Part shown: positions 1 to 64,000 of the stretch, in pieces | Position numbering within the stretch: position 1 is the first letter of the stretch | How the letters are laid out: every line of letters starts with the position of its first letter | Assembly (NCBI GenBank): GCA_977016875.1 | Contig: CDRNST010000144.1 | Location: 6,262,001-6,326,000, forward strand | Reading direction: 5' to 3' | Source of the DNA: Pavona decussata | Taxonomy: Eukaryota | DNA: 64,000 nt | Made by a program: the position numbers and the translations under genes | The notes under the pieces: generated by a model | The model's database searches: none | Seen by the model: only the letters and a program-made list of their open reading frames with translations | What the model was told of the DNA's origin: nothing

Positions 1-45
1 AAGTGCAGGTTGTTTAGCAATACTTTCCCGATCAGTGATGTTTAC

Positions 46-136
46 GTTGTTTTTTGTTTTGTTTTGTTTTTTGTTGTTGTTATTATTGTTGTTGTTGTTT
101 TTGTTGTTGTTTTTGTTTTTTTTGTTTTTTGTTTTG
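46..136. repeat. (GTT)n/(GTTTT)n low-complexity tract
   Basis: Read directly. Confidence 0.9.
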
Positions 137-210
137 TGCGAGTGTTTTACGACCTTACCAAACTTGTTCCCAGAGCCTGGCTTACCCTTATCCTTCGCTG
201 GACGCCTGTG

Positions 211-414
211 CTCACACAGAGTCCTCAGGCTATTTGGCCAGCGGTTGGTCGCCTGGAGAGACTCTGGAGAAATCGGAAAAAAGAAAATTTTTGATTGGTT
301 GTTTTGTTAACGGTTCTGCCTTTCACTTGCATTTTTACCACAGGATTATGCTTTGCAAAAATTCCGGCGACCAACTGCTTGCCAAAGAGCGTGAGGACAT
401 TGGGTACGAGATTG
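211..414. mobile_element. Small MITE-like inverted repeat
   Basis: GTCCTCAGGCTATTTGGCCAGCGGTTGGTCGCC versus GGCGACCAACTGCTTGCCAAAGAGCGTGAGGAC. Confidence 0.7.
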
Positions 415-3400
415 CATATATTTGGAAGGACATATCATCCAGTACAGTTTTGCAAAAAAAAAAATGTTATTAAGATTTTTAGACCTTTTCACATTGAAAT
501 ACATGCAGCCAATACGAAACCGAAGGATTCACTTAGTCATATGAATTGACTTATAAAGCAAAAAGCCGGCTAATTAGGTCGGTAGAATTGCCCCGAAAAC
601 CATTGTGGGTACAGCTAATTTACGCACTCTTATTATCACTCTTAAGGGTGAATGTTGTCACACCACAGGAATTTTTACCGATTACTCAGGGTCAGTAAAA
701 CACGCAATGTCAAACCGTTAAAAACTTCCAACTACATTTGAAGTCCGGAGAGAGATTTCGTCCCCAGAATGCTTATGGCATTGTGCGCGCTCTCAAGCTT
801 CTTTCGTACACGTACAAGCACAAAGAAACAAGACGAATCTATTGCTTTCAAGGATTTTGTTTTCTAGAAAGGAAAATTCTGTAACTGCACAATTAATGTG
901 ACGATTCCTAAGAAAGAATAGTATGTGGCTCTCTTAAAGTAATGAGAGAAGCGGGAATTGGAATGCTATTAATTAGCATTAAGACTGATTAATATTCAAG
1001 TGTCTTGATCAGTATATTCATTGGGTATCAAGATACATACACCTGACCAAATGGGTCATCAGCTTATAAATAATAAATGAGATTGAGAATCGGCACCCAT
1101 GAGTCTGTTTTCTCACCCCTATTAAAATTGTATTTGCGTCCTCGCTTTGTCCGAAGCTTGCAGATATAGATTTGTTTCAATTTTATATATTGCTCTCAGC
1201 GGGTGATCGATCTGAGCAGGTAGTTTGATTACAATGCTAGTCGATATCAAAAATTTAATTAAACCAACAGAGATGGCACCCCACGACTTTCCGCAAAATA
1301 TAGGCATATTTCATTTTATCTTTCTGACATATTAAAACAAGTTGAGTGTAAACCTTCAACACATTTACTTTTCTAAAGATTTTTAATAGAGCAAAGGTTG
1401 ACAACTGGGTTACGTATATATATAAAAAAGAATTAACTTTTAAGTGAGGAGGAGGACAGGAAGAAGAAAAATAAGGCTCCGATGAAACGTGATTAACCTG
1501 GATAAACATGTTGATAACAAACAGCTTGAAAATTAAGGACGAACTCCAGCCACAATGGAATGAGTTAGTAATACGTGAAATAGTTTACTTATGACTGGAT
1601 ACTCTAAAGTATATTTTACGAATCGCAAACCTATGATGATGCAAAATCCAAAATGAAATAGAAGAATAGATAATGACTTGACAGTAAAGGGGCACATGCT
1701 GCAATTAAGAAAATTATGCTTTTACCACACAATCTTACACGACTAATGAAGCAAATAGAGACAATCCTGTAAACATTGAAGAAGAGTAAAATTCTATTCA
1801 CTTACATCAGTTTTTAAACAACACACTCAATCCTATCACGACAATTTTCTGTTCTGACGGAAATCTAAGGTTCTGCTGGGTCTGTATAGTTGTGTATTAC
1901 ACGTGAACTGATTTTGATCTTCATGCGTCATATTATGTTGGAAATAGACAAGAAAATCTTTGCGTTTAATTCAGTGGTTACAGTTTCAACTGACAAGAAT
2001 CTTTTGATTTATCAGGAGCACTCAACGGTTCGTCTCTTTGGACTGGTATCTATTTGGAAGACTTTGGCCGTCTAGAAAAAAGATTGGAAAAATCGTGATG
2101 ATTTGAATTGTAATTTTCGTTGGAAAATATCACCTCAAACTTTCGTGCAAATAAAAAAAATAATTGCTTTCGTTTCAGGAGAGACAAAAATGTAGTTTAA
2201 ATGCGAAATAAGGCCAGCTAGCACAGTTCCTTTCCCTAAAACGTTCTGCGGCTTTTTCAGATAAAGAATCCGAACAGATAAAGCTGTAGTAGTTTACATA
2301 AAATAATCTGGTAACATAGGAACAGCATTTTAAATATTTTGCATAAATCTTCTCGTTGGGTGCTTTTGATTTGACTTGACTTTGACTTTTGACTTGAGTT
2401 TACCCTTTGTTATTTGCCAATCTGTATATTCAGATTCAGTATCCCTAAAGAGCGCACGACCTCAAAAACAATAGCCACAAAGCCAATATTTTAACTGGCA
2501 TTACTAAACGTATCTAGGCAATTCTATAACTGAATTTTGCTTATGTTTACTATTTTACATTACATTTTAACAGATTAAACTAAAGAAAATCAGACGGAAT
2601 TGTTAATACCATCTTCACGTTTCGTCGTAATTTTCTTGGAGATAAAATATAAACAATTTCTTTTGCTCAAATACATGTTAAAAATATTTGGATAAGATTA
2701 AAATTACCGCTAGTTACGAGAATGCGTCACTAACAGCTTAAGTCCTCACTACTGAGTCTCACAACTAACTTACCACCTCAATTTTCGAGGATGTTAGGCG
2801 ATAAACTACGTGTTCTTGAATAACTCCAAACATTGTTTGGTGTTCTGCTAGCTTTTCTGTTAGCGTCTCCCCTGGTGTGTTATGATTTTAATTTGTCTGC
2901 CTCGTCAGCCAAGAAAAGATAAAAGTTGCTGGACTTCCCAGTGGTAAAGAATTGCGACCTGGATTTCTTGAATATTGCTATTACCTGATTACATTTCCAA
3001 ACTCCTACCAACATTTGCAAGGACGACACTGGTGTACAATTAAGAACAGTTGAAAGTGGTTTGATGTGCGAAATAAGGTAATCGCCGAAAGCGAAAAGAT
3101 GTCACGTTTTCAATTAGTTTAGATTAATAAAGCAAGGAGAGTAGTAGGCCCTGAGGAAATGAATATGTTCTATTTTATAACCAATCAATAATTTTCTCGT
3201 AAATTTAATACAGCGGTGAGCCTTTTGTCATTGCTCATCACCATATGTATTGCAGGTGGTCTTAAAAGTTAATATAATAATATCAAATAAAAGAGAGCAT
3301 ATTTACGTGAGGACGGATGGGATTTGAAAGAAAAAGCGTATAGAGGAGTTTAATATTAATATGAAATTCGAGAGGTTGAATGTTCTGAAGAAGCCCTCTC

Positions 3401-4290
3401 TTAGTATTGTCAAGCGACTACTCCTGTCATATTACGAGAAAACGATGTAGTACATTCTAAATTAAATCCTTCATTTTGGATCAGCTGTCTTGGGATTTGT
3501 AGAAAAAAGGATAGAAGAAAGACAAACAATTTTTAATTAAAGCGGGGATGTAAATATAATTGAATCCAAATTTGACAAAGAGGGGAAGTGTTCTTCATTC
3601 CCTTCATTGTCCAGATTATTATATTTACAGAATTATAGAGAAAGGAACCGTCCGGTACGATCAAAGAAACGTCAAACCGTTATATTATTTTGTGGATTTT
3701 TTAACATTGATTGCTATTTTATTATAATTGAATCTCTGCCTGAAAAATATAGAATGATACAACTCGATGACGCGCTTTTGATGAATAAATGTATATAGCC
3801 CGTGCGTTCGACATTATATTGAGTAGTTTTTGTTAGTAGTTGTTTGGTTGTTGGCAGCTGTTGGGGTTGATGTTGTATGATGTATGTAGGCTGTGCTTTT
3901 GCTCGAAACCTAAGAATCCCTTCTGTCAAACAGACCTTCCTAGGAAAGTCTTACACGTCGGTTTGGTTATAACTACATTTGCACACAAAAACTCTTCACA
4001 TATGTAGCCTGCAGTAAACTGGACTGGTGCTAAGATCAATAAACCAGTGGCAACCAAGGCTGAGTCCCACTCTAACATTTGACCAAATAATCCGCGCTCC
4101 ATCCCGACATTTCTCCAAGAGCAGGACTGGTATATTGTTTAAGTCATTTACCCTAAGGCAGCCAAGCTTAGGCCAGGATTTTAATGCTATTCTAAAATAA
4201 GTTGAAACAGGGAACGGCTCCGAACAAGACCATGAATGTTGACTATAATTTCATAACTGACTGTTTACAGTAAGTCGAATTTTAGTCAAA

Positions 4291-4736
4291 TGTAGAGACA
4301 GTAGTCCAGAAAAGTCTGAGCTTCATAAGGAAATATCAGCGCCCAAAGAAACACCAACTTTGCAAACCACTGGCGTTACAGTGTTGAACATATTTTGAGG
4401 AACAAAGAATTTTGAGCCTTATAACATAGAGGGCAAAATTACTGAATGCCTATTGGTCGAAACAGAGAGCATTTTTTCTTAATTTTCCTTTCACCGTGGG
4501 CAAAATTTGCAAAAACTTTGAAAATACGCGTGAAAATTTTAAAATCCTTAAATCTACTCGGCCTCATGCGATTACATATACGAAACAAAATCTCCCCTAC
4601 TGGTACATAAAACACACATTAAAGGTATCAAAATCTGTTTACCACTGTGTAGTGCCAGTGGTTTGTAAAGTTTGTTTTCTTTGGCTGCTGATATTTCCTC
4701 ATGAGGCTCAGACGTTTCTGGACTACTGTCTCTTCA
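4291..4736. repeat. Long inverted repeat (MITE/foldback-like) around an unrelated spacer
   Basis: 4291-4383 is the reverse complement of 4642-4736 (AGAGACAGTAGTCCAGAAA.GTCTGAGC.TCAT.AGGAAATATCAGC...AAACCACTGGC). Confidence 0.8.
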
Positions 4737-5026
4737 TCATTAAAGGTCACGTGCAGTCAGTTGAAAACGATTAAAAATCGATACTATAGCTTCCCTGGAA
4801 TCTATGCAGAATGTAGCTACTGTTTAATCAAAATGACCTTTAATGTTGTTTCGTTTGCCTATAGTCATTAACATCACGAAAATGAGAAAAATAGATGTGA
4901 GGGACAATTTTAGCTAGACATTTGGTTGGAGTATACAGTGTACATAATTAAGCCATGTTCGGAAGAACGTTACTTTGTTACTGTCCAACTGAAATTTGGC
5001 AAAGTCACTTATGCTAATGATACTCT

Positions 5027-5286
5027 GGAACTTAAGCAAAGATGACGGCGACGGCAACGACAACGCCGCAAAACATTCATTTTATGACCAAGCTCAAGGT
5101 TTTGAGGAGAGCGTGAGCACACGACGGTGAATTTTTCATTCTCTTGCACGCCTACCGATCTGGTTCCTGGGTAGTTCGCTGTTTTTGTACAAGTTGGATG
5201 AGTTGAAATAATTGCGAAGTAGCACAAAATAGAGCGAAGTTATATTTTTAAGTGGTTTTTTCGTTGCCGTCGCCGTTTAAGTTCCC
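5027..5286. mobile_element. MITE
   Basis: GGAACTTAAGCAAAGATGACGGCGACGGCAACGA ... TCGTTGCCGTCGCCGTTTAAGTTCCC inverted termini. Confidence 0.75.
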
Positions 5287-8085
5287 TATTCTCTCTGTGG
5301 TGACTGTAATGCGTCAATTTGGTTAAATTTGCAACTCATCCCAGTCCTGTGGTCCACCTCGAAATCGCCTTAGGGTACTTTATCATCAAAGCTAAGGAGC
5401 TAGCGAAAGTAACAAAACAACAGGGATGATGGGCCACCACTTTCGAAATCGTTAGAAAATGCCACATGGTGTAAAAACAGCTTGCGAATTCGTAGAAAAT
5501 CCCGAATGATATTTATTGGACCCAAAATAATAACTAAGGTAATACGCGATTCGCTCTATTAAATTATCCAAATGGATATAGTTCCTGAAAATATGAATGC
5601 ATCAGAAGAGGAAACTGTTTTATTTTAACTGTGTGTCGGGAAGAAAAATGGCAAAATAAAGATTGTCTATTGCCTTAAAAAATATAACAAATTTTACAAG
5701 CAAGCAAGATGAGAAGGGTTAAATGAGTTTTATTATAATGGACGTCAGCCTTGCCTGATGGGTAATGAAGTAGAAGAAGGGCGGATCCATATAAACTGAC
5801 ATACATTGAACGAATGACCTTTGCCAATCTGATAAAGTTTGTAATTAATTGCGGGAACGTTGAATTACCTTGAAAATTGATAAAGTGCGATTTAAGCTTT
5901 GCGTTGCCCACAGTTGACTCTTTTAAACAATTGTGAATGCTTCGTTTAATATTTAAATCGAATATAAAAGCATGTATAAATAGATCTGTATAATAATTTC
6001 ATTTCATATACATTCAACCGTTTTATGTTGAAGTTTCATAAGCGCAATGTAAGGGGAAGGTTTAATTTCCCATGAAATAAACACTTCCATACAAACAGCC
6101 GATAAAATATCAAATAAATATATGTTTTCTCATTTTCTGTAAAGTGTCATATCAGTAGCATAGTCTTCATAAGGCATACGAAAAGTTGTGCAAACGCTGG
6201 TTGGTGGATTCGGAACACACCCCGAAGATGATGTATGACTACGCCAATATTAATATTTCGATAGAATTTGCTTTTCATTTCCTCTTGATTTTCGTCTGAG
6301 GCTTACCTTCATAATCGGAAATGGTTTGGGAAAGTGTTAGGCGAACATTACATTTACGTCATTACCTAAAACTAACTTAAATTCAACAAAATTTTAGAAT
6401 GTGCTTCAAGATTTTCTTTGCTTAAACTTTAGCAAACAAGGTGTAGCTGATTTAATAACAAGAATATCATAAGATGCTGATTCCAAACAAAATTTTAAAA
6501 GATGAGAAGGGTAGGGGAGGGCGGGGTGAACACATTTTGAAAGTCTTAGGCAGCTTATTGTTCTTGAATTTATCTAGTTTGTTTTAGAGTTATACGTTTG
6601 GTTTTCTTCTATCCAAGGACATATTATTGCAAGTGCTATTTCTTGAAAAAAATGTCTGGTAAAGTAGACCAAATTCTTGGTTTCGTGCCCTGAAGTCAGA
6701 TAAATTGGGTTCCCGATTGCAACCTTTCATATGCCCCAGATGTTTTAAAGACCCTTTTTCTTGACTTTCTCATGCTAATTCAAATCATTTATGACTGAGA
6801 TTTGAAGCGTTTCTATCGTATTTTCTAAACATGAGAAAAACGGTGATTAATAGAGAGTCGGGGAGGGGTTTGTTAAAAAGATTATAACTTTATATGGAGG
6901 GCTCATTAGAGATGGGAGCTTAACAGAGCTTTTATGATAAATGACGGAATCAAAGGAAATGATGTCTTAAGAGTTCTCATCTCGCTTCTAGAAAAGAAGG
7001 AGGTGGGTTGGAATGAAATCGGACACTTTTCAACAGCATATCTTACTGAAAACCTCTAACTGGGAAAGTGTTAACTCGATGAATTTAAAAAAAACTTAAG
7101 GGACAAAACAAAACGAAAGAAAGAGCAATCCCTTAGAAGTATTGTTTTATGAAATGAAGTCAATAAATAACGCAGCGTCATTTAAAAATTTAGGTTGTAA
7201 AATTTTAGAAACTGGTGTTCGATCACCACAGGAAAAATCGTCTTTGCACTTTGTTAAGAAAACCTTGGATGAAGAGGAGCTCAGTGACCTGCCCCCAAGA
7301 TAATGTGCACTGGGATACAACAAAAGCATTGATATTTAACAATTATTCTCCGAAGGCGAAGTAAGAGGGAGAAGTTAGCAAACTTCTCAAGAAAAATCAC
7401 CTTGGGTGATCATATCCTCGATTCTCATGCTCTCAGGGTTCAGGGAAACATTAATAGACTAAGCAGATTGAACTTCAAACTGAAATGAAAAAAATTGGGC
7501 CAAATTTTTTCTTTTTTTTTTCTTTTTAGAACAAGACAGCAGTACCAGAAAAGGAAGTAAGTTAATCAAATTTTCAAAATATTTCAATTGATAGGATCGA
7601 AAATGGACTCCAAAGGGCAACTCAACAAAAACGACTTCCACTCTGATCACAATTTCACAAGATTTATAATCTTCAGAATCACAGTAACACAACCGTACCC
7701 CATCAACTCACAATTCCTCTCAATACAAAAAAATCACAGTTGTTGTCTGGGGAGAAGTAATCAAAATATCAATAGAAATCCCCTTGGGTGATCATAGCCT
7801 TAATTCTCACGACCTCTGGGGTCGAATAAGCATTTACATTGTCAGGACTTAAAGGGTGTTAAGGTACACATAAATGAATATTAATATCGGAAACATAAAC
7901 CTTCTTTTGAACTGCGGGTGAAAGGTTCAATGTAGGCTTGAACGGGATGCGGAGGTCATGGGTTCGCCCATATTCAGGCTTTGTGTTGTTGCGTACATAA
8001 CTGCGAGGGTCTTTCTTCTATTTCATGGCATAAATAAGTCTTCCTTTTTCAGAATACTTGCATTACCAATAATTGGGCCACTTAA

Positions 8086-8454
8086 AGGGGAAGTACCATG
8101 GGGTTTTTGATATCTTTTGTTAAAAATGATGAAATAAGACTTTCAATGACCTGCCAAATAATTCTAGAATGACGAGAGGAACGAAATCAACTCAATTCTT
8201 GAAAGAAACAACTTGTGATCTGTTCTGGCGCATTTTGGAAACAAAAATGCGAGAACTTGAAAAACATTAGCCTAATATTTTTCAAGTTTCAATCGGAACA
8301 GGCCTACCATGTCTCTGGCCAGAGGCACTAATCGACAGTTTTATTGTAAAAGGGTGATAATTTTAACAAACTTGACAATTATTTTGCTGTTTCTGCTGAC
8401 AGTCAAACATTTTGGGGTCTTGAAATGACAGCAAATTTTCGTGATACTTCCCCT
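8086..8454. mobile_element. TTAA-flanked MITE (Kolobok-like AG..CT termini), family B
   Basis: TTAA-AGGGGAAGTACCATG ... CGTGATACTTCCCCT-TTAA. Confidence 0.8.
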
Positions 8455-10886
8455 TTAAAGCGTGATTTTGTTGTTGGAGGGAAATAATAGTTAATAACAG
8501 CTGATTTGCGTCATCTGCAGAGAATTGTAATTGACCGATGTAATGTACTCTCTTAACTTATTGTTTTGTCAAGTAAATAGAGACAGATTTGGAAATAAAG
8601 TCAGTCTGGAACTGAACGAGCTGTAGTGATCTCCGTGTGTTACTGAAGAGGGAGGGGAACGGGCGGGGGTAGGGTCAGTGTCGATGTGAAGAGCGGTAAA
8701 TTAACTTTTTGTCTTTAGGGGGTGGGGGATGGTTGATTAGTTGTCGTTTTTCTACGGAGAAGAGGACCTTAAAATTAGTGAAAAGGCCAAATTTGAGTGT
8801 GATCTTTTAAAATAGCAAAAATGTACTTCCATTACGTCAGAAAAATTTGGAAAAATTCTAAATACAAAAAAATTATAAAAAAAACATTATAAGTCAAAAA
8901 AATAATTTCTCGATCCTTTCTTAAAAAGCTAGTAAGCTATGTGCATACTTGGTAGAGAGTTCCACTGACTAACTGGGCAGGTTCCGACCGTCTCCACACT
9001 AACGTCTGCACAAATTCATGGACTTGAGGAACAACATCTTTGCTATTTTAAAGGTCAACACTGCCAAACTTATAATATAGCTGAAACACTGTATTAAAAG
9101 TTTCCTCAAGACGTCTCTTTTGAAGAAGATATTCTTCTAAATTTTTAGAAATTTTTATCTTCTTTACCTTGTTATAATTTCATTACTATTTTTAAATTGT
9201 TGGCGAGGTGAAATTTTTGAACACGCCACAAGAACTAAATTATTGTTACAATTTGACAAATTTTAAGGGCTCTTTTCAGACCCCTAATCCTGTCATTAAG
9301 TAATCTTTACTTATTGAGCTATTGTTCAAACCTTATCTAACCTGCCTTCATAACACCAGTTGTAAATTAGACTCCAAAAAAATACATTTCGAAAAATTCA
9401 ATACTGAATGCTGGTATTGCAAAAGAATCGGCCAGTTAAAGAGAGACTATCATCGATTTTGGGGAACTGGGAGGGGGAGGGGAAGGGGTGGGGGGAAGGT
9501 TGACGTCGATGTAAGAATATTGACGCCAGCGAGTGCGAAAAGCAAAAGTTGTTGTTGATGGACTCTTGTGCGCTTCCTCCTTGTACTGATGTCAACAGAG
9601 ATTCACCATTTTTCTGCGACATGCAAATAGAAAAATAGATAGACATGTCATGTAACCACAATGATTTATTTAATTCCTCAACCATAGCTCCATATTTGTT
9701 ACACCAATAAGTCTGCCATGTACATCAAAAGGGCATGTTTTCTAAGTTCACAATAATTTTTGGTCTTCACTACCAGCAAAACGGTGAAATATGGACAACA
9801 AGTCTGCCTTGCCTCTTGCCTCGTTTCGCACGTCTCAATGTAAATAGTAGTAAGAAAGAAATAAAAAACGCAAACACCAGGTTTTCCATGTTCCCTATGT
9901 TAAAAAGCATCACGCGTGTAACTATTTGTTTTGTTGCCCCCCTATATTTTTTTTTTGGCCAAGTGCCAGCGGTCCTGATGCTGATCCTGCGCACAACGCA
10001 TGATTATGCAACTGAATACCCACTACTGTCGCCAATATCATTACATCCGTTCCACTTCGCACAAGAGCAAACCTTTAACTGTACAAAAATTGCTCCACAA
10101 AAGTTAAATTTAATGAAATCACCGGTTGGATTTTTAATAAGTTTGGGTAGAAAATCTTTTATTTCCACTTGCCGAAAATGACCCTTTTTAATCACACTTT
10201 GGGATTTGCAGGAGACTCAGATATGACCGAATTTGCTCTTTCTTTCTCTACTGGGGGCACACACAGTATGTGCTGTTTGCGGCATTGGTTTTGTGGAAGC
10301 TGAAATTTTGCAAGGTTCGGAGCAAGATCTCAGGACGCTTTGTTCGGTGACATCCTTCTTTCGGTGAATCAACAAGTATCGACTCCACAGTGAATTTAAC
10401 CAGAATTACTGTCGGCTCCCTGTGATGAGAGAACGCGTATTATAACTCTAGACACGAAAGGAGCCAGTTTGATCGCATGTAAGACACTGAGAAGGTATTA
10501 CCTACAACCGTTTGTTAAGAAAGTTCTAACCGATTGCTTGCGGAATAATTTTTGAATTGATATGTCGTCTTCCCTCCTCCCTAACAAATAATTCTTGTGC
10601 CGCTGACTTCGGGTTGGATTACGTTCAGGTCTGCGAAAATCAACATTGAAAGAGGAAATAATTGTCTGTCAGAATTGAAATTACTTTTTAGTTGTTTTCA
10701 ACAACGTCGTGTTGCATAGAAAGAGTGTAATTTTGGTGAGAGTGGCTTAAGCCCTGTAAAATTGAGGCTTAAGTTAACCAGTTTTATTGTCGTACTGAGT
10801 AAGATAAAGATGAGTGTGTGCCAGATCTATCAAGATTTCTTCAAACTTTATACATGTGTTTTATTTATGGATTTAATTAATGACCT

Positions 10887-10888
10887 AT

Positions 10889-10951
<63 letters not shown>
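10887..10951. repeat. (ATTT)n microsatellite
   Basis: Read directly. Confidence 0.95.
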
Positions 10952-11670
10952 CTAATATATACTTAAATGCTCTGTGTTCTCTAGATAATATATTTACATC
11001 TCTTAATAACATTTTATAATCATCGCCTGCCGATAAGTCAGCTAGTTCAAAGCCACCATAAAAACTAAACTAAACAATTATTGCGGAATCAAAACAACTT
11101 GTGGTTGAGTTTCTAAAAAGCACGTGAGTCTGTTTGGCATTGGCGTGCTGGCATACCCTTGGGCACTTACAATTTAGACAAACCATCCGGTTGGATGTTT
11201 AGCTTGTCCTTACGGAAAATGAATAACATACTAAATATCAACTGGACAATAAAATTGAAATTGTTTTACTTGAACCGGTGACCCATTATACCATTCCAAC
11301 CGGAATTTCAGACATTCCTTTACCGCTCAATCGACTCAAAGTTTGGGCACAAATTGAAGAAGCAATCTAATTTTCGACTTCATGGAGAGACCTTCTGACC
11401 GACAAGCAACCGGTTTCCCGACTTTAATTTATATCGCCGAAGTCTGTTAAAATAAGAGACTTTCCTCAATAGATCAGGCTTGAAGAGGTTCCACTACTTT
11501 TTGCCCCTCAATTTTGCACATTAAAAACAAATCGTTTGTTTTTAATGTGCATATTTGATATTTGACTCAAATATCAACTATCGGCATTTTAAGTTTAGAC
11601 ATCGAAGTCTTGATGAGTAATTTCTTAGAAATAGATTTTGTGATAAAAGTGTGCTGTTTAAGTTAAGTAG

Positions 11671-12433
11671 CTATGAAACATAGGAACGAAGAATTTTGCC
11701 CCGGCAGTTCAGAATCTTAAAAAAGCCTTTCCTAAACTCGTCATTCATACCAGCATACAACAGCGGATTCACACAGCTATTAACGTAAACCATGATACTT
11801 CCAAAAGTGAGAAATTTATCCAAATGAATCCAGTCAGCTCCTGAGCCAAACTCGTACCATAACCACACCACCTGATTGGGAAGAAGGCAAATGGCGTAAA
11901 GAAGAACGACTGCCACCAACATCTGTACAATCTTGGTGCTCCTTTGAAGGCGTTTCTCTTCTTGCCGTGCGCTGGAAGCATGATCTTTTTTGGAGTTTTT
12001 GCGGCGTTCCTTTTCTGAATTCAGTGGGATGAGGGCCGAAGGATCGTTTGAAGGAAATTCACTTTCCTCGGCAAACTCGCTGTACTTGTTAGAGGCCTTC
12101 ATTGCGCTCCTGTAGGCGCTGTCGGAGATGCCACTCGCTTGCCGGTTCTTTGCTATACGCGATGCTTGTTCGCGCAGCTTTAGAGCTACCATCGTATACG
12201 CAAAACCAATGATAACCAGCGGCAGGGCATATTGAAACACAAACAAGCCCATGGTGTAGAGTTTAACGGCAATAGGTAAAGGCCAGTCTTCTGCACAGTA
12301 GCCGTCTTGCATCTTAAGTGCTAGTATGTAGGGAAGCACTAGGGTTAGGGACATGAACCATGTTGTGCTGATAATAATTGCTGTTTGCATGGTGGTGAAG
12401 CGTGGCTTCCATGGGTGTATCACTGCCCGGTAC
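11671..12433 (-). CDS. Class A GPCR, coding exon 2 (DRY to TM7, helix 8, stop); joined CDS 1098 nt = 365 aa
   Basis: Acceptor TTTTGTCCTCTTTGCCAAG|G completes CGG (Arg) followed by TAC, giving DRY. Then YRAVIHPW, TM4 Trp, ECL2 CAEDW, TM5 YALP, long ICL3, TM6 YAICLLP, TM7 NSCVNPLLY, EFRKGF, TAG. 335+763 nt keeps the frame. Confidence 0.95.
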
Positions 12434-12569
12434 CTTGGCAAAGAGGACAAAAGTATTAGTTATTTTAATGAAACGATACTCTAAATAAATAAAAAAACAC
12501 GATTTTGTTTACCGAGAGTGACACGGAACAGTTTAACGAATGACAAACCTGTGACCCTTTTATTCTGGG

Positions 12570-12710
12570 ACTAATTGAGTTTGGAGAAGGAGTGAGTAAA
12601 ACCCATATACCCAGCCGAAAAGCTCTCGGAGCAAGGTCGAGAACCAGCAACGGACTCAACCCAACATACAATGCTGTGCCCGGGAATGGAACCCAGCACT
12701 GCGTACATGG
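12570..12710 (-). mobile_element. Degenerate SINE-like remnant in the GPCR intron
   Basis: CTCTCGGAGCAAGGTCGAGAACCAGCAACGGACTCAACCCA plus a reverse B-box-like CGGGAATGGAACCC; recognised from recall as a common anthozoan repeat. Confidence 0.5.
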
Positions 12711-13147
12711 TTGTTCCCTTCCCTTTCCAGGATTTTGAGGAAAAAAGATGGTAAGTCGGACCCAAATTTACCTGAAAACCAGGAAAGCCAGGGATTGGTC
12801 CAAAAGCTGAAACCTGGAAAGCCCTGTTAGTCTTGTTGCCTCCTTTAACTCCTGATTCGCAATTTTCCATGGAAATTTTAGGTTGGTCACAAAAGGGAAC
12901 CCACAATGCCATGTTAGCCTGTAGGAGCCCCCTTCTCCAACACGGCTAAATAGGCAGGTTATCTAGGTTTTCTACTTATCAGTACATTGTACACTTAGTA
13001 TGAATTTACAGCAACAACAAAAAAATAAAACAAAATGAAACAAATAGACAGGAGATAGTAAGGATGTTCTCTTCTTTAAATTTTCAGAGATTGCGTTTGG
13101 ATTCTAGCCTGATTGGCCAACAAGTCTCCAAAATCGTATAAGGTTGA

Positions 13148-13475
13148 GAATAATGTATTATTCAGTATTATTCACGGGCATGCTCGGAAAAAAAGAAATC
13201 CGAGTGCTCCTATCAGGAGTCAAACCTAAGACCTTCCGATTACTAGTTCGGATGCTCTACCACTGAGCTACAATGGAACTTAGTTTTAATGGCCTAAGCT
13301 TCCACGAGTCTCCTGTAGCTCAGTGGTAGAGCACCCGAACTAGTAATTGGAAGGTCTTAAGTTCGACTCCTGATAGGAGCACTCGGATTTTTTCCGAGTA
13401 TGCTTGTGTCATTTACTGAATAATACATCATTCGCATTTATTCACCAGGCTTAAAATATTCCATCACATTTATTC
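13148..13475. mobile_element. Head-to-head inverted pair of tRNA-derived repeats in the GPCR intron
   Basis: Arms 13148-13272 and 13314-13433 are reverse complements (TGTAGCTCAGTGGTAGAGC...GTTCGACTCC A/B boxes) around a 41-nt spacer; homologous to 34520-34783. Confidence 0.85.
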
Positions 13476-13543
13476 CATTGCGAGTATTTAAGGTTGTAAA
13501 TCAGAAAGCGGTCTAAGAATAGTAAAAGCGATAAAAATCTCAC

Positions 13544-13878
13544 CGATCATAACTGATGGCTGCAAGAGTTGCGGCAGAACAGTTTGTGAAGAGCGTCATA
13601 GCAGGCCATAACAGTTTGCACATGGCAGCACCAAGAGGCCAGACAGGGTATGTTACTTTCAACACCACATCAAACGGAATGCACAACATCGCTACCATAA
13701 GGTCTGACACGGCCAGGTTCACCAATAAGTAGTTACGTGTAGTGCGCATGCGTGGTGTTTGAAAAATCACTAAGCACACGAGCGTGTTCCCGGTGACACC
13801 AATGATAAAGATGATGGCAAACAAAGTGTACTCTGTCACTTGAATGGCAGTTATTCCCTCTTCGGTTGAGCTCGTCAT
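13544..13878 (-). CDS. Class A (rhodopsin-like) GPCR, peptide/neuropeptide-receptor type, coding exon 1 (TM1-TM3)
   Basis: MTSSTEEG...GNTLV (TM1), NLAVSDL (TM2), WPLGAAMCK (ECL1/TM3 Cys), AISYD-R. Ends CG|GTGAG (phase-2 donor, GT at 13543-13542). Upstream acceptor TTTTCTTTGTCCAG opens the exon at 14081, with no ATG before 13878. Confidence 0.95.
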
Positions 13879-16800
13879 TTCTTCGTCAAAGTTTCAGTAG
13901 CAAGCCACTCTACTGCTTTTTGTTTCTTTAAAACTGTTTCTTTTGTTTATGTATTCCGCTCTAACGAGTTGGCAAACTTTTCGTTTATAAAAGCAGGCCT
14001 TCCACTGTCCTCCAATACTCAGTGCAACGGCTTCGTATATTCTCAGTCAGTTGCTGAGGTATGTCTGTTTCTTGATGATTTCTGGACAAAGAAAAGTAGT
14101 TATGTATATTTTAATGCCATGATTTTTTACTTGAAATCAAACCTATGGAAGATGTAGTTATCGTAGAGTATAATCCAGTTTGACGAATGCCTGATATTTG
14201 ATTTCTTCAAGATATCGTTGATTCCAAGTAAAAGTGGTTAGAATTCTGGAAAATTGGTATGGTTAAAAATGTATCCTAGAAATACACTCAGCCCGAGTGT
14301 CAACTTTTCAACAAGGCTGCAGCCTTATCAACAACTGGAGAAATGGTCTGGAAATCTGTATGAAACTATCAATTCAATGTTAAAATCAACGGAGTCAGGT
14401 ATTGGAAGCGAGAATGGTTTGCTTGGCGTGTTATAGCATTGAAATCTACGCACTCGTAGTGGGAACTCCTAGTCGTACTCGTAGCGTAACTCCTGACCGT
14501 CTTTCGTATTTTTTGAGAATCCTTTGAAAATCAGTAAAAAGTTCATTCAACTTTCGTAGTCATTGCATGACATTTTTCTTACGTTTCGCTGACTGCAGTT
14601 TGAGTTTAATGAAGTACCTTTTTAATATTCCAAGCGATCACCTGCAGTTTAGTGACCATTTGTACAACAAGGCCAGTGGAAAAATTCACGTTTGATTTAA
14701 AAGAAATCCTTCAAACTGACTGGCTTAAAACAACACGCTTACCAGAAAAAAAAAACAGGTCACAGTTAGTTTGAGCTGTTTTCTTAGGCAATGTAGGGTG
14801 AACCACTTAACAAGATAAAGAAAATAACGTGCCGTGGCAACTTATACTCCCAACTTTTGTATATTCCTGATTATTTATTACATTATTAATAAAGACGATA
14901 CCTCTTTTTAGGTTCTATATTTCCAATGCTTAAATGAATTAGCCTTAGGCATGTGATCAGTTTAGCGCAAAGTCAATCAGGAAGATTAATAGCAGGTTTC
15001 TTTTAACCTCTTTCGTTTTAAGGCTTTTCCAGTTTAAACTTGTTTTACAAGTTATGTTGTTAGTACACTCAATTTTATGAAGTGAAAGCAGTAAAACCCC
15101 ATTCTTAAGAAATGTGTCCTTCTTTATGTCCACAAATCGCAACAAAGGTTCAAATGCGTAGTAATATAGTTTCTAATATCGCTTCCATACAATGCAGTTT
15201 TTCTTTTTCTTTGTAGGAAGAAGGTCCAATTGCGAAGTTGAACAACCACCTGACTGGTATTACTCACAACAAGACATACTTTTGAAAGATATTCCTCTGT
15301 ACGTGACAATTCAAATACAGATTAGTTTTTCAATCTTCTTTTTGTGATAAAAGTGACAAATTATTAAGCGGCAGGATAATGGGAACATTTCCCGGAAAAG
15401 CGGAGATCTCACTGACTGACATTTAAAAAAGATCAACAAAATATATCTTTTACGTACAAAATTCAATTTAAGAATAATTTTATCTCCATCTGCATCGAAC
15501 CAGGATGATCTTGTTTTTTAAAGAAATTTTTTGGAAGCTAACGGCTGATGTCATTTTAGTCAAAAGGACATTTGAAAGGGACATAACTGTTTTCCCTGAA
15601 GTGACTCGGTTGGAAAGTTGTGAAGTATAAAGTTAAGTTGAGAGAAGAAATGAAAGCTGAGAAGGTACAGTCTTACGTTATTGTTGCAGCGTACTTAATT
15701 CAGGTTTTGTTGCTGTAAAGCATTTGGAAACGTTTCGGTCTCTTTCCTAGAGATAAGCTCGTTTAATCTCCATGATTTCTTTTATTCTTCCGATTTACTT
15801 GACTTTGTTAAAACAATAAACGATGGTGCGGTATCAAATTCCGGATCTAACGACCTAAGAGAGAGAGAGAGTGTGTGATGATCGAATCTGTATTTTCAAA
15901 TTTATAATGAGAAAACTTTCAAGCTCGAAGACGCAACGAAAGCATTTACTAAAAGCCTTCGATTTTACTTGCACCTAAGGCTTGCGCAATTTGACAACGT
16001 TTCTGAAATGTGTCACTTGGGGTAAGGTCAAGAAAAGAAAAATTAAGCGTAAAAGAAACAACCATGCTAAAAGAGCTTTCATTTGAATTGAATAGTTACA
16101 CAGTTGTTCAGATCCAACTTCCACAGTAAACTGAACAACCGCTCAGTAGCTACTTTAAAAGGCAGAATCTCATTACTTGCTCAAGGCTTAACTCCAGCTA
16201 AAGAAAATTAGATTGTGCCGGCAGCAAGTTTGCACAGCTGAAAGTTTTTTTCATCTCGACCTGGTGGCATAAATATCGCGGCTGACAGCAGAAGGAACAA
16301 AACACCGAATACAAATTGTTATTATCTTTTCGGCAAAGTGCCTTTAGTACAGGAAATTTGTTTAAGGCAATGATATCTTGTACTTTCTGGTTGATAGTTT
16401 GTCAAATACCTTAATCCACCTGCTACAGCTACCTGCGCCCTATTCATAAAATGTTGTTCGCAGTATATAATATGTAGTGTTTTTTTGTTTGTTTTGTTTT
16501 GTTTTGTTTTGTTTTTTTTTCAATTTTGGTCATTTTATGATTTGTATTTTGCAGTCGTATGCACACACCACGGACTGAAACAATATCAGTTTTTCTCGAT
16601 CCATTTTGGTGTCTTTATCCATTTGTATTATTTTGCGTCATGCCGTGAGTGGATAACACAAATTGACTTATTTCATGAATATTACAACAGAAAACCAATT
16701 ACAGTGCTTAAGTTTAACAGGCTCTTAAAATGCAAATTAACCGGGTTAGTTGCGTTCATTTCAAAACAACCGATTGCGTGCGATAAATATAATCCTCCTT

Positions 16801-17664
16801 TTGAAAATAAAAGCCTCTAGCCTTTTTTTCAAAAACAGTTTTAGTTCACAAACAATTTGATTGTTTTGGTCTGTGTAGTCTATACAGATAATGACAAATT
16901 GTTGGGAAGAACTTAAGCTCATCCAAGAAAAATAACATTATTAAAATGAACCGACATGACTACACGATCTGAGTTGTGGCGTAGCTTGTAATTATCCGGC
17001 GCTCAAGAGAGAACTACTTTTAAAGTTATTACTGTGAGAGTCGTTTCTCTGAAAAAAGGTGTGAACACCAGCTGGTTAATACAGCCAGTCATGAAATTTT
17101 TAACCTAAACACAGCGTATATTTCATTTCTTATTTGATAAAAGCCCTCTTTTAATTCACCTTTCAGTTATCAGTTAAAATACAAAGAAAAAATGAGGATT
17201 TTTTCAAATAGCACTTTTTCATCAAAACAGTTTTCACATTTATTATTGCTTTATTTTGCCTTATATTCCTCATAATTGCTTTAGTTGATGAAAAACAACG
17301 GTCCCTTTCTTTCGTCATTAAACTAGAGCACTCCAGTATTCATTTATTCTCTAAGAATTAAGGTATCACGGTTGCGTTTATGCGTTGAAAATTTAAGCGA
17401 TGTTACTGAGGTCTATTCCCAGGATTTTCTGAATTCTAACTACACAGCATCATTCTTTAAAACTCATATTTCTGTTAACAAAATGCAAAACTTTTTTATG
17501 TTACCACACAGCTGCATCAAAGAATCCTCTAATTAGTGCGAAGACAGGATTCAGAAACATAGCTTTTAGAACGGGCATAAAGCTTTATAATTCAAGACTA
17601 ACGAACTGAATCTTAATGAAGATGTACCGAATATTAATTTTAAAAACCAATACTAGTAACCAAC

Positions 17665-18852
17665 AAAGAAACAAGACACTCAAGCTTACCTTGCCTCAAA
17701 TGCTCTCGCTTTCTTGTTGCTTCATTTCAAGAGTGATCTCCCTGACGACCGAATCGTAAAGGCTTTTTAGCTGTCGGGACTTGACCAAATAAAGGTGTTG
17801 TGGGCATAAGTTTGTTAGAGAAGTCGACGTATTCCCTAAGGGCCAATCTAAATGACTAAAATTATGAAAGTTGAGATAGATTCACCATAGCAACGGGACA
17901 AAATGCGAGAACAATTTGCTTTCGCTCAAACGGCGAGATAAAAGGCGTTTTAATTAATTTTTAACGATATTCGTCATATATATTTTCATCTAGCACTTAT
18001 TCTAGACATGACTTCTGAATAACTATGAATATGTTATTATTTTTTTACATAGTGGCCTAAAGTCTACTTCGTTTTGTCTCGTGTACTTTCTTAAAGTAGC
18101 TAGCATTCTAACGCAAACATATTACATAAAACTGTCAATGATTTTATCTCTTAGTTTCACTCAAGATCCCTTGACTGTTAAACCACAACCAATAGTAATG
18201 GAAAGATTGACAAGATCTATGTGTTCCGAATACTACAGTTAACCTGTCAAATTATAAAACACTTTAAAATTGTTCTCAGTGTCCTCAATGCTGGTGTTGG
18301 TCCATCTTCAGTGTTTTAGCAGCCATGTTGCTAATGATGTATGGATAGATGTACTTGCCTACATTGATACCACGGAAAAAAAAGGAATTTTATTGAAATT
18401 AATACAGTTTTAATTACAGTTTCTATTTTCAGGAATTAATACGCTGATATTGTAGCACCTTGAGAAATTAACATATTTAAGAAAATTGTAATCTCACTTT
18501 TTCCATTCTGTAATTAGCTCGCTTTGCATAAAGAACACTTCTTTCCTTTCTTAAGATCCGTCAGTTAGCGATTCTTTGTTACTTTAGCTAACATCTCAAA
18601 CATGAACGTTTCTCAATCGGAAAAACGTCAGTCTGTTAAATCATGGCGTAGAAACTGCCGACATAGATTAAACTGATGGCCCATTTAATCCACATGATTC
18701 TAAAACAAGTGTAATTTTATGACGGGATTATTTGGGAAAATTAAACAAAACTTTATCAAGTTAATTGGCTTTTTCAAAAAAGGCTGGCCCAGCTTTGAGA
18801 TAAATTTTGTTGGTGATAACGAATAAGTGAATTAACTGATTTAGAAGAACTC
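17665..18852 (-). promoter_or_regulatory. Candidate promoter + non-coding first exon of the GPCR, copy A of a local duplication
   Basis: Collinear with 20848-22280. Minus-strand donor AAG|GTAAGC (exon ends 17690), conserved TTGACCAAATAAAGGTG 17781-17797, CCAAT 17843-17847, X-box-like TTCACCATAGCAAC 17881-17894. Confidence 0.55.
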
Positions 18853-19219
18853 TTAATAAAAGAATAAACTGAATGAAATTTGGAGTCATGTAAGATTCAA
18901 CCGAAACCCTGTGTAAGTTAAGCCCCGATGGCCGCAAGGTTTGCCCAGTTGTATCTTGGAAACCTGCAGTTGTAGAATACTTGCTTCACTGAGTATCGCT
19001 ATAAACTCTGTATTCGTATCCCGCTCATAAGCCAGATTTTGTTCTGCGTTTTTTCTGAACTGAAGACTGCCCTCCGGTCAATATGTGCAAACGAAACCTG
19101 TGACCTTATTTCTGTAGTACTGTCCATTTTTGCTACAACCGATAAAATTGTAATAATTATAAGTTGCTACTTTAAAACGTACTTAAAGAAAATGGCCGAA
19201 CTTTTTCTCACAACCGTAA

Positions 19220-19551
19220 GGAAGGTACCTCCTAACACAGATATTTTTGCACAGTGTATGACTATGAAGGAGCAGCAGATCATAGCAATGGCTATTGAAA
19301 TACCTCCAAAATATTGGGGGCAACCATACATTTCTCCGAGACAATTAAACAACAATAATTCAAAAAATCTTTAAAATACATGACAGCATATTTTTTTCCA
19401 AGCTGAAGCTTAGTTATCACTGAAAAATGCATCGTTAACCCCAAGTTTATTTTTGTTTTCCAACAGCCCTTGGAAGCCTTAAGAAATCAGTTTCTCGGAC
19501 CATCACGAGATGCGCAGAACGTATGCGCAGTAGCAAAAAGAGGCATCGTCC
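19220..19551 (-). mobile_element. MITE family A copy, inverted
   Basis: CGAGATGCGCAGAACGTATGCGCAGTA is the reverse complement of sequence near the left end of 22504-22896; ends AGGCATCGTCC. Confidence 0.75.
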
Positions 19552-20847
19552 TTGATAGGGCTCTAAATACCCGTCGGGGAACTTGATCTTGTATTAAAAC
19601 GAGAGTATTACAGAATATTTTCCAGGATGAACTCTTGCTAAGCTTGAGAACTGGAGTCTCGTATTTTCGTCCTTAATTTCTGTCATTTTTGTCAATTTTA
19701 GTGGTTTAAGTTATATTTCCGAATCACGTTAAAACTAAAATGATTTACTTTAATTAAATTATAAGGTATCGCCGAGACAGTGTGTTCCACAAGCGATCAA
19801 CATATGTAGTTTTCAAACTAGATGCGATTGCAACAAATATCAAGACGAGGCTAGCCGTATATTTCAGCAGCTAGCAGATACTGTGATCTCGTGCTACTGC
19901 AACCGGCGAAAATAATTATTGAACAATAAGACCAAAGAGGGTTAAAAGTCGAAAGAAGAATCTTGAAATATTGAACAACTTCAAAATTTTTAATGACGTA
20001 AGTTGAGAATAATTAATTTATTTCTACTGAAAACAAATATCAAATTTAAAAGCAGGATTTCTCGTCGCGTTCTTTCTAACTTGTCACTTGCCCATATGTT
20101 TTGTGAGCACAGAAAGGTCCGTGTCAAGAACTGAATGGCGATGTCCACAATATTAATAACGATAACAACATTCGTAGATACAAATCAAGTATTGCTTGTT
20201 TTCTAATCACTCTGCAGTGAAACTAGAACTAAACATTTTTACTCAAAATTTCGTCAAATGTAGTCAAGAATCGGGAATAGGCTTCTCGTTTGTGATGATT
20301 ACTGATACCTATACACGGGCTGCAGAAGAACAGTACAGTGTAGTCGTCCTGAATGTTAAGGATCATAACAAATATTCATTAATTAAATAAATGCATTTTA
20401 GCCTTGCATATCCAACGTTTACATCAATAGCTAATACTAAATTAAGGTTCCTCTCAGCCCATATTAAAAACTTTACGTTAAGCCAAAACGAGATATGTCG
20501 TCAAGTGACCTTGAACTGCAAAGAACACCTAAATAATATATATCTAAATTAGGAAAAGTCATGCGTGCTTCCAAAGCAGAATGTAGTACGTAGTAGAGTC
20601 TTTATTTTGCGAGAGCAATACATAATAGTGCATAACACTAATACTGTAAACTTGGGATAATCCCCAATACAATCCTGTTTCCATAACGTAAGAAAATACA
20701 TTGCTCTCTAATCACTCTGCAGTGAGACGACAACAAAACATTTGCACACTAAATACCATCGAACGCAGACAGGAATCAGGAATGAGCAAAACAACAAAAA
20801 TAATACCAGTGCGCGACCTAACAATCTCGCTTCTTTTTCCAACCATG

Positions 20848-22280
20848 AAAGAAACAAGACGCTCAAGCTTCTTGTCATGTACTCACCGCGTCTGAAATGC
20901 TCTCACTTTCTTGTTGCTTCAGGACAAGTCTGACCTATGTGACGTCAGAATTATGAGTTGACCAAATAAAGGTGCTAGCACTTAGCTTGTTAGATCAGTT
21001 GATTTATTACTGTAAGGGCCAATCTTATCGTCATACCTGACTAAAATTATGAAAATTGAGATGGAGTTACCATAGCAACGGGACAAAATCTAGCGCTTAG
21101 TCAAGCCATGACTTCTAACTAAAAATTAATTTAAAAAGCAATGCCTGTTTTGTCTTGTGTACTTTCTGAAGCAGCAGTGTATAAAACTGACAATGATATT
21201 ATCTCTTATTTTCGTCAAGATCATACCTCATATAACTGTCAACCGCACCTAATTGTGTTCAGGCGTTAGTATAGTTAACCAGTTAAATTATGAACTTTAA
21301 CATTATCTTCAATGCGGGTGTTGTTTCATCTTTAATTGATTTAGCATGCAGCCGTGTCACTGATGATGTATGGATGTACCTCCATATATTGTTACATCTT
21401 TCAACACAGAATATATAAAAAACGTTTTATCGAAATAAATGAACAAGAAAGTACGCTTAAATAGCTGGATAAATTTTCTTTAGAGTAAAATGTTTCACTT
21501 TATAGGCACCTAAATTGTTTGTGCCAAATATTTTTCGCAAATATTTTCCGGCAAGATTTTTCTTTGTCGTGTCCATCAACAGCAAGTAAACCTGTGTTAC
21601 CGTTCAGAGATCAGACAGGAAAAAGAATCCACTGATTAAAATGTGTCCATCGGGTGCAGAGACAGCTTCATTCCTGGGTTTAAATAATAACTAAGAAATA
21701 TCATACAAAGTGTTACTCTCAGCTGAAAAGATTTGTTGTAACCTACAACTTTAAAAGACTACGGAACATTTTTGTTTGCTTATAAGCATTCTCCCTGATC
21801 AGAGATTAGAGGAAAACATGCAGTTTTCTGCAGGCTTGCATATTATTTAAGAAAATTGTAATCTAGCTTTGTCCATTTGGAAATTAGTTCTTGATTTAAA
21901 AGACAAGTCGTTCCTTTTTACAGATCCGCCAATTAGCGATTCTTAACCGTGTTATTTAAGATGACATTCCAAAAATGAACGTTTATCAATCGGAACTGAA
22001 GCCTCTCTTAAATCATGTCATAGAGACATAGAAGATCGCCCACATAGATTAAAATGGTCCATTAAAGTTCCATGGTTTTAGAATATGTGTGATCTTAAGA
22101 CGGGATTGTCGAGAAAATTAAAGAGACCTAATCAAGTTAATGGTAATAGTAAGTTAATACGTAAGTCCGGCTCAGGTTTAATCAAATTTTGATGGCGATA
22201 ACGTGAATGATAACGTACATATGAATGAACGAATTAGTTAATTAAGTAATTACTCAATTAATTGATTAAGAAAAACTCAG
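20848..22280 (-). promoter_or_regulatory. Candidate promoter + non-coding first exon of the GPCR, copy B of a local duplication
   Basis: Donor GCG|GTGAGT (exon ends 20887), CRE TGACGTCA 20940-20947, TTGACCAAATAAAGGTG 20958-20974, CCAAT 21019-21023, X-box GTTACCATAGCAAC 21066-21079, plus a ~0.4 kb segment absent from copy A. Confidence 0.55.
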
Positions 22281-22503
22281 TATCATACATTACAAGGTGG
22301 TTATATCTTAATTGAATCGGTGGAGGAAAACCCAAAGTGTATCGGATTATTCAGTTGAAGCAGGCTGCTGATGCAGTGTTTCCTGTGTTACTGCCTTAGT
22401 ATGCTATACAAGGTGGTTGTAACTCTTAACTATTAAAACTATCAGTATTCAGGGTGAATGCTTGAAAGACTTGAGGACTGGAATCTTTTTTTTTTGTCCT
22501 TAA

Positions 22504-22896
22504 GGACGGTGCCTACTTTTGTTACTGCGCATACGTTCTGCGCATCTCGAGATACTCGAGTTTCCTATGGGTGTTGCCTACTAATACAGGGATATTTTTG
22601 CACGGTTTAAAACTATGTGAAGAAAGCAGAACTTAGCAAGTACTTTTGGTATCCAGAAAGGAAATTGGGGGTAACAATGCATTTTTCAGAGAAAAAAAGC
22701 TTCAATTTTGAACAAAACGCCATACATTTCTTTGTATTTTACTGTTTTTTAGAATAATTATTGCTTAATTATCTCTAAAAAATGTATGGTCATCCCCAAA
22801 TTTCTTTTTGGATTTCAAAAGCCCTTTCTAAGATCTGCTTTCCATGCATTGTCATATTTACCACACAAAAATACTTCTTTATTAGTAGGCACCATA
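22504..22896 (+). mobile_element. TTAA-flanked MITE, family A
   Basis: TTAA-GGACGGTGCCTACT ... AGTAGGCACCATA-TTAA, internally quasi-palindromic; relatives at 19220-19551 and 32456-32782. Confidence 0.8.
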
Positions 22897-22900
22897 TTAA

Positions 22901-23281
22901 AGGGAAAGTATCGCGGGGATTTTTACCTTTTGTAGCGAAAATTGTGCAACAACACCTTCACTTAGTTACAGCTGACTAGTTCCAGGCGGAACAGCGAAAT
23001 ACAGAAATCGCTGACTGAAAGCAAAGGATCGAACAGCTTATGATCTGTTCCAGCGCATTTTGAAAAAGAAAATGCGGAAACTTGAATAATGTTTGTATAG
23101 CGTTTTAAATTTCCAACCCACTCCGACCAAGTCCATCCGTAACCGGACACACTCATCCACAAATTGAATACACTGCGGTGGAAATTTTTAACAAAACTGA
23201 ACCAATATTGTTAAGTTTCTGTTGATAGAAAAACGCTCTCGAGTTTTTGTAATTACAACAGATCCTAATGAAACTGCCCCT
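22901..23281. mobile_element. TTAA-flanked MITE, family B-like
   Basis: TTAA-AGGGAAAGTATCGCGGGGATTTT ... TGAAACTGCCCCT-TTAA; similar size and ends to 8086-8454. Confidence 0.7.
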
Positions 23282-24147
23282 TTAATTTTGAATAAAAACA
23301 TTTTTGTCAGGATATTTTTTCAGCTTTTATAACACAGAAAATCCCATGTCAATGAGTGAATGGTGGTGTTCATAATTACTAAGAATAAAAATATTCAAAT
23401 CAAAGATTGCAAGGAACTTACCTCTGACAAAATTTTTAGTTATACCTTCCCACAGCATTCACAAGCACAACTCCTTGTGTGTGAAATGAACGATTCCAAT
23501 AAGGGTGGGATTAAAGAAATCGAACGGTAACAGACATCAATGCCATGACTTTAATGATGTCGATTAAAATTGTCCATTTAACTGGTCAAAAGAGTTGTGT
23601 CATGGAGTATTAATGACCAGGGTGATTTAAGTACGTTTCAACTCGCGTGGAATTTCCACGCCCTCGCAAACCTCATAAATCTGTCAAGTTACTAAATTTC
23701 TTATTTTCCGGTTACTCATAACAACATACTTCAAAACAGCTCAATCATCACTATTGATATTACTTTTAATGTAACGGTGTTTAATAAAACAAACGAAAAA
23801 ACATTTCAATCAGCAGCAAAACCTTGAAAATGATCGGCTATCGCGTGTCCTTCGATGTTTTCAAAGTCGAGAGAAAAAAATGATCAGATTTTAGGTTTAA
23901 AAATATGCAGGAATTTTATGCTATTTCTAACCTTGAGCGTATAAAAGAGCATCAAATGAGCAATTTGCATCACGCATTGTTTTTAGACGTCGTTACAAGT
24001 TTTGAAGTGGTCATGAGAGCCAACGCGCAGTGTAATAACAAGGAAATTCCAGCACGAACGGATACTTTTTCCCACGTGTTAATTGGTTATAACGGCGATT
24101 GGAAACAATTAATCGGCTTATCCCTTTCACTGAATCAGGTCAACAAG

Positions 24148-26500
24148 GGATGTTACTAAAACCAGGAACGGGAAACCAGGAACGGGAAACCGGGAACCGG
24201 GAACGGGCAACAGGGAGCGGGAGTCTGGGAACGAGTGTACAGGGGTAATCCCTATAAGAATTCAAAATAGGCTGTTTAAAAAGAGAGCGCCTTTAAGGTT
24301 TATTTTAGATTTTCTTGGCAGATGTTCCGGGTTAAGTTTCATAACAGGAATTAATGATCTCACATCAGGAAAGATTTGTGAATAATCTCACCCCTTCGTC
24401 GAACAGTAAATTAATTTTAAATTGCCAACGAGTCACCCTCGCGAGGACGCGAGGGTGACGAGGCGGCAGCATTATAAAGCCGACGCGCGAGTTAGTTTTG
24501 GTACAGGCAGAAAAAATCTCGAATGAAAATGTAAGCATAAGGTAAGGATAAGGTAATGTAAGAGTGACATCATCGGTGATTGTTTTCGAGCTAGCCAATG
24601 GCATCGCGGTATTTTTTATCTAAACCAATCAGGAGTATCACGATCGGTGAGCGCTAGTACCCAGATTCTTCTTACACACGCGCGAACTTAAATTTTGTAA
24701 ACAATATGGCGGCCGAAGTGGCGAATTTAGTTGTCTTCGAGAATAGCAGTGTTTATACGTCTTATTGTATAAGGATGGTGTATAAGAATAGCAAAGATCT
24801 TTTTAAGCGCTAGGAAACTTTGCAGAAGTTTCCACGTTTAGGAGCAATCGAATTTTTCCTTCGCACCATCTTATTTTTCGATCCTGCGCGACAGTGTGGA
24901 AATGTTAAGCTCTAATAGCAGATTTGTTGCTCCGTTGGTGGACGGCGAAAGTTTATTTATTTAGCTTCGCCTAACTAAAATACAAACAGAATGGAAACAA
25001 ACAATAGAAACAAAAAAAAAATACCAAAGATATAATAATTAGGCAGGGAGACCACTACAGCGTAGCCAATTACAGCGGATCCCTCCGACGGCTCTGTCAA
25101 TCGAGGAGGTAAGAAAATTCAAATCTTAACTGTTTGTAGAGTGTTTTGTTTTCTGAAGAGGGAGCAATTTTCTTAAAGTAACCTTTCGGTCTTTAATCAT
25201 GATATAGTCAAATTGCAAGCTAAAACGGACAATAGTAGGTCAGTGTTTTTTTGTTGATTTTTAGGTTCTGTTTGAGGGAGATGCACATTGGAGCTGTTTG
25301 AATGCACGAGAAATATTTCAAGTCAATTGCAACTTAGCTTTGTGCCATTCTTCTATTTTCTTTTAAATACCATACTTGCGGCTCATTAATTCAATAAATT
25401 GGATTTGAAAAGCTCATATTTATTGTAAAATTCTGTTATTCCCAGGTTGATAGCTAATCTTGTACACATTAAAGTTGTTTATTTTGGTTTTTGTATAAAC
25501 TCAAACAGGTAATGCAAGGGCCGCAGATGTTTCACCTCTAATCTACCTCACAAGTTTAGATCTTATAGACATTCTAAACAACAAAGAGTAGCATGAGAGT
25601 TTTGCAATGCTTTATTAAACAATGATTCAGTTTGAAAAATGTTTTGTAGTCTGGTTACTTCTTAATTTTCATTCGCAAAGCAACTGTGACAGCTTTTACT
25701 CGTTGGTACTCTACCGGCAGGTATTACTAGTTTTAGACTAAACTTACCGGTTTTCCAAGATTTCAAAGAGGCAGCCAAGATTCAAGGCAAAAACTCGAAA
25801 TTCTATTCTGAAAATGTCTCTCTTAAGGACTCAGTTTTAAATCAGGGATTCGATTCACTGAAGGAAATTGAAACATTCGGCGTATATTTATAAAACATAT
25901 TAACCACATATATAATGAGCCTGTTTGTGTATGCATGGCCTGCCAACCAATCTCTCGCGCGGTTTAGTGGCACGAGAAACCCACCCACGTAACCAACTTA
26001 GCCTTCGAGGGCAGATATGTTCCATCAGGCTAGACTTTCAAAAGGGTCTTCTGTTTAAGGGGCATTGATCCAAATTAATCGCGAACTAAATTGATCCCTC
26101 AAAACGTTTTCGAATACAATTTGGCGGCAAAATGACAAAAGTTTCTGGATTTATTTTCGAATAGGTAGGCCTGTGCGAACGTGTGTGGCGGCTTGCGTGT
26201 CGGCAAAAACTTTGTGTGTTTAACCGGACTGCCTCATTGGTGTTCAGACTCGATCTGTTACCGCCTCGCTACTTATCTGCTGATAATGATAATGAGGTTT
26301 ATAGACTACACAAACACCTACATACACAAACTTTGCCAAAAGATGGCAGATTTTGTTTTCGTCCAAACAAATGGTAACAACCATTGCAGAAACAGGAATA
26401 CGGTGCTCCATGACTTTGCCTAGACGACATTAAAAAGAAAAAAGAAAAAGAGAGCGAGTCGTCTAGCGTAAAAAGCTTCCCATTCATCTCAGTATTAAGC

Positions 26501-26540
<40 letters not shown>

Positions 26541-26631
26541 CGAATTCTTATGCAGATCACCGCTGTGCACTCGTTCCCAGACTCCTGTTCCCCGTTGTTC
26601 CGGGTCCCCGTTCCTGATTTTAGTAACATCC
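24148..26631. mobile_element. Non-autonomous Mutator-like (MULE/Foldback-type) DNA transposon
   Basis: TIRs GGATGTTACTAAAA ... TTTTAGTAACATCC extending ~90-120 bp with 7-bp GGAAC-type subrepeats. Exact 9-bp TSD GTCAACAAG at 24139-24147 and 26632-26640. No transposase ORF. Confidence 0.9.
26501..26540. repeat. (TTA)n microsatellite abutting the inner end of the MULE right TIR
   Basis: Read directly. Confidence 0.95.
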
Positions 26632-26693
26632 GTCAACAAGAAGGAAAAAGCTATTATGGCATACATATCTTGTAAGAATGTAATTGAAAATTA

Positions 26694-27461
26694 CACTCTT
26701 TTTTATAAGAACCTTTTTTATTACAACGCTGAGGCTGAGATTAACTAAAATTTAAGGGGGGACTTAACCTAAATTTGAATGAAATTTGAAGAGGTTTTAA
26801 GAAGGGATGGAAGAAAGAAAATGATTTTTTGAACACTAACAGACAGTTGATACCCACGCAAGAGCACCCCAGGTTGCTAGTGGACTAACTTGGTGTCCGT
26901 CTATTAATTATTAACTACAAATTATAATTTTAAAACTTCACTAGATCTTCAATATTTCTTATTTCTTTTAATTTTACGAATCCTTCAAGAAAAACTTTCT
27001 CCTCCCAAATATACCCAAAAATCACCCAAAAATTCACAAAACACCCCTTAACATAGATTCACGTTATGAGCATAGAGTTTTTGGATTGCTTGAAACGTAA
27101 ACGAGATATTTCTATTAAAGCCATGTCAAGTGGCGGAAAAATGGCCTTTAGGTTAAGTCCCCCCTTAAGAACATAACCCGGGCTGGCAGACAGTTAAGAA
27201 CATTTTTATTACGACCAAATGTTTTTAAAATGAACAGTATAAATACGGATGAAATATGTCATGTAAAACGTCAGTCTTTATTGTCCAACAATAGGTGTTT
27301 TGGTCACGTCCGCATAGATTTCTTGAATTTATTGAAATACTACGACAGATAACTAAGAACATCTTAAGACCTTGTCAGGCTTTAATTGCCAAAAATAATA
27401 AGAGCGTGTATAAGAGCCTCAGCACCCAAAATTAGACGTTCTTTTATATAAAAAAAGAGTG
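26694..27461. mobile_element. TA-flanked MITE (Tc1/mariner-type target) interrupted by the 26756-27164 element
   Basis: TA-CACTCTTTTTTATAAGAAC ... TATAAAAAAAGAGTG-TA termini, inner GCTGAGGCT/AGCCTCAGC inverted pair and repeated TAAGAAC motifs. Confidence 0.8.
26756..27164. mobile_element. MITE with TTAA TSD (Kolobok/piggyBac-type target), nested in another MITE
   Basis: Perfect 18-bp TIR GGGGGGACTTAACCTAAA / TTTAGGTTAAGTCCCCCC, with TTAA at 26752-26755 and 27165-27168. Confidence 0.9.
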
Positions 27462-30400
27462 TATTCGTTTTGTAGATTGTAATTTTACTACATACTAACA
27501 CATATGCTGAGTAGTAAACCAGTTTAATTGACTGAAAACAGAAGCACTGGTTAGGCCAAGCTACAACATGTAAACCGAATTCTACCGAATCATTTCACTG
27601 TAAATGCTTTGTGAACTGCAGTTAGTGAATTTCGCGCGCATATCGCATACACAGCGGATTTACTTGTTCATCCGCCATCAATTTGCACGCACCAATCAGA
27701 TGCTCTAACCACTGAGTTGCAGGAAGTCTCCTTGACTCGCTTCTTGTCTGACGCACGTTCTGCTTCCAGCCAGTAAAATGTGTTTCAACATCAGAAAGTA
27801 CCCACACACAAACAAAGGGGAACAGATAAGCAAATTGGACAAATGAGACTAAACAAAATTGATGTAACTTTTTTTCTGTTGGCCAGTAGGAACAAAAATG
27901 AAGCCGCCGTCATAATGGTTTGCTTTAGTGCATTACTTTTCAGAACAGTTTTCTCTAGAAGCTGTCTTTTTTTGTGAAATAGCTGGATAACGGCTGGACT
28001 TTCAAGTGAAACGATCCTATTCCAGGTTAAAGAAAACTTTCAATGAAAAATGATGTCTTTTTTATGAAAGACCCTTATAACGACTGAATTTCCAAGCGAA
28101 AAGATCTTACTCCGGTCAGGACAGTGATCGGGGAAGAGATGGTAAAAGGAGTTTTAGGTGATGGGTAGACCAACAACACACGACAGACTTGGATAAAGAA
28201 AAATTGTTAAAACTAAGAGGCAAAATTATTGGAACCTTGACCTCCACACAATTTCATTTGATTGAAAATCAACGACCACCCGGGGCTAGGAACGCCACGT
28301 TGTTAGTGCCAGCTTTTTTTTTTTTTTTTTAAAGATAGAAGTTAATGTTCTTATTTGTTTGATATATGGTGCCGCTAGCCGGGCCATTGACAACACCTTT
28401 GCTTTGAGAGTGATTAAAACGCACACTAATCATTTCACGGTGTTATCGTCATGGACGTTTGAAACATTTTTGTTGGAAATTCAAAAGAAGTGTTACGTGA
28501 TGGGAAGATGAACAACACATAACATCACCTAGTTAGTTTGCCAGTTGGACACTGCCTTCAGTATATGTCCTTAATACTGATATCAGTCGTAGTGTGCATC
28601 CATTGCATTTTAAAACTATGCCAATAGTTTGTGAGGACTCATTATGTTTTCTTTTGTTACAATAGTATAATTAAATGTCAAACCCATATGTAACGATGCG
28701 AACTATTGTTGTTTGAGCACTTCATTACTGACTGATTAATTTATCCCTCATAATACAAGAAACAAAATTCAAAATATTCATTGCAATAACAGTAAAAGGT
28801 TTCGTATTTATAAACACTTTTAGCTTATCGTTAACATGGACCGAAGACACCGTCAAAAATTTTTGCAAAGTTAAATGGTTCAAAACATGGTTTTTCCTTC
28901 TGTGGCGAATAATTGCGATGTTGGTGAACATTCAAGTGACAAAAGACCTGATTTTGATTGAGATAACTCTCGCAATGAGTCTGTAGAAACCTAAGAAAGG
29001 CAGACTGAGTGTAATTCTTGCGCTAATACGAATCCTTACAAGAATTAAGAAAATGGAATGGCGCCATGAATTCTTTTAAGAACATCAACGATACATTTAG
29101 CGAGGTATTTTATTCACCGTAAACGGCCGGGTGCAGATATTCACGCGAGCACGTCAAAATACAGCGCAAATTACTATAATTTTGTCTATATACAGCGAAC
29201 TCTCCAAATAAAATTTTCTCATTGAACACAATAACATGAATTGAATTCATAAGGCAGGATATGAAAAGAATCCTGTTTCCTAACGTCACTCAAAGCTGGC
29301 GGCAGGTCATACTGGCGTGCAAAATCTCTCTCTTTTTTTTTGGTTCTGGATATCTTATTGATTTTGGGTAGTGGTAAAGCTCAAAGCAATTATTCTTCTA
29401 TAACTAGAGCACGGTTACCTTACATTCTGTTTTTATCTTAATCCGTTGTGGGACATCAGAACATAAAAAGGAGCCGCTATCGCTGTAGACTCTAAAATTT
29501 ATTTCCAATAAAGATCATTACGTGATAACGTGTATATGAACTGTGACATAGACAGTGATCTGATCCGCAGTTACAAAAGCGCTTTGAAATTGTTTGCAAA
29601 CTGAAGCAAGTTTAAAAGACATTCGAGGCTTCTGACAGGAACCGAACAGATAACCCGCTGTGAGTGAAGCCGCGAGAGGCCGGTTCTACTGATTTCAGCT
29701 CCTTTTATAAAGAAAGAACTGTTTGAGGTTGTCTTATAAGAAACTTGTGTTTGAACCTAAAAAAAAGTCCTTTTATGCGTCAGTAAAATGTTGTCTTACC
29801 TTCCGTTCCATTTGCAAAATAAATAAAGGCCATAACTGGACTTCAACTGATTACTTGAAAACACAACAGTGTTTTCAGTTGAATTCCAGAAATACAGAGG
29901 TCGAATACGACAAGATTGATTGCTGTAGCTATAAAATATTTCTGTTAATTGTCATCAAACAAGATCAAGTTAAGATAATTTTTTATGAAATTGTGGTCCG
30001 TAATTCTAGGGAAATAAAGTCATTATTTATTAAGGTGAGATTTGGCCGTTAAATATTTACTTTCTTCTTTCCTTTCAGAGTTTATTTAGGCGTTTTCGTG
30101 GAACGAATTGCAGACAAAAATGATGGCCTTGTCAGCGATTGATTGAATTTATTACGTCTATTTGGAAACGAGCGATGTTGAACATAGATAAAGCTTGTCA
30201 GAGCGAATACACAGAAATAAAGCATTTTCTATGTTCTACTGATGAATTACCCTTGTCTCTTTATAATCCTGTATTATTTATGTCCAAAAAATGACAATAC
30301 GAAGCTAACTGACTTTTTTTTTCGCGAATGAATGAATGAATAGATGAATGAAAACTACCCATTTCTTACAGCTTCGTTAAACATAATTAGATTTTATCTG

Positions 30401-32245
30401 AGAGAGAAGAGTTTTTTGCTTCTAATGCTATTGTTGTAATTTTCAGTTTTGATAAAAAGGGATGCTTAGCGGAAAAGATCAGAGAAATAAGTGTATTTTG
30501 TCTTTCTTTTTGGTTTGAGTAAAATGGTAAGGTCGTAACAATATTTCCATTTTAGCTATCTCAAAACACCTGCTGTGTAATGGCGTCATGAAATGATTTT
30601 GTTTTTCAGAGGGTAATCTTACGTAAAGAGCGACGCTTCCTAGTGCATGCAGAACGCTTAGCATTTTAGAAATTAAGGGGAAAAATGTAATGAACTGTTT
30701 GAACTTGTGAAAATATTTTCTTTTCCGAATAAAGAACTACTCAACGCGCCTGCAGCAGACAATTTGCACTTATGCGCAAAACGAATGCATCTTGACACTC
30801 CATTTTGATTTAAGGTTTCCTGTTACGTAGCCATATGACTAATAAATCGATTCCTTATACAAGAGAAAAAAAGAGGAAAAAAAACACCACGGTTACATCT
30901 GTTCCGTGCGTAGAGGAACTAAGCTACACGTGAATCGAAGGTATTTTCGTAATTTAGTCAAAATAGAGACGATGACAAAACCTTGAATTCATTGAGTATG
31001 GGCGTGTGAAGATGATGGCAGGTCTAATCAAACATAAGTCTTCAATCACTGCTCTTTTTCTAATGACAGAAGTTAAATTGTATAAAAGCTTCAACAAAGC
31101 TGCTCCTAATGGCTGGCTATAAGTCCGAGAAAATTTCTTGGATATCGTTTGTTTGAAATGATAAGTTTATATTTTACTTGCAGTGGCCGGCAAATGAAAC
31201 ACTTCATTTACCACCGAAGCCACTATTTTTCTAGCTGGTGGGAAAACACACTCGTTATATTAAGTATTAAATCTTTTTTTCTAAAAATGAAAAGCAGGAA
31301 TGCATCTAAACAAGAATTTCGTTTATCAGACTAGACAAGTAGAACAATTGAAAGAGTATTTAGTTTAGTATTAGCTGAAGTACGTACAATTTTGTTTACG
31401 AACAGCTCCTGGCTTACCGGAATTTTTTTTGGCTGTAGCATGAATTGTTGCTTTTAAAGGTGAAATTTCTGCTTAGTTTGTACGATGCAGTTAAACGTTA
31501 CTGAAAAGAACTGTACCCGAAAATAAATGAAGCAAAGAACTTACCGAGAAACAGGCTTTCCGCTTTTCAAATCAAGTTATTGAATGAATTCAGGAACAGC
31601 AACTTTGAATAATAATGAAGTTAAGAAAATCAATGACGCGGCAATCAGAAAGCATTAACTGAACTAAAATTACTTTAGAAAACAATAATTACTTTTGGAG
31701 ATGTGTCGAGTGCCGATGAAAGGAAACGAGTTACGTAGTCTGCCAAGATTTAAAAAAGAACTTATTTAGAGCGCTTTTAAAAGGACCTAAAATCATGTAA
31801 AATGGCATTTGAAATTCACTTACATTTTCTTCGTAATTCAATATTGATTTTTTTCCGTTAGGTTTAATGAGCATTTCACCTGAAAATTCATTTGTGAAAT
31901 TTGGGCTTTTTAAATTTTTTCTACCCCTCATGTTGTTGCGTTTTGCTTACATCAATAAAGAAAAAGATATTTTTGTACAAAGCTTGATACTTTCTTGACC
32001 AAACATGTTGCTCTCACGGGAATTTGCTCTGTCATAAAGCAACTCAAAAGCCCACGAGACTGAACACACGCGTTCTTGTTTAATTTATTTTTCTAAGAGC
32101 GGCGTGTCATAATTTAAAATTTTCTCTTTAACTCAATGAAAGTTTTTTTAAAACTTTTTTTTAGCACTACCATTTACATTTTATCCTTTTAGCCTACGCT
32201 CATTAGTTTTAACTATTTAAGAGTCAATTTTGGCGTAAATCTTAT

Positions 32246-32317
32246 CAACCTCGTTCCAATGGTCCTCTTTCTTTCTCGATTGACAGAAGAAGAGAGAGGA
32301 CTCTGAGAACGAGGTTG
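32246..32317. mobile_element. Miniature hairpin element
   Basis: CAACCTCGTTC ... GAACGAGGTTG termini with complementary pyrimidine/purine inner arms. Confidence 0.65.
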
Positions 32318-32455
32318 AACCATTATGTCATGAGACATCATCATCTCATGTTCTTAGGGCCGAGTCTCGCTCTTCCTCTCTTTGGAATGGAGGTTAGGGG
32401 AGGGGAAAAAATTTTCTTACTGCCGGCTGGGCTCGTTTGCAGTTTTTTTTGTTAA

Positions 32456-32782
32456 GGAAGGGGCCTAAAAATACAAAGCCTTTTTTGGCGCGGCCTATGA
32501 CTATGCGCAAAAAGAGGATCTTAGCAAGAGTTATTGTAATACAAAAAGACAATTGGGGGTAGCCACGTATTTTTCAGGGATAGTTAAGGTTCAACTTAGA
32601 AAAAGATGCCATACATTGCTTTGTATTTTAACGCTTTCTAGAATTATAGTTGCTTAATTGTCTCTGAAAAATGCATGGCTACCCCCAGGTACCTTTTTCG
32701 ATTTCAAAATCCGTTTCTAAGATCTACTTTTCCCGCGTAGTCATAAACTGGGAAAATTCCTTTGCATTAGGAGGCACTGCGC
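32456..32782. mobile_element. MITE family A copy
   Basis: TTAA-GGAAGGGGCCTA ... TAGGAGGCACTGCGC-TTAA; internal GCCATACATT..TTTGTATTTTA and TTGCTTAATT shared with 22504-22896. Confidence 0.75.
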
Positions 32783-33446
32783 TTAAGCCACGTGCTTAAC
32801 ATCCTGCGAGTAGAGACCCTCTTGACTCTCCAAAGAAGAAGGGGAAAGTTAGCTCTGCAGAAATCGTAATAAGTCTTTGAATGCGCCGTAGTCCAAACTT
32901 TTGGCTTAGCAACTCCGGTTTTTACAATTTTTGTTTTGTTTAAAGACCGAAGGCCAAGACTGAACCCATTCCACCAGGGCAAAATGTTTTGCAGGATTGT
33001 TTAGAATGATGTGTACCTGAGGAGTGGTACGTTTGACGAGACTCGGTAAACAAATATTTTTAGAACTACAAATCTAAACAAGAAGCTCTAAGGAATAATC
33101 TGCGGATTAAACGGTAAAATTCAAAGAATTCAGAGTGAAACATATCATTCTTGGAGAACAGCTCTTTTTTGGTCAAGCGCGGCCGGGAAGACAAACGCTG
33201 TAATCACAAAATATTACACGAGCGGTAGACTTTCTAGGAAATGTTCGAGCGCCTTGGGAGTTCTTGGTAAAGTGAATTGCATGTATATGTTTGATTGTAA
33301 ATTGTAATGAAATTTGATTGACCGATTCTTCGTATTCGGAATACAGCAGCTTTTGCGAAAAAAGTACAATGTTAGGGTATGCTTCCTTGAAACGAAAATT
33401 GAACGCTTTTGGTTTTCAAACATAAGCAAAAGCTTATCTGAATAAA

Positions 33447-33449
<3 letters not shown>

Positions 33450-33504
<55 letters not shown>

Positions 33505-33510
33505 TTTATT
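33450..33510. repeat. Compound (TTA)n-(TTTA)n microsatellite
   Basis: Read directly. Confidence 0.95.
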
Positions 33511-34519
33511 TTTAATTTAAAGGAAGTTTCCCTTTTTTGTTTTGAGGCAAACACTATTTTGAGGCCACGAGATTCGGCCTGGACTTAAACTTTAGCCAAA
33601 GCAAAAGCTTGCGCATGCTCAATACAAATTTGGGAAGATATCTGCAGAACCTTTCTTCTCTCGTGGAAAGAAAAGCTCTGCTAGCAGGATGGAATCCTGA
33701 CCGTCAGAAAGTAGTATTGAAAGTGGTTTATTTTTGAATTTTTTTTGTTTAAAAGACATATTAGTGTTAATTTTAAAAGGGGAGTAGATATTTTGGGGAA
33801 ATATTTTTTAAGGTGGTTTACAACGGTTTCCACCACTTCGATAACTTGGTCAATCATGACTACCACTCTTTATCAGTGGATATTAGTGGTATCAAACAAA
33901 TGCCTAAACTTTGGTAAACAAGTTAAGGCCGGTCATTTTTTGGCCTTAATAGGTTAACATGGCAACACTATAACCTGTTAAAGCAATCCTAATTTTAGTT
34001 TTAGGTGAATATAATTCAAACACGAGCTCGCTGACCTCCAATCTTTTCACTATCGAATTGTGATCGCATGCGAAGACGCAACTTTTGCAATTTAAAAAAA
34101 TATAGAAAGGGGTTCAGAGCATTCTTATATTCTCGAAAATTTAAGGTGGTTCTGAACTCCTCCCTAAAAGTTTGTTTGAAGAAAAGTTACGTCCTGGCAT
34201 GCTGAATACAATTCAATAGTAAATAAAATCGAGAAAACAAATAAAAGTTGTTCACTGATGTTTAGACATTTGTTTAATACACCATTATTGTAGTATCATT
34301 TGATAAGGAGTGGTAGGAGAGAGTCAGCCACCACAAATGGATCCAACGAAAGTTTTGGGTGAAAAAAGGACGGTTAAAGGCCCCTGGAATAACATGTTGG
34401 CTTTTGCCTTGATCTACTCCTAGTTTTCGTGAGGCTGTTCATAATAGTGAAAAATTGCACGAACAAAAACCTCCCAAAAGTAAGTAAACGAACAAAAAAG
34501 TTTTGAACAAAAGAGAGAC

Positions 34520-34783
34520 AAGAAATGTGATGTTATATTTTGAACCTGGTGAAAAAATGATAGATGTATGTTTTTCAGTCAGTGACACAGGCACACTCGG
34601 AAAAAGAAAATCCGAGTTCTCCCAACTGGGGTCGAACATAAGACCTTCCGATTCCTAGCTCGCATGCTCTATCACTAAGCTACAGGAGACTCGTGAAAGC
34701 TAAGACCATTAAACAAGGTTCATGGGACAAACATCCTGCATACTGTTAACATTTTTGTGGTATATGTGAAAGAAATGTGATGT
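34520..34783 (-). mobile_element. tRNA-derived repeat, same family as 13148-13475
   Basis: Shares CTCGGAAAAA..AAATCCGAGT, TAAGACCTTCCGATT and GCTACAGGAGACTCGTG with the intron copies; AAGAAATGTGATGT at both ends. Confidence 0.8.
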
Positions 34784-36130
34784 CCACTCAGTCAGGGGAC
34801 TTCCTGGCTGACTTCACGTTACTGGCTTTACGTGCCGTCACAAAGGAAAACACATGAGTCTGAAATAACTGGAAACTTGGAAAACTTTGAATGTTAAGAA
34901 ACCTTTGATGGACCTACAAATTCACCGTTGCATTTATACAACAACAATTCAGCTCCCCTCCCTCTTAGCAGTGTTGGTCCGCCGCTGATCATCAGATCCT
35001 CAAAGCAACAATGAGTGAGGAGAGGTTGGGGAGGGAAGGTTTACTACTCTCCTATCAATGTTTGCTTCAAGGGACATGGAGATCTACGCGCACAATTCAC
35101 GTTTTTCTTATCTACTTTTGTCCAAGATTGTGGTTTATGTTGATATGGCAAACGAAAAATGTCGGCGTAGTCTGACTCCAGATTGATCACATATTTATTT
35201 CACACGTGGATACAGGTCAGTTCGGTCTCAAAGGGGTGTCGGACTATACATTAGTAATCAGTATTCAATTCAAAGTGAAGTGAGATCGACATTGTTAGCA
35301 TAGGGATGGTTTCTTGAACGAAGCAGCGAAGCAAAACGTGCGAACGTTCACATTCGGAACTCTACAAATGTGGAGACAGATATTCAGTCGCACCGACACA
35401 ATGTAAATCGACAATATAGAGATAATCACTCCAACTCACATCTTCGGCATCGTTCGTTGGCATTGTAACTGCAATCTCCTTCACAAGCGCCTCGTCTGTG
35501 TTGTCATATTTTTGCCGGTTGAAGTGTCATGATTTAAAGCACGGGAAAAGAGCTGAGCTTCTTTTTCTTTCATGTTGTTAGTATACCATAAAATTATGAT
35601 TGTAAGTTCTCCCACTAAAATGAAAGCTTTTCAAATTTCAGACAATAAAATTCAGAATTTAAAGCTAAATCTAATGCCTAAGACTGTTTTAAGGGCTTAT
35701 TTTCGGGGAGCACTTGTTTTTATGGGAAGTGGAATGCTTATTGTTGGAGGGAAAATTGCGTTTTTACTGGTTTGACCGAGTAAAAGGTGCTTTTAAAAAA
35801 CACCAAGCTAACTACAGTAAAAACCCGTAAACAAGAACATGTGGATAAGAACACCCAGGCTGAAATTTGGTAAAAAAGAAGCATATATATAAGAACACAT
35901 TCAGCCTGAAAATTGAAAATTGTTCTTCACAGGAAAAAAGCTAACCGGCAGAACGCATTGGATTAACTCTTATAGTTATTCTGGGTGGAATTTTTCTCGA
36001 TATGGTCGTTTAATTCTTGTAACTACTTCATATAAACTAAGGTAAATAAACTTCACTTGTTGCTATAGAGAGGAAAAAGATTTTCGCAGTTTTCTAAGCA
36101 ACCAGACTGTTGCGAAAAAAAAAACAGAAA

Positions 36131-36345
36131 AAAAATTCAGGCTTGAATGCAGTGAACCGCAGTGCGTAAACATGTTTCAAGTTGGCTGTTAGCTCAGTTG
36201 GTAGAGCACTGCACCGGCATTGCAGAGGTCATGGGTTCGAATCCCATTCAAGCCTGAATTTTTTTCATGATAACCGATAAAGATAACCGCTAGAAACTTT
36301 TTCTTCAATATAATTTTTCATCCGCAGTGCGTATACATGTTTCAA
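36131..36345 (+). mobile_element. tRNA-derived SINE-like repeat (second family) with inverted and direct terminal fragments
   Basis: TAGCTCAGTTGGTAGAGC and GGTTCGAATCC boxes within 36183-36260, weak acceptor stem, followed by TTCAAGCCTGAATTTTTT. Degenerate relatives at ~7908-8025 and ~29525-29575. Confidence 0.75.
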
Positions 36346-37845
36346 ATATGAAATGTGAAACGTGTCCTTATATTGGAGACGGATTATTATCGGAAGAATT
36401 TTAGGTTGATTCGGCGTACTGGGTGGCATAAGTCTCAGTCATTTCATGAAAGAAGTATTTCATGTCTTTTTTATTTATCAATTCGCTTACTTTGAACGAA
36501 GCAGAAATAAAAGGAAAAAGACGTGAAGAAAACTCCCATTTACATAAATTTGCTGAAAAGCCTAAGGGTCGTTGTCTTCTGGTAAGAATTTCGTCTGAAA
36601 GGTTCTCTCGTTGACCATTTGTGAATATAAGTTTGTCTCCATGAATGCACCTAAACACCGACAATTTATGTCGAAGATAACATCATATACGCATATTTAA
36701 ATTAGGATGAAAGCGACAATATTTTCGTAGTACAGAACTTACCTTGTCACAATAATGAATTCTTGCGTAAAGATCTCCAGTGGCCTTTGTTAGGGCTAAA
36801 TTCTGTTGTTATTTCAGTGCCCCATAAGCAAATGTTAAACCTGGACGTAATGGTTTGTTTATGCTGTCTTCTCACTCACCAAGCTGAAATTTTCTAGAAG
36901 CTGTTAACATGATATGATAGCACTGAATTATTAAAAAACCTAACATCACCTTGACATTGTGTCCAAATGGAAATGTGCAGTCTAATGGAATTAAAAATTG
37001 GTTGAATTTTATTAAATTTTCAATATCTCAGAAGTGCGCAATTTGCTCTTCAATTATGAGTTTTCGCATCTCTTATTTCTAAAAGTCTGTAACTGGCAAT
37101 CGCAAATCGGCCTTTTTTTTCCTTTCTTCAGCTGAAAAAAGGGCAATCTAACCGTTCAAGTGAGCGGGTAAATAACCTTTCGAAATAATGCCTGTCCCGG
37201 CGCATTTCTAACGTGCACCTCAATTACAGACTTTAAAGAAAGACACTTTGGTGTGCGAGACTTTCATCTTAGGCGCAAATGGCCTATCCTTGTTTCTTTC
37301 TTTTAGTAATAGTTACTCAGTAAATTATTTAGGCACGATTTTAATAAATATCAGCATATTCTGTTTCAAAAACACTTTTGGCAAAAAAGTACGTCTAATG
37401 ACGAACATGAAAAAAAGAAACCACATGTTCTTCCTTGGCATTTTTTCAAGCCTTGTGCGGCTCGAGATATCCTTAATTTCAACGCGTTCGTTTATTACAA
37501 CTCACTGTTTAAATATTTGAGATGTCATTGAGACGTTCCGAGGTCAGAACTTCCTCAGATCATTTCCAACATCTCGCAATAAAGGCTTTCTTCTTTGGGT
37601 TATCAGCAGGAGAAAGTAAAATGCTAACAAAAATATCAAGGAGGACGAAGAGGAGGGGAGTAGGAGCATAGGGATGATCTTAAATCTTCTTGAATCATGC
37701 TAGTAACTTGACTAATGGGAAATGGAATCAGGCCAGATGGCAACTGAAAATTTTTCAATCTTTCTAATGTTCCATTATATGTTTAACCTCGAATTTCTCG
37801 TTTCCAGAGTTGAATAACTTAACGTGAACGCTACTAATGGTTTAA

Positions 37846-38181
37846 AGGGTCGGCTACCAAGGGGATTTTGCTATTTTACGCCCGAAGTTGTTCCCAGCGC
37901 TGTGAGAAGAAACTACCAAGTGATTTTTATACAAAAAAAGACCATACCAGCTTTAAGTAACTTTTCCAGAATAAAAAATAGAAAAAAAAAATCGAAAAAA
38001 AGGGCATAATTTTTCAAGTTTGTAATCCATTTCTATCCTGGCCATCTGCAGACAAATATAATTAACACTGGTGTCTGTGTACTAGAGGAGTAATTGTGAA
38101 CAAAACTGGACCATTATTTTAACGTTGCCATTAATGCAGATTTATTTTTTGGGCTATTCAAAGTGACACGGCATTGCCCCG
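37846..38181. mobile_element. Degenerate TTAA-flanked MITE, family B-like
   Basis: TTAA-AGGGTCGGCTACCAAGGGGATTTTGC start and GGCATTGCCCC end; internal TTTTTCAAGTTT..AATC also present in the 8086-8454 copy. Confidence 0.5.
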
Positions 38182-39412
38182 TTCATAATTGCTCCTTACA
38201 AATTCTTTATGAAACCTGCTGTGGTTTGGTCAAGATCAAGAGCAAGAGTAAGGCCTCGTTTTTCCTTCAAAACGTAAGTACAAGCATAAAAATACATGTT
38301 TGGGCTTACGCCTGCGTTGAAAAGCAAGTTTAACGAAAACTTTCACCTTACTGCATGAGCATTGCGTTCATCTGATTTCAAGCTCAACCCTGAGACGTGA
38401 GAAAAACTGTTCCATGGACGATCTCTCGTGGAGCACAGCTCGGGGGATTGGGGTGAGGTACTCCTCGGCATCTTTGGTTCAATGGGGGCGTGCGCCCTGG
38501 TCCTACAAACCCTGTCCCTCTTTCAGGTATGTAATTTTCTAATAACTGTTTTCAGGCTGGACCTGGCCTCTAAAATCCATACCCGTGTTTAGACCGAAAT
38601 GGATATAATTAATGCCATTTTCAGACCAAAGAAGCTCAAAAACCATAATCCTATAGGGGAGGAGTTACCTCAGGGTTGTCCAGTATTCCCTTTCTTTTCC
38701 ACATTTTTGGATAGGAGATTTCACCCCCAAAAACCCCTCATTTCACCCCCCCTCCGCCCCTCCCCGCCAAAAGCTCTTGCCCGACGTCCAGATTTCGCAA
38801 ATAAAACTATGTTTAAACACAACGCCCACGCCCGGGATATTGCCAGCCATAATGAACTAAAATAATGGACCGGTCATTATTAATCACCTTTGGTGGGTCG
38901 GAGGATTTTGGCCAGGGAAGAAGGGGGGAGGGTTATTATATTTCGGTATCAATGAAAGGGGAGATTACTCAGTTACGCTGAGACAAAGGGGGGGTTTGTC
39001 AGCTTTGAAGCAATTTATTTTCATCTTGTACTATAACGATAAATTTCATGCTGAAGATTACTGCCAAAATAGCTTCGATACTTGAAATTTTGGTCAATTG
39101 TAGCCAGGTTAAATTTCATAGCGTGTGGTGCTTTTAAAATACAAAACGTTCCCAGTTGGTATGACGCCAGTCCCTCCTAGATGCTCCGGGGCCATGGAAA
39201 GGGTTTTAATGATTGAATTTGACGGTTGTTTTCAGCTTTCCATGCATTTGCATTGTGTCTATGTTTTTCTGAAGATATTTCAGCTGAATGTATGGAAAAT
39301 TTACACCGCCGTAGTGTAAGAACTGAGAAACAGACCGAGATGGAGATTTTTTGGTGTGTTGAAGTAAAATTATAAAGTGAGGCTGGAGGGTTGGGCTGTA
39401 TAAGGAATTTTG

Positions 39413-39666
39413 GGGTGCTTACCATTTACAGGGAAAACCCAAACATTCCGGCTGGAAAATCAAATGGTACAAGTCGGGCCATTTGGAACATTTCTGAAGG
39501 ATGGGCTCCCCGTCAAAGTGAGTCAAGTGATGCACTTCTACTGCTCCTTTTGGGATTTCCACTTGATGCTGATACATTTTGCACGTTATCCGTCTACTGT
39601 TAAAAACAAGCTAAATCATTTCATATTTACGTCGAAAATTTCCCACCGAGGGGCTGGTAAGCGCCC
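39413..39666. mobile_element. MITE (GGG..CCC termini, PIF/Harbinger-like)
   Basis: GGGTGCTTACCA ... TGGTAAGCGCCC; a related left end at ~11161 (GGGCACTTACAATTTA). Confidence 0.6.
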
Positions 39667-39984
39667 ATGGTGTCCATTCAGGGAGTGCATAATAGGACAG
39701 TTCTTGAGGAGGGATCAGATATTTTAACCTAGTTTCACCCGAAAAGCCTCCGACCATCACAGGCGATAAATAATGACAGATTGCTAATATGTTTCTTAAA
39801 AATTGATTGTAGGAAAATAACTGACATACAAAAGTCAAAACTCAGTTGTTTTCTCCCACAATATAATCTTATCTATTTCACCTAAATTCATTCATATTTG
39901 TAAATCACCATCAAGACCAAAATTATAACCGAACACGTATGACCTGTTCATTTAGGATGGATCAGAGAATTTGCTCTGCAGTGT

Positions 39985-40137
39985 CTGTTAAGGTGCTAAA
40001 GTGAACCCATGAATTTCCCACTAAGCGTTAGCCCTCGTAAGGAAATGGGAGACCGCACGAGGCAAAGAAAAAAATCTCGGATCTCGGCGTGAATCGAACC
40101 CACGACCTCCAGATTTAATCGTACATTAGTCTACCGA
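39985..40137 (-). mobile_element. tRNA-derived SINE-like repeat (third family); second copy at 62167-62275
   Basis: Both copies share GCGTTAGC..GTAAGGAAATGGGAGACCGCA and a reverse B-box (GAATCGAACCCAC). Confidence 0.7.
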
Positions 40138-43001
40138 ATCCACATAACTGACGGTGACTAGACCAATACGGAGAAAAAAGACTTATTCGAGACTTTGTTT
40201 GGCCTGAATTAGCTTTGATAAGAATGAAAGAAATCCATGAAACGAAGGAATCAACTTATCTTTTGCTGTACTGTGGGGCATTGGAACAGCTCGGTCATCC
40301 CTGCCGTGGGACATTTGCCGTTTTTTTTCTTTTTAAAGAATCCCGTGCCCGGGGGTCAGCCTGGGGGGTGTGGGTAGGGGGTGGTATGGGCCCTGCTGGA
40401 AATGACTGATGCATTAGGGAAGAGCCTGTATTAGTCTTAATTCTTGAAGGAAGGGAGACTCCTTCTGCCACTGATTTGGGGAATTTTGATTGATTTCGCC
40501 GATTCTAATTGTTACCCTTCCCGTTATATTTATTTCGTTACCTACCACACACAAACCTAATAGTCCCAAGCTCTCTCCTATACATTTCGTGTAGCTTTGG
40601 TTGGGAGAATTTAATCATATACGAGTTTGGATCCATAGATGCGAGGTTGATTTTTTTAGCACTTTTATTACAGTTGATTTGGTAAAAGGGGCTAATTAAA
40701 GTGGCACTTGCTGTTTGTGTAAACTTTTCGTGGTCATTTCCCAAAATCCACATACAGCTTTTTGATGTAAAAAGGAAGGAACCACATCGTTCCAATCGAT
40801 AACAGAATTGGAATGGCGGACGAATGGCTTCTTGCAATTAATTTAAGAGTTCAAAATATTTATCCCCCGTCCCCCATTCCAGAAAAGTATTCGGATGGTA
40901 AGGTCCACTGAATGTGATTTCTCATCTCAAAGGAAAAGTTCGCAATGTATGTGTACATGAAACCCATGCGCTCCAGTTGGCCAATAAGCCGTGTTTTATC
41001 AGCGCATCAAAAAATGCTTTCTTGGTTTCTCATTCCCTGGGAATCGAGAAAGATTGCGAAAAGATAAACGCCAAGAAATAAAGCTTCTGAATTCTTTTCC
41101 ACTCAACTTTTTGTTTTTATATCATTTAGTAATAAAAAGGCAAAACGATATATTGTATGGCTATGAGAAATGACCGACACTTGAGGACACAAGAAAGATG
41201 CCAACTCGAGTCGAGATCTCAAATCTGTATCCGTTACACAACAGTCGAAAAATACGGACTGAAAAAACTTTGGCGTGGTCAAGAAGGTAAGACAAGCCAA
41301 GGACAGCGCGCAAATCAAGAGAAACCACACAAATGTTGCAAACGTTTTCCTATTTGAATTTAATTTAATGTTTTATTCTATAAATCCGCGTCTCAGACTA
41401 AACTACTGTGGTTCAATCTCCCAAACTTAGTTCTCTAAAGGATTTCGTCCCCTTTTCTTTTAATAAATAGTGATTACCTTTTAATAGTACAATATATCCT
41501 CTTTTTCCAAAAAAGTATCTTAATTTAGTCTTACCCCACTAACAGGGCTCTAAAATTGTTTTACAAAACTTTATACTACAAAGATACATCTTTTTCGGGT
41601 ACTGTCATGGTTAAACGGTGGGTTAACGTGTCGCTATTTCCAACTGGTTTTGATTAAAGTTAATGTTAATATGTTTGATTAATGTTAATATGCTGATTAG
41701 AAAATATCAAATCTCAATGCTATTCATGTCAGTAAAATTAACTTCTCTTTTTTTTTCCAAATAAATTATATTATCTTAGGAAAAAATATTCCACAGAACG
41801 GTTTCAAAAGCAAGTGAGTGCAAAGACGTTTTACTGAACGTTGAAACCGAGTTCACGTGTCGCTGACTCGTTCCCAGCAGATTAACATGTCCTTTCATGG
41901 GTCAAGATAGGTGATAGTAATAGAAACTGGGCAAATTTGGTACATATGTCAGGAAAACACTTATCTTTGTATGCCAGTGTGGAAAGAGGTTCCAAATAAC
42001 CAAATTGACGTCTGAAAATGACGAAATTTGTGAATCCATCGTTTTGATGACGAAGCACAGGTTTAAAGTCACGACATGTGTATCGTTATTAAGCTAGGTT
42101 AGGACACAAACGATGATTGTTCCACAAAGCGCATTAAAAGGAGAAGTGTCGTTATTCCAGATCTTCAAGAGAAGCCTGGGAATTTCTTTCCAAAATTATG
42201 TCAACCTGCGGTTTCCAAAAATTTCAATATTTTTCCGACCAAACGGAAGACAAAAACGCATGGGAGTGAGTCCTGTAGATAACACTTCCCCTTTGGTTAG
42301 CCTGAGCCAGTGCGCATGTCCACTTCCTGGAAATCAACTGAATGAACCTGCAAAGTTTAATTCTCAGGTATAACTGAGTTCATCACGATAGTTTATGTAT
42401 AGCATTTCGAGAATGGTGGGATCTACTATAAAATGTTCATAATCTTGAACGGATTTAGAAACTTTAGAACGGTTAAAAAATTAGTATAATTATATATTAT
42501 TTTTTTCGAGTCGATGACTTGATGACAAATTAGTGAAAAAGATGTAATAGCAAGCAGTTACTTTGGATAAAGTTATACTTGCATTAGATGTTAAACCTGC
42601 CAAAGGTAGATGAAAAACGTTTGGCGACTAGAATACATAAACATAGACAAACATACATCATTACCTTGTTTAGAAAACTGCTCAGTGATATCAGAATGTG
42701 ACAATAGTGACTTTAGTGTGAAGGTGTTTTGTTAGTGCTCAATATCGCATTTATTCTAAATTAGCCGTTGAGAGAACTAGAAAAGCTTAATAATCACTAG
42801 CGTCGAAAACTATCTATCTTTAGGAGAACATAACTTAAAACTGAAGAAGCATCAAGTAATGAAAATGAAATCCTCATCAATTTGATTCTTATACTGGAGA
42901 TAGTTCTTACTTCTATTGTCGGCAATGACTGTCACTAAGCACTTTTATAAACTAAAACTGTTTTCCTGGATCCCGCCCCCAGGCAGAAATATCAACACTA
43001 T

Positions 43002-43654
43002 TTACACAAACGATTTACATGGATCTCTATAAATATGATGGTCTGTGTGAAAATTCGTTTTTGGCGGCATTTCTTTCAGCATCCAGTCCCCATAATATTT
43101 TTTCTCTGGAGCTCGAAACTCCTGCGGAATACCGACAGGATATCTGTCACATCTTAGGCATTCTGGACAGTCATAGGGTATCTCATCCCTTGGCACCATC
43201 CTTTCCACCACCCTGACAGGCGAACAATCGCTAGCAGAGTTGCTTCCTGATGCAGAATCAAGTTCAGAAATCTCCCCGCAAGTACAGCGCGGAACACGAT
43301 CCGCATCACAAATAAATTCTGTCCTTCGAGTCCGTTTTCTATGCGATGATCTTCTTGAATGTTTTTTCACTCTTTGATTATGACAGCCTTTAAGAGGTTC
43401 GCTGCTGGATGCCTCGTCATCAAGAGGAGACGCCGTTCCCGTGGATCTTAGTGTGGACTCAGAGGTGCTTGAACTACCGCTGGATGGTGCAGAGAGGTGT
43501 TTGTGCTGACGACGAATCTTCGTGAATACAATAAACAGAAGAACACCGAAGACAAGTACCGCAAAGATAAAGACCGCGAGGAAAATTACTTCTTGATTTC
43601 CTAACTTGTTTCTGCGGAGCACTGGCCTCGCTTGAACAGGCACGGGTTCAGCAG
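43002..43654 (-). CDS. THSD1: gogo/THSD1-like receptor, last exon (TM helix and cytoplasmic tail); joined CDS 2214 nt = 737 aa
   Basis: Acceptor TTTCCGTCTTTTCTCAG| in a frame compatible with exon 4. VIFLAVFIFAVLVFGVLLFIVF followed by basic KIRR, Ser-rich tail, ends KSFV-TAA. Confidence 0.9.
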
Positions 43655-44167
43655 CTGAGAAAAGACGGAAATAAAAACAATATTAAATTGAAACATGCTT
43701 AATACGGGTGCAGTGTAAATTGGGCCCCCACCCACACGTTTCCTAGACAATTAAGAGGATTGTTCCAAAACCAAGATAAAACGTACAGAGCAATGTGCAT
43801 GACAGTAATAGTGCAAGACAACATGGTGGATCAAATTGAACAAAACATGGTCATGGTGAACTCAATATTCGTCGTCTTTGCACATCATATATTCTGCGAT
43901 AAACAAAATTTCATCTGTCCGGAAGAAGAATGTAACAAATGATGATCATCTCCAGCCTTTCTGCAATAGTACTGCGCTTTGTTATCAATATGTTGAACAA
44001 TAAAATAAAACAATTATCCTGCTCAATCTTGGAGAATATCGGCTGATGTTAGCCCACTCGGCCTACAGCCTCGTCGGTCGGCTAATTATCAGGAGATATT
44101 CCGCGTGGATTAGGTTTTGTTGCCTGTATCAAAAAATACACGCTGCTCACATTTGAATACTACTTAC

Positions 44168-44518
44168 TTTCTGCCCTGTAAGACGCGGTGAATCCTCTTC
44201 GTGTACCATTTGTCCAGATTCCGTTGTGCTTGTAAAATATGTACATACTGTTACCGGTAGAAATTATCGCCTCTTTGAGCTTATCGTTTTTGATAATGGT
44301 TATTTGCGGTGCGCTAGAATCGCTTCCATCTCGTATTATAATCGAGTCTCCGTTCATTTTCAAGGCGTCAAACCACAACCTGACCCTACTCCCCAAACGT
44401 AGTCTTATCACCCACGTACAGGTGGAAGGTCCCAGGCGAGGGAAAAGCTGCGGAGATGACGTAATCATTCCCTGAGGTTCAGTCAGTAGGCACCCACAGT
44501 AACAACGGGATCCTGAAA
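44168..44518 (-). CDS. THSD1: gogo/THSD1-like receptor, exon 4 (CUB domain)
   Basis: VSGSRCYCGCLLTEPQGMITSSPQ...CTWVI...VRLWF...DSIIIRDG...IISTGNSMYI...RGFTASY is a CUB pattern. Acceptor CCAG opens at 44518 (alternative in-frame CAG opens at 44512); donor A|GTAAGT. Confidence 0.9.
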
Positions 44519-45484
44519 CTGGAATGTTTAATAACTCATTAAAGGCGTGAGTTTACGAGTTTATCTGTAGCTTGACAAGATTTTTAATTATAAATAGTCA
44601 CCTTATACTTGTAAATACTACATATCTTTAGTCAGCTCGATTAGCTTTTTACTTATACTGAGTAAATTTGCCTATTTTTGTATTAGTACAAAACTATATC
44701 ATGTTGTAAATTAAGACTTTAAATTTTTTTATTTCAGTTCAGCACCCATCAAATTTTTACAAACACTAGAGGCAGACATAATAATTACACAAGTAGATAA
44801 GTGATTAAGAAAGACAGCAAGAAAAAACATCAAAAAAATTCGACTAAAAGAAAGACCACAGGCTCATGGACTCTTGAACAATGTTTTGAACGTAACTAAA
44901 GAAAATGAACCTTACAACTTCCCTGCGTTCAAAGCTTGACAAAGTACTTTCATTGAATGGCAAAATTAAAATGCCTCATTTAAGACTGAAAGTTTTAGTC
45001 TGCGTACCAGGCGTTTCATGCGTTTTGCGCCGCAAAAGTGGAGTCCGAGCAAAATTTCCAGTTTTATAGAGTAAAACCTATGGAAACGCTTTGTAAGGAA
45101 ATGCTTTCCACGCAAGCTTTAAAAGTTACAACCATCCAGCACAGCGTAATAAACAGCACCACAGGAATATGCTGCCGAATAGCTTTCATGGGAAGTTCAC
45201 ATCCACAGACGCAACACGTAGAACCGCCTTGTACATGATAAACAGTACCAAGAGCCATATTCTCCTGACAATACCAAAATACCAAAAGGGACTAAGCCGT
45301 ACATGCAGCTCTCAGGTGAGTTAAGTCACAATACTTTACCTCTCCATAAGAACAGTTACACTTCAAACATCAGGTGTATACCCAAAGTTAGAAACCTGAT
45401 ATTTTGTGACTCAAGGACTGAAATAATTTGAAACAAACATCTTTAAGAACACAGAACGCAATGGCTATGTTTTATGTTTCGTAC

Positions 45485-45664
45485 CTGGACAAGGGCTGAG
45501 TGCGCATGATCTGGACATCAGGGCTTTCCCTGCGCACGTGGATTTCCTGTCTTTTGAGGTGCTGACACTCAAACAGTACCGATATCTGTGCTGCTTGCCC
45601 TCGCCACATGAGCTAGAGCACAGGCCCCAAGACGACCACGAACTCCAGCCAACGTTCGAGGTAC
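45485..45664 (-). CDS. THSD1: gogo/THSD1-like receptor, exon 3 (thrombospondin type-1 repeat); absent from the ORF track
   Basis: 180-nt phase 1-1 exon, TTTTCGCAG| to CCAG|GTACG, translating GTSNVGWSSWSSWGLCSSSCGEGKQHRYRYCLSVSTSKDRKSTCAGKALMSRSCALSPCP: canonical WxxWxxWxxCSxxCGxGxQxRxRxC. Confidence 0.93.
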
Positions 45665-46069
45665 CTGCGAAAATATTTCAAAACAAATTAAGACTAGGAA
45701 GAGTATAGGAAATATATATTATTTCCAACAATTTCCATTTAAAATGGGATGGGACTATTAGTTTCTAGAAACAAGAGGCTGAAACTGAACACTCAAGCTG
45801 ACTCGTGCCAAACCTTTTGTTTAAAAGCTGAACATATTTGCACTTTCACGCCTTCATTCATTGTATTGTTCTTAACGAATTATCTACATACTCACAAACC
45901 AGTAATTGTGTATTCATTGTAATGACGACATGGAGTCGTCGAAACGTCGGATTTTCTTATCGCTAATTATCATATTAAAATGATTTTTGTTCGATAAGAA
46001 GAAATCTCCGTTTTCCTCTATTTGGCAGTAGCTGACTGTCTTACTAACTGAGCCGGTAAGGAAGGCAAT

Positions 46070-46123
<54 letters not shown>
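46070..46123. repeat. (AT)n microsatellite
   Basis: Read directly. Confidence 0.95.
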
Positions 46124-46130
<7 letters not shown>

Positions 46131-49100
46131 ATGTAAAATTGCACTTAATGTGTCTTTCGACAAACTCGACGCATTCTCTAAATTTGTTTATGGTTCGAGA
46201 TATCGTTCGGGCTTTTCGCTAATGATGCAAACCGCCTAGATCACGGATTCATGATAATATGACAACGTTGTAGTTTTCATTTTACAGCGGAAATCCTTCA
46301 AGTACCTACACTCGGACTTTCGTAAAAAAAAAACACTTGCTCTCACATATTTTGAACTTGAGCCGATATTATTTGCCTTGGCAAATACACTCTTGTGTTG
46401 GCCGGTAATGAATTGATTGACGTAAGGGAAAAACTTGAAGTTAACCTTCTTGAGAACTGTGAGTGCGATATTTCTGTTTACAATGACCCAACTGAGATAG
46501 TACGTGATGTTGTTATGAACCAAACACGTAAGGACCTGAATTGTCATTAATCACCCGATGGGTTTTTTCAAAGCCCAGAAGACATTTAACCTGACAATTA
46601 CATTCATTCAAACAGTTTCTATGGAGAAAGGGCAGTTTTTTGTGCTGCCCATACCCAATATTTTTTATAAAATTATACGTTTTTGGGCTTCAACACAGCT
46701 CACAAACACAACATGAGTAAATATTAGTTGCAGTTGTTCATCAAATGGTTCACAAGATTTATTTCCGTATCGCATTTGAAGTTCGTTTCGATATTACCTT
46801 TGGTCTTCGGAAAATAAAGCTTTCAGTATTTTAGAAATAAGAAAAACTTTTTCTGAATAAAATCAACAACTCTGCATTCGAAGAGTTTGATGATTTGAAA
46901 AACGTTCATTATTTTACAGATTATCAATAAAAATAACTACACGTTACACCATAATAGCACGCACATGGTTTTGTGTGAATAACGTTCTCTTTAACCAAAA
47001 TCTTGAGGTTATTTTTTTTTAGACACAATATAAAAATATGTCCATGGGGGGTATTGAAAAGTACACTAAAAAACGTTTCCAGACAGTAGCAACCGCTGTA
47101 CAATAATTAGAAGAAAGTCTGCCAATTATGCTGACAACAACGAGATAATACTACATGAGCTGGACCATGGAATTGCTGAATTGAATTCATCTATTAACTA
47201 GTTTCTGACTCAAATCACGTTTTTCACTACAGTGTTTACTTTCCTCAGTCGTGACGTCTTGAAAGAAAACGCTTTTGGCAACGATTTACGCCGGGTACAT
47301 CCGACAATACGCGGTACTGAATGCCTCTCGTTTACTTTGCTTTGCAACAAAATCACAAAACAAATCTTTTTGGCTTTGCTCAGTCGGAATGAGTTATTCA
47401 ACACCCAGACTGAGGAGCTGTAGGATTTGCAGTTAAAATAAGAAAAAAAGTTAAAATGAAAATATTATATGGGGCCGTTCAATATTTATTTTAATGAAAA
47501 CACAATTCGGTCATAATTGTTACTTATATTTATCCAAAACTTTGTGAAATGGTGTTGCACATTGTCATAGGTTAGTACTACTGCCATTAACGACTGACCG
47601 AAAGGATATTAAGGTCGACCGCAAGGCTTTAAACGGATTAAAAGATAACCCGTTTCTCCTTCTGCCTGGGCTACTTTTGTTTCTAGTTGTAAACTGATTA
47701 ACCGATTGGCTAGTAACTCAGCTACATCACCGTCGCCTATCTCGCCAAGAATATTTCTCACAAATAATTCTTGTACTCGCCTCAAGGCTAAATTCGTCTA
47801 TTTTAAAAGCACTTTAAGAATGAATTATTGCTTGACAAAGTGCTAATTTATCATGTTTATATTATAAGTAAAGAGAAACAAAAGGAAACTTAATAGCCTG
47901 CTCACGGAAATTTCAAATTTCGGATCACGGAAAATGAGTTCACCCTACTTCTGTTCACTCACAAGTACGCAGATTTTTATTTCAAACGAAAATCGTTTGA
48001 GGGTGGGAATTTTTTTATGGCTCTCTATCGATACGAAAGCAAACTTTGTATTCATGAAACAGAAAGAAAATATTGGCACCGGGTTTTGGCGCCACAAAGT
48101 CTAGTCTTAAGTATTCTTTCCTCTTTATTAACCCTAAAATAGCTTTGTACAAAAAATCCTTTTCCGGAACTTTCTAAGAGGATTGAAAGTCTTTGTATTG
48201 AAAGTCTACCTATAATTTCTGATCTGGATTACGCGTTTCAATTGTTTGAGTAATACGTTCTTGTACCCAAAGATATTCTTTCCATCGCTAAAGAAAAGAA
48301 AAGTGTTTCGTGATGTTAGAGAAATAAACTTTATGCGGGGTGTGTGTGGTTGACTAATATCTGTAATTGATTTTTCATTAATTATACGTAACGTGACTGG
48401 TGCGTGACCAGGTGAATACAAATCAAAGTCACGAAATCGGCATGACAAATTCTACTGTCAATTTGACGTACTCAAGATCCCTCTACATGAAGTCAGCTGA
48501 GACTCAGGTGCGGGGATCTGACGTAGCACGACCTGATTTTCTTTTTTTTATCGAGCTTACCACTATTTATAACATTTGTCATATATTTTCAGTTGCGATT
48601 ACATATTTAACAGAACATGCATGTCGACCACGAGTTTTTCGTTCGGAAATAAGTCAAATTTATCACCAAATTTATTACAGTGAAATTTGTAAAATTTGCC
48701 AGAGCTATTCTTCTGCTCACTGCATTTTTCATCTATTGAAATTGCTTTCGTAGTATTTTAATTTGCCCTTTCCGACAGAAATACAATACTGAAGAATACA
48801 TGCAGAACGAAATATTCCTTTGTAAAGCGATAGCTAATAGTGTTTGTTTTCCATGACACCTTATATGGCAAAATTGCCTGCTTCGCTATCTATATTTTCT
48901 TCTTATCATGATCACCTAATCTTTCTTGTTACATCATATTTTTAGATACCATTTTGAAAATCTTAGCGTATTACTCTTCCAGCTAATGAGGCACCTCAAG
49001 GGGCTCCCTAATTTACGAGAACGTTTTCCCTATTAGATTTTTCTGCAGTATAATATAGGCCTTTTCATCCACAACTTATGATGATAAGTGTCAAGCATGC

Positions 49101-52100
49101 CAGCTAGAGTTAAACATCTGAGTTCACTTTCAGTTACTCCTAATCCTATTATTGAAAAGCTAATTACCACACCCTGTTTCTGCCCATATACTCAAACTAT
49201 GCCTGGTTTGCAAATTATTAGTATAGCGTGAACAACATGAAAGAAGAATCTTCTTCAGTTTGACACTTCCCAAACGATAGAAATTCTTGGGCTGGTTTGT
49301 TATGGAAGTGATGCTCTAAATTAAGACAATGAATCACGAGACAAGGTATACCGGTATGGAAGTCAGAAGTAAAACCAAGATTATTTTTGAGAAGCTATCA
49401 GGAACAGTATGAATGTCTATACTTTTTCAATCCCAGGTGATTTCTCTCTGAGCTATTCAAGGTCACCGTGGTAAGGTTGGGTTTGGCGGGAAGCCTAAAT
49501 TGGGCAATTAGCACGTGATGGACAGTAATATTTACAAGGAACACATATTCTGGAAGAAATACCCTGTTTTATGACCGCTAAATTAGCAAGACCTTTTCCT
49601 GTATCTTACTACAGGACCAACAAAAATAATAAAAGTGAAATCAGTAGCAAGACACAATTGAGCGGGATCCTACAAAGCCAATTACCCGGGTGAGTTGCCA
49701 GTAAGCTTTAGTGTTCCTTCTTAAATTGTGGTTCAGCCCAAAATAAAACAGTTACAAACGTGGAAAACTTCAGTGTATTACAAAGAATGTGATAAGACCC
49801 TGATAAATGAAAGCTGTTCACTGTTAAGGGAACTACTTGGTATTAATATAGTAAAGTATCTGAAACCACAAACTTTGAGAGCTCATAAGATTTCGTGAAG
49901 CTGTGTTCAATTTTGAGATGACAATGCTCCGGAAACAAACATCAATTGACATCAGCAAAGCGCACTTTAAATGTCTGCTATCCCGCAAAGACAGGAAAAT
50001 ACTCAAACGTAAACAGCTTTTAGTCGTAGGTTTTGTTTTTTGTTTTTGTAGGTGACCTTCACAGTTTCGACACGTTATACCAGACCATCTGTGCCAATAT
50101 CATACGCTTTCCAGACATTCGAATACAGCAAATTAACTTAGCAAAATGAAATCAGAGTTTGCTTTCGTATCAGCATGTATCAGCATCGACAACTGTAGAA
50201 ACTCTGACAAGCTGGAAAACGTTCTAAAAATACAAATTAACAACATGAAATGTTGCAAAATATAACAGGAACCCCACAAGACTGACTTTTTTTGAGGAAC
50301 TTCCTTTCATCATGTTTGCGGGAAACATTCACCATTTTTATGACGAAGTGGATGTGGAACGGAAAACAAACAACCAAAAAATACAAAATATAACAACATA
50401 CGCCATTCAAAGACATAGTTACAACATAACTACGGAATACCACTCGCACACAAAAAAGAAAATATTATCGAAAATTCGAAGGTTGTGAAAAACATTCAAA
50501 GACAAAACATAGAACCGTCAAAGCTAAGTGGCAAAGCAAAAGGCACTTCACAGATATTGACAGGGATGCCAGTAGAAGGCATTAATTGTCACAAATGTAT
50601 TTACATTTCACCGTTCTTCGTGTCATGTTCAAGTAGAGCAAAGATTGATTTTAATCATGACATTCTTTTCCGGATTATACCCACGAATCTGACAGATAAA
50701 TTCCCGGAAAGGCAACAAAAAAATTCACGACAAGTTTAAGCCTCCACGAATTTCCTGCTGTATCTAAAACATTTATGACAAACTGAACGGATTGCAACGT
50801 CTCCGAGTGTGTCTTTCTGTTAGTCCCTGGCGATTAGTTTTAGCTATCTAATTCAAGCTTTAACGCAAAGACGAAAAAAGTTGAAATCAGTCAGCTGCGA
50901 AATCCATGCCGTAAATATATAAATTAAAAAAGTTTGGAATGACCAATAAACAAACTCTTTCCGATCGAAACTGGCGTTACTGAACTTTCAACAACTCGAA
51001 CTTTCTTCAGCTGGCGTTCAATTAAAAAAGAGTTACTGTTATTCATCAGTTCTGGCCCTTCCTTAGTGGGAAGCCGCAGTGGTGACACAGGAAGCTGACC
51101 ACTTTACAACATATCGATTTTATACAAATATATTTCTTGTTTCTGTTTATATTAAAGTTAGTTTACTTTAGAGACGGGATGTTTTCTTGACAAAATGAAG
51201 GACTAGGTGCTATTTTAACCCATTGCGGGAGGCGTAATGGAATGTTGAGTCAATATTTTGAAAGCTATTGTTCCAAACTTCTGCCGTGTTGTATTTTTGC
51301 TAAAAGAAGCTATGGGCACTTGATTCAAGGAGCGACCAGGTTGATTTGTCTTTTGTAGAAAACAACAAAGCTGTCTCAAAATATACATCATTAATACCTG
51401 TCAGGGGACCTTTAACGTCACTAGAAACCTATTCATCGCTTTACAAATGAATGCGACTAATTACCAGCTAATTTTCCTTTAGAACTTAATTTCTATTATC
51501 AAGCGAAAAATTTAACAGGTTTCTGAGTCGTGTCGTAGAATGGCGCTAATTGACGCTTAATAGCTCATCTTCGCCTCGCTGCATTTCCTTCCTATCGAAC
51601 CATTTTCACTTCATTTGTTTGCAATTAACACTACCCATGACATATAAACTCGCCTCTAGTTGAAAACCTGACGAAATAATAACAAATATCTAGAAACGCA
51701 CCGGCCTTTTATGATACCAATGTAACTAATGTAGTGCATTAAAATATGAAGGAAGTTGATTTGTAAACGCTGTTTAGCTACAAAATCACGTTACAAATTG
51801 CATGGCCTCCTTACATGCCAAGTTACCATTCCAAACCGAGTAATTCGCGGAAAAAGACCTTTAGAATGCATTGGAAAGTAGCGCGTTTTGAACTCAAATG
51901 CTTCAAATTTTCGTAATTCGTATTCCACGTAGCGTCTGCGTTGACAAACTCGTAATTACATTTTCTCACGCCTTCCTCTGCTAATGTTGCATTATTGTAT
52001 TGCAAATCGAACATTTCTACTAATGTCTCGAAACAATGGACACATAAGTCATATAAAAACGAATTTTAGTCCACAAATTAACTTCTTAATCTCCAAAACT

Positions 52101-52341
52101 GGCTACTATTTTGGCAACTTTCTGGATAATCATTAGGGTCAGGGGGCAGTGCCGGAAAACTATAGCATTGTCTTCAGTAAAATCACCCTCGTTTACCTTT
52201 ATTACCCGCGGAGGAAAACACCGAGTCAATAAAAGCGGTTTCAAGTTTCACGTCTGTGGATGAAATCCTAAAATGTGGCAGCTAAAAATTAAAGCATGTC
52301 TTTCTGTTGTGCTATTCATTAGATAAGAATGTGTTACATAC

Positions 52342-53301
52342 CTGGACGCGTTGGAAGACACAGCGAAGCGACTTTAACTCTTCCCCTCGTAAGGCTCGAA
52401 TAAGTCACATAATCAAAGCAATACTCTTCAACGTAGTCTTTAAACTGAGAACACGGAAAGAATGTGGCTGTGTGTCCCTGTTCTACTGTTTTCTGCGCGA
52501 TGACCTTCTCGGAATATCTATCGCGTAACAATATAGCGTCGTTAGTCCTTGCATAGTGGCAATCGGGGTGCTGGAACGAAATTGTAAACGAGTTTGTGCA
52601 TGGGAAAATTTTGTTAGCGTGAGAGGACAATGTTTGACGACCCCAGCGCACGTGGAGGGCAACACTCCTGGCCAGTGACAAGTTTGCAAATCCAGTTTTG
52701 TACTCAAAAAAATATGTTCCTTGAGTGTCGAAAACATCACAAGAGAAGCTCATTCGAATCCACGAGCCAAGAGGTATTCTTTGCTTTCCATTCGAGAGTT
52801 TTCGAACGTACTTTCGGGTCACCAAAATCTTCTTTTGGCCTTTAAGATAGAAGAGATTTACTTCGTCGCGGTGTTTCTTGGGTAAGCACTTGCGATTGTG
52901 TCGAATCCAGATGGAGCCAAATCGAGTTAAAGCGGTGTGGTTTGTCGGCGACTCAATGATGATATTACCCCATTTTAGAGTCAGTGTCGGAGAGATAAAC
53001 GCCGCAAATTCACTGTTTGAAATGCGATACTTGAATCGGTACAATCCTGGGTGGTCGAAGACTTCGCAGGGCAAAACCACGGAAATTTCGGGACCATCCA
53101 ACAGCACAGTTTCTGTGTGAAGTCTCTTGCCAGTGCTGTTATCATACACGAGGACACTAAGTGTTCTTTCGGGTGAAAATCCAGGATAATGTCTGGGAAA
53201 ATGGAAGTACAAAGTGACATTGCCTCCAAGAACTTCCGATGAGGCCGGGGATAAATCCACTACAAGGTCAGCTAGCGCTCCCTTTCCAAACTGTTTGTTA
53301 C
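52342..53301 (-). CDS. THSD1: gogo/THSD1-like receptor, exon 2 (GOGO/THSD1 N-terminal extracellular region)
   Basis: 960-nt phase 1-1 exon, TCATTTCAG| to CCAG|GTATGT. Repeated C-x2-F-x3-G-x-Y-x-F...L-x-(L/V)-x-W units and FFPCSQFKDYVEEYCFDY resemble THSD1 ectodomain motifs as I recall them (no search run). Confidence 0.85.
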
Positions 53302-53683
53302 CTGAAATGACGAATATTAGGTATTTATATATTTATGTATATAAAAAAAAACAGAATCCAAACATTTTTCGCCGTTCAACTTTTGCCCCTGCACAAATAT
53401 GCCGTTATCATCTGACAGGTCTTGTTACGTATTTACCCCGTGGCAAAATAAAGGTAATTTACATTAACTGTAGTTTAAACGCTCTTTTGTCAACTATTGT
53501 AGAAGGATTGAGACGCGACCCACCACAATTACAACAGCGATGGTCGAACTTCAACTTTTAGCTAAACAAGTTATGTTTGAGTGACTAATAGTAATCTAGA
53601 GAGCTCATCACAGCGTTGTATTGTGAGCGAAAATTCGGTCGCGTTCCGGCACTCGCTGCACTGTTGAAAGCAGATATTCTTAC

Positions 53684-53753
53684 CCTCAGCCTGCGATGAA
53701 AGAATGCCGGAGGCAATCAACAAACCGCATAACAGCATCGACCATGTTTCCAT
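53684..53753 (-). CDS. THSD1: golden goal (gogo)/THSD1-like receptor, coding exon 1 (signal peptide)
   Basis: METWSMLLCGLLIASGILSSQAE-G hydrophobic leader, start context GCGATGG, donor GAGG|GTAAGA (phase 1), upstream acceptor TTCTTGTCGGTTTCAG opening the exon at 53785. Confidence 0.8.
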
Positions 53754-56700
53754 CGCTCTTTCCTCTTCATGGAATGTCTGTTGTCCTGAAACCGACAAGA
53801 ATGGAATGAGCCAAGAGCACGAGGGCAAAGCTTATATCTCACCGCGATATGTGCCCGCTCACTGCTGGACTCAACGTTTGCTTAAACCATTTAAGACATA
53901 TAATTAATTGTCCACAATTATCTTGTTACATTGTGCTGTAATATTCAATTAGCATTCGGCTTGTTGTGCCCTTTGAAAGCCAAACAATGACAAACTGCTG
54001 TGCCAATAACAGATTGCTAATTTGCGCCTTACAGAAGCTCCACAGTTCAACAGATGTTGACGGCTCCTTGGCCTGCCAAAATGAAGCGAATGGAACGAGC
54101 AATCGCTACATGATAAGTGATGTTCGAATAACTGTAATCGTATTGTACTTGGCGCGCGGGAGGCCGCATAGCAATCTTTTCAGTGGCTTTTTACTGTGAT
54201 TTACCTCCCGCCGGCTTATAATGTTTACTTAACGGATTTAACCTCTTTCGTCTACGTTTGTCGACCGGATTAGCGAGTTGTTATGTTAACCCAAAAAACA
54301 CCCCAGTTTTTTATGCTGCTGATATCACCCAAGCGACAACAACTTCCCTCTCTTCTTATCATCTGCATATATTAAGATATCGGTTGCCATCCTGTATGCA
54401 AATTTCGCTTTCTTGAACAAGTCGTTTTTCACACATCTGGCAATGTAGGGTGAAAATTGCTTCTGCTGTAAACAGACTCGCGATAAGTAACCAACGCTAT
54501 TTTCGAGTCCAATACGCGAAATTTGTCGCCAAAGATGTGAGAACAACCCAAACGAACTGCAAATTAAACAAAATCCGTTTTGGCCCTCGTTCGGCGCTGA
54601 CAAATTTCCTAATTGAATATTCTGTTTTTACAGTAATTACGTCGTGACAATACATTTCCCTCCCTGAATACGCCCCTATGTTTGGTTTTCTAATGAGACA
54701 CGTGTTAAGATGTATTGAACATGTCAATCCAAGCCTTTCATGGTTGGTTGCTATCTATGACGTGGGACGTCAACATAGCCATTACAGTTTGACTCCACAG
54801 ATCGAAGTCTTCCAAAAACATTGGCGAAAATCATCACATAAATTTCCCCTCCCTCTAATTACAGTTCAGGTACAAACTTACACAACAAACCTTTTTCGAT
54901 CGGTCTGTCTTTTCATCGGCTTAGAAGATTCCTTGATTAATGCGCGTCTTTGCCTCCACTTAAAATCGTTGCAATAATTAAAATGTTTGAATGGATTACG
55001 AAAATTTCACAGCGTAAATTTTATGCCCACTAAGAAGCCGTCGACGAGGCAAAGAATCGAGATAAACAAGGCGGAGCAGTAGATTCCTGTTCCATTCACT
55101 CAGTTGCCAAAACACAGTAAATCATCGCGCTACAAAAACTGTAAATAAGATCAGATTGCCTGCCTGTGTCGTAGAAGGTCACGGAGATGGAAACTTCGAA
55201 CGATTCGTGTCAGCAACAAAATTGAGTCAAGGGTGATATAATAGTGGCGGCGCTAGCTTGCTGTTTTTTATTCCATGATCCTCCATGAGATCGAGCTTCC
55301 TAGACATTACCTGAACAATATAATCTGAAATTTGAAGAATGGCAGATAATTTCACGGCTTAGCGTCAGTGAATTCAAAGCTTCGCGAAAGCACGCAAAGG
55401 TCCTTGAAGATAAACAGCAAGCTCGCGGGTGCTGATGCATATCACAATTTCGCTTCGTGTGTTTGAGCTAAATGCTCGATGACATAAGCGTAATTTCTCG
55501 GTTTTGCATGCAAATCGAGTTGATACATTAAAAAATTTAACGCCAGCCTACCTGACGAAACACAGCAAGAACTCGCAGTAATCGCCTAATCCGCAAATGA
55601 TTGTTCGCTGTGTTTACACTGGCCGTTTCTTTGGACTTGCTCCAGTTTCGCTCTTGTTATTCCTTTACAGATGTAGCATTCGCTGCTTTGCCTTCGCGAT
55701 GCATGTCACGAACGCACTGCCAATTGGAATACGCTCGTTTGTCGCCGGGCAATGCACGCTGAAGGTCTTAATGGGCAAAGCTTAGTGCTGTTGCTTGTTT
55801 GATCTGTTACCGGAAACATACCACACGCTACTGATCAGACGTGTATCTTTCATGGCTTATATCTTCCATTAGATAAGAGTGCACGTGGTCAACTTATCGG
55901 TCGCGGGACTGATTTACATCAAAATATCCTTGTCCAATTTTGACAACACAGCGTCAAGGCAAAGTGCATTCTGAGTGACAGTTGTATTGTTTTTTGATGA
56001 GGTGGGTGGTGAAGTTTAGAAACTTGTCCAATGAAACAAAAGCAAACCTTGTTATGATGGAAGACGTATCAACACCATTTACCCGAAGGCGTTTTAAACA
56101 TGACAAAACTAGGGATCTTCATTCCAAATTTCCTTCGACTTCATTTACTCTGTATTCGGCCTGACGACTTAATCCTCAATTCAGTAACACAAGTCCTGAA
56201 TTGGCCGAAATAAGGCATTTATGCTCTTCGTTGTTAAATAACCCCAAACGCAAAGCGGAGTTTATTTTCACTCTTTTTTTACTTCATTGCTTTTCGACAG
56301 ATGCCTGTTTCAATCACCTCTCTAGCAACGGTGTTTAATAGTGTCTTAGTTTTAATGAAAATGTTAATTATAGCTTGAATTTGTAAAAATATATACATAT
56401 ATATATATATTCCCAGAAAAGTTAAGTGGAACGCGTATGTTTGTATAAAACAGCGAATATTTTGCCAGACTGAACAAGCCGTAATGAATTCAGCAATAAC
56501 TCTAAACACTGTTTTCACCATTAAGCCAAATGAAATCATTCTTTACAATCAGATAAACTCGGTGTCCACCTTCTGTCGCCATTACATTTCTTATTTTACT
56601 TTGTGAGTGTTGTTTGCGCAAAAAAAAGATTAGCGTGGGGAGACAATCGAGTTAAATACATTGGAAATTTGCCGTTTTCTTTTTTCGTTTTCCACAGGCG

Positions 56701-59700
56701 TCATTTTGAAATATCAAATTGGCTCGCGGAGTTTGAAGAGCAATTTTCAGATTTTCCTTCATAATCAAAAGTGGTTTTCTGTAGCCATTTGCATCAGTCA
56801 GGAACTGTCAATTTTTGCTTCCAAGAATAGCCACAATCAGAGAGTGAAGTGGGTAAATGTGTCGATCAACGTCATATTTTTTTATGCTTGGCAAGCTGGC
56901 AACAACAGGATCCGCGCCATGATGTCTATGTAGGATTGTGATTCACTTCTACCTCAAGAACTTGCTTCCGAGACACGTTGAGCGAGGCAGACATATTTAG
57001 ATTTTGTCTCTCGTGCTTTCAAAAGCACCTGACATAAATGACATCTGCTGTGATGAATTTTACAAAGGACACTTAAAACTGAAATATTTATCACGGAGAC
57101 CACAAACTGAGTAATACATATAGCACAAGCAGTAGCGAAAATGCCGGTCAAGGTCGTGGTAATAGTCTCCTGTGAATATCACTCAATTCCTCGTAACACT
57201 TGCGTTGCCATAAACTTTTAAATAATGAATAAATTTAGTCTACGTCGTATTTTAAAGTTATATAGCGTTTCAACGAGGGAGGTTTCTACGAAGGTGGTAA
57301 CAACGAAGCCTAACATTAGTTTCGCAGATATTAATATTATGGAGAACAGTAAATGATATTCGCCTATACTTCCAAACCAACGCAAACATTGCAAGCAGTC
57401 GAAGACACGCAACTTAAAATAAATAATATCCATGTGACGCACAATAAAGGAAATTTAAGACAAACCAAAATTTACCTTTTGATTCGATGATCTTGACGGC
57501 TGTCGGTGTAGCTAGCTGTTTTATTGTGGCCAGGGAGTCCTGGCTAGCAAGAATTCACAAATGAAATAAATGGTAAATTTCGCTACTAACGTATTTAAAT
57601 CGACTTGCTTGAGATAATTCGCAACTGAACAAACATAACAACAGGTAAACACGACACTAAATAAATATTTTCAGAGGAAAAAGGCACACATTGGATTTCA
57701 GTTTGAGCTTCTTATAGGAAAGCTAGGGCTTAGCGAATGCTTCTATCCATTAAGTTAGCCTTTGTAAGAGGGGGGAAATTAAAAAGGCAAAGTTAATCCA
57801 GAATAAAAGGATTTTGACTTTTTTTGTCGAATGTAGGTGAATTTTGACCGGGTCCTCGATAGCTTTAATTCCATTTCCGGATTAAGTTAATCGTACTGTA
57901 TTAAATGGAAAACGTTTGAAAAACATCCATTTGAGATTGTGTTCTACCTTAATTTTGCTAAATCAATACGTTTGAAACATAAGCACAAAGTTTTGAAGAA
58001 ACCGATTATATAAAATGCTGATGAATAAATTTTTGTTAACCTATATTTAAGATACTTTCGTGACTCAAACATGAGGTTGAGCTAAATGAATCTTCGCTTG
58101 CAGCTTATCCCACTTTGAATGGCATCCACGAGAACATGAATAGCAGCCAAATGGCAAGAGGTTTACAGTTTCATAATTTTAATTCTCCTCAAAGCCTTTG
58201 AAGCATTAAAACCGGCAGACTGATCTGATTGAAAGGCGTCCGAGTTAATCCCTTTGGCTTACTCAGTAACTTTTGAAAAATTCTTGTGAAGTTGTACCGG
58301 CTTAGCTTGTTTATACAATCCAATAAACTGAATTGATTTTCAACGTTTTTGCTACACACAATTCAGAGGAACATACATCTTGTAAATCGTCAATATACAA
58401 TAAAATATATCCTCCTATTCATTTCTTGGAAGCATGTTTTAAGCAGTTATTTATTTCTTGGATGCATGTAGAAGTTTTAGTTTCAACTCTACATTGTAAT
58501 ATTTGGTTATTTCCCCTTCTTAACCTAATTGTTTTAAACCAATCAATTGAGTACATTTTATAGTAAAAGTTATATAGGATTATCGAAGGGAGAACTTTTC
58601 TTGCTTACCGACGATTCCATTTCTAATGTGGTCATCGATCGGTTCCACTACAACTGTCAAACTTGCCGTGGCTTGAATAAATTAAATTTGTTACAAGTTG
58701 TCATAGATAGTTTACTTAAATAAGATGGATGACCGTTCGTCTCTACAGTTTCATTATTACACTTTTTGGGTTCTGATTCATCCGACAACTTCCAATGTTG
58801 TCTAGACGAGATGTAAATCTGATCGATTGCGCTCCATTCTTACAATGAAATAAAACGGTTCTGGTTAGTATAAACATCACTGACGCTAAATTTGAAAAGA
58901 GGATTTAGTTTGTTTTTTGGTCGGCGTTCCAAGTTATAAGAGCCCATAATGATCCACGGGCATTTTATCACGTTTCACCTAACTGATCATGAGTGGCAAA
59001 CTAGGACCAGGGATACGTGCCGAAATTGGCCACTGCTAACGACCTCTCAAAGGGCCAGCGTTTTCCTGAAATCTACAACATTGGGTTGTCCTGCTGGCAC
59101 TGTCCGGCGTATCCGTTGTTAGGCAAACAGACTGCCACTGACAGAACTTGATTAAATTTGCAACTCTCGCACCGGAACACATATGATACTTCTGTACATG
59201 ATAACATTACTAACTAGGTCTTATACTTGACACAGATACATTTATTAGTACATATATCTATATCAAACCAGTGAATAGTGTTTGTCGCACTCTGATTGGC
59301 TACCTCGCGTTGTCCTGGATTTCTTGCGTCATATTTTTTCGCCAATTTGTCGGAACCAAAATGGTGACTTATCATTGAGGATGGTTATTCACTGGCCCAC
59401 TGTTTATACTTCGCGGTTTGGTAAATATCCACCAAAATCCACGTGCATTTAGGTAAATATAAGTGTCAAATATAATCAGACAAAGAAAACGGAGACATGT
59501 GTAAACTGAAGGTTGTCAAGAAAACACAATAGGAATCAAGATTCATAACACTGCAAATGATGCATCAAGAACTATCTTAATCTCAGATCAAGCGCAAGAC
59601 ACTGAAGCGTTGAAATGTATCAATCTGCGTTTTTTTTCTTAGTTTGGAATACCTGTGTTCTATACGTAGCTAAATTATTATTCTAACGACCAAAGATAAC

Positions 59701-60668
59701 AAGATAGGAGGGTGGCGGTTTTACACGACCAAACTTTTGCTTCACGAGCTCCGCAGATGTCTTTGCGGAGCCTTTGTTGAGGGTTGTTTTTAATTTATTT
59801 TCAGCTTGTGGTAAGCTGACGTCAGGAAGGGAGTCACTTACTTGGAGCTGCGCACAGGGGCTCAGACTGAAACCTCCTACCAAAGTTCGTAGATACTTTA
59901 AACATGTTTCAGTCTAAAATGTTTACCTCCGTTCAGGCAAAACGACAAAAAGTGTTCTCTTAAACAAACTTATTTGAGACTTACACTGATGGCCAAAATC
60001 TTATTGCTATTTCAGACCAAGGGAATACTGACCCGCGCGGTGTCGGGAACTGAGCAGTAACGATCACTGGTACCACGCTCCCATATGTTATATTTTCTTG
60101 GCAATTACAGTAATAGAGTGTATCATGAAAATCTTTCCCCGGCTGTGCTACATCCCGACCTTGCCACCGTTGTATACTTACTTAACAGCGTTTAGGAAGA
60201 AAAAAATTACTGACTGAAATGTTCCTCTCCTTTGGGAATCAAACATTTTGCTCATCTTTAACATTTTTAGATTTTTTCTTTCGGCACTGAATCCGAGTCA
60301 TTCTTTACATCTACGATCCGGTGCCTATTTTAAGAGCACTTACAATGTTCGGTCTTTGGACCGGCCTTTCTTAAACTGAGAGGATTTCACCTTTTAGTAT
60401 TTGAATTTTAAGCCCATTTGAACACAAATGTGGAATCTCGGTGAGAAACAAAAGCAACATTGCCATAAAAGAACTGTAAACCTGATCGGTTTCTGACTAC
60501 TGTATCAGGCCAAGCCCGGCAATGACGCAAAATAGACAAAACTATCAGTAATTATTACTATAAGTCTCTGGAAGCAATGACTCAGTGATATAGAAATACA
60601 CATGCAGCCGTACACAAACAAGAAAATAGCATCTTCATCAGCATCAGCAGGTTCATACAGGCCTCTAA

Positions 60669-61129
60669 GGGCCTCTTCATATGTGCCAAGTAACCGGGAC
60701 GAATTTTGTCTTCTGTTCATAGGGGGTAGTTTCAGCCCGGTTACTGAGATGCAAAAGGCGCGATTCTTCGCTTTGGCCATGCCCACCTTTGAACGCTTGT
60801 CGAAATCACCCGGCAACTGTGAAACAACCGCAGGCCCAAACATAGATATATCGTACAGAAAATCCACTCTCAGTTGTTGGTACTGAATTTGTTCGTCAAG
60901 GGCAAAATCAAGGCTTTCATAGGCCATTTTTGATTCGTCTTGGTCACCGGACTGGAGTGTTTCAATGAGAAAGATTTCTAGCCTGGTTACCCAGATCTCG
61001 GACCCAAAAACCGAGGGTTAGCCTTCCTTCTCATATGAACTCATCGAAAGTTTTATAAAGGAAATAGTGGTCAGGTAAGATCTAGGAAACCGGGCCAGCC
61101 CAGTTGATCGGGTTCATACGAGGAAGCTC
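60669..61129. mobile_element. Degenerate MITE (PIF/Harbinger-like, TAA/TTA flanks)
   Basis: TAA-GGGCCTCTTCATATG ... CATACGAGGAAGCTC-TTA with repeated CCCGGTTAC/AACCGGG subterminal motifs. Confidence 0.55.
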
Positions 61130-62032
61130 TTATTGGCATCTGGTTAATGCTTTGTCCTATGCATTTCTAGTGATACTGTTTATAACAAAATCAGTGTGCT
61201 GAGAATGGAAGGAGCCAGTAGGCAAGAGACAACGTGCGTGATTGCGTTTGGAAGCTTAGGAAATAGGTCAAGAGTCATGACCGATAGTATTACAAAGTTA
61301 AGACGCTTTGTTTCAGTAGCTTCTCAGTGTATCGGTTCACATAGCGTTAAAGATCCTGCAGGAGCAAGTTGCAGAATAAAATTCCAGAGATGTGGCACGT
61401 CAGGCAAGGAGTCTACATGCAAAGAATGATGTTTGATGAAGAGAATGGGCAACGACTGAGACGGATGTTCTCGAGGTCATAAAGGCAACTCGTTGAAAGA
61501 AAAATTGATCTGGATTAACGAGAGGAACTGGTCTATGCACAGACCTCACCACCTGTGTGCGCCAAGAGGCAGCTTGGACAGTATACACCACAGGACAGGA
61601 ATTATCGGATACTAAAAAGACCAACGTGGCGGGATCAGAAAGCGGAAGAAGCAGCCAACTCAATTGATATCGATAGGCAACCACTATTTTATTAGTATTT
61701 GAACAACAGTGAAAGTCATTTTGTGTTTACGTTGACAACCGGCTCGTGGGAGCGAAAACTACTGATCAAATGATACATTCTGATTGGTCGAATTTCGTGA
61801 CGCACACCGCCTGATAATAACCGATACTTCTGTTACTGCCTACTTATTTCAGGGAACGTTACCAAAGTTGCTTACGTTGTTCTGTGAAAGGCCAATCTTC
61901 CGGGTAATATCGATTCTCGAGGCTACTTTAGTGCTCCGCCAGCTGGACTGGATTGGGCATTTTGTGCCAATGAAGGAGACCAGAATGGAAGTAGAGAGGA
62001 GGGGGTGGGGGTGGGGGGCAATAACTTCAATG

Positions 62033-63239
62033 CCTGGGGTGACCAATCGATGAAATCAATAATCGGTGATAACACTTCATGTTCCCTTTATGAGAATCAA
62101 TATCAACCTTAACCGTCGATTTCAAGCTAATCGATTGAAGGTTGATGGATCAGAGAATTTATTCTATGTTAAAGTGCTAAATGAACCAATGAAAATCCCA
62201 CTGAGCGTTAGCTCTAGTAAGGAAATGGGAGACCGCAACCACGGCGGGAATAGAACCCACAACCTCTGGATTAAATGACCAATCGATTAGGGGAAACTTC
62301 GCAACTTTAACATGTTCGATTTTCAACGATTGCCATTGATAACCATCAATTCTTATCGACTTCCATCCATGTTTGTCCTCTTGGATCGACTCTAACTGAC
62401 TCCTGGAAGCGATTAAACCAGGGAAGCAGAGTGGTCGAGTGGTTAAGTGGTTAGGGCGCCGGACTTGAAATCCGGAGGTCCCGGGTTCAAGTCCCGCTCT
62501 GACCGCTAATTATTAGCTGGAGTTCTTTCTCGGTAGCCCCGAGTTCAACTCCTCGGCCGCCCTTGTAAGCAGCCAGCTGGTCTGCCTCCGGCCAGTTGGG
62601 ATTTTTAACTATGTTATTTGCAATTTAAATTATTTCTTTGTGAAGTTTAATGCTCGGCCCCACTAGCACTTGTGCTATAAACACTGCCGAGACGGAGGAA
62701 TATCCCCAGTGTTATTAGTCGGCAAGCGTCATATCTACGGTTGTAAACGACACACCTTTTTTGGCCTAAAAAGTCCACCCCATGTAGTAGTTTAATAACA
62801 CGTTTACAAGCCCTTCTTTCCCTTCGGGCCGCAAACACTTCACCAATTCCCACGTCGAAAGGCATGGTACCCCTTTCACCAAACATTTAAACACTAATAT
62901 CACGTTGTCTACGACACTCAGCTACAAGCAAACCGCGCAGAGATACTATACGCGAATAGGTACTTGATTATTTTTAGTAAAAGCTTTTCAATATGCGATA
63001 AACCGTACCCATACACTGTCAAGACGGCGCGCCAACCAGAATGTGACCGACGCTGGTCGGAAGCTACCAAATATCATAACGATCGATAACAATCAATATC
63101 GATGTAATAGAGAAATCCTTCTTTTGACTATCGATTGGCCATTGATTGGCCAATGCCGCTCAGTTAACTAACAGCCATCGATTGATATCGATTAATTTAT
63201 TGATTACCATTATCGATTTTCATCGGTTAATCAGCCGAG
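62033..63239. mobile_element. Non-autonomous DNA transposon with 8-bp TSD (hAT- or P-type), ATCGAT-rich subtermini
   Basis: Exact CTTCAATG at 62025-62032 and 63240-63247. Imperfect TIRs CCTGGGGTGACCAATCGATGAAATC / GATTTTCATCGGTTAATCAGCCGAG. Dense ATCGAT motifs near both ends. Confidence 0.75.
62421..62690 (+). mobile_element. tRNA-derived SINE
   Basis: A-box-like TGGTCGAGTGG, anticodon-like arm CCGGA-CTTGAAA-TCCGG, B-box GGTTCAAGTCC, then a non-tRNA body and AT-rich tail; no proper acceptor stem. Confidence 0.75.
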
Positions 63240-64000
63240 CTTCAATGGTATATCTTGCTTCTATCGCTTTACCAATCAATTTCAAAAAAAGTCAAGTGAC
63301 ACTCATCAGCAGCAGAAAAGCCAAAAACAAATATAAAAACTTGAAAAGCAGGTTGCAACATAAGCGAACACGACGCGAACACGAAGCGACGACGCGAGTT
63401 GTTTATTACTTCCGTGGGAACAAGTCAACCATCTTTATGCCTGATCTTGCAAATTTCGGCACCGTCAGTCCGTCAGTTCACTGTTGGCGATGTTCTAAAA
63501 TGATAAAATTGTCTGAATATGTTGTGACAAAAGCACAACTCAACTGATCTTTCTGCACTCATGAAGCTACACAAAAGCTATGATAAGGAAATGCTATCCT
63601 ACAAGTTGCCAACAACGATTTCTAGCGAGGTAAAGAGAGGGCGGTGAAAAGGAAGGCGGTTTAAGCGGGGCATGATCTCTGAACTAATGATTGTTTCTTT
63701 TCACAAATACAACTGTAACACGTTAAATGGTCATAAAACTTACCATGTATCATACCATGAGCTTAACCTTCATATGCAGTCCACGCTACACCAAAATCAG
63801 ACGTACAAGTTGAATCTCAGTCAGCCTGTAAGATATCTGTCCAAAATAAACCAAATTTAAGTAGCAAACGTGTTAAGGTGCATCACACAAAATTATCAAG
63901 CATTAGAAAAGATACTTAAACCGGAAACCAAAATTACCCAACACTCCAACTTGATGCCGAATTTCAACTTTGTAAAAAACATTCTATACGCTGAGAACAC

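Follow-up and report, generated by a model that had tools for sequence, protein, structure and literature searches.

The receptor gene and its first exon

The window, the whole stretch of 64,000 nt of Pavona decussata DNA that was analysed, contains on its minus strand a gene for a rhodopsin-type (class A) GPCR with coding exons at 13544-13878 and 11671-12434, and it is this gene that the cassette described below serves. Both coding exons, searched separately and not as a joined protein, matched the Pfam 7tm_1 profile (exon 2, E 4.5e-21; exon 3, E 5.6e-29; 75.9 and 101.8 bits, against a gathering cut-off of 30.5), which, together with full-length orthologues of 356-365 aa, places the receptor in class A. 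The closest proteins are P0001 (97%) and P0003, and more distant relatives are named orexin- or galanin-receptor-like in their sources. The parts of the transcript are as follows.

11671..12434, minus strand: exon 3, the second coding part, with TM4-TM7 and the C-terminus including the stop (Pfam, orthologues)
13544..14081, minus strand: exon 2, with 203 nt of 5' UTR and the first coding part, TM1-TM3, ending at the DRY motif (Pfam, X2 contigs)
14082..17689, minus strand: intron 1, 3,608 nt, GT..AG (CT..AC on the plus strand) (X2 spliced contig)
17690..17748, minus strand: observed part of non-coding exon 1A, its 3' end exact at 17690 (X2 record 12)

The initiating ATG (13878-13876) lies 203 nt inside exon 2, and the coding intron is spliced in run X2, where the loose end of record 9 at 13542 reads into exon 3. 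The original prediction held that the first coding exon has a strong acceptor at 14082-14084 and needs a further exon upstream, and named 17690->14081 as a junction to look for. The exon does use this acceptor, at 14082-14083, and the junction was found exactly as predicted, in run X2 only (library type guessed), in one 152-nt contig of depth 3.3 that joins 13989-14081 to 17690-17748. The joint is canonical GT..AG, which argues that the contig is RNA. The contig has two other letters in its 152, whereas copy B, the more distal of the two cassette copies described below, differs at 25% of these positions; the contig thus derives from copy A and not from copy B. Contigs were placed on 13501-19500, a stretch outside which copy B lies. 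Logan contigs do not show transcription starts, and the 5' end of exon 1A (the TSS) is at or upstream of 17748. A script count of ATG over the leader and the exon-2 UTR found a nine-codon uORF in exon 1A. It follows from the 17690->14081 splice that copy A carries a working non-coding exon 1 of the GPCR gene, and the gene-proximal copy is therefore the working first exon.

Contigs from metatranscriptomes X4/X6, unspliced from 13533 to 16472 and extending 9-11 nt into the coding intron, were considered as evidence on splicing and set aside, being taken to come from a haplotype or species about 5% diverged, either as genomic DNA or as nascent RNA.

A duplicated non-coding cassette

Exon 1A lies within one of two cassettes, 17658-18866 (copy A) and 20841-22292 (copy B), which a gap-tolerant global alignment shows to be collinear non-coding direct copies. 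The repeat search and self-BLAST match 17658-18765 to 20841-22141 collinearly and in direct orientation, at a start-to-start spacing of 3029-3376, and these three comparisons together bear out the earlier description of the pair as heavily diverged non-coding direct copies. The features of the cassettes and of the surrounding repeats are these.

17658..18866, minus strand: copy A, which spans exon 1A, the promoter-proximal region before it and ~30 nt at the start of intron 1 (repeat search, self-BLAST, alignment)
17758..17776, minus strand: 19 nt in A and not in B, 10-28 nt upstream of the observed limit of exon 1A (alignment)
19217..19553, no strand assigned: foldback MITE of a high-copy family, upstream of copy A and outside the cassette homology (self-BLAST, genome search)
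20196..20783, no strand assigned: repeat element with 83-nt terminal direct repeats (repeat search)
20841..22292, minus strand: copy B, ~81% identical to A in aligned blocks (repeat search, self-BLAST, alignment)
20871..20884, minus strand: 14-nt indel right after the donor GT, in B and not in A (alignment)
20887..20960, minus strand: putative exon 1B, the homologue of exon 1A, its 5' end guessed from homology (alignment)
21066..21079, no strand assigned: X-box-like palindrome GTTGCTATGGTAAC in copy B (alignment, motif scan)
22502..22893, no strand assigned: member of the 19217-19553 MITE family upstream of copy B, in opposite orientation (repeat search)

Over 922 solid aligned columns the copies are 81% identical (K2P 0.22; 79 transitions and 98 transversions). 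The lengths of just 14 of the 57 indels are multiples of three, so the cassette sequence is non-coding; copy A holds no ORF of at least 60 aa, and scans of both cassettes with Rfam and for tRNAs returned no known RNA family and no tRNA. A tblastn search found no GPCR-like coding relic between or upstream of the copies, and with the cassette alignment this supports the earlier contention that the promoter rather than the gene had been duplicated. Copy B carries an extra stretch of ~330 nt at about 21480-21820. Past 18866 and 22292 two short patches still align (19623-19676 with 22450-22503 and 20099-20173 with 23325-23396), the rest being lineage-specific repeats, and this weak homology farther out suggests that the copied unit may once have been larger. 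The element at 20196..20783, which has family members elsewhere in the genome, lies 58 nt beyond the intron-side boundary of copy B, and the opposite orientation of the two MITEs points to an independent insertion or a local inversion.

Coral orthologue transcripts and loci (JGI metagenomes and metatranscriptomes, L012-L019) align with the gene in the coding exons only, and no homology to A or B was detected in the 5' UTRs of orthologues from other coral genera or up to 5 kb upstream of them. The cassette is therefore young relative to the splits between genera and not deeply conserved. One of these records, L013, runs unbroken along its own genome across the site homologous to the acceptor. 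That genus thus has an isoform that is unspliced or starts within the intron, which is not evidence against splicing here.

Donors, islands and motifs in the two copies

The donor strings quoted in the original prediction, on the minus strand and at the homologous position, were confirmed in both copies. In copy A the plus-strand string at 17681 is CAAGCTTACC, which makes the donor AAG|GTAAGC with the exon ending at 17690; in copy B the same string is interrupted by 14 extra nt (20871-20884), giving GCG|GTGAGT with the predicted exon 1B ending at 20887 and its GT at 20886-20885. A near-consensus GTGAGT despite a 14-nt indel at +3 is a point against an idle copy B. The prediction had spoken of a donor that survived an indel, and of this the donor and the 14-nt difference stand and the direction of change does not: since the orthologue loci have no homology to A or B, they supply no outgroup with which to polarise it. 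A deletion in the functional copy A would explain the difference equally as well as an insertion in B; were it an insertion, consensus-like letters at +3 to +6 would have arisen by chance in ~1 in 32 to 128 cases. The proximal 250 nt contain six indels, among them the 19-nt one at 17758..17776, which lies in what is likely to be the core-promoter or TSS area of A.

Four exact islands had been singled out upstream of the donors. All are present once per copy and nowhere else in the window (A/B positions 17781/20958, 17837/21013, 17853/21038 and 17884/21069), but they are no more than a uniform 81% identity would give: across the cassette, match-run lengths and windowed identity compared with shuffled columns gave p values of 0.49, 0.73, 0.65 and 0.79. 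With just two sequences to compare, constraint on short motifs is hard to detect. Only the count of runs of at least 13 within the proximal 247 nt reached a nominal p of 0.02. Of all blocks, conservation is lowest in the known exon-1 stretch, at 75% versus 78-84% elsewhere. CCAAT-type and TATA-like islands are common to A and B. The site in A homologous to the X-box-like palindrome of B (17881-17894) is degenerate; there is one such site in the window against a chance expectation of 0.56, at least two matches occurred in 12 of 100 shuffles, and its presence is not significant. No X-box was found in the orthologue loci. The nominal clustering of runs, the CCAAT-type island and the perfect palindrome are also points against an idle copy B. 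Exon 1B would add no upstream ATG, whereas exon 1A carries its uORF.

Origin of the cassettes and role of copy B

The arrangement of the cassettes is an ordinary product of local duplication. In our working hypothesis, held with moderate confidence, part of the 5' end of a single-copy rhodopsin-type GPCR gene of this stony coral was duplicated in tandem, and copy B has been left idle or minor. Some 1.2 kb, made up of the promoter-proximal region, the untranslated leader exon and the first ~30 nt of the intron that follows it, was copied once, in the same orientation and 3.2 kb farther upstream. At the outset the distal copy would have supplied a duplicate promoter and first exon, identical to the originals and capable of splicing to the acceptor at 14081; it would since have drifted at about the same rate along its full length (K about 0.22, 57 indels). 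Most likely, copy B is now a start site that lies idle or has at best a minor part, its GT donor retained by descent; a second promoter under selection and with regulation of its own is improbable. We infer its idleness from missing evidence of constraint.

The alternative that both cassettes are active promoters, each with its own untranslated first exon spliced to 14081 in a case of regulatory subfunctionalisation, is possible and we entertain it tentatively. Right after the duplication B would have had all of A's parts, and a strong donor persists at its homologous site; the leaders, one with a uORF and one with none, would differ in translational control; the CCAAT-type and TATA-like islands are shared, the X-box-like palindrome is intact in B only, identity clusters nominally in the proximal block, and the ~20 kb upstream of B hold no other coding gene for it to serve. 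However, there is no excess conservation across the whole cassette, the exon-1 block is the least conserved, a 19-nt indel falls at the probable core promoter of A, the donor indel may as well be a deletion in A as an insertion in B, and the word share of the RNA runs (0.10-0.12 of 9.5 kb) is already explained by the known exons. A more specific form of this alternative, in which both copies are live and regulation is split so that B, with its RFX-type X-box and no uORF, acts in ciliated sensory cells and A, with its uORF leader, elsewhere, we consider unlikely.

It is distinctly improbable that B is transcribed outside the GPCR mRNA, as an upstream non-coding transcript whose read-through modulates promoter A by transcriptional interference, or that it acts only as an enhancer-like element. 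Any transcript from B, 3.2 kb upstream on the same strand, would have to cross promoter A; yet the cassette contains no known RNA family, and no observation supports such a role. Scarcely credible is the remaining explanation, that A and B belong to a low-copy transposable element or other dispersed repeat and that their donor-like GT sites are accidental. The surroundings are indeed rich in repeats (the MITEs at 19217-19553 and 22502-22893 and the element at 20196-20783), but the donor of copy A is used in RNA and the cassette is not found at many unrelated genomic sites, as a dispersed family would be. A BLASTN count of copies had been proposed beforehand as a check, and searching the 602-Mb coral genome with each copy gave the two local copies only, besides one 61-nt chance-level match (such searches give lower bounds); no third copy was found in the window with an nhmmer profile of A and B. 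As a positive control, the neighbouring MITE 19217-19553, which is also of very high contig depth, gave 2393 first-look candidates in the same genome search. Two copies genome-wide mean that the cassette is not a dispersed transposon, and this explanation is largely refuted.

The partial duplication that we favour places the locus with tandem alternative first exons, a known kind of arrangement. In UGT1, the clustered protocadherins and GCNT2, variable first exons with their own promoters stand in tandem before common downstream exons (PMC3325998, PMC1885805, PMC3333863). The coral locus resembles the UGT1/PCDH type in its local duplication origin and in having paralogous first-exon cassettes in tandem, on the same strand, upstream of one shared exon set (A/B homology, a single GPCR body), with the 5' donor of each unit facing one common acceptor; splicing to that acceptor was seen for copy A (17690->14081) with contig placement covering 13501-19500. 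It differs in having two units only, the exon of copy B being putative, and in that the first exons do not encode variable parts of the protein: exon 1A is not translated, the indels follow a non-coding pattern, and both starts would yield the same protein. NOS1 and NR3C1 (the glucocorticoid receptor), the latter with its exon-1 variants, also have several alternative untranslated 5' exons and promoters. As there, non-coding leaders would share a single acceptor shortly before the ATG, so that regulation and not the protein would vary; unlike the coral pair, which are clear duplicates at ~81% identity, those leaders are mostly not recognisable paralogues. First literature searches aimed at a direct precedent returned nothing useful.

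The solid gain is one of annotation: exon 1 of the gene is non-coding and lies at 17690-17748 or beyond, the first intron measures 3.6 kb, and gene models that begin at the coding exon miss the GPCR promoter. If copy B is used, the locus would be a clean, small case from an early-branching animal in which regulation diversified through duplication of a promoter and leader exon only, with the protein unaltered and the two units still alignable, so that the changes between them would be directly readable.

Structure of the GPCR locus and its duplicated cassette

The assembly is that of a stony coral (602 Mb), and the window contains one rhodopsin-family GPCR gene, on the minus strand, whose two coding exons are separated right after the DRY motif; related proteins are GPCRs from scleractinians and Nematostella. 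The coding exons were searched one at a time. With a full-length orthologue as tblastn query, no further GPCR pieces were found within the 64-kb window, and there are no sizeable ORFs in the 20 kb upstream. Two direct copies of a cassette, A and B, are located upstream of the gene.

Features of the GPCR locus (window positions)
11671-12434, minus strand: second coding exon (7tm_1 match, E 5.6e-29)
13544-13878, minus strand: first coding exon, ATG at 13878 (7tm_1 match, E 4.5e-21)
17658-18866: copy A
19217-19553 and 22502-22893, in opposite orientations: high-copy foldback MITE flanking copies A and B
20196-20783: repeat element of ~590 nt, bounded by 83-nt terminal direct repeats that are 77% alike
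20841-22292: copy B

The GPCR coding intron also contains an inverted pair of tRNA-like units (13193-13393, 94% complementary), with Rfam tRNA matches at 13207-13277 (minus strand) and 13309-13381 (plus strand), an ARAGORN call of tRNA-Thr(AGT) and a related copy 21 kb distant at 34520-34713. The pair has the look of a foldback repeat of tRNA origin, not of two working tRNA genes.

Repeat finding and self-BLAST linked 17658-18765 to 20841-22141 by a series of direct matches, and global alignment with cheap gap extension, which recovered the register that MAFFT had lost mid-cassette, made the copies collinear over 17658-18866 and 20841-22292. Across 922 solid columns they are 81% identical (79 transitions, 98 transversions; K2P 0.22), and the cassette is non-coding, because only 14 of the 57 indels are multiples of three; both points agree with the original observation of collinear, diverged direct copies lacking coding sequence. 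Copy B contains ~330 extra nt around 21480-21820. The homology ends on the gene side at 17658/20841, ~30 nt past the donor, and beyond 18866/22292 on the far side just two short patches can be aligned, the remainder being repeats that differ between the units. As had been proposed, it was the promoter rather than the gene that was duplicated: a local duplication took exon 1 together with the promoter-proximal sequence before it and ~30 nt of the intron after it. This is a partial 5' duplication of an ordinary kind; of the two first exons that it leaves, one is proven and the other putative. The 20196-20783 element, parts of which occur on many other contigs, lies 58 nt from the copy B boundary and may hide more homology on the intron side, for example the weak match of 17612-17638 with 20131-20157.

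Many dispersed copies would have marked the cassette as an ordinary transposon. That objection falls, since a whole-genome search with copy A or copy B gave matches at these two places only, and the same search, as a positive control, turned up no fewer than 2,393 first-look candidates when run with the foldback MITE; a profile of A and B found no third copy in the window. The MITE family is also present at 32463-32777, and RNA-library contigs reach very high depth over the family and have many different flanks.

Copy A as the first exon of the GPCR mRNA

Contigs from sequencing runs were aligned on 13501-19500, chosen because the coding exon there serves as an internal control; from the acceptor at 14081 to the copy B donor at 20887 is 6.8 kb. 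Run X2 carries the label of the organism from which the window comes; its library type is a guess. One X2 contig of 152 nt spans 13989-14081 and 17690-17748 and omits 3,608 nt, the plus-strand ends of which (CT..AC) read GT..AG on the minus strand, exactly the 17690->14081 junction that had been predicted. This contig derives from copy A, as it departs at 2 of 152 letters, and the two copies are unlike at 25% of these exon positions. Another X2 contig exits at 13542 and continues with the opening letters of the coding exon that follows, so X2 holds spliced mRNA of the GPCR gene. Copy A is exon 1 of this mRNA; exon 1A is real and untranslated, with its end at 17690 and its start at 17748 or further upstream. 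The splice evidence is one low-depth contig, and neither the start of a transcript nor its absence can be read from contigs. A script counted the ATG triplets of the leader: exon 1A contains a 9-codon uORF (ATG...TGA, minus strand 17725-17696), and since the homologous position of its ATG is CTG in copy B, the two leaders would be unlike in uORF content if both are in use.

Contigs from metatranscriptome runs X4 and X6, 90-95% alike, are unspliced over 13533-16472, extend by a handful of letters into the coding intron too, and have 91 other letters in place of a single-copy 929-nt stretch of intron 1 (14309-15237), a large indel that separates two haplotypes or sister species. We take these contigs, which are uninformative on splicing, to come from a diverged haplotype or a sister species, either as DNA or as nascent RNA. 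Orthologous loci and transcripts of other coral genera can be aligned in the coding exons only (75-86% nucleotide identity), and up to 5 kb upstream of the orthologues contains no A- or B-like sequence. One such transcript contig (L013, 1-470) has the coding intron spliced out and matches genomic sequence (L017/L018, 4301-4771) collinearly through the homologue of the exon-2 acceptor, reflecting either intron-1 retention or a start site within the intron.

Divergence and fate of copy B

Identity of copies A and B by block
Known exon-1 stretch: 75%
156 nt upstream of it: 84%
Middle block: 82%
Distal block: 78%
30-nt intron stub: 90%

By block, there is no exon- or promoter-centred identity peak. 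Whether the exact islands exceed background had been posed as a check. They do not over the whole cassette, where the longest exact run is 26 and ten runs reach at least 13: the longest run, the count of runs of at least 13, the bases therein and the 20-column identity variance were all mid-range in 5,000 column shuffles (p 0.49, 0.73, 0.65 and 0.79, respectively). The proximal 247 nt contain six runs of at least 13, nominally high (p 0.02; longest run p 0.48), a weak excess, several tests having been run. There are six indels in the proximal 250 nt; one of them is a 19-nt stretch at 17758-17776, found in A alone and a short way upstream of where exon 1A is seen to reach. The sole X-box-like (RFX-type) palindrome in the window, GTTGCTATGGTAAC, is located at 21066-21079, ~180 nt upstream of the copy B donor, and its copy A counterpart (17881-17894) has a degenerate right half. 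Shuffles give the palindrome no significance, and the upstream regions of the retrieved orthologues lack it.

At birth, copy B would have been a second identical start site, with transcripts running across A and splicing 20887->14081. The A/B divergence (K ~0.22) is roughly fourfold that measured against the X4/X6 relative (~5%, intron 1), so the duplication should predate the split from that relative and exist there. Minus-strand donors do occur at the homologous place in both copies, as originally observed (AAG/GTAAGC in A, GCG/GTGAGT in B), and the 14 extra nt of B directly follow the donor GT. If these were inserted in B, accidental formation of a consensus-like +3 to +6 would have a probability of 1 in 32 to 1 in 128, a hint of selection on B; if they were deleted from A, the donors would show no more than that A, itself functional, kept its own, with B retaining the ancestral GTGAGT. 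The donor is modest evidence for B, by a factor of roughly three, and is counterbalanced by the absent conservation signal and the core-promoter indel. The chance that copy B is still used falls a little short of even, an even chance goes to its being an idle or minor relic, and the remainder to other roles.

Comparison with tandem first-exon arrays

Well-described examples of tandem first-exon cassettes that have a promoter each and are spliced to common exons are UGT1, the clustered protocadherins and GCNT2 (PMC3325998, PMC1885805, PMC3333863). The coral locus has this layout and a tandem-duplication origin in common with them but, unlike those arrays, consists of two units only, the second being putative as a used first exon. 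The coding variable exon of UGT1-type arrays is not found here; with an untranslated leader, the coral gene can yield no difference in the protein. The locus would work as a pared-down, non-coding form of such an array, rather than as a member of the UGT1, protocadherin or GCNT2 families.
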